A DNA stretch of 27,912 nucleotides from a virus (taxonomy: Duplodnaviria; Caudoviricetes): the IMG/VR virus record IMGVR_UViG_3300022844_000020, positions 1 to 27,912 of that record; one strand, given 5' to 3'. Shown in pieces: positions 1 to 27,912 of the stretch. How positions within the stretch are numbered: position 1 is the first letter of the stretch; every line of letters starts with the position of its first letter. The position numbers and the translations under genes were made by a program. The notes under the pieces are model-generated. The model ran no database searches. It worked only from the letters and a program-made list of their open reading frames with translations, and was not told the DNA's origin.

Positions 1-1328
1 TGGACATTCGGTACAAATTCGGTGATCTCGAACATAGGCGCGTGGCGATCTATGAGTTCTCCCATCATTCTGCCATCACGATGGATAAGCACACGAATGC
101 GGCGATCTGTAGTGGTGTGGTCGCCTACTTGCACCGGAACTTCGTGGGCTACTTTGCCAATGCGTACTATTTGATCGGTTCCCACGGTTCGTTCCAGAAC
201 GGTGTACACACTGTCGCGCAGATCGGTTCCTACTACTTCTGGACGTGGATTTTGCGCCAAAATGCTCTGTTGATACATGTCAACACGGCGTTTATCAAGG
301 TAAAACGGGTGATTTTCGCTTTGTTGACGTACACATTCTGCTAATAATTGGCTGTTATAATCGGATAACGTCATCAATCCATTGGCTCCAATGGCTGAAA
401 CCAGCTCCATTTCCCATTGCCAAATCAGTGGCCAGCCACGTTCTGCCTTCCCAATTCCTGTTTTTTCGTATGGCATTGAGGTTTCTACAGGTCGATTTAT
501 GCTTTGAAAGAAGTTTTTTCCTTCCTGAGACTTTGCCAACGGACCATTATCCATCTTGAACATCCAAGGTACGTGCTTAAATACGAGTTCATCTTCCTCA
601 CGATTGAAGAAATCGATCATAAAAGCGGTGGTGTTGCTGCCACTTTCTCCGGAAGCCATAATGACTTTGTGGAATCTAAGGCGTGAATAGGAATCTATAA
701 TAACCCCGAGCATTGGACGCATGCGTTTGTCGCCTTCTTTGTAGCGGAGTACTTTTTTGGATGCTTTGAGAATGTAGTCGCCAATTTCGGAATCGAAGTT
801 TACTACGGTGAAATATTTTGAAAAAGAAAAATCGACTTGTACTTCTTGCAGGGCATACGCGGGTTCGTGGCGGGTGCGTGGCGTAGCTTGGCGGTAGCCG
901 AGTTCTTCGCGAATGATGCGGTTGATGGTACTTTGGTTGCATAATTCTGCATCTTCCACTCCCCAATTCTTGAACTGCTTAAGCACTCTCCAGGTCGCCA
1001 TTTCGCGCTCGCCTTCGCCTGCTTTTTTCAATTTCTCTTTGTGTTCGGCTACTAAATAGGCGATTCGGCGATTGCGTTCGTGGGCTTCTGTATCTTGTAC
1101 TTTACGTTTGGCTATAACCTTTGCGGGACCATTAAGGGAACGTAGTGCAGAGTGGATTTGGTCGAGGCTTAATCCCAGGCGTTTGGCTATGATCTTTTTT
1201 TGGGCGGTCTTCATTCCGTGTCCAGCGTTCTCGATTTCTTCGTCGATCTCTCGCCAGTTAACGGGAACTTCTTTCCATCTTTTTTGGATGGATTTTTTTG
1301 AAGATGATGAGTTGGATGCGTTTGGCAT
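1..1328 (-). CDS. Mu-like DDE transposase (MuA-type), 3' end truncated by the window edge
   Basis: Translated by hand from ATG 1328 (MPNASNSSSSKK...), open to position 1 (about 442 codons); absent from the ORF track. N-terminal HTH-like IAKRLGLSLDQI, then rve-like motifs EVQVD, IIDSYSR, FKMDNG, GKAER. Confidence 0.88.
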   Translation of the reverse strand, partial: MPNASNSSSSKKSIQKRWKEVPVNWREIDEEIENAGHGMKTAQKKIIAKRLGLSLDQIHSALRSLNGPAKVIAKRKVQDTEAHERNRRIAYLVAEHKEKLKKAGEGEREMATWRVLKQFKNWGVEDAELCNQSTINRIIREELGYRQATPRTRHEPAYALQEVQVDFSFSKYFTVVNFDSEIGDYILKASKKVLRYKEGDKRMRPMLGVIIDSYSRLRFHKVIMASGESGSNTTAFMIDFFNREEDELVFKHVPWMFKMDNGPLAKSQEGKNFFQSINRPVETSMPYEKTGIGKAERGWPLIWQWEMELVSAIGANGLMTLSDYNSQLLAECVRQQSENHPFYLDKRRVDMYQQSILAQNPRPEVVGTDLRDSVYTVLERTVGTDQIVRIGKVAHEVPVQVGDHTTTDRRIRVLIHRDGRMMGELIDRHAPMFEITEFVPNV

Positions 1329-1369
1329 AGTTTTTTTGGTTGCGCCCGGAATTCGTTATTGGTTAATTG

Positions 1370-1879
1370 TTAGTCGGAGTAAAGTTTTCTTAGGTCTTTC
1401 CCTTTTTTACTTCGTAGGTAGCGGGCGCTGGCTTGGTTTAGTTTGTTGTATAGATCAGTATTTCCATTGCTGAAAATGCGCTGTAAGCCTACGATGATCT
1501 TGCTGGCTTCTTTGGGCGTACACATGCGTTCGCTTTTTTTGTAGCCAACTTGCCGTTGCATGAATTGGTATTTACTTTCTGTGCTCATGCCAAGCAATTC
1601 GGCAAGGGCTTTGATCTTTTCTTGCTGTCCAAAACTTGCTCGTTCAGTTCCATCGCCTAACATGCGCTGCATGGTTGCAATGGCTGCATCGGCTTGCTTA
1701 ACGGTTAAGGCTTTGGTGCTGCGCACATTGAATTCGATGTACAGCCAATCGGTCTTGAATTGCTCAATATCATCCCATTGGCCTGTTGCCTTAATCACGT
1801 TGTTGGCACAAGTGAATAGGGTTTTTATTCTGCCTGGAGTGATTTTGCGGACGGGGTAGGTGGTGGTTGGTTGGTTCAT
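1370..1879 (-). CDS. gemA: GemA / Mu gp16-like (DUF1018) protein
   Basis: Pattern RIKTLF...VRSTKALTVKQADAAIATM...KIKAL...FMQRQVG...TPKEASKIIVGL is typical of GemA. Start placed at ATG 1879 because the longer start lies within a heptamer repeat. Confidence 0.72.
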   Translation of the reverse strand: MNQPTTTYPVRKITPGRIKTLFTCANNVIKATGQWDDIEQFKTDWLYIEFNVRSTKALTVKQADAAIATMQRMLGDGTERASFGQQEKIKALAELLGMSTESKYQFMQRQVGYKKSERMCTPKEASKIIVGLQRIFSNGNTDLYNKLNQASARYLRSKKGKDLRKLYSD

Positions 1880-1914
1880 TTCAATATTCAATATTCAATG
1901 TTCAATGTTCAATC
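1880..1914. repeat. Heptamer tandem repeat (TTCAATN)x5
   Basis: ttcaata ttcaata ttcaatg ttcaatg ttcaatc read directly. Confidence 0.9.
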
Positions 1915-1920
1915 CCTTCT

Positions 1921-1943
1921 TCCCCTTCGACAAGCTCAGGGGA
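1921..1943. repeat. REP-like palindrome TCCCCTTCGACAAGCTCAGGGGA
   Basis: TCCCCT/AGGGGA arms around TCGACAAGCTC; the same core recurs at 8181-8191. Confidence 0.6.
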
Positions 1944-1956
1944 CTTCGGGCGGGTG

Positions 1957-2142
1957 TTAATTATCGGCTTTTGTGCCTGTATTGGGTTTTATCGGGTTTT
2001 TGCCCGATTCTTCGTCTTGAGGAAGAATTCCCCAATGCCAGGAGTGGGCATCGGGTTCATCTTGTAGCAGCTGATCATCTACATGATCGCGCAGCGGTGA
2101 AAATTGCTTTTCCCATTCAGACATGTTCGGTACGCCGCTCAT
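1957..2142 (-). CDS. Hypothetical protein (61 aa)
   Basis: ATG 2142 overlaps the upstream stop (ATGA coupling). Confidence 0.55.
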   Translation of the reverse strand: MSGVPNMSEWEKQFSPLRDHVDDQLLQDEPDAHSWHWGILPQDEESGKNPIKPNTGTKADN

Positions 2143-2552
2143 TCTTGGTCCTGAAATGGGTTCCAAATCCACGGTGTAGATGTAGAATCGGTTGGTTGGT
2201 AGCGTATAACCATGGTAGTTCGGTTCAGATACTGGGCGTTGAACTCCTCAAAATCTTGGTCGAATACAATAATAGTGAGCTTCCCAAATTCCGACTCAGG
2301 GGCTAGATCAGGAAGCGCCTCAGAGCCTTTGGCAATCAGCTCGGTGCTGTATATTCTGCCTTCCGAGTAGTTTGTGTTGCCGATTTTTAGGCTTTGCCCG
2401 ATGGTAGCAGTAATAAGAACTTCGTTGCGCTCAATATCTTGCTCATAGTGATCTGCAACATCGCATCCTACCAACATCAAAATGGTATATAGAATGAAAA
2501 AGAAAATCATGAACTGATAAAAAATGTGTCCGGTTGTGTCTGATTTTCTCAT
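2139..2552 (-). CDS. Putative lipoprotein
   Basis: Hydrophobic stretch followed by lipobox-like LVGC; coupled to neighbouring genes. Confidence 0.65.
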   Translation of the reverse strand: MRKSDTTGHIFYQFMIFFFILYTILMLVGCDVADHYEQDIERNEVLITATIGQSLKIGNTNYSEGRIYSTELIAKGSEALPDLAPESEFGKLTIIVFDQDFEEFNAQYLNRTTMVIRYQPTDSTSTPWIWNPFQDQE

Positions 2553-2797
2553 GATGTAACTCTGATTTTTAAGATGGGTCTTAAATCATCCATAGACTTG
2601 GTAACGCGGAAGTTTGTCCAAGGATAGGCGAGCTTAATTCGGTCTCCCAAATCGTGCCATTCGCTTACGCTTTTGCACTGGATAAGAAGTTCATCGCCGA
2701 TATGTATATCGCTAAAGACTTCTAGTATTTGTTCGAAGCTGTTTATGGTTGAATCGATTATTTTCATTTGTTGGATTTTTTCAAGGATGTTTTTCAT
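2549..2797 (-). CDS. Hypothetical protein
   Basis: ATG 2797 (MKNILEK...) after an A-rich leader; stop overlaps the next ATG. Confidence 0.6.
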   Translation of the reverse strand: MKNILEKIQQMKIIDSTINSFEQILEVFSDIHIGDELLIQCKSVSEWHDLGDRIKLAYPWTNFRVTKSMDDLRPILKIRVTS

Positions 2798-2859
2798 GGT
2801 CTCGGGTTTATTAATTGGCGTTTCATTGTGCAAATGGTGCCATACCGTATCTAAGATGA

Positions 2860-3042
2860 TTATTGTATTTGATGTTCTTTTTCCCAATTTAATTGCCTCA
2901 TATAAGCTTCATGCTCATCATCTACTTGGCTAGCTACAGAAAGCATGGCCCACACTGCAACTATTGCAAAGAATAGAACCAGCAGAAGTGCGATTGCGCC
3001 GCAAGTGGCTAAAAAATCGAGATACAAAAAAAGGCTATACAT
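2860..3042 (-). CDS. Small membrane protein
   Basis: ATG 3042 (MYSLFLYLDF...), one long hydrophobic segment. Confidence 0.55.
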   Translation of the reverse strand: MYSLFLYLDFLATCGAIALLLVLFFAIVAVWAMLSVASQVDDEHEAYMRQLNWEKEHQIQ

Positions 3043-3067
3043 AGGTTTGGGGGTTAATTTTTGGTTG

Positions 3068-3096
3068 AAAGAAGCTGATCGTCTCACCAATCAGCC
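3068..3096 (-). terminator. Putative intrinsic terminator/attenuator after the DUF3164 gene
   Basis: Minus strand GGCTGATTG-gtgaga-CGATCAGCT followed by TCTTT. Confidence 0.5.
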
Positions 3097-3120
3097 ACGG
3101 AAGGATGAAACACGAAATTG

Positions 3121-3801
3121 TTATTCGGCTGGTAGCACAGGCTCTACATCGCTGTAGCTCAAAATTACGGTTTGCTCTTTGCCTTGCGTATCGCGAGCGA
3201 TGAACTGCTCATAACGCTTAGCGTAATAGGGTTTCAAGCACTGATTGAAGTGATCTACCATTTTGCGGAAGTTCTTATTTGGGATTTTCTCACGCATTTT
3301 ATTCAATTCCGAAAGTTGTGCCTGGTCTACATTGCCGTCTCGGCTTTCCATCAAGTTGGCAACCAATTCCATGTAATAATCTGGAACAGCGTTCGCCTCA
3401 TCCCGCAACCATTTGCGCTTGTATTCTTGTGCGATTGCCAATTCCACATCATCACGAGTGTATTTTGGAGGTCGAGTGAATTTGATGCTCAAGAGCTTAT
3501 CGAAGGTTGTTCGGGTGAATCCCTTTTGTGATTTTGGATCCAATCCAGCCTCTTGCATTCGTTGCTCGTAAATAGAATCGCCCTGGCTTTGGACCTTGGC
3601 TTTAAAAGCTTGTAGGCGCTCAAGGAGTTCTGCCGCTTCGGCATGTAAATCGGTTACACTTTGGTGCTCGATTAGATCTATGTTGGGCACATATTCGAGA
3701 GGTACTTCATTGCCCTTATAATCGGTGATCGATGTAATACCTTGTTTCTTGCCTCGTCTTCGAATGATGCCTGCTTGCTGTGCGATGCTTTGTTTTTTCA
3801 T
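3121..3801 (-). CDS. DUF3164-family protein of transposable phages
   Basis: DYKGNEVPLEYV..ID, LQAFKAKV, KGFTRTTFD motifs; early-operon context. Confidence 0.75.
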   Translation of the reverse strand: MKKQSIAQQAGIIRRRGKKQGITSITDYKGNEVPLEYVPNIDLIEHQSVTDLHAEAAELLERLQAFKAKVQSQGDSIYEQRMQEAGLDPKSQKGFTRTTFDKLLSIKFTRPPKYTRDDVELAIAQEYKRKWLRDEANAVPDYYMELVANLMESRDGNVDQAQLSELNKMREKIPNKNFRKMVDHFNQCLKPYYAKRYEQFIARDTQGKEQTVILSYSDVEPVLPAE

Positions 3802-3816
3802 GGTTTTTCCTTTTGA

Positions 3817-3839
3817 GGGCGAATGCGATTCGCCCGTAC
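3817..3839 (-). repeat. REP-like element GTAC-GGGCGAAT-cgc-ATTCGCCC
   Basis: Perfect 8-bp stem preceded (minus strand) by GTAC, resembling the GTAG-headed REPs associated with RAYT transposases. Confidence 0.65.
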
Positions 3840-3843
3840 TGGT

Positions 3844-4224
3844 TTATAGATTTGGTTTTTTGATAATAAGTTGAGGGCTTTGATGCCTTGTGGATGAATA
3901 TCTATTCATCCTTACGCTTCTTTTTGCGTGAAATTCGCGAAGTCGGTGACTGATCACTTCGTTGATGTATGGATTTGCATTGCCGTGTAGCTTTGCCTTG
4001 GTTACTGTCCAAGCGTACAATTCTAGGCTACGGTCGCCATCCCACACCTTGGCAAAGGTAGTATCTACTAATTCGTAAGCTTCGCGGTAAGTAAGTGCTT
4101 CAACATATGATTGATAGACAGCGGTAATTAATACGGCTATCATTAGAAAAATGGCTAAAAGTGCGAGATAGTCGATAGGTTGCATAGGATTGGTGGTTAA
4201 TTGTTGCATAGTATTAAGGCTCAT
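3844..4224 (-). CDS. Hypothetical membrane-anchored protein
   Basis: 126-aa ORF with an N-terminal transmembrane helix, in operon orientation. Confidence 0.65.
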   Translation of the reverse strand: MSLNTMQQLTTNPMQPIDYLALLAIFLMIAVLITAVYQSYVEALTYREAYELVDTTFAKVWDGDRSLELYAWTVTKAKLHGNANPYINEVISHRLREFHAKRSVRMNRYSSTRHQSPQLIIKKPNL

Positions 4225-4248
4225 TTCGTCGTGTCGTAATTAGGATCC

Positions 4249-4490
4249 GTTATGTGCAAGAATGCTTAGTTATGGATGTTTCCATGCGTGTTCCCAATCT
4301 TTATTATCATAAATTTTCCCTGTTCCATTACAAACAAGGCAAGTTTCTCCGTTAATTTTACCTTCTCCTTCACACTCATCACAATCAATGATTTCATCAT
4401 ATTCAAATCCTTCTACTCTTTTTTTTGCCATTTCAACCCTTTGTTTTAGTTTATATTCAAATTTCGCCTTTCAACACATAACACTCGTTA
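4249..4490 (-). mobile_element. Integron-like single-gene cassette
   Basis: AT-rich segment bounded by GTTATGTG (4249-4256) and its exact complement CACATAAC (4475-4482); TAAC-actc-GTTA at 4479-4490. Confidence 0.6.
4270..4431 (-). CDS. 53-aa DnaJ-type zinc-finger protein
   Basis: Not in the ORF track. MAKKRVEGFEYDEIIDCDECEGEGKINGETCLVCNGTGKIYDNKDWEHAWKHP; two CxxCxGxG motifs. Confidence 0.8.
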   Translation of the reverse strand: MAKKRVEGFEYDEIIDCDECEGEGKINGETCLVCNGTGKIYDNKDWEHAWKHP

Positions 4491-4493
4491 AAA

Positions 4494-5015
4494 TCAACTC
4501 TGCTGAATCTTAGCTTTGTACGTTAGCCGGTAAAAGAGGTCTAAGAACTGGCGCTTGGTTTTGCGCCAATGCTGGTATCTGATGTCGGCAGAAACTATCG
4601 GCTCCTGTCCCTTCAATACCATGCGTTCGCGAATGAGTGCAGCAGCATCTACTTCCTTCACTCGTGGATCTAAGATTTCCGGCACGCCGAACTTCTTTGC
4701 GATTTCGCTCCACAAGCGACCTTCAATCAATTGATAGTTCAGGCACTGCTTCTTAATTGGTGATGCCAAATCTTGCATATATGCTTCCGTAGCATCGTGC
4801 AGTAAGGCTTGCAAACCCAACTCTTTGCCGTACACATTGCGGTAGCACCATATAGAATGTTGCCCAACGGTGTATGGGAATCGGGTGTGCCCGGTCCAAC
4901 GTGGAATCATGCTTAAGGCGTGGGCAATGTCTTCGATATGAATACACTCAGGATTTGGATACATGATGTCCAACACATTACGGCTCGGATAGGTATCTAC
5001 TTTGGCGCTTGGCAT
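4494..5015 (-). CDS. HD-domain phosphohydrolase (YfbR/5'-deoxynucleotidase-like)
   Basis: IEDIAHALS..PRW.GH...YTVGQHS and ALLHDATEAY.D motifs; ATG 5015 directly follows the upstream stop. Confidence 0.85.
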   Translation of the reverse strand: MPSAKVDTYPSRNVLDIMYPNPECIHIEDIAHALSMIPRWTGHTRFPYTVGQHSIWCYRNVYGKELGLQALLHDATEAYMQDLASPIKKQCLNYQLIEGRLWSEIAKKFGVPEILDPRVKEVDAAALIRERMVLKGQEPIVSADIRYQHWRKTKRQFLDLFYRLTYKAKIQQS

Positions 5016-5016
5016 G

Positions 5017-5301
5017 TTAGTTCTCCAATTGTGGTGAAACATCTACAGTGCTTCTGTTTGTGTGCTCAGAAACATGGAATACCAAGCTGTTGAGTGCTTT
5101 ATTGGCTTTCTCCGCTAAGTTTACCTTATTGCCAAAGTTGTGAATTACATACGCCTTACCATCACTGTACTTGGCAATCACTATGTTTTGATGCGTGCTT
5201 TTATCTAGCGATTTGTTGGTTAGTACCAGTTTTTGCGTGGTAAAGAAAAGCACTTGCTCCAGGTCTAATTCTGCAATCGGTTCAATGGATTTGATAATCA
5301 T
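5017..5301 (-). CDS. Hypothetical protein
   Basis: ATGA-coupled ORF in the early operon. Confidence 0.65.
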   Translation of the reverse strand: MIIKSIEPIAELDLEQVLFFTTQKLVLTNKSLDKSTHQNIVIAKYSDGKAYVIHNFGNKVNLAEKANKALNSLVFHVSEHTNRSTVDVSPQLEN

Positions 5302-5591
5302 ATTGCTTCCTTTTTTGGATTAGATTCTTCAATTCTGATTAAGGTGATGTACACTTGATACTCTCGGTTCTCTTCGGTTCGCCCGAAAATATCAAACCAT
5401 TTATTAGGCAATCTGTTTTTAGCCAGGCGTTTAATCTGCTGGGTATCAAAGCGGTTATTGCCTACAAAGCCCATTACTTCGTTAAGGTCTAGTTCATCCA
5501 TTTCGGTAAGCACTTCGTCAAACTTCGATTTTTGTCGCGCTCGCCCTACGTGGGTTGGTAACTTGTCTAGCTTAAATGGCTCGGGTCTCAT
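5298..5591 (-). CDS. Hypothetical protein
   Basis: TAATG-coupled ORF. Confidence 0.65.
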   Translation of the reverse strand: MRPEPFKLDKLPTHVGRARQKSKFDEVLTEMDELDLNEVMGFVGNNRFDTQQIKRLAKNRLPNKWFDIFGRTEENREYQVYITLIRIEESNPKKEAI

Positions 5592-5785
5592 TACACTGCC
5601 TTTTTATTGGTAGACTTCTTAATTCTATCGCTGGCGTTCATCGTTTTGAGATGGTCGATGATTAGGAGTGCTTCGCGACTGTAAGGCGGTTGGAACTTAA
5701 AGGTGCATACTTCGGGCAAGTAGGTCTGCATGACGGCATGTTTGTCCGACTCGGCTTGATCAATATGTTGTTGTGGGATTTTCAT
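5591..5785 (-). CDS. Hypothetical protein
   Basis: 64-aa ORF coupled to the next gene. Confidence 0.6.
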   Translation of the reverse strand: MKIPQQHIDQAESDKHAVMQTYLPEVCTFKFQPPYSREALLIIDHLKTMNASDRIKKSTNKKAV

Positions 5786-5797
5786 CTAAGATAATGT

Positions 5798-5818
5798 TGA
5801 ATTCTAAATTTTGAATTA
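5798..5818. repeat. Heptamer repeat (RAATTNN type), 3 units
   Basis: tgaattc taaattt tgaatta. Confidence 0.55.
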
Positions 5819-6928
5819 ATTGAGGATTTCACCTGTTGCTTCGTCTACGGTTTCGCCGTGCATGTCTTTGACGGGGCGGGTTTCGGTGGCGCCTGCAAAG
5901 GCTTCGTAATTGTTGTTGTACAAGCTTTGGCGGCCTCCATCAATAGTGCGATGTAGATTCACAATGTGGTGGCGTAGATCTTCGGGGCAATCGTCCATCA
6001 TCTTAATCTTGGTGATGAACTTGTTTGCCACATGTTGCGCCTCGAAAGCGTAGCCAAGCATATTCTCTAAACCTTCTACGGTTGCCGCCTTATTGCCGTG
6101 CATCATATCCATGCGTTCAGCGTACTCGGCTTTTTCTTGTAAATCACTTACTAGCTTTTTCTGCTGCTTAAGTTCAGCTTCTAGTTCACTCTTAGCATCC
6201 AGCAGCTTGGCATTGCGATCTTTGTAGCCGTCAATTTCACCCTTTAACAACTTACTGATCTCGTTTCGAGTTCGCATCTGAATATCTTCCAGGGCTACTT
6301 CACGTCCATCGCCGAATTTCACCACGCCTGTATTAAGCACCTCAGCGAAATCGGCGTCTTCGATTCGGGCTACTTCGTACCACTTAGATAAGCCAATACT
6401 GTTTAAGGCGGTTAAATTTGCTTGTTGTTCTTCATTTAAGTGGGACGCTGGTGTCTCACCATGTAACACCGGTGTTACATTGCTATGTAAACCCAGGTTT
6501 ACATTCGGAATTAAATCCTCAAACCTATCAGCCACTTTTAACTTTTTGTGAGCTGCTTGCCTAGAAATACCTAGCTCCACTTGATAGAACTCTTCACGAG
6601 TACTGTAGCCTAGATCTAGATGATGCTCACCATCTAAGAACTTCTTAAGGAGAATAGCTTGGGCAAGGTCTGCCATTTTCATGAGGCTGTACAGCGAATG
6701 CGCACTGGCTTGCTGTTGTGGTGTACGTTGCACTATTTCGCCACGTTCGGCGTCGTACACTTCGCGTACTTGGAATGAGGGTGCGGCCGTGGTCTGGTTG
6801 CCCGGAACCGCCACTGCGCCGCCATTTTGTGTGCTTTCGCAAGAATCATCCGTAGATGATGTTGTGACCTCATTTTCTTGATCGGAATTTTGAATTCTGA
6901 ATTCTGAATTTTGAATTTCTTCAGCCAT
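5816..6928 (-). CDS. DUF3102-like DNA-binding / coiled-coil protein
   Basis: Start at ATG 6928 (TAATG overlap). AILLKKF...HLDLGYSTREEFYQVELGISRQAAHKKLKVA resembles the DUF3102 HTH; C-terminal coiled coil. Confidence 0.6.
   Translation of the reverse strand: MAEEIQNSEFRIQNSDQENEVTTSSTDDSCESTQNGGAVAVPGNQTTAAPSFQVREVYDAERGEIVQRTPQQQASAHSLYSLMKMADLAQAILLKKFLDGEHHLDLGYSTREEFYQVELGISRQAAHKKLKVADRFEDLIPNVNLGLHSNVTPVLHGETPASHLNEEQQANLTALNSIGLSKWYEVARIEDADFAEVLNTGVVKFGDGREVALEDIQMRTRNEISKLLKGEIDGYKDRNAKLLDAKSELEAELKQQKKLVSDLQEKAEYAERMDMMHGNKAATVEGLENMLGYAFEAQHVANKFITKIKMMDDCPEDLRHHIVNLHRTIDGGRQSLYNNNYEAFAGATETRPVKDMHGETVDEATGEILN
6440..6504. repeat. Three tandem 20-bp palindromes inside coding sequence
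   Basis: GTGGGACGCTGGTGTCTCAC (6440-6459, pairs with G-T wobbles), ATGTAACACCGGTGTTACAT (6461-6480, perfect), ATGTAAACCCAGGTTTACAT (6485-6504, 9-bp arms). Confidence 0.9.
6885..6919. repeat. Heptamer repeat (GAATTYY)x5 within coding sequence
   Basis: gaatttt gaattct gaattct gaatttt gaatttc; translates as EIQNSEFRIQNS on the minus strand. Confidence 0.9.
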
Positions 6929-7221
6929 TACACTGCTTCCTTGTTTGATTTTTCGTTTAGTATTTTTCGGATGTACTCGTGCGATAAGCAGAAGTAGAAG
7001 GCGATTTTTCGCAAGCTCCACTCAAACGAAACTTGGTGAAATCGCCATGCGGTCCATTCCATATCTGTGCCCATAAAGGGGTTTTCGGTGTAGCCAACAG
7101 GCTCAATTTCTAAGGCTCTGCGAACGGTGCGTTCGCTGCATTCTAGGCGCTTGGCAATAAGTGCATTACCCATGCCTACCGATTTCGCCATTACTATGCG
7201 GTTGTGGAGATTAGTCGGCAT
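6928..7221 (-). CDS. Double-HTH DNA-binding protein
   Basis: NALIAKRLECSERTVRRAL and WSLRKIAFYFCLSHEYIRKIL. Confidence 0.7.
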   Translation of the reverse strand: MPTNLHNRIVMAKSVGMGNALIAKRLECSERTVRRALEIEPVGYTENPFMGTDMEWTAWRFHQVSFEWSLRKIAFYFCLSHEYIRKILNEKSNKEAV

Positions 7222-7284
7222 TAGGCGACCTCTTCATTGCATGTAATACCTTAACGGTAGCCTCATTTTTTTCTGCACCCATCA

Positions 7285-7563
7285 TCAACTCCCAGTGGCT
7301 GTTAATTCTTGAGCAAGTTGATCGCTCACTTCTATTTTCTGCCTATTTAAGATTTCGTCACGATATGAGACAGCCTCTTTTATAATCGCTGAGATTTTAG
7401 GAGTGATTGGGTAATCTTCTTTAAAAGCACGACCAATAGTACGGACCGTAACTTTTATATCCTTTTTATCGAGTCTTGATTGTATTTGTTTGTGCGCACC
7501 CAGTGGCAAAAGGGTGTTCAATGCCACTCTATTGATGGTGCTTATGGAAATTTGTTTTCGCAT
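7285..7563 (-). CDS. Ner/Cro-like regulator, first gene of the early operon
   Basis: Small basic protein LP.G....I...L......TVRTIGRAF; lies next to the divergent control region. Confidence 0.55.
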   Translation of the reverse strand: MRKQISISTINRVALNTLLPLGAHKQIQSRLDKKDIKVTVRTIGRAFKEDYPITPKISAIIKEAVSYRDEILNRQKIEVSDQLAQELTATGS

Positions 7564-7766
7564 CAATTGTCTGTATTATGTTGGTTGTGTGTCTGAACTC
7601 TGTCATAATATAATCACAATTTGTCATAATGCCAAAAGAATTATCGAATAATTCAATAAAAATATTCAGGTTTTTTACGCCATACTTAGTGGCGTAGCAA
7701 TACTAGGTTCGATCATTGCAGTATCAACATATTGACATAATCCACCGTATCACCTAACTTAACAAG
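7564..7766. promoter_or_regulatory. Divergent control region with operator-like repeats
   Basis: TGTCATAAT at 7601-7609 and 7622-7630, TGACATAAT at 7733-7741; hairpin TACGCCA-7nt-TGGCGTA at 7676-7696. Confidence 0.55.
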
Positions 7767-8075
7767 GTGAAATCTTCAGCAAGTGCATCCTCCGAACAAT
7801 CTGATCTATTCCCTAGTGAGTTCCAACTCGGACCTATTACTTCTATCTTGAGAGAAGAATTGAGTCCGGCTGGGTTCGCAGCTATTAAGAATCTCGGCAA
7901 GCATGTGGAGTATCTAATGCGCGAACAGCAACGCAAAGACGAGATTAGAACCGAATACTTCACCCTTCGCGAATCGCTTGGCTCGGCAAAAGAAGCACAA
8001 CGGCACATCATGGATACCTACGAGCTAGAATACGATCTGTTTGATAAGATCATCTACCCAAGAATCGGGAATTGA
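7767..8075 (+). CDS. Putative Mor/C-like late transcription activator
   Basis: GTG start; C-terminus RKDEIRTEY...IMDTYELEYDLFDKIIY is reminiscent of the Mor/C HTH; first rightward gene, before the terminase. Inference. Confidence 0.45.
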   Translation: MKSSASASSEQSDLFPSEFQLGPITSILREELSPAGFAAIKNLGKHVEYLMREQQRKDEIRTEYFTLRESLGSAKEAQRHIMDTYELEYDLFDKIIYPRIGN

Positions 8076-8106
8076 CACACCCCTACATCCCCTCTCAAGC
8101 GGGGAC
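8076..8106. repeat. REP-like hairpin CACACCCCTACATCCCCTCTCAAGCGGGGAC
   Basis: TCCCCTCT/AGCGGGGA arms, intergenic. Confidence 0.5.
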
Positions 8107-8120
8107 GTAAACGCCACCTT

Positions 8121-8137
8121 CGTACACCTGTTGTACG
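8121..8137 (+). promoter_or_regulatory. Putative late-activator site CGTACA-N5-TGTACG (copy 1)
   Basis: CGTACACCTGTTGTACG; 16/17 identical to 14774-14790; upstream of terS. Confidence 0.7.
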
Positions 8138-8177
8138 TAATAGGTCTAAGCGCGGCACTGTATATTAGGATTGGTGT

Positions 8178-8214
8178 ATCTCGACAAGCTCGATAACCGA
8201 ATCTCGATAAGCTC
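8178..8214. repeat. 14-bp direct repeat ATCTCGAYAAGCTC x2
   Basis: 8178-8191 and 8201-8214; core shared with the palindrome at 1921-1943. Confidence 0.6.
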
Positions 8215-8221
8215 TACCATC

Positions 8222-8686
8222 ATGCCGAAAACAGGAAACAAAGCGTACTTATTAGAACCGCAAGCCTTTGAGCTGTACAGAACAGGTATGACTTTGACCG
8301 AGATTGCCAAAACCGTAGGCGTTTCTTTACAAACCATATCGGGTAAAAAGGGCTGGAAGGTAAAGTACAATTGGGATCAGAAGATTGAGAAGTATGAGAC
8401 CTCGAGCCGTTCCAGTGTAGAGATTATCAAGCGGATTATAAAAGACAAGCTAGACGAAGTTAAGAATACGCCCGTGAAGGAATTGCCCAAAGGCTTCGAA
8501 GATGGGCTGTTTAAGTTGCAATTGATGGCAGAAAAGATGGATGTGAATTTTGATCGCCTTGCCTTTACCCTCGAAATTATGAAGGATTACAACGAGTTTC
8601 TTACGTACCATCATCCTGAACTTGCTGGGCATTTCCACGAATTGTTACCTGAATTTTTAAATGCCCAAAGCAAGAAGTATGGCTAA
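8222..8686 (+). CDS. terS: Terminase small subunit (DUF1804-like HTH)
   Basis: HTH AFELYRTGMTLTEIAKTVGVSLQTI; directly upstream of terL; ATG 8222 preferred. Confidence 0.7.
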   Translation: MPKTGNKAYLLEPQAFELYRTGMTLTEIAKTVGVSLQTISGKKGWKVKYNWDQKIEKYETSSRSSVEIIKRIIKDKLDEVKNTPVKELPKGFEDGLFKLQLMAEKMDVNFDRLAFTLEIMKDYNEFLTYHHPELAGHFHELLPEFLNAQSKKYG

Positions 8687-10166
8687 GCGACTGATATCCA
8701 AAAAAGACTATCTCAAGCGTTCAGAGGAACTACTTCAACTCATCCAACAGGATGTGAAGCCGTTTATGGATGTGAGTGTTGCTGGTATAGCTGAGCGTAG
8801 GCACCGAGCAGAAACCGATCTAGAATATCTCTGCCAAACGTATTTACCGCATCATTTTAGTGGAGTATTTGAAAGCGGACACAAAAAAATTATTCAAGCA
8901 ACCACGGTTTGGAATAAAGTAATCCAAGCTCGTGGATTTCGCGGTTTGGGTAAAACTACCATCATTGGCGTGGGATATGCTTTGCAAGCCATTCTGTTCA
9001 AGCGCACCCGATACCTTCCATTCATATCCGATACGGACGATCAAGCAGAAATGCAGATCCTTACCATTAAGATGGAACTGGAAAAGAATCCACGAATTAT
9101 TGCCGATTTTGGTGAACAGCGTGGTTTGGAATGGAGCGAAAACGCCTTTGTTACTAAAGACGGTGTGAAGGTTGAAGCAAGTTCCTGGCGTAGTTTTAAA
9201 CGTGGCAGAAAGTACATGCAATATCGTGCCAAGATTATTGTGTGCGATGATCTGGAGAGTTTGGAATCTGCTAAAACCAAAAAGAATGTAGATAAGCGTG
9301 AAGATGCTCTCCTTGGTGATATCCTGAATGCCCTCGATTTGAAAGCCGAATGGCAGCTGTTTGTGGTTACCAACAAATTAAGCCGTGATGATGTTGATGA
9401 TCGATTGTCAAAGAATAAATCAGTGCATACGGTTTCTGTTGTTGCCGAGCAAGAAAATGAGCGTGCTACTCACCCAAAGAGTTTTCCAAAGAAGGTCTTA
9501 AATCATATTAAAGACACTATTGGATCGGTTAAGTACGCCCGTGAATATCTGCTGAAAATTATAAGCAGTGAGCAAGATGATTTTCAAGAAGAATGGTTTG
9601 TGATGCTGGATAAGCCCGCACTAAACTACAAATACATAGTGCAAGCGAATGATCCATCAGTAGGCTCTACCGAAGGTCATGATACCAAGGCTTGGTTAAT
9701 TATGGGATTGACTGAAGACGGCAAGCATGTGGATGTAATGCACGCTTGGATTCGGCATACCACCATCAACAGCATGTGTAAAACGGCGTTTGATTTGCAT
9801 AAGGTTTGGAATCCACACAAGGTTGCCTTCGAAAGTAACGGCTTCCAGGTGCTCTTGAAAGACAAGCTCGAAACGATTGCCCAGGAGAATGGCCACGGTT
9901 TTGGATTAATGAGTTCGTTGCAACTCATTCAAAATAACACCGTAAAGAATACGCGGATAATGAGATTGCAGAGTGGTATTGAAAATGGATTCTATCGTTT
10001 TGTGAAAGGCTCGGATATGAGGCGCTTAATCAATCAATTCTTAGATTTTGACAGTTCCACCACATCCAACACCGATGATGGACCTGATGCGATGGAGATG
10101 GGCAACCGTGCCCTACGAAAATTAAACGGCGAAATTGAAACTGTAAATGCAGAGGTATATTACTGA
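8679..10166 (+). CDS. terL: Terminase large subunit
   Basis: Walker A RGFRGLGKTT, Walker B IIVCDDLE, nuclease motifs ANDPS, FESNGFQ and DDGPDA. Confidence 0.93.
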   Translation: MAKRLISKKDYLKRSEELLQLIQQDVKPFMDVSVAGIAERRHRAETDLEYLCQTYLPHHFSGVFESGHKKIIQATTVWNKVIQARGFRGLGKTTIIGVGYALQAILFKRTRYLPFISDTDDQAEMQILTIKMELEKNPRIIADFGEQRGLEWSENAFVTKDGVKVEASSWRSFKRGRKYMQYRAKIIVCDDLESLESAKTKKNVDKREDALLGDILNALDLKAEWQLFVVTNKLSRDDVDDRLSKNKSVHTVSVVAEQENERATHPKSFPKKVLNHIKDTIGSVKYAREYLLKIISSEQDDFQEEWFVMLDKPALNYKYIVQANDPSVGSTEGHDTKAWLIMGLTEDGKHVDVMHAWIRHTTINSMCKTAFDLHKVWNPHKVAFESNGFQVLLKDKLETIAQENGHGFGLMSSLQLIQNNTVKNTRIMRLQSGIENGFYRFVKGSDMRRLINQFLDFDSSTTSNTDDGPDAMEMGNRALRKLNGEIETVNAEVYY

Positions 10167-11563
10167 TGAGCACCGACCCCGAAGACCGACAAAAATATGC
10201 CTACGCCGAAGTAATCACCGGCGATGAAAGTGAAAGCTGGATGTTGCCATTGCTAGAAAAGAGTGGGATTGCGAAAAGCTCGAAGACATCCATCAAAAAG
10301 AATTCCTATGCCATTATAGATGAGCCTGTCGGCACTCGGGATTGGATTGAGCCGAAACTCGCGTTCAACGATCTGCTCAGTTGGTTGGAAATGAGTATTT
10401 GGCACAAGCGATGCGTATTTGCAAAAGCCGCCGTTACGGTTGGCCTTGGTTGGCGCTTGGTTACTAAAGAGGAAGACAAGGCGCCCGACGAAGCTCATGC
10501 GAAATTGATGGAGTTCTTGAGTCAGCCGAACGAAAACAAGCTAGATAGTTTTTCCTTAATCGCCTTCAAAAGCTTGGTAGATTATGAAGCGACAGGGAAC
10601 TTCGTGAATGAATTAAGTAGCGCAATGGGTGGCGAGCTTGGCAGATTGTATCACCAACGAATGGCGAATTTTCGTGTGGCTAAGAAACGGAATGACGGCT
10701 ATTACCAAGTTCCCATTAAGGGGTATACATTGCGACAGGTGCATTTTACGCGCTGGGGAGTGGTTGAGCCTGGCAAGAATCAGATCCTCCATTATTACCA
10801 GTACGATCCAAGCAGTGATTATTACGGTAGCCCAATTTGGGTGCCCGCACTGGCTGATATGGTTCTAGATCGTTCGGCGGTGGAATTCAACATCAATCTA
10901 TTTCGGAATCAATTAGTGGCGAAGTTCGCCGTGATTGTGGAGGGTGGGAAATTAAGTGCTGGCGCAAAGCAAAGCCTTCGGGAGTTCCTAGCCTCGCAAG
11001 CTACCGGCACCAAAAATGCAGGGCGAACACTGATATTTGATACGGATGATCCTAATGTGAAGGTGAAGATTGAGAAGCTGGAAATGGATTTCGGCGACAA
11101 AAACGGCTTCATGGGCAAGACTCGGGAAACATCACGAGATATGATTGTGAGTGCGCATGGCGTACCACCTCGCATTGTCGGCATTGTTACTGCAGGTCAG
11201 CTAGGCGGTGGCGGTGAGGCTGATTCTCAGTTGAGGATCTTCGAAGAAATTGATCGCGCTCCCGAACGTAATCGTATTGAAGAGTTCTACAATCGCACGA
11301 TTATTCAAGATGCACGATTCGGTGAACACAAATGGAACCTGGAGTTCAATGCTATTGATACGACGAACCGCAAGATGGATGCCGAGATTGAGAACATCTT
11401 GAAGCAAGCTGGCATTAAGCTCCCTGAAGAGAGTCGGCAAGATCTTGGGCTGCCATCATTGGATGAGGAAGGTATGCAACGCCTGGGCGCAAGCTCGGGA
11501 TTGGAGCAAAACGTGAATGAGCTGGTGAGCCTCAGAAAACGTTTAGAAGGTCTAGATGAATAA
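10166..11563 (+). CDS. Portal protein, PBSX family
   Basis: DYEATGN, YYGSP.W..A, FN..LF.N, IVSAHGVPPRIVGI motifs; follows terL. Confidence 0.9.
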   Translation: MSTDPEDRQKYAYAEVITGDESESWMLPLLEKSGIAKSSKTSIKKNSYAIIDEPVGTRDWIEPKLAFNDLLSWLEMSIWHKRCVFAKAAVTVGLGWRLVTKEEDKAPDEAHAKLMEFLSQPNENKLDSFSLIAFKSLVDYEATGNFVNELSSAMGGELGRLYHQRMANFRVAKKRNDGYYQVPIKGYTLRQVHFTRWGVVEPGKNQILHYYQYDPSSDYYGSPIWVPALADMVLDRSAVEFNINLFRNQLVAKFAVIVEGGKLSAGAKQSLREFLASQATGTKNAGRTLIFDTDDPNVKVKIEKLEMDFGDKNGFMGKTRETSRDMIVSAHGVPPRIVGIVTAGQLGGGGEADSQLRIFEEIDRAPERNRIEEFYNRTIIQDARFGEHKWNLEFNAIDTTNRKMDAEIENILKQAGIKLPEESRQDLGLPSLDEEGMQRLGASSGLEQNVNELVSLRKRLEGLDE

Positions 11564-11644
11564 AATAGGCACTCGAATACGTTGGACTTGTTAGAAATCG
11601 AAATGAACGGGAAATGAACGAAGTGCCACGGCCTAGTCGTCGTG

Positions 11645-11679
11645 GAATTATGAATTATGAATTTTAAATTTTGAATTTC
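11645..11679. repeat. Heptamer repeat (RAATTWY)x5
   Basis: gaattat gaattat gaatttt aaatttt gaatttc; overlaps the TTG start of the MuF gene. Confidence 0.85.
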
Positions 11680-13011
11680 CCAAAAAACAAATACTATCTC
11701 GTCACCAAAGGGCTTATTGAAGCGCGGAAGATATATGCGATAATCCGAAAGGATGAATATGATAAGATTGCGGCGGAGCTACAGGATCTCTTGGTTCGCA
11801 GTTGGAATGAGGCGACAACCGAAGCGATTCGCGATGTAATTCGGGCAACCAACAATAGATTGGCGTTCACCAACGAGATGCTGGACGAGATGATTGCCGC
11901 ACTTAAGCCCAAGCTCGGCGCTGCCTTTGCTGGGAATGTGGCAAATACCATGCTCGAGATTCAAGCGAGTACGTACTCCCTAGGAATGAAAGACATTCTA
12001 GGAATCTCGCCGTCGTTGAACTTGGTAGACAATAAGGCACTGGAAGCTCTTGCACGTTACGCCAACTATCCCGTAATGCATCACTTCGATGCTCAGCTCG
12101 AAGGCAAGATTCGCGAATTTGGCTCCAAAATTATAAGCGAAGGCTTAAACCGTGAGGAAGCCGGAAAGCTCTTTGAGGATGAATTTGCAAAAAAATACGA
12201 CCTTCAATCCTTCCGATACTGGCAAGGCTATGCGAATCATGTTGTCACTGATACCAGGGAATCGGGTAGAATTAGTGCCTACGAGCAAGCCGAAGTGGAG
12301 TATGCAGAAGTGCGAGCCATTCTAGATCACCGAACTACGGAGATCTGCCGACACATGCACGGACGCAGAATTTTGGTGTCTGAACTTAGAAGAGTTGAAG
12401 ATATCAAGTTGGCCAATCCAGATCCCTCAAAAATAAAAGACATTATGCCATGGGCGAGCGCCAAATCGGTAAGTGAGAGCAAAACTACCAAACTCCCTGA
12501 TGGAGCCCTAAAACCACCGTACCATTTCAACTGCAGAACACGAACGGTAATGGCGCGAGAAGTAAGCGAACGCAATCAAGTTTCTGGCACTTCAATGGGC
12601 AAAGGTGTTGGAGCCGATGATAAGAAAAAGCTGAATAGTCTTACCGATGAGGAATACAGCAATTGGATGCAGACCATTCGTGGCAAGCGCAAGTTCGGCT
12701 TTGCGCCCGATCAGATTGAAGAGCAGCTGAAAGAATATGCCAGCAGCTTGGGCTTGAAAACCGCCGACAAAGACGCCTACCTCAAAGCCGGGCAAGGTAT
12801 CGTTCGAAATGCTACGGGCGTAATTGCCAAGGTGAACAATACTGCAGACGGCAAACGACAGTTCAACTTTCATTTCTTTTCGGCTGCCGGCGTTGCCGTA
12901 GTGGGTGATGATCTGCTCTTCCACTCCATTAAAGGATTAGAAGATTCCGCCAAGAGCTTCGCCGGGAGTCTCAGTAATGGCTTGAAGCTCGGTGGTAGCT
13001 GGGATGAGTAG
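11671..13011 (+). CDS. Minor head protein (MuF / SPP1 gp7 family) with C-terminal extension
   Basis: AILDHRTTEICRHMHGR and PPYHFNCRT motifs; about 150 extra C-terminal residues; start codon uncertain (TTG). Confidence 0.85.
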   Translation: MNFPKNKYYLVTKGLIEARKIYAIIRKDEYDKIAAELQDLLVRSWNEATTEAIRDVIRATNNRLAFTNEMLDEMIAALKPKLGAAFAGNVANTMLEIQASTYSLGMKDILGISPSLNLVDNKALEALARYANYPVMHHFDAQLEGKIREFGSKIISEGLNREEAGKLFEDEFAKKYDLQSFRYWQGYANHVVTDTRESGRISAYEQAEVEYAEVRAILDHRTTEICRHMHGRRILVSELRRVEDIKLANPDPSKIKDIMPWASAKSVSESKTTKLPDGALKPPYHFNCRTRTVMAREVSERNQVSGTSMGKGVGADDKKKLNSLTDEEYSNWMQTIRGKRKFGFAPDQIEEQLKEYASSLGLKTADKDAYLKAGQGIVRNATGVIAKVNNTADGKRQFNFHFFSAAGVAVVGDDLLFHSIKGLEDSAKSFAGSLSNGLKLGGSWDE

Positions 13012-13145
13012 CATAACGTGCCGGGCTATGTTCAGTTGATTTTAGCGAGCGTTATGTACGGTTTGGCTATGCAGCGTTGAGGAACGAAACGATTTATAGG
13101 TTGTGTTATATACTGGCACGACTTTAACAACTAAAAATTAATAAA

Positions 13146-13445
13146 ATGGTACATTCTAAATTTATAATTGAAGGCGAAAACTTGATAATGGCTAAATGCA
13201 CTTTTCATAAACAACTAGCAACTGACAAAGAAAAAGTAAAAGGCGGTGGATGGTTTAGATTCGATGATAACAAGAAAGCCTTTATACTTGGTGGATCTTC
13301 TCATGACTTTGGTTATGCTGAGATGAACGATATTAAAAAGTGCATTGAAGATGGTAATGTTTACGGAAATAGCAGAATGAGTAGGAAGATGGACAATTAT
13401 AAATTTTTCTATGACACACCATCTGAATTGATAGCACTAAACTAA
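13146..13445 (+). CDS. Hypothetical cassette protein
   Basis: 99-aa AT-rich ORF beginning about 40 nt after GTTATATAC. Confidence 0.75.
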   Translation: MVHSKFIIEGENLIMAKCTFHKQLATDKEKVKGGGWFRFDDNKKAFILGGSSHDFGYAEMNDIKKCIEDGNVYGNSRMSRKMDNYKFFYDTPSELIALN

Positions 13446-13456
13446 GTTCTTGTATA

Positions 13457-13603
13457 TACTCGGATGATGCTATTAAAATTTTAGAAGATGCAGGATTAAA
13501 ATTAAATACTGATTTTGTGACAGGAAATGATTCTCCAAGAGGTGGGAAAACAGGGAACTTTGTTGAATTAACCTCTAAAGGAAAAACAAAAGCAATCAAA
13601 TAA
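13457..13603 (+). pseudogene. 5'-truncated gene remnant
   Basis: Frame YSDDAIKILEDAGLKLNTDFVTGNDSPRGGKTGNFVELTSKGKTKAIK* with no ATG; its stop is TAATG-coupled to the HTH gene. Confidence 0.55.
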
Positions 13604-13866
13604 TGGATAATAAACAATCATCAGAAATCCGTCAGGATTTAATTCTGACCTATTTAAAAAACAGAATGAAAGAAAAAAAAGTTACTCAAAATAAACTTGC
13701 TGAAATACTGCAAGTAAGTGTAATTACTTTAATAAGATACTTTAAAAAAGAAACACAAATGCCTTTAGGTGTGTATTTAGAAATATGTGTTGCTTTGGAA
13801 TTAAGACCTTATTTAATACCAACTGAAAGCGATAATACTGAAATGCAACGAATGTTTTTAAATTAG
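13603..13866 (+). CDS. XRE-family HTH protein
   Basis: LKNRMKEKKVTQNKLAEILQVSVITLIRYF...YLEICVALEL. Confidence 0.85.
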   Translation: MDNKQSSEIRQDLILTYLKNRMKEKKVTQNKLAEILQVSVITLIRYFKKETQMPLGVYLEICVALELRPYLIPTESDNTEMQRMFLN

Positions 13867-13907
13867 TTTTTTTAGCGCATGAGTGGTCGCCTTTTTTTTA
13901 TTTTATT

Positions 13908-13965
13908 GTAGATAACGCTGAGTGTAAACGGTCGTTTTAATGCCGTTTTACACATTGTTAGGCAC
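13908..13965 (+). repeat. attC-like site
   Basis: GTAGATAAC...GTGTAAA-CGG / CCGTTTTACAC...GTTAGGCAC: imperfect hairpin with a one-base bulge and a GTTRRRY core. Confidence 0.65.
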
Positions 13966-13982
13966 TTTTAAAAAAATGAATT

Positions 13983-14630
13983 ATGCACAGAAGTAACATA
14001 GAAATACATAACCTTGATTGTTTGCCGTTTATGAAGCAATGCGAGGACAAGCAATTTGATTTAGCAATAGTAGACCCACCCTACGGTATTGAACGGGCTG
14101 GACAAACTGAAACATTTACTAAAAACCCAAAACACAAAAGGAAGCATCACGAAAATAAAGGGTGGGATAATGCAATACCAACTGATGAATATTTTAGAGA
14201 ACTTGAAAGAATATCTAAAAATCAAATTGTGTGGGGTGCGAATTATTTTGTTGCCCATTTAAACAAAGGAACAATGGGCTGGATAGTTTGGGATAAAGGA
14301 CAACACGGGTTAAGTATGAGTGATTGTGAACTTGCTTACAGTAGCTTTAACAAAGCAACAAGGGTTTTTACGTTTAACAGAGGATTGATAGCACAAAAAG
14401 GCGGAAGCATACACCCAACCCAAAAACCTGTTGAGCTGTATAGATACCTGTTAAATGAATATGCAGAAAAGGGCAACAAAATATTTGATTCGCATTTAGG
14501 AAGTGGAAGCATTGCGATTGCTTGTGATGACTTGGGGTTTGATTTAACCGCTTGTGAAATTGATAAACAGTATTTTGATAAGGCAAACAAAAGGCTCGAA
14601 CCTTATAGAAAGCAACGAACCCTTTTTTAA
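13983..14630 (+). CDS. DNA N6-adenine/N4-cytosine methyltransferase, beta class
   Basis: Motif IV IVDPPY precedes HPTQKP and motif I FDSHLGSGS. Confidence 0.92.
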   Translation: MHRSNIEIHNLDCLPFMKQCEDKQFDLAIVDPPYGIERAGQTETFTKNPKHKRKHHENKGWDNAIPTDEYFRELERISKNQIVWGANYFVAHLNKGTMGWIVWDKGQHGLSMSDCELAYSSFNKATRVFTFNRGLIAQKGGSIHPTQKPVELYRYLLNEYAEKGNKIFDSHLGSGSIAIACDDLGFDLTACEIDKQYFDKANKRLEPYRKQRTLF

Positions 14631-14710
14631 TTGTGCCTAACACCGGTGTTATGCCAGGCGGAATTTATAGCTATTCTTTTTTAGCTCAGATTTTTGTAAA
14701 ATTGACGAAG

Positions 14711-14745
14711 AAATTATGAATTCTAAATTTTTAATTTTGAATTAG
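14711..14745. repeat. Heptamer repeat (NAATTNN)x5
   Basis: aaattat gaattct aaatttt taatttt gaattag; inverted partial copy at 14757-14767. Confidence 0.75.
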
Positions 14746-14773
14746 GATCTTGTCTTTAATTCAAAATCCATTC

Positions 14774-14790
14774 CGTACACCTCTTGTACG
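14774..14790 (+). promoter_or_regulatory. Putative late-activator site (copy 2)
   Basis: CGTACACCTCTTGTACG upstream of the protease/capsid genes. Confidence 0.7.
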
Positions 14791-14849
14791 TTTTATACCA
14801 TTCCCACCCTTTTTATTTTGCCGTCAGATACTAATCTAATTCTGATCGG

Positions 14850-15980
14850 ATGCCCCAGGCCAAACCAAAACGCCGTCTCAAAAATCTAACCGTTGAGTTC
14901 ATCTCCCTGGTAGATGCCGGTGCGAATAAGCGCGAAGTCATTTACAAAAATGCTGATGCTAATTCACTCGAAAATAACGTTGCTAAGACCATCGAAATTC
15001 GCAAAGTAGATGATGAGCAAGGTCTTGTGTATGGTATTGTATATGCTCCCGATGAATCTGATGCTCACGATGACACGATGCTTGCCGCCGATATTAAGAA
15101 AGCCGCGCATGAATTTCTTGCTGCCGGCAAAACCAATCGCGTAGATAAGCAGCACGATCAAAATCCCGATAAAGGCTATGTTGTAGAAAGCTACATTATT
15201 GGCAAAGCGGACGCCAATTTCCCCTCTGATCCAATTGGCTCCTGGGCGGTAGTGATTAAAGTAACCGACGAAGCCACCAAAAAAGAACTTAAAGATGGCG
15301 AGATCAAAGGTATAAGTATGGAAGGTTTTGCTGAAGTCGAAAATCTAGAAGACGAAACCCCTGTAGAAAAAGCGGAATTCATTATTTCTGAAGTGAAGAA
15401 ATACATCGACGAGAAATTCCCGTCCATCAAAAAACTATTTAAAAAAGGCGAAGAAATGAATACTACCAAACAGTCAGTGACCGATTTTGCAGAAATATTA
15501 AAAAGTCTAGCCGGCAAAACAGAAGAGGAGTTTATTGCCATTCAGAAGAGCTTCGCCGATTCCCTGGTAGACAATCAACTTCGCCAAGCGGTGTTCGCGC
15601 TAGAATCTTCCAGCTATGAGATTATGAGATCCGATTCTATATCAGACAAAAAGGCGGCATTAGTTACCAACGCTGGTGAATTCGCAGACTATGTATCCGG
15701 GCTAACCATTTCAAAATCAAAAACCCCAAAAAATGAGGACACATCCATGTCTGAAGTAACAAAAGAAGCAACCGATGTGGAGAAATCCGAAGGTGGTGAT
15801 GAAAAGAGCCCGGAACTCCAGGCTATCGAAAAATTAACGTCAACCGTAACGGAGCTTGGCAATCGCATTGAGAAGGTCGAGAAGACTGCCGGTATCAGTA
15901 AGGCTAATTCCGGACAAGATGATGGCGAGCATGTAGAGAAGAGCTACAGCGCAGACGCTCCTCTTAATATTTTCGGATAA
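14850..15980 (+). CDS. XkdF-like prohead serine protease with scaffold-like C-terminus
   Basis: ISLVDAGAN, LVYGIVYAPD..DAH.D, VDKQHD, VVESYI, GSW, GEIKGISMEG. Confidence 0.85.
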   Translation: MPQAKPKRRLKNLTVEFISLVDAGANKREVIYKNADANSLENNVAKTIEIRKVDDEQGLVYGIVYAPDESDAHDDTMLAADIKKAAHEFLAAGKTNRVDKQHDQNPDKGYVVESYIIGKADANFPSDPIGSWAVVIKVTDEATKKELKDGEIKGISMEGFAEVENLEDETPVEKAEFIISEVKKYIDEKFPSIKKLFKKGEEMNTTKQSVTDFAEILKSLAGKTEEEFIAIQKSFADSLVDNQLRQAVFALESSSYEIMRSDSISDKKAALVTNAGEFADYVSGLTISKSKTPKNEDTSMSEVTKEATDVEKSEGGDEKSPELQAIEKLTSTVTELGNRIEKVEKTAGISKANSGQDDGEHVEKSYSADAPLNIFG

Positions 15981-16017
15981 GCGACCAACCCAACCCCCAA
16001 TTTCAAAAACTACGATT

Positions 16018-16965
16018 ATGCCTAATCTATTAACCAACGAAGAAATTCAAGCGCTTGTACAAAAAGCGGCGATTCTTACAACTACCGGTGGGCAATTGTC
16101 CCCCAAACAAGCATCCGATTTTGTAAATCTGATGACCGATCAAACAACCGTTCTGCAACAAATGCGGGTAATCTCCGATATTGAGACTAGCTACGATGTA
16201 GATGGCTTAGAATTCGGCGATCCTGTGATTCGCGCTCCTGGTGAAACGCTTACTTCAGACGGTGGCGATCCTCGCGACCCTGATATGCCTCGCCTACGAT
16301 TAACACCCGTGAAATTCCAAGCCGATGTTAACCTGTCGTATGACTTCATTCGCAAGAATGTGAGCAAGGAAAATGCCGAGCAAGAAATCAACGCCGCTAT
16401 TGCTAAGCGAATCGGTATGGATATCGTGAACCTCGTGTTCAACGGTGATACTTCTCTCGCAAACGATACCGCACAAAATAAAGCACTTCGTATTATTGAT
16501 GGCTTGATAAAACAAGTGAAAGCGGATGCGCAAGTGAACGATTTTGTTGTGGGAGCTTCACCTACTTATGTAGGTGCAAACTCAGAATTCGGCAAGGCTC
16601 TATCAACCATTCCGAAGCAATACCGCGACAATCGTGACGCATTGATTCACTTCTGTTCGGTGGATACGATGGACGATTATGAGGATGAAATCGCAGATCG
16701 CCCAACTGCAGCTGCTGATAATGTGCTATTTGGCACTAACAAAATCAGCATGCACAAGCGTGTTAAGATTGCAGCTCCGTTTGGCTTCCCGGATAACAAA
16801 ATCTTATCCAGTGTGGCTTCCAACTTTGTGGTGGGATTCGGTCGCAACATGAAGATGTACCGCCAAGAACAGCACAGAAAGCAGCAAGTAGAGCTTACTA
16901 TTGTAGGTGATATCGATTGCGGATTTGTGTTTGACCGCGCGATTGCATTCGGCGAGCAGGCTTAG
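16018..16965 (+). CDS. Major capsid protein (HK97 fold, XkdG-like)
   Basis: GGQLSPKQA..F, LVFNGDT, IDGLIK motifs; follows the protease and precedes a terminator. Confidence 0.85.
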   Translation: MPNLLTNEEIQALVQKAAILTTTGGQLSPKQASDFVNLMTDQTTVLQQMRVISDIETSYDVDGLEFGDPVIRAPGETLTSDGGDPRDPDMPRLRLTPVKFQADVNLSYDFIRKNVSKENAEQEINAAIAKRIGMDIVNLVFNGDTSLANDTAQNKALRIIDGLIKQVKADAQVNDFVVGASPTYVGANSEFGKALSTIPKQYRDNRDALIHFCSVDTMDDYEDEIADRPTAAADNVLFGTNKISMHKRVKIAAPFGFPDNKILSSVASNFVVGFGRNMKMYRQEQHRKQQVELTIVGDIDCGFVFDRAIAFGEQA

Positions 16966-16984
16966 AAACTAAACCCCTGATAGA

Positions 16985-17018
16985 AAAGGTCGGTGCTCTT
17001 GTGTGGGTGCCGACCTTT
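16985..17018 (+). terminator. Hairpin / terminator after the capsid gene
   Basis: AAAGGTCGGTGCTC-ttgtgt-GGGTGCCGACCTTT. Confidence 0.65.
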
Positions 17019-17066
17019 ACAATCATTTCGATTTAATGAACTACACTTTAACCAAATTTTAGACCC

Positions 17067-17591
17067 ATGAAAAAATTACTTCACAACTTTTTAATGATTT
17101 TCGCGGTAATTGCCGCTTTTGCGATTCCGTTGCAGGCACAAACCTATGACAGCGCCGTTACGGTAGTAGAAGGCAGTACCTTCATCAGATATACAGGCTC
17201 AGCAGAGGTCACCACAACCGAAAGCACGTACACCCAAGCCATGTTTCTTGCGGATGCAAGTGCAAATTATGCGTTTATCGCTGCAAGTTTGCCTGATGTT
17301 ACAGGCACCGAGGACGTGAATGTTCTCGTAGAATTCAGCAATGATCTATTGAACTGGACGGCAGGTGGAACTACCGTGATTGATCAACTTACCACTACAG
17401 CTAGGTATGATACTCTTAATTCCGTTGCAGGTACAGAATTCACGTATTGGAAAGGATCGGTATGGTTCAGGCTTGTTTTTGATGGTCAGACTGGTAATCC
17501 CACCAACACCGCGTCCTGGAATGTGATTTTGCCCAAGAATGCAGGCGCACCCCTAAAAGGCGCAGCAAACGCTGTTAATAGACGAACCTAG
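17067..17591 (+). CDS. Beta-rich protein with a Sec signal peptide
   Basis: MKKLLHNFLMIFAVIAAFAIPLQA|QTYD; Thr/Val/aromatic-rich mature part. Confidence 0.75.
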   Translation: MKKLLHNFLMIFAVIAAFAIPLQAQTYDSAVTVVEGSTFIRYTGSAEVTTTESTYTQAMFLADASANYAFIAASLPDVTGTEDVNVLVEFSNDLLNWTAGGTTVIDQLTTTARYDTLNSVAGTEFTYWKGSVWFRLVFDGQTGNPTNTASWNVILPKNAGAPLKGAANAVNRRT

Positions 17592-17624
17592 AATTTTCAA
17601 TTCAAATTAATACCGGACACCATT

Positions 17625-17954
17625 ATGCCAAAAACAGAATATACCCTAACTCGCCGAGGATCAATTACAGGTCCTATTGACGAGAAGACGAAAAAGCCTA
17701 GCTACCACTACGATCGTGGTGATGTAATTAGCGAAGAGCAGCACAAAGAGCTGATTGCTCGCCACAAAGATCAGTTTGAGCTTGGCGCTAAGGATTTGAA
17801 CAAATCTAAAGATCCTAAGACAAAAGCCCAGGACCAAGTAATTGCTGAACTGATTGAACGAGTAGAAGCTCTAGAGCAAGTATTAGCAGAACCCGTAGCG
17901 AAAGAAGCAGGCGAAGAGCTTGCGCCAAAATCACCGGCTAAAAACCCTAAATAA
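17625..17954 (+). CDS. Hypothetical head-region protein
   Basis: 109-aa ORF with a short coiled coil. Confidence 0.7.
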   Translation: MPKTEYTLTRRGSITGPIDEKTKKPSYHYDRGDVISEEQHKELIARHKDQFELGAKDLNKSKDPKTKAQDQVIAELIERVEALEQVLAEPVAKEAGEELAPKSPAKNPK

Positions 17955-17960
17955 TAGTAC

Positions 17961-18482
17961 ATGTCGTCGCTAGTAACCACATCAGATCTTATGAATACCT
18001 ACATTGGCATTGGCAAGAAAGCCAGTACCAAGGTGTTTTTGTATCAGCCCATTGCTGAGCGGGATCTTCGTGCGTTACTTACCGACACCTTGTACGATGC
18101 CCTTGTCACCGATCTGCCCGGAAATGGTGTGGATGCCTTGAGTGCCGCTCGCGCTGAGTGCCTCCTGGCTCTGCATCATTCGATTACCATTTTGGGTTTT
18201 CGAGTGGTTGATGATGGAGGCTTGGCCAAGCATTTTGGATTAGGTGATTATGCAGGTGAACTGCTCTCGCCGTTCCAAATTGGCACCTTGAAGAAGAATA
18301 TTCATGCTCAGGCGTTGGAAGCCATTCGGCATCTGATTCCAGCCAGTGAAATTGACGGCGCTATTTTTAAGGATCAAGCGGATCTTGATGCGCAGTACCA
18401 GGGCAATGGCTTTGGATTTACGGCGGTTGGAGATCCTGATTCGGATGATATCAATTATAGAACTGGATTGGGGATACTATGA
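17961..18482 (+). CDS. Putative head-tail adaptor
   Basis: Position and size only. Confidence 0.5.
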   Translation: MSSLVTTSDLMNTYIGIGKKASTKVFLYQPIAERDLRALLTDTLYDALVTDLPGNGVDALSAARAECLLALHHSITILGFRVVDDGGLAKHFGLGDYAGELLSPFQIGTLKKNIHAQALEAIRHLIPASEIDGAIFKDQADLDAQYQGNGFGFTAVGDPDSDDINYRTGLGIL

Positions 18483-18958
18483 GCATTCGCAAAGAAGGAC
18501 ATATTGATCCAATTAAGGATGAAAAGAAAATCCGTCGCGAAGTCGAAAAAGAAATGCAACGCATGGGTTTACATGCTGAAAGAACGATACTCGACTACTT
18601 TCAAAAACACAATATTGATGATCGTGGTGATCTTGCAAAAAGTGTGTATAGCGAAGTGAAAACCACGCTTAAACGGATTCAGCTCCAATTTGGGACTAAT
18701 GCCAAGCATGGCATTTTTGTGCATGATGGCACAAAGCCACATTGGGCGCCCATCAAAGCGCTCGAAAAATGGGTAGTGCGAAAGTTGGGAATGAGTTTTC
18801 CTGAAGCTGGGCAAGTAGCCCGCAAAATTCAGTTGAAAATTGCGAAAAAAGGCACGAAAGCGAAACCTTACGCCGCCGTTACTATGCGATTATTGCAACG
18901 CACGGCTCCAATGAAAATTGAAGCCGCTATTGCGAGAGGTATTCGAATTGCAAGTTAA
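18479..18958 (+). CDS. HK97 gp10 / neck (tail completion)-like protein
   Basis: DRGDLAKS, FVHDGTKPHWAP...W, IAKKGTKAKPY motifs. Confidence 0.75.
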   Translation: MSIRKEGHIDPIKDEKKIRREVEKEMQRMGLHAERTILDYFQKHNIDDRGDLAKSVYSEVKTTLKRIQLQFGTNAKHGIFVHDGTKPHWAPIKALEKWVVRKLGMSFPEAGQVARKIQLKIAKKGTKAKPYAAVTMRLLQRTAPMKIEAAIARGIRIAS

Positions 18959-19358
18959 TGTAAAAGAAATATTGACAGCTGCAGCTGCTTTGGATGTGTT
19001 CGAAAAAGTATTAGATCGCCCAGTAGTAGGTAAAGATGATGTACCTGCCTTCGTGATTTTAGGTCGCTCTAAAGATTTTGAGAGCTTTGATACCGGCAAT
19101 ACGCAATACAATGGCGCTTGGGAATACCAGTGCCTAATTGCGGACGAAATGGACAAAGACGAAGCCGATAGCGCCACGTATGAAGGAACCGATTACACCG
19201 CTATTGAGGGATATTTTACAAGTTTCTGCACCGCTTTTTTAGGAGATGGTGCATGGAAAATTGAAGGGCTGGTTGATTTTGCACCCTATGCTATAAATGG
19301 AAGAGAATTGTTAGGCGTAGCATTTACCCTTGCCAAGCACCAAATGGATAGATTTTGA
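18918..19358 (+). CDS. Putative tail terminator protein (start may be TTG 18948)
   Basis: Acidic, about 140 aa, follows the gp10-like gene; positional inference. Confidence 0.5.
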   Translation: MKPLLREVFELQVNVKEILTAAAALDVFEKVLDRPVVGKDDVPAFVILGRSKDFESFDTGNTQYNGAWEYQCLIADEMDKDEADSATYEGTDYTAIEGYFTSFCTAFLGDGAWKIEGLVDFAPYAINGRELLGVAFTLAKHQMDRF

Positions 19359-19816
19359 TGAGTGATTCAAACAGACATATAGATCTATGGCGCATTCGCG
19401 AGACAGGTGTAAGCAATTTGGGTTATTTGCATTTGCTTGAAGGAACCAAAACTGTGCATAGCTTAGTAAGTATTGAGCCAACCGAGCTGTTCAATCTGCC
19501 CGAAATTAGTTGCATTAAGGAAGGCGAATATTCGGTGGAGCATCATGTAAGTCCAACTTTTGGCAAGTGCCTATTGGTGAAGGATGTAGAAGGTCGAAGT
19601 CATGTGTTATTTCATACTGGGAATTTCTTTGAAAATACCAAGGCGTGCATTCTTCCAGGCGTGTATTTCGGTTATGCCAATAAGGATGCACAGATCGATG
19701 CAATTGAGAGCAAAGTTGCCTTAGATAAGATATTAGCGTTTGTACCTGCAGCTGGGTGTAAACTAACCATCAAAAAAGTAGACAATTTTCAAAGCGTATT
19801 TGGGGGGCAACAATGA
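19355..19816 (+). CDS. DUF5675-family putative endolysin
   Basis: SCIKEGEY, SPTFG, GRSHVLFHTGN...TKACILPG. Confidence 0.75.
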   Translation: MMSDSNRHIDLWRIRETGVSNLGYLHLLEGTKTVHSLVSIEPTELFNLPEISCIKEGEYSVEHHVSPTFGKCLLVKDVEGRSHVLFHTGNFFENTKACILPGVYFGYANKDAQIDAIESKVALDKILAFVPAAGCKLTIKKVDNFQSVFGGQQ

Positions 19817-20079
19817 GTGATTCAGATAATGCCCGTATAGAAATTCTTGAGTCGCAATTAACGGCGGCCAACCAGAGCTTGCAGCGCATTGAAACCGCTC
19901 TTACGGGTGACGATGCGATGGGGCAAGCCGGTTTAGTTAACCGTGTGGGTACGCTGGAAAAAACAGCGAAATCACTTGAAAATGCACGTTGGTATGTATT
20001 AGGCGCAGTTGCCGTTATTGTGGTTTTAGCTGGATTTGGTGCCTGGGCGGTAGATACATTTTTAAAATTTAAAGGATAA
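19813..20079 (+). CDS. Holin-like protein (coiled coil plus C-terminal TM helix)
   Basis: TM WYVLGAVAVIVVLAGFGAWAV; adjacent to the lysin. Confidence 0.55.
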   Translation: MSDSDNARIEILESQLTAANQSLQRIETALTGDDAMGQAGLVNRVGTLEKTAKSLENARWYVLGAVAVIVVLAGFGAWAVDTFLKFKG

Positions 20080-20083
20080 TATT

Positions 20084-20557
20084 ATGAGTAAGCCACGAAT
20101 TCCCATACTGAGTTTTATCGCCGATGCCATTATCGGCAAAAACAATTTTGGCAAGAAAGCCAACGAATTCCTGCCAGCTCGAAAAACCCGTGAAGCGGTT
20201 GGGTCTGTAATACAAGGAGTTGGTGATTTAGTGCCTAAAGCCCAGGCCAAAGATGCCAGTATTATACGCGATGCTGCTAAAGCCAAGCAGATTTTGGGAG
20301 ACATTCCAAAAGACACTGAGCAGATTAAAAAGATGCTGAATGAATCTCCGGATCTTATTGCAGAAAAACTTTACCAGGCTAAAGATTTACTGGATGATGG
20401 TCGCCTGAATGACAGCGCCGACGGCTTAACTGCAGACACTAAATTTAAGATTCGAATTGGTACGAGCATTGCCATAATTAGTGGTGTTGCCTACCAACTT
20501 TTAGCGATGTGGTTTGATTGGCCACTACTCCCAATATTCAAATTTATAGGATTATAA
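20084..20557 (+). CDS. Membrane protein, possibly lysis-related
   Basis: C-terminal hydrophobic segment. Confidence 0.55.
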   Translation: MSKPRIPILSFIADAIIGKNNFGKKANEFLPARKTREAVGSVIQGVGDLVPKAQAKDASIIRDAAKAKQILGDIPKDTEQIKKMLNESPDLIAEKLYQAKDLLDDGRLNDSADGLTADTKFKIRIGTSIAIISGVAYQLLAMWFDWPLLPIFKFIGL

Positions 20558-20559
20558 CC

Positions 20560-20874
20560 ATGCCAGCACAACAAGGCGAAGAATATCGAATTATTGCACC
20601 ACGGGCACCCGAAGGCGGTCGCTTACCGTATGTTAACGGTGTGCAGATCTCTATCGATCAATACACAAGCACCTTCACGGATGCAACAGGCAAGCAATTA
20701 GTTGTTACCGATTTAGTGGGCGATGTAATTAAGGCATCTGCCAATGTCGCATACCCACGAGGCACGATTAACGATTACCGCAATCTGCAATGGATTGATG
20801 AGAATCCAGATCGGTTCGAGTTGATTGTAGCTGAACCTGAACCTGAACCTGAACCTGAATCCCAACCCGAATAA
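20560..20874 (+). CDS. Hypothetical protein with a Pro-Glu tail
   Basis: ATG 20560; (CTGAAC)x4 at 20831-20854. Confidence 0.65.
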   Translation: MPAQQGEEYRIIAPRAPEGGRLPYVNGVQISIDQYTSTFTDATGKQLVVTDLVGDVIKASANVAYPRGTINDYRNLQWIDENPDRFELIVAEPEPEPEPESQPE

Positions 20875-20904
20875 TTTCATTAACCCCCAAAAAAGGAACC
20901 TATT

Positions 20905-21327
20905 ATGGCAACATATAACCCAGCCGGCCTAAAGGCTGTTCATTACAGCACCGACGGCACCGACGATTCGTGGACAGCAATTGCAGGACCTATTGCAGCA
21001 GCAGAAGGCCTTGAAGAGACTACCATCGAACAATTAATTACAAATTCTAGCTACCAATCTGGTGGCAGTATCAATCCAACCATCACCTTCATGGATCACG
21101 CCACTAAGGCAACGATGAAGGGATTTGCAGTTGGCAACTCAAGAGCTGCGAAATTCTTTGCGTTCGAATATCTCAACGGCAGACTGATGAAAACAAGTCT
21201 TGCCATCTTTCCACACGTTACCGAAGCGCCTAAATTCCAGCGGTCAGAAGGCGATTCTGGGTGGAAGCTGATGCTTAAATTGGATGATGATGCACCGATT
21301 GCCGAACTCGATTCCTTGACTGCTTAA
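20905..21327 (+). CDS. Putative major tail tube protein
   Basis: 140 aa, followed by a terminator, upstream of chaperone and tape measure; paralog of the next gene. Confidence 0.55.
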   Translation: MATYNPAGLKAVHYSTDGTDDSWTAIAGPIAAAEGLEETTIEQLITNSSYQSGGSINPTITFMDHATKATMKGFAVGNSRAAKFFAFEYLNGRLMKTSLAIFPHVTEAPKFQRSEGDSGWKLMLKLDDDAPIAELDSLTA

Positions 21328-21346
21328 TTCTATTAAAAGCCCTTTT

Positions 21347-21379
21347 GGTAGCGATGCTTGAGTGTATCGCTACCTTTTT
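21347..21379 (+). terminator. Intrinsic terminator
   Basis: GGTAGCGATGC-ttgagt-GTATCGCTACC followed by TTTTT. Confidence 0.75.
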
Positions 21380-21402
21380 CTAACTCAAAAAAATCTACCA
21401 AT

Positions 21403-22293
21403 ATGGGAACGTATAAAAAAGATTCGTACAAAGCCGCCGCCATCTATGATCCAGCCACGGGTGACAAAGCGCAAATGAATGTAATGATAGCTCCAGATAC
21501 CAAATTCTACGAGCCTGAGATCATTCCGCAAGCCATAACCAACGGAGAATATCAAAGCGGGTGGAAGTTTAGGGTAGATCTAGCAAGCTCCGATTGGGAT
21601 GCCTATGCGCAATTAAGAACCTTCAAGAATGCCTACACCGGTGTACGAGCTGTAGCCGCTGGAGCTGGCGTGGGTACCAAAAACCTACAATGGTACGAGA
21701 CGGTACAAATTGCTGAATTGCGCGTAGTACCGAAATCCAACCGAAGCGAAGGCGATAGCCATTTTATAGTTAGCCTTATTTTTGAAGGTGGCGAAAATGC
21801 AGCGATCTTCACCAACGTGAACCTATTGCACCAAGCAAATGTGAATGCGGTGACGGTTACTGGATTTGTGGATAGTGACACTAATGGTATTGCTAATGGG
21901 TTTACCAATCAAGCATCAGCAACGCTATCTTTTGCTGCGGGGGTACAAACTATTACTGGTGCAACTGGAGGAATGGGTATTAATAGTAATATTTCATTTC
22001 CAATTGGAATAGGGAAAATGAAATTTTCGGTAGAGCAAATAACTGGTCGCGCAAATAAAGCTTCACTAGTCCTAGTTTCTAAAAATTTTACTGATTCATC
22101 ACTAGGGACAACTGAGGTTATTTTAGAAACAGTTTTTGTTGGAATTGCAAGTGGAAGTTTAAGCCTATCATCTACGAATTTTATTTTAAGTCTAAGTATA
22201 CAATGTAGAAGCTCTGGTGGCACAGACACGTCTTTTGAAGTCACCAAACCCTGCCTACGAACCGATGGAAGTAGCAGTTATGTAGCAGGGTAA
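21403..22293 (+). CDS. Tail-tube paralog with an extra C-terminal beta domain
   Basis: Shares M.TY...KA, ITN..YQSG and PK..RSEGDS with the upstream gene; ATG 21403. Confidence 0.6.
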   Translation: MGTYKKDSYKAAAIYDPATGDKAQMNVMIAPDTKFYEPEIIPQAITNGEYQSGWKFRVDLASSDWDAYAQLRTFKNAYTGVRAVAAGAGVGTKNLQWYETVQIAELRVVPKSNRSEGDSHFIVSLIFEGGENAAIFTNVNLLHQANVNAVTVTGFVDSDTNGIANGFTNQASATLSFAAGVQTITGATGGMGINSNISFPIGIGKMKFSVEQITGRANKASLVLVSKNFTDSSLGTTEVILETVFVGIASGSLSLSSTNFILSLSIQCRSSGGTDTSFEVTKPCLRTDGSSSYVAG

Positions 22294-22297
22294 TGCC

Positions 22298-22807
22298 ATG
22301 CCGATAGACCGTATCAAATATGTTGGGTTCCAGTTTAACGAGGGCGAAATGACTATTTTTAAGGCGGGCGAGCTTAAGTATGAGTTTGTAGAGACCCTTA
22401 ACAAGTGGAACCTAATTGATGGAACCTACGTGGTTGATAAGCGCTATAGACATATCAAATTCAAGATATTACTGCAGTATTTGGGGCAACAAAATACAAC
22501 AGTAGCAGGGCTACCAACGACGCTTACGCAACAATTCGGGGATACTTTAGAAGCTCTAGAAACCACAGAGCTAAGCCTTAGTGCATTACTTACCTTTTTT
22601 GGAGTACCAGGCGAAGACATATGGTTTTATCCGCGATTAGTCGATCAGTTCGATGCGGTAGATACTACCTACTACCCTGTAGTGTGCGATCAGAAGAGCT
22701 TTTCGATAATGGACGCCAAAAAAAACGGGCGATTTCCGATGTACTTACCCATTACTTTTCAAACCATAACACCAGTAGCGACTTACCCTACTTGGATTAA
22801 CCGCTAA
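22298..22807 (+). CDS. Tail protein (possibly Dit-like)
   Basis: LIDGTYVVD...FKILLQYL pattern; tail-module position. Confidence 0.45.
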   Translation: MPIDRIKYVGFQFNEGEMTIFKAGELKYEFVETLNKWNLIDGTYVVDKRYRHIKFKILLQYLGQQNTTVAGLPTTLTQQFGDTLEALETTELSLSALLTFFGVPGEDIWFYPRLVDQFDAVDTTYYPVVCDQKSFSIMDAKKNGRFPMYLPITFQTITPVATYPTWINR

Positions 22808-22824
22808 CTTAACCGGGCAACCTA

Positions 22825-23247
22825 ATGAGCACAGAAGAACCAAAACGATACGAACTTTTTGATATTGATCGCCAAAATTTTATTACAAATTTTGTAATCC
22901 ACAAAACCACCAAGCAACACATTCGTGCCGTATGTGCGGTACAGGCTCAAAATGTGAGTCTCAGCGATGCAAGTCGCGCCGTGTATGCTCGTGATGCTGG
23001 TTTTTTCTTGGGGGATGAGGATGCGGAAGTTCCTGATGTGTACGACAGCTACACCGCGCCTGCTGCACTTGCCGAAGCCTTATTCAAAGGATGCCCGAAA
23101 TTACTTTCTGTGTCGGGCGCAACGATAGAAATAGTAGACGAAGAGCTATTCAACAGCCTAGACGAGGGAATGGTGATGGCGGGTTTTTTGGCTTTTCAAC
23201 AGCAGCGCGGAAAGACACTGAGCACGCGGCTGAATTACTTGAGCTAA
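22825..23247 (+). CDS. Tail assembly chaperone (gpG-like)
   Basis: Upstream of the tape measure gene, with an overlapping -1 frame. Confidence 0.65.
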   Translation: MSTEEPKRYELFDIDRQNFITNFVIHKTTKQHIRAVCAVQAQNVSLSDASRAVYARDAGFFLGDEDAEVPDVYDSYTAPAALAEALFKGCPKLLSVSGATIEIVDEELFNSLDEGMVMAGFLAFQQQRGKTLSTRLNYLS

Positions 23248-23486
23248 TTGCTCAGTGGCCTACACCGCCAACGCCCGATAAGCCCGATCATAAGTTAGAC
23301 GATTATCGGTGGGCAATTCGAGCTTGGAAACAAGATTATCTTAAAAATTTCGATACGATGGGAAAAATAGTACGACAATTGGCCCCAGGCAATCCCGACC
23401 TGCAGCACCGCTTAGAATGCGATTATACGCATACGCAAGTAGTACAGGCTTTTTGTGAAAAATTAATGTTCGCACACCATGGCTAA
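23184..23486 (+). CDS. -1 frameshift extension of the tail chaperone (gpGT-like)
   Basis: In-phase T TTT TTG at 23184-23190; -1 frame open to TAA 23486, overlapping the tape measure start. Confidence 0.6.
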   Translation, partial: FFGFSTAARKDTEHAAELLELIAQWPTPPTPDKPDHKLDDYRWAIRAWKQDYLKNFDTMGKIVRQLAPGNPDLQHRLECDYTHTQVVQAFCEKLMFAHHG

Positions 23487-26334
23487 GACTGTTAAGTATT
23501 ATATGGAAGTGGATGCCTCTGGCGCCGTAAAAAGTGCTGGAGAAGCTCAAAAAGGATTCCTAGATGTTGATAATGCCGCCGACCGTACAGGCGTTGCCAC
23601 TATTGCCCTTGGCAATATTATGGCAAATGCCGCATCCATGATGGCGAATAGCCTTGCCAATGTCGTTTCCCAATCCCAAGAATTATTCTCTCGCCAAGAG
23701 CAAGCGGAACAAAAAGCAGCTGCCGTAATTAAGGCAACCGGAGGCGCCGCTGGCTTCGAGATTGAACAGCTGAAAGTGTACGCCTCTGAGCTACAATCCT
23801 ACACTACCGTTGGGGATGAATCCATCTTAGAGAGCATGTCTACCTTGCTCACTTTTCGCCAAGTATCGGGCGATACCTTCAAGCAAGCTACGGAATTGGC
23901 ATTGGATACCTCTATGATTTTCGGCAGCTTGGAATCGGCTACGTTGCAGATTGGTAAGGCATTGGAAGATCCTATTGAGGGAATGACCGCTTTGCGACGT
24001 GTTGGGGTAACGTTCAACGAGCTTCAAAAAGAACAGGTGAAAGACTTTCTCGCACAAAATAACTTAGCAGCTGCACAAGGCGTAATTCTTGATAATTTGC
24101 GTGGTCAATTAGGCGGTGTTGCCAGGGAACTTGCCCTAACCGATACCGGGAAGTGGGAGCAGTTCATGAACCGTATTGGGGATTCTCAAGAAGATTTAGG
24201 GGGATTGATACTGAGTCTAAAAGTAGGATTAATCCCAGTTTTTGAACGTTTGCTTTCCATTTCAGGCGCATTTGTTGGCAAATTGGAAGAATGGTTAGGT
24301 TTGGATCTTGCTTCGCAATTGAATGATGAACGCATTAAGATGAATGGTTTGGTGTTGAGCATCACCAGTCTTAATGAAGAAAATGAAGATCGACAGGCAC
24401 TAATTAATGAGTTAGTGAAGACCTATCCTGAGTTTTTAGGCAAAATCAACCTAGAAAAAACCACCAATGAAGAGCTTAGAACGGCATTAGAAGAAGTCAA
24501 TCAATTATACATAGATCGCGCAGCTATACAAATTGCGACCGCCTCGCAAGAGGAGGCCATTGTCGAAGCTGGACAGGCGTTGGTAGCTCAAAAAACCAAA
24601 GAAGGGCAAGCCTATCAGACGTTAACTCGCCTTAATGAACAATATGGGTTTGGCATAGATTTGACGACAGGAACGCTGCAAGAGAACTTAATAGCTACTC
24701 GCGAGGCGCTAACTGCCCGCGGTGAATGGGCAAATAGTGCAACATTAGGCAGAATTGCTACCAACGAAGAAGCTATGGCGGCGGAAAATTTATTAGGCGT
24801 ACAGAATGATTTAGTAGTTGCGTATAATAAGGTAACCAAGGCTCAAAATCAGGTAGTTGAAGCGTCCGAATTTCGAAAAGTGATTGAAGATAGCCTGGTA
24901 AAATCAGGATCTGAAGCCATTAAGGTAGAAGGCGTTGTTGAGATCACCATTCCTGATGCTCCAGAACTTCCCGAAATTCCCACTCCTGAACCAGTAGATG
25001 TATTTATACCTGCAGGTGAAATAGTATTTGGTGACTTTGCTATGCCCCATTGGGATGAAATCCTCTTTATTCCAGACGGCACGATTGATACGCTGAATAA
25101 GAATTTGGCTAAGATCGATTTGATGCCTGATAGCACGCTACAGAACTTGCAGGATCAACTAAGTGTAGTGCAAGATCTGTACGTGAACTCGCAAAGTGAT
25201 GCCGAAAGACAGCGGTTAGCAGTGGTTGAGGAAAGTATTCAGCTTCAAATTCAAGCCAAAACAGAAGGCGTTGATGTTGATCGTATTATCGCCGAAGAAT
25301 ACCTTGAAGAGCAAAAAGAGACGTTTAGCAATTTGTATAACACCGCTTCCGATTATGTGAATGTGTTCAGTCAAATTCGGCAACAAGAAGCAGAACGGCA
25401 AATTACGCGCATAGATAAGGAGACTCAAAAAAGAGTTAAAGCCATTGATGTGGAGCTCAAAAAAGAAAATTTAAGCGAAACAGAACGTGCGAAGCTTATT
25501 CAAGAGCGGCAACAAATTGAAGCATCTGCAGAAGAAAAAAAGGCGACCATAAAACGCGAAACGTTTGACAAAGAAAAACGTGCCAATACGGTAATGGCAA
25601 TTGCCCAAACCGCACTTGCGATAATTAAAGCTTTGCCAAATATTCCATTAAGTATAGCAGTTGGAGCTTTAGGCGCACTTCAAACGGCGGTGGTTGCCTC
25701 CCAGCCCAATCCCTATTTAGAAGGTGGATTGATTGAAGAGCGAATGCCGAATGGGTTAAGCGCCCCAGGAATAAAGATGATTTCTATCAACGAAAATGGA
25801 TCTCCTGAATACGTTGTGAATGCTGAGAGTACCAAAAAATTCCAGCCTATCTTAGACCTAATGAACTACAATCCGGGGCAAGCAGAGCAGCTTATTGCCG
25901 AATTAGGAGTGCAGCCATTTTTAAGCGGTGGATTGATTTCAGAATCATCAAATTCAGAAACCAAAGCAAAAACCGTAGCAGATTATTTACGTATCGAGCG
26001 TGAATTGATGGAGCTATTGAATCGCTCCGAAATCAGTAATTATAGCGAGAGTACGACTCTGAATGAGCAGATATTAAGCGGCACTCTAGATCGATTTAAT
26101 GAGGTTGGAGGCTTAGCGCCTGTTCAACCTTCCATTAATGCCTTATCAGGTGCTAATTTTGATGTGCCAACATTGGAAACTAACACCATCACCGATGCCA
26201 TAGCCGAGGCGATTGAGAATGGGTTAAGCAATTTTAAAGCGAATCTTAGGCTAGTTGCAGAAGGTAGAGAGCTTAATGTAGCCTCTGATAATGCACGCGA
26301 ATTCGAAACTAAGCAAACTATTCCGTTCAATTAA
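23479..26334 (+). CDS. Tail tape measure protein
   Basis: 951 aa, Ala/Leu/Glu-rich helical; IGKALEDPIEGMTALRRVGVTF motif. Confidence 0.92.
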   Translation: MAKTVKYYMEVDASGAVKSAGEAQKGFLDVDNAADRTGVATIALGNIMANAASMMANSLANVVSQSQELFSRQEQAEQKAAAVIKATGGAAGFEIEQLKVYASELQSYTTVGDESILESMSTLLTFRQVSGDTFKQATELALDTSMIFGSLESATLQIGKALEDPIEGMTALRRVGVTFNELQKEQVKDFLAQNNLAAAQGVILDNLRGQLGGVARELALTDTGKWEQFMNRIGDSQEDLGGLILSLKVGLIPVFERLLSISGAFVGKLEEWLGLDLASQLNDERIKMNGLVLSITSLNEENEDRQALINELVKTYPEFLGKINLEKTTNEELRTALEEVNQLYIDRAAIQIATASQEEAIVEAGQALVAQKTKEGQAYQTLTRLNEQYGFGIDLTTGTLQENLIATREALTARGEWANSATLGRIATNEEAMAAENLLGVQNDLVVAYNKVTKAQNQVVEASEFRKVIEDSLVKSGSEAIKVEGVVEITIPDAPELPEIPTPEPVDVFIPAGEIVFGDFAMPHWDEILFIPDGTIDTLNKNLAKIDLMPDSTLQNLQDQLSVVQDLYVNSQSDAERQRLAVVEESIQLQIQAKTEGVDVDRIIAEEYLEEQKETFSNLYNTASDYVNVFSQIRQQEAERQITRIDKETQKRVKAIDVELKKENLSETERAKLIQERQQIEASAEEKKATIKRETFDKEKRANTVMAIAQTALAIIKALPNIPLSIAVGALGALQTAVVASQPNPYLEGGLIEERMPNGLSAPGIKMISINENGSPEYVVNAESTKKFQPILDLMNYNPGQAEQLIAELGVQPFLSGGLISESSNSETKAKTVADYLRIERELMELLNRSEISNYSESTTLNEQILSGTLDRFNEVGGLAPVQPSINALSGANFDVPTLETNTITDAIAEAIENGLSNFKANLRLVAEGRELNVASDNAREFETKQTIPFN

Positions 26335-27701
26335 TGCCATTCTACACCACACATAGCGTAAATGTAAAAAATGCCAAGGGAAGCAATTCGGTATTTAAGT
26401 TGCAGCAGGATCTAGTTTCCGATCCTGGAACGCCTGCTAAGCTTTCAATTACCAAAGAGCCGAAAATAAAGTTCTCTTTCAGTAATGATCATGGTGAAGG
26501 TCTATTAAGCTATTGGGTAGAGTTGACGCTGCTTAATGGCTTTGGTGGTGACATTTTGGCTACTTTTTTAGCAAATGAACAATCAGATTTTAGGCTTCTG
26601 ATCGAAATAAACAGTGTTGAGGTATTTAGAGGGATTCTTGATTCACAATGGAATGATAAGCCAGTTTCTGATGATACAAGCACTTATTTTGAACTTAATG
26701 CGGTATTTCATTCAGGCTTCGCTAATTCGGACAGTGTGAGTATTCAAAGTATTCTTACTGCTATCAATTCAAGCAGTAATACCTTGCATACGTATCAAAC
26801 AAGCGATAATCTTGGTTCACTTCCATTTGCAGATTTATGGCATGAGTTTATTTTTCAAGAAATTTGCGGATATACTACCAACGACATATTAATAGCTCAC
26901 GATTGGATTGCAAGCGGAGCACGAGCTGCGGTTAGCTGTCAACTTAGAGAACTGCAAATCAACCCTTATTTCTTGAATGAACTGGTATCGAGAGACGTTT
27001 GGTATAAGGCATTGTGTAGGTCTTTCAGCTTAGCCGTTGGATATAGTTGGTCGGTCGGCAAGCCTATTATACAGGATGTTAGAAAAGGCAATGCGGGTAA
27101 TTATAGCGCTATTCCATTAACTAAGGTATCAAGTGGCTTAAGAACGCAAGGTTCTGCAGTTACAATCAGTGAACAGACTGTAATCAATTGGATCGATAAT
27201 AATCCAAAAGCACCATATCGCCCACAATATGTTTCCGTGGCAGTAGTAGATAAGGATAATGTACTTAAGGTTGTCGCTTCAAATGATGATGCCAATGCAG
27301 TTGGGGAAGGAGTTTTGACTGTAGAAATCAAGTTTAATCCTGAAGTAGATGCAGAGACAACAGTTGGTGGGCAAAAGTATGGCATTAGTGTTTTGGGAAT
27401 CGTGGATTATGAACCCGCAACCACATTTAAAGGTTGGAATTCTGACAATCCAACATCAGTAGAATCTCTTTTTCATGCGAACGCCTACGCTCAAGGCTCT
27501 TTTAGTCGGGCTTTACCAACCGATGAGAACGTTAATTTTAAGGGGGAACTCAATAACATCGTAGATCCAATGTTACCCGTTAAGTTAGGCGACTATCGCT
27601 ATAGGATTTCGAAGGGTGAATTGTTTACTTTACAGATGAAAACCAAAGTGCAGGACGCGGTACTACTAAGCGACGACAGCACAAATCTAACCATCACATA
27701 A
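26334..27701 (+). CDS. Putative tail tip / hub protein
   Basis: TAATG-coupled to the tape measure gene; 455 aa, beta-rich. Confidence 0.55.
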   Translation: MPFYTTHSVNVKNAKGSNSVFKLQQDLVSDPGTPAKLSITKEPKIKFSFSNDHGEGLLSYWVELTLLNGFGGDILATFLANEQSDFRLLIEINSVEVFRGILDSQWNDKPVSDDTSTYFELNAVFHSGFANSDSVSIQSILTAINSSSNTLHTYQTSDNLGSLPFADLWHEFIFQEICGYTTNDILIAHDWIASGARAAVSCQLRELQINPYFLNELVSRDVWYKALCRSFSLAVGYSWSVGKPIIQDVRKGNAGNYSAIPLTKVSSGLRTQGSAVTISEQTVINWIDNNPKAPYRPQYVSVAVVDKDNVLKVVASNDDANAVGEGVLTVEIKFNPEVDAETTVGGQKYGISVLGIVDYEPATTFKGWNSDNPTSVESLFHANAYAQGSFSRALPTDENVNFKGELNNIVDPMLPVKLGDYRYRISKGELFTLQMKTKVQDAVLLSDDSTNLTIT

Positions 27702-27742
27702 TTCGCGGTTTTAGACTGTCAACAGAAAAAAGAATAAACTAA

Positions 27743-27868
27743 TCATTTGTTGTAGTTTTGGGTTTGATTTTTTGCGGTTTGGTACAGATTGTGGAAGGTA
27801 TGAACTCCAATAAGGGTGATAATGATAAGTGAGATAGATAGAATAGTGACAGGAATGCTCGTCTTCAT
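27743..27868 (-). CDS. Small membrane protein (41 aa; frame stays open to the window edge)
   Basis: MKTSIPVTILSISLIIITLIGVHTFHNLYQTAKNQTQNYNK; not in the ORF track. Confidence 0.4.
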   Translation of the reverse strand: MKTSIPVTILSISLIIITLIGVHTFHNLYQTAKNQTQNYNK

Positions 27869-27912
27869 GTAATAACTAATTTTAAGATTGAATAGGGATT
27901 GATTACTTAAAA

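Follow-up and report, generated by a model that had tools for sequence, protein, structure and literature searches.

An integron-like cassette array with hairpins in front of its genes in the head region of a phage likely to infect Balneolaceae

The block lying between the MuF-like gene and the prohead protease gene of the viral record IMGVR_UViG_3300022844_000020 is best explained as a mobile cassette array in which each gene has a hairpin in front of it, and which is probably written in trans by a short integrase devoid of the I2 insert. By comparing related phages, we have shown that the content of this array is swapped at a TAAC motif, that one cassette (cassette E) is present at two loci, that the polarity of the cassettes is reversed and that their target is palindromic, and we consider site-specific cassette traffic to be highly probable. 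The array behaves as an integron cassette array would, but deviates in two attC features, the bulged G and the polarity. What is new at this locus are the swaps between near-isogenic phages, the definition of a target and a cassette that is a candidate for a newborn one.

The window, that is, the whole stretch of DNA analysed here, comprises 27,912 bases and corresponds to one linear viral contig with a completeness rating of 29%, and the sequencing runs containing the record carry the label salt lake metagenome. Its minus strand bears Mu-like early genes (GemA, DUF3164) and its plus strand the terminase, portal, MuF, XkdF protease and capsid genes. The host is likely a member of the Balneolaceae, as the sole genome-borne relative, with a MuF identity of 68%, sits in a Balneola MAG (G001). 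The relatives were chosen for their resemblance to the window, so that the counts given below describe a non-random sample and the pairs compared are not independent.

Organization of the array and exchange of its cassettes

The features discussed in this work are the following:

4250..4522, minus strand: cassette E, 273 bp, made of a hairpin (4479-4525) and a 53-aa CxxCxGxG ORF (4270-4431), inserted as a single cassette into the 3' end of HD-domain gene 4494-5042
6440..6504, minus strand: three tandem palindromes within the early gene 5816-7021, the middle one (6461-6480) containing the second copy of the target core
11671..13011, plus strand: MuF-like head gene, left neighbour of the array (PF04233, E 6e-6, under the family cut-off)
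13011..13016, plus strand: left half of the target site, on the phage side of the inferred crossover between TAA and C, complementary to 14649-14654
13014..13054, minus strand: hairpin A1, a decayed attC-like site recognized by sequence, whose top strand is the minus strand, with a weak fold and an L box with three mismatches
13056..13108, minus strand: hairpin A2, recognized by sequence, fused to A1 and without an intact TAAC
13105..13916, plus strand: body of unit 1, a chimera of three parts (99-aa ORF, gene remnant, HTH gene)
13146-13445, plus strand: 99-aa ORF of unit 1, with no assigned function
13447-13602, plus strand: 3' remnant of another gene in unit 1
13603-13866, plus strand: Cro/C1-type HTH gene of unit 1 (PF13443, E 2e-5)
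13913..13960, minus strand: hairpin B, an intact 48-base attC-like site with 5-nt and 7-nt spacers and one extra A (top) or T (bottom)
13916..14640, plus strand: methyltransferase cassette, 725 bp, hairpin B plus an N6/N4 DNA methyltransferase gene (13983-14630; PF01555, phrog_67)
14638..14651, no strand: target (entry) site, a perfect 14-bp palindrome with two 4-bp cores and a 6-bp centre, the right breakpoint in relatives
14850..15980, plus strand: XkdF-type prohead protease gene, right neighbour of the array (PF14550, E 3e-30)

An earlier note on this DNA had described an AT-rich, integron-like block at this place, and indeed its GC content is 33.9%, versus 48.1% for MuF and 43.6% for the protease gene; the six motifs on which that description was built are all present where it had put them. 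The insertion had been placed exactly at the MuF stop codon, which we have to amend, as the insert starts about 5 bases past it. The outer 7-mers, taken for the ends of the insert, are complementary but belong to the target. Among the hairpins of about 50-60 bp seen there as separators of the units, 13913-13960 fits this description, whereas 13014-13108 consists of two fused decayed hairpins and 14638-14651 is the palindrome. The ends of each unit had also been read as complementary, and they are so in 9/9 bases for the methyltransferase unit and in 8/9 for the first one; past the shared 4-bp core this corresponds to 5/5 further pairs (p ~0.0015) and 4/5 (p ~0.02), respectively, for the composition of the insert.

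Hairpin A1, which is similar to the hairpin of cassette E, appears to have lost its own gene, and A2, whose 14-nt loop is common to an intact hairpin (L157:3572-3624), is likely immobile; the separator formed by both has fold z values of -0.25 and 0.0. Hairpin B by itself folds modestly (z -1.25 and -1.51), and the case for its reality is therefore a comparative one: its pattern has 43 matches across 42 viral loci. No Rfam family was found at the gathering level, and no hairpins are present behind MuF in the relatives with 68% MuF identity. Unit 1 matches L134-L136 at 85-93% over 13461-13916, and the remnant is a whole 97-aa gene in these loci; contigs branch at 13103 and 13446 within this unit.

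Near-identical phages differ in gene content with breakpoints in the core motif, as expected from the mobility claimed in the earlier note. One of them, L001, equals the window at 100% up to 13917 and at 99.8% from 14638, and has between these positions 840 other bases containing another hairpin and another N6/N4 methyltransferase gene, followed by a third hairpin whose 36-base body has no ORF. L025 is the same as the window. In L019 (96.8% identity from 14638) the tiny unit of L001 is preceded by 127 bases equal to window positions 4375-4249. Furthermore, contigs branch at 13912-13917 in four runs and at 14638-14641 in three runs, and the right breakpoint falls at the target palindrome in L001, L019 and three read sets. 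In run X11 one 25-base loose end at the 13912-13917 branch reads as the start of the hairpin of E, and run X10 shows cassette E followed by the hairpin of the tiny unit; these loose ends may derive from other phages with the same cassettes, and the claim is based on the three assembled states. Different cassettes after MuF, one of the two outcomes proposed as a check of mobility, were thus seen, and the other, an empty site, was not: the contigs of six runs contain no joints for an empty head site or for a circle, an absence that is not thereby demonstrated, as contigs drop rare forms.

More distant methyltransferase homologs lead to a similar picture. In 13 of the 15 loci inspected, homology stops at a TAAC right behind the gene and is followed by other sequence, so that cassette homology ends at the core as the earlier note had required. 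The resolution of these breakpoints is of 4-5 shared bases, and the exact G/TT bond is deduced. The ends of the methyltransferase body covary as complements among homologs, and in 39 of 90 units the body ends agree in all three positions past the core, versus 4.8 with shuffled partners; such complementary ends would be the signature of a circle. The two hallmarks of attC cassette mobility, breakpoints in the core and complementary body ends, are therefore both found here. A pattern scan of metagenomes gave 46 loci, 44 of them chance matches.

Cassette E represents a second insertion locus. Its site is empty at the same two codons in the relatives L205 and L206, and its 3' 127 bp are found at 100% in the head array of L019, so that comparison of these phages has shown E to be one cassette at two loci. 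It has a GC content of 33.3%, and past it the reading frame of the window continues for a short tail; the stop of this tail overlaps with the start of the following gene, which is also the case in L205/L206. A single cassette at a coding site that is empty in relatives is what has been described for attG insertions, or SALINs, in the accessible part of the work of Loot et al. (10.1101/2022.09.11.507474), in which excision outside the insertion point is also reported; that work deals with IntI1-3, bacterial chromosomes and canonical cassettes, whereas the phage cassettes are reversed.

These data also bear on the possibility that the swaps reflect homologous or phage-annealing recombination between shared hairpin repeats, with no site-specific enzyme. 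Hairpins of the B family are plentiful in the same samples (contig depths adding up to as much as 544, versus 37), hybrids with one arm exchanged exist (L053), and hairpins turn over among distant homologs, all of which would fit with annealing. However, the breaks lie at the outer TAAC, with just 4-5 bases shared, the body ends covary as complements, the target palindrome is not a hairpin, and E entered a coding site that is hairpin-free in relatives, a result that largely refutes this explanation; we consider it very improbable.

Reversed polarity and anatomy of the hairpins

Each break is located in a TAAC that forms the left end of a hairpin, which implies that the hairpin moves with the gene behind it and that the crossover is at G/TT on the minus strand. 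The units had been proposed to start at a plus-strand GTT and to have integron polarity; instead, the mobile unit begins at the upstream TAAC, its hairpin is upstream of the gene and, as deduced from these breaks, hairpin B is the one that travels with the methyltransferase gene. Read on the gene strand, the order TAAC-G...T-GTT is found in 86 of 105 oriented distinct hairpins, the opposite order in one and neither in 18 (7 of a total of 112 distinct hairpins have no clear gene strand and were left out of this count), that is, the attC arrangement, with the gene on the top strand and the site downstream, is reversed in 86 cases and canonical in one. Reversed polarity is still found in 63/82 hairpins when the searched family is removed, and the host integron sites are canonical in 25/26 cases. 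L boxes are recognized in 89/106 hairpins when read antisense versus 44/106 when read sense. All this suggests that the sense strand of the gene would be the bottom strand, the one that folds and recombines.

In a strict test of co-travel, pairs sharing the downstream flank kept the hairpin at 0.78 or more in 11 of 14 cases, all three low pairs involving L064, and pairs sharing the upstream flank diverged at most 2 bases past the TAAC in 3/3 cases. Among distant homologs the hairpin is retained in 12/87 pairs (background 5.8%) in an automatic test that is noisy, and an automatic test of co-travel, equally noisy, was split 2 versus 2; hairpins are often exchanged over time among such homologs.

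Promoters were considered as a cause of the reversal. The motif TAnnTTTG, a promoter motif of Bacteroidota, occurs 8 times on the gene strand and 10 times on the other strand of 145 hairpins, and sigma-70 promoters were found 9 times versus 7.0 expected, so that both candidates were discarded.

The hairpins have AAC...GTT cores around an imperfect inverted repeat, and these cores are invariant in 24/24 aligned sites. Seven of 10 stem pairs change on both sides, and the covariation score is reached by 0/500 shuffles, in an alignment in which the middle of the 15 viral rows was fixed by a search pattern itself derived from the window row. The asymmetric 5-nt spacer with its L box on one strand is also present, and the right spacer has 7-8 nt in 64/89 phage sites, versus 9 in the host integron. 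An extra base is found in 31/89 phage sites (a C in 2) and none in 58/89, whereas host integron sites have one in 25/25 cases, 22 of them a C, which on the top strand means a G on the bottom strand. The extrahelical G of the bottom strand in the L'' arm is therefore what is lacking, hairpin B having an extra T at the bottom. Our hairpin detector is rough (49 real versus 10 shuffled matches) and misses A1, A2 and E, and the matches of the R2 model to these three are by construction.

On geometry, A1, A2 and B make the block a CALIN, with at least two attC-like sites and no integrase. Phage CALINs with methyltransferases were published in 2023, including that of Polaribacter phage P12002L (Qi et al., PMC9892861), which, as far as the consulted part of that paper goes, resembles the window in having attC-like sites without integrase and an N6/N4 methyltransferase cargo. 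The P12002L_attC1 site belongs to the hairpin B family (87.5% identity of the region over 72 nt), has its bottom strand on the gene strand like hairpin B, and sits between two methyltransferase genes. We take the forward oligos of Table S3 of Qi et al. to be bottom strands by means of the aadA7 control and the layout of aadA7. So read, the forward oligos listed in that table carry the phage gene-strand signature. The same paper notes 'divergent' sites, and in its consulted part a general reversed polarity, swaps within a population, a target and an enzyme are not described. Our search of the literature, covering titles and abstract openings of mostly open papers, gave no paper in which phage cassettes are generally reversed or cassette integrases without I2 are described.

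Like integrons such as that of G001, the phage array has two 4-bp cores, a 5-nt left spacer, L boxes on one strand, complementary body ends and a decay from the newest to the oldest element; unlike them, it has no IntI adjoining the array and no evident attI, its hairpin is upstream of the gene, and the bulged G is missing. A plain classification as integron attC cassettes, as in the earlier note, is thus not maintained, as an I2-less IntI-like enzyme fits at least as well as IntI.

Candidate recombinases

No PF00589 match exists in the record (linear, 29% complete), in agreement with the earlier observation that no integrase was in view, and no IntI with I2 lies beside the array, whose flanks are MuF and the protease gene in an incomplete record. 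Of 13 near-complete viral records with such hairpins, 12 are without PF00589, which is present in 3 of all 31, and three viral integrases from those records score under the IntI cut-off. An enzyme supplied in trans therefore has to be considered along with one encoded by the phage itself in the part of the genome outside the record. The latter would fit with a linear and incomplete record and with other phages that carry short integrases beside arrays; but here the neighbours of the array are two head genes and no enzyme adjoins it, none is found in the record of L001, and the related prophage region of G001 (1.17-1.19 Mb) has no TIGR02249 match at E 0.001, which leaves this explanation very improbable.

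The integrase of G081 and those of five viral relatives have 256-270 aa and PF13495 plus PF00589 domains, so that they have the N-terminal family of IntI, and are without about 37 residues, in two gaps. In two of five further viral loci (L220, L223) reversed arrays lie directly upstream of the short integrase, a layout that equals an integron with its genes turned round. No short integrase is found at the end of the window array, whereas L220 and L223 have one; by analogy, the window phage may work like such an I2-less platform, as a recipient. The short enzyme is also present in 7 of 9 Balneolaceae stretches picked for short PF13495 matches, from 6 genomes, and bulge-less hairpins with 7-8-nt spacers are found upstream of it in 2 of these 7 loci (3 sites). 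Within the stretch read, no such array was seen in 3/5 viral and 5/7 host short-integrase loci, and in G081 the enzyme is 18 kb from the array.

The I2 insert reads the bulged bases, according to the consulted part of PMC4792948, and we rank the short enzyme above IntI because bulge-poor sites match an I2-less enzyme, a correlation drawn from few loci. On this basis, a short I2-less integrase is the somewhat favoured enzyme, a canonical IntI is a distinctly weaker candidate and any other enzyme has little probability. Hairpin B itself carries a one-base bulge, an observation that goes against the short enzyme.

The main alternative is that the canonical IntI of the host, with I2, moves the same cassettes, the palindrome and the site in the HD-domain gene being secondary targets of the attG type. 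G001 encodes an IntI of 432 bits (cut-off 265) and has a textbook integron array with 25 attC, and IntI is present in 30 of 61 Balneolaceae genomes; the search for IntI-like recombinases that the earlier note had suggested for the host was therefore positive in the likely host family, with the addition that short I2-less enzymes are also there. The attC sites of G001 also have a long right spacer (9 nt), the only four matches of the host attC model are phage hairpins, antisense and weak (E 0.15-4.8), and G001 has one short phage-type hairpin and no short integrase that we could see. Moreover, in the consulted parts of the respective papers, IntI is reported to use genome sites having a GWT core for cassette insertion (10.1101/2022.09.11.507474) and five phage sites were recombined with IntI1 (PMC9892861). 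Against it, the phage hairpins have no bulged G, the phage-type hairpin was not found in the array of G001, and P12002L_attC1, the nearest to hairpin B, was the only one of six sites not verified with IntI1 in the consulted part of the latter paper, although IntI1 is a foreign enzyme here. We regard this alternative as rather unlikely, though the most serious one. With regard to host genomes, the hairpin B pattern is present in 0/401 genomes of the phylum of G001, and the R2 model finds single short hairpins, of canonical polarity, in 3/61 genomes of the family.

The mechanism that we favour, with the short integrase, would be as follows. A short relative of the integron integrases without I2 would be supplied in trans by the likely Balneolaceae host or by a co-infecting phage, and the sense strand of the gene would be the strand that folds and recombines, with the cut at G/TT on the minus strand. 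The cassette would leave as a circle, the complementary body ends closing the hairpin. The palindrome 14638-14651, or the TAAC of a terminal hairpin before it, would be the entry point of new cassettes, so that the age of the cassettes would increase from the protease side, with the newest ones, towards MuF, where the oldest and decayed ones are found. The cassette genes would be read with the late head operon, and the role of the methyltransferases would be to protect the packaged DNA against restriction by the host. This amounts to integron-like cassette traffic within one natural phage population, in which three states of the array were assembled and one cassette occupies two loci. As the cassettes are common to flavobacterial phages and the nearest relative of the window phage is in Balneola, phages of different host groups seem to draw on one pool of cassettes and to trade methyltransferases through it.

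The target palindrome and the origin of the tiny unit

The 14-bp core of the target has two exact copies in the window, versus 0.02 expected, the second one in the tandem palindromes of the early gene 5816-7021. Because of this palindrome stretch the early protein, to which no Pfam or PHROG family corresponds, exceeds four close homologs in length by about 13 residues, and our guess is that the palindrome is a phage operator. When the cassettes are removed on paper, 13011-13016 and 14641-14654 join into a perfect 20-bp palindrome, which would be the empty site. Compared with an attI, the cores of the entry palindrome are 6 bp apart around the centre of a perfect palindrome, whereas the Balneolaceae attI has a degenerate, A/T-rich left box that is one base closer.

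The target starts like the hairpin subfamily that ends arrays, which is last in 5/5 sites with room behind, versus 33/91 for the common type. The hairpin of the tiny unit of L001 belongs to this subfamily, and the body of that unit (L001:9055-9083) matches window positions 6468-6440 in 28 of 29 bases, its last 11 bases being the inverse of its start. The tiny unit may have been excised from the early gene as a new cassette; alternatively, a hairpin may have been inserted into a copy of the operator pair that had reached the head region. Tentatively, we propose that this 73-bp unit represents cassette genesis: a hairpin of the family plus 29 bases of the early gene, cut between palindromes, which gave the complementary ends, and landed in another copy of that palindrome, in a system run by an I2-less integrase. 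If this is true, phage operators would be both doors and moulds for cassettes, and the locus would offer a first natural model of how cassettes originate and of the stage at which I2 and bulged bases did not yet exist. According to the consulted part of PMC4792948, a hairpin system preceding I2 and bulged bases is a 'chicken-and-egg' paradox, and as of 2016 there was 'no reliable model' of how cassettes are made; both the function of pre-I2 hairpins and the genesis of cassettes are now testable with named parts. Finally, the form found in the window could have arisen via slippage between two 7-base starts.

The MuF-protease gap and A/T-rich repeats

In the two relatives with 68% MuF identity, the gap between the MuF head gene and the XkdF-type protease gene contains other small ORFs, one in L003 (L003:6085-6500) and two in L142 (L142:9320-9900), and each of them is preceded by an A/T-rich short tandem repeat. 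Hairpins are absent at these small ORFs, and the gap is a hotspot that in both relatives is filled via another route.

The window itself contains three A/T-rich repeats of 32-36 bases (6884-6919, 11644-11679, and 14712-14743; 89-91% identical), one within the start of the early gene 5816-7021 and two ahead of head genes. In addition, three tandem palindromes (6440-6504) lie in frame in the coding sequence of the early minus-strand protein 5816-7021, directly after its likely helix-turn-helix, while four close homologs seemingly have one palindrome. These palindromes are possibly binding sites of the protein itself.

Cassette fusion, array ends and long hairpins

Unit 1, the first cassette body of the array (window 13105-13916), consists of two fused cassettes. 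Its 3' core differs from that of its counterpart in L136 and is nearer to the complement of the new start of the unit, as if end correction followed cassette fusion.

A subfamily of hairpins starting with (T/C)AACAC and having near-equal spacers is located at array ends, and its members are candidate entry sites in phage arrays:

L091, L098, L147, L163, L168: array-end hairpins
L001:9015-9059: array-end hairpin of the near-identical sister phage

In L057, L062-L064, L143, and L144, the loop of many 120-130-base hairpins carries an ATG, and the genes at these hairpins may thus start inside the site.

Sites in phage P12002L and in Balneolaceae

Two sites of Polaribacter phage P12002L were tested in 2023 (PMC9892861). 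Our hairpin detector, a rough one (49 real against 10 shuffled matches), found three further gene-strand hairpins (L213:644-769, 1288-1346, and 2614-2660). The last cassette of this phage adjoins an oppositely oriented site.

The Balneola MAG G001 has a chromosomal integron with IntI (G001:C1:854274-868800; L190, L191), whose 25 attC sites are uniform, with a right spacer of 9 bases. IntI is present in 30 of 61 Balneolaceae genomes, with a conserved A/T-rich attI. Three Balneolaceae chromosomes also carry short phage-type hairpins:

L214:555-1548, canonical polarity
L215:1506-1551, canonical polarity
L216:1506-1566, canonical polarity

Their neighbours are AAA-ATPase, HipA, and HNH genes.
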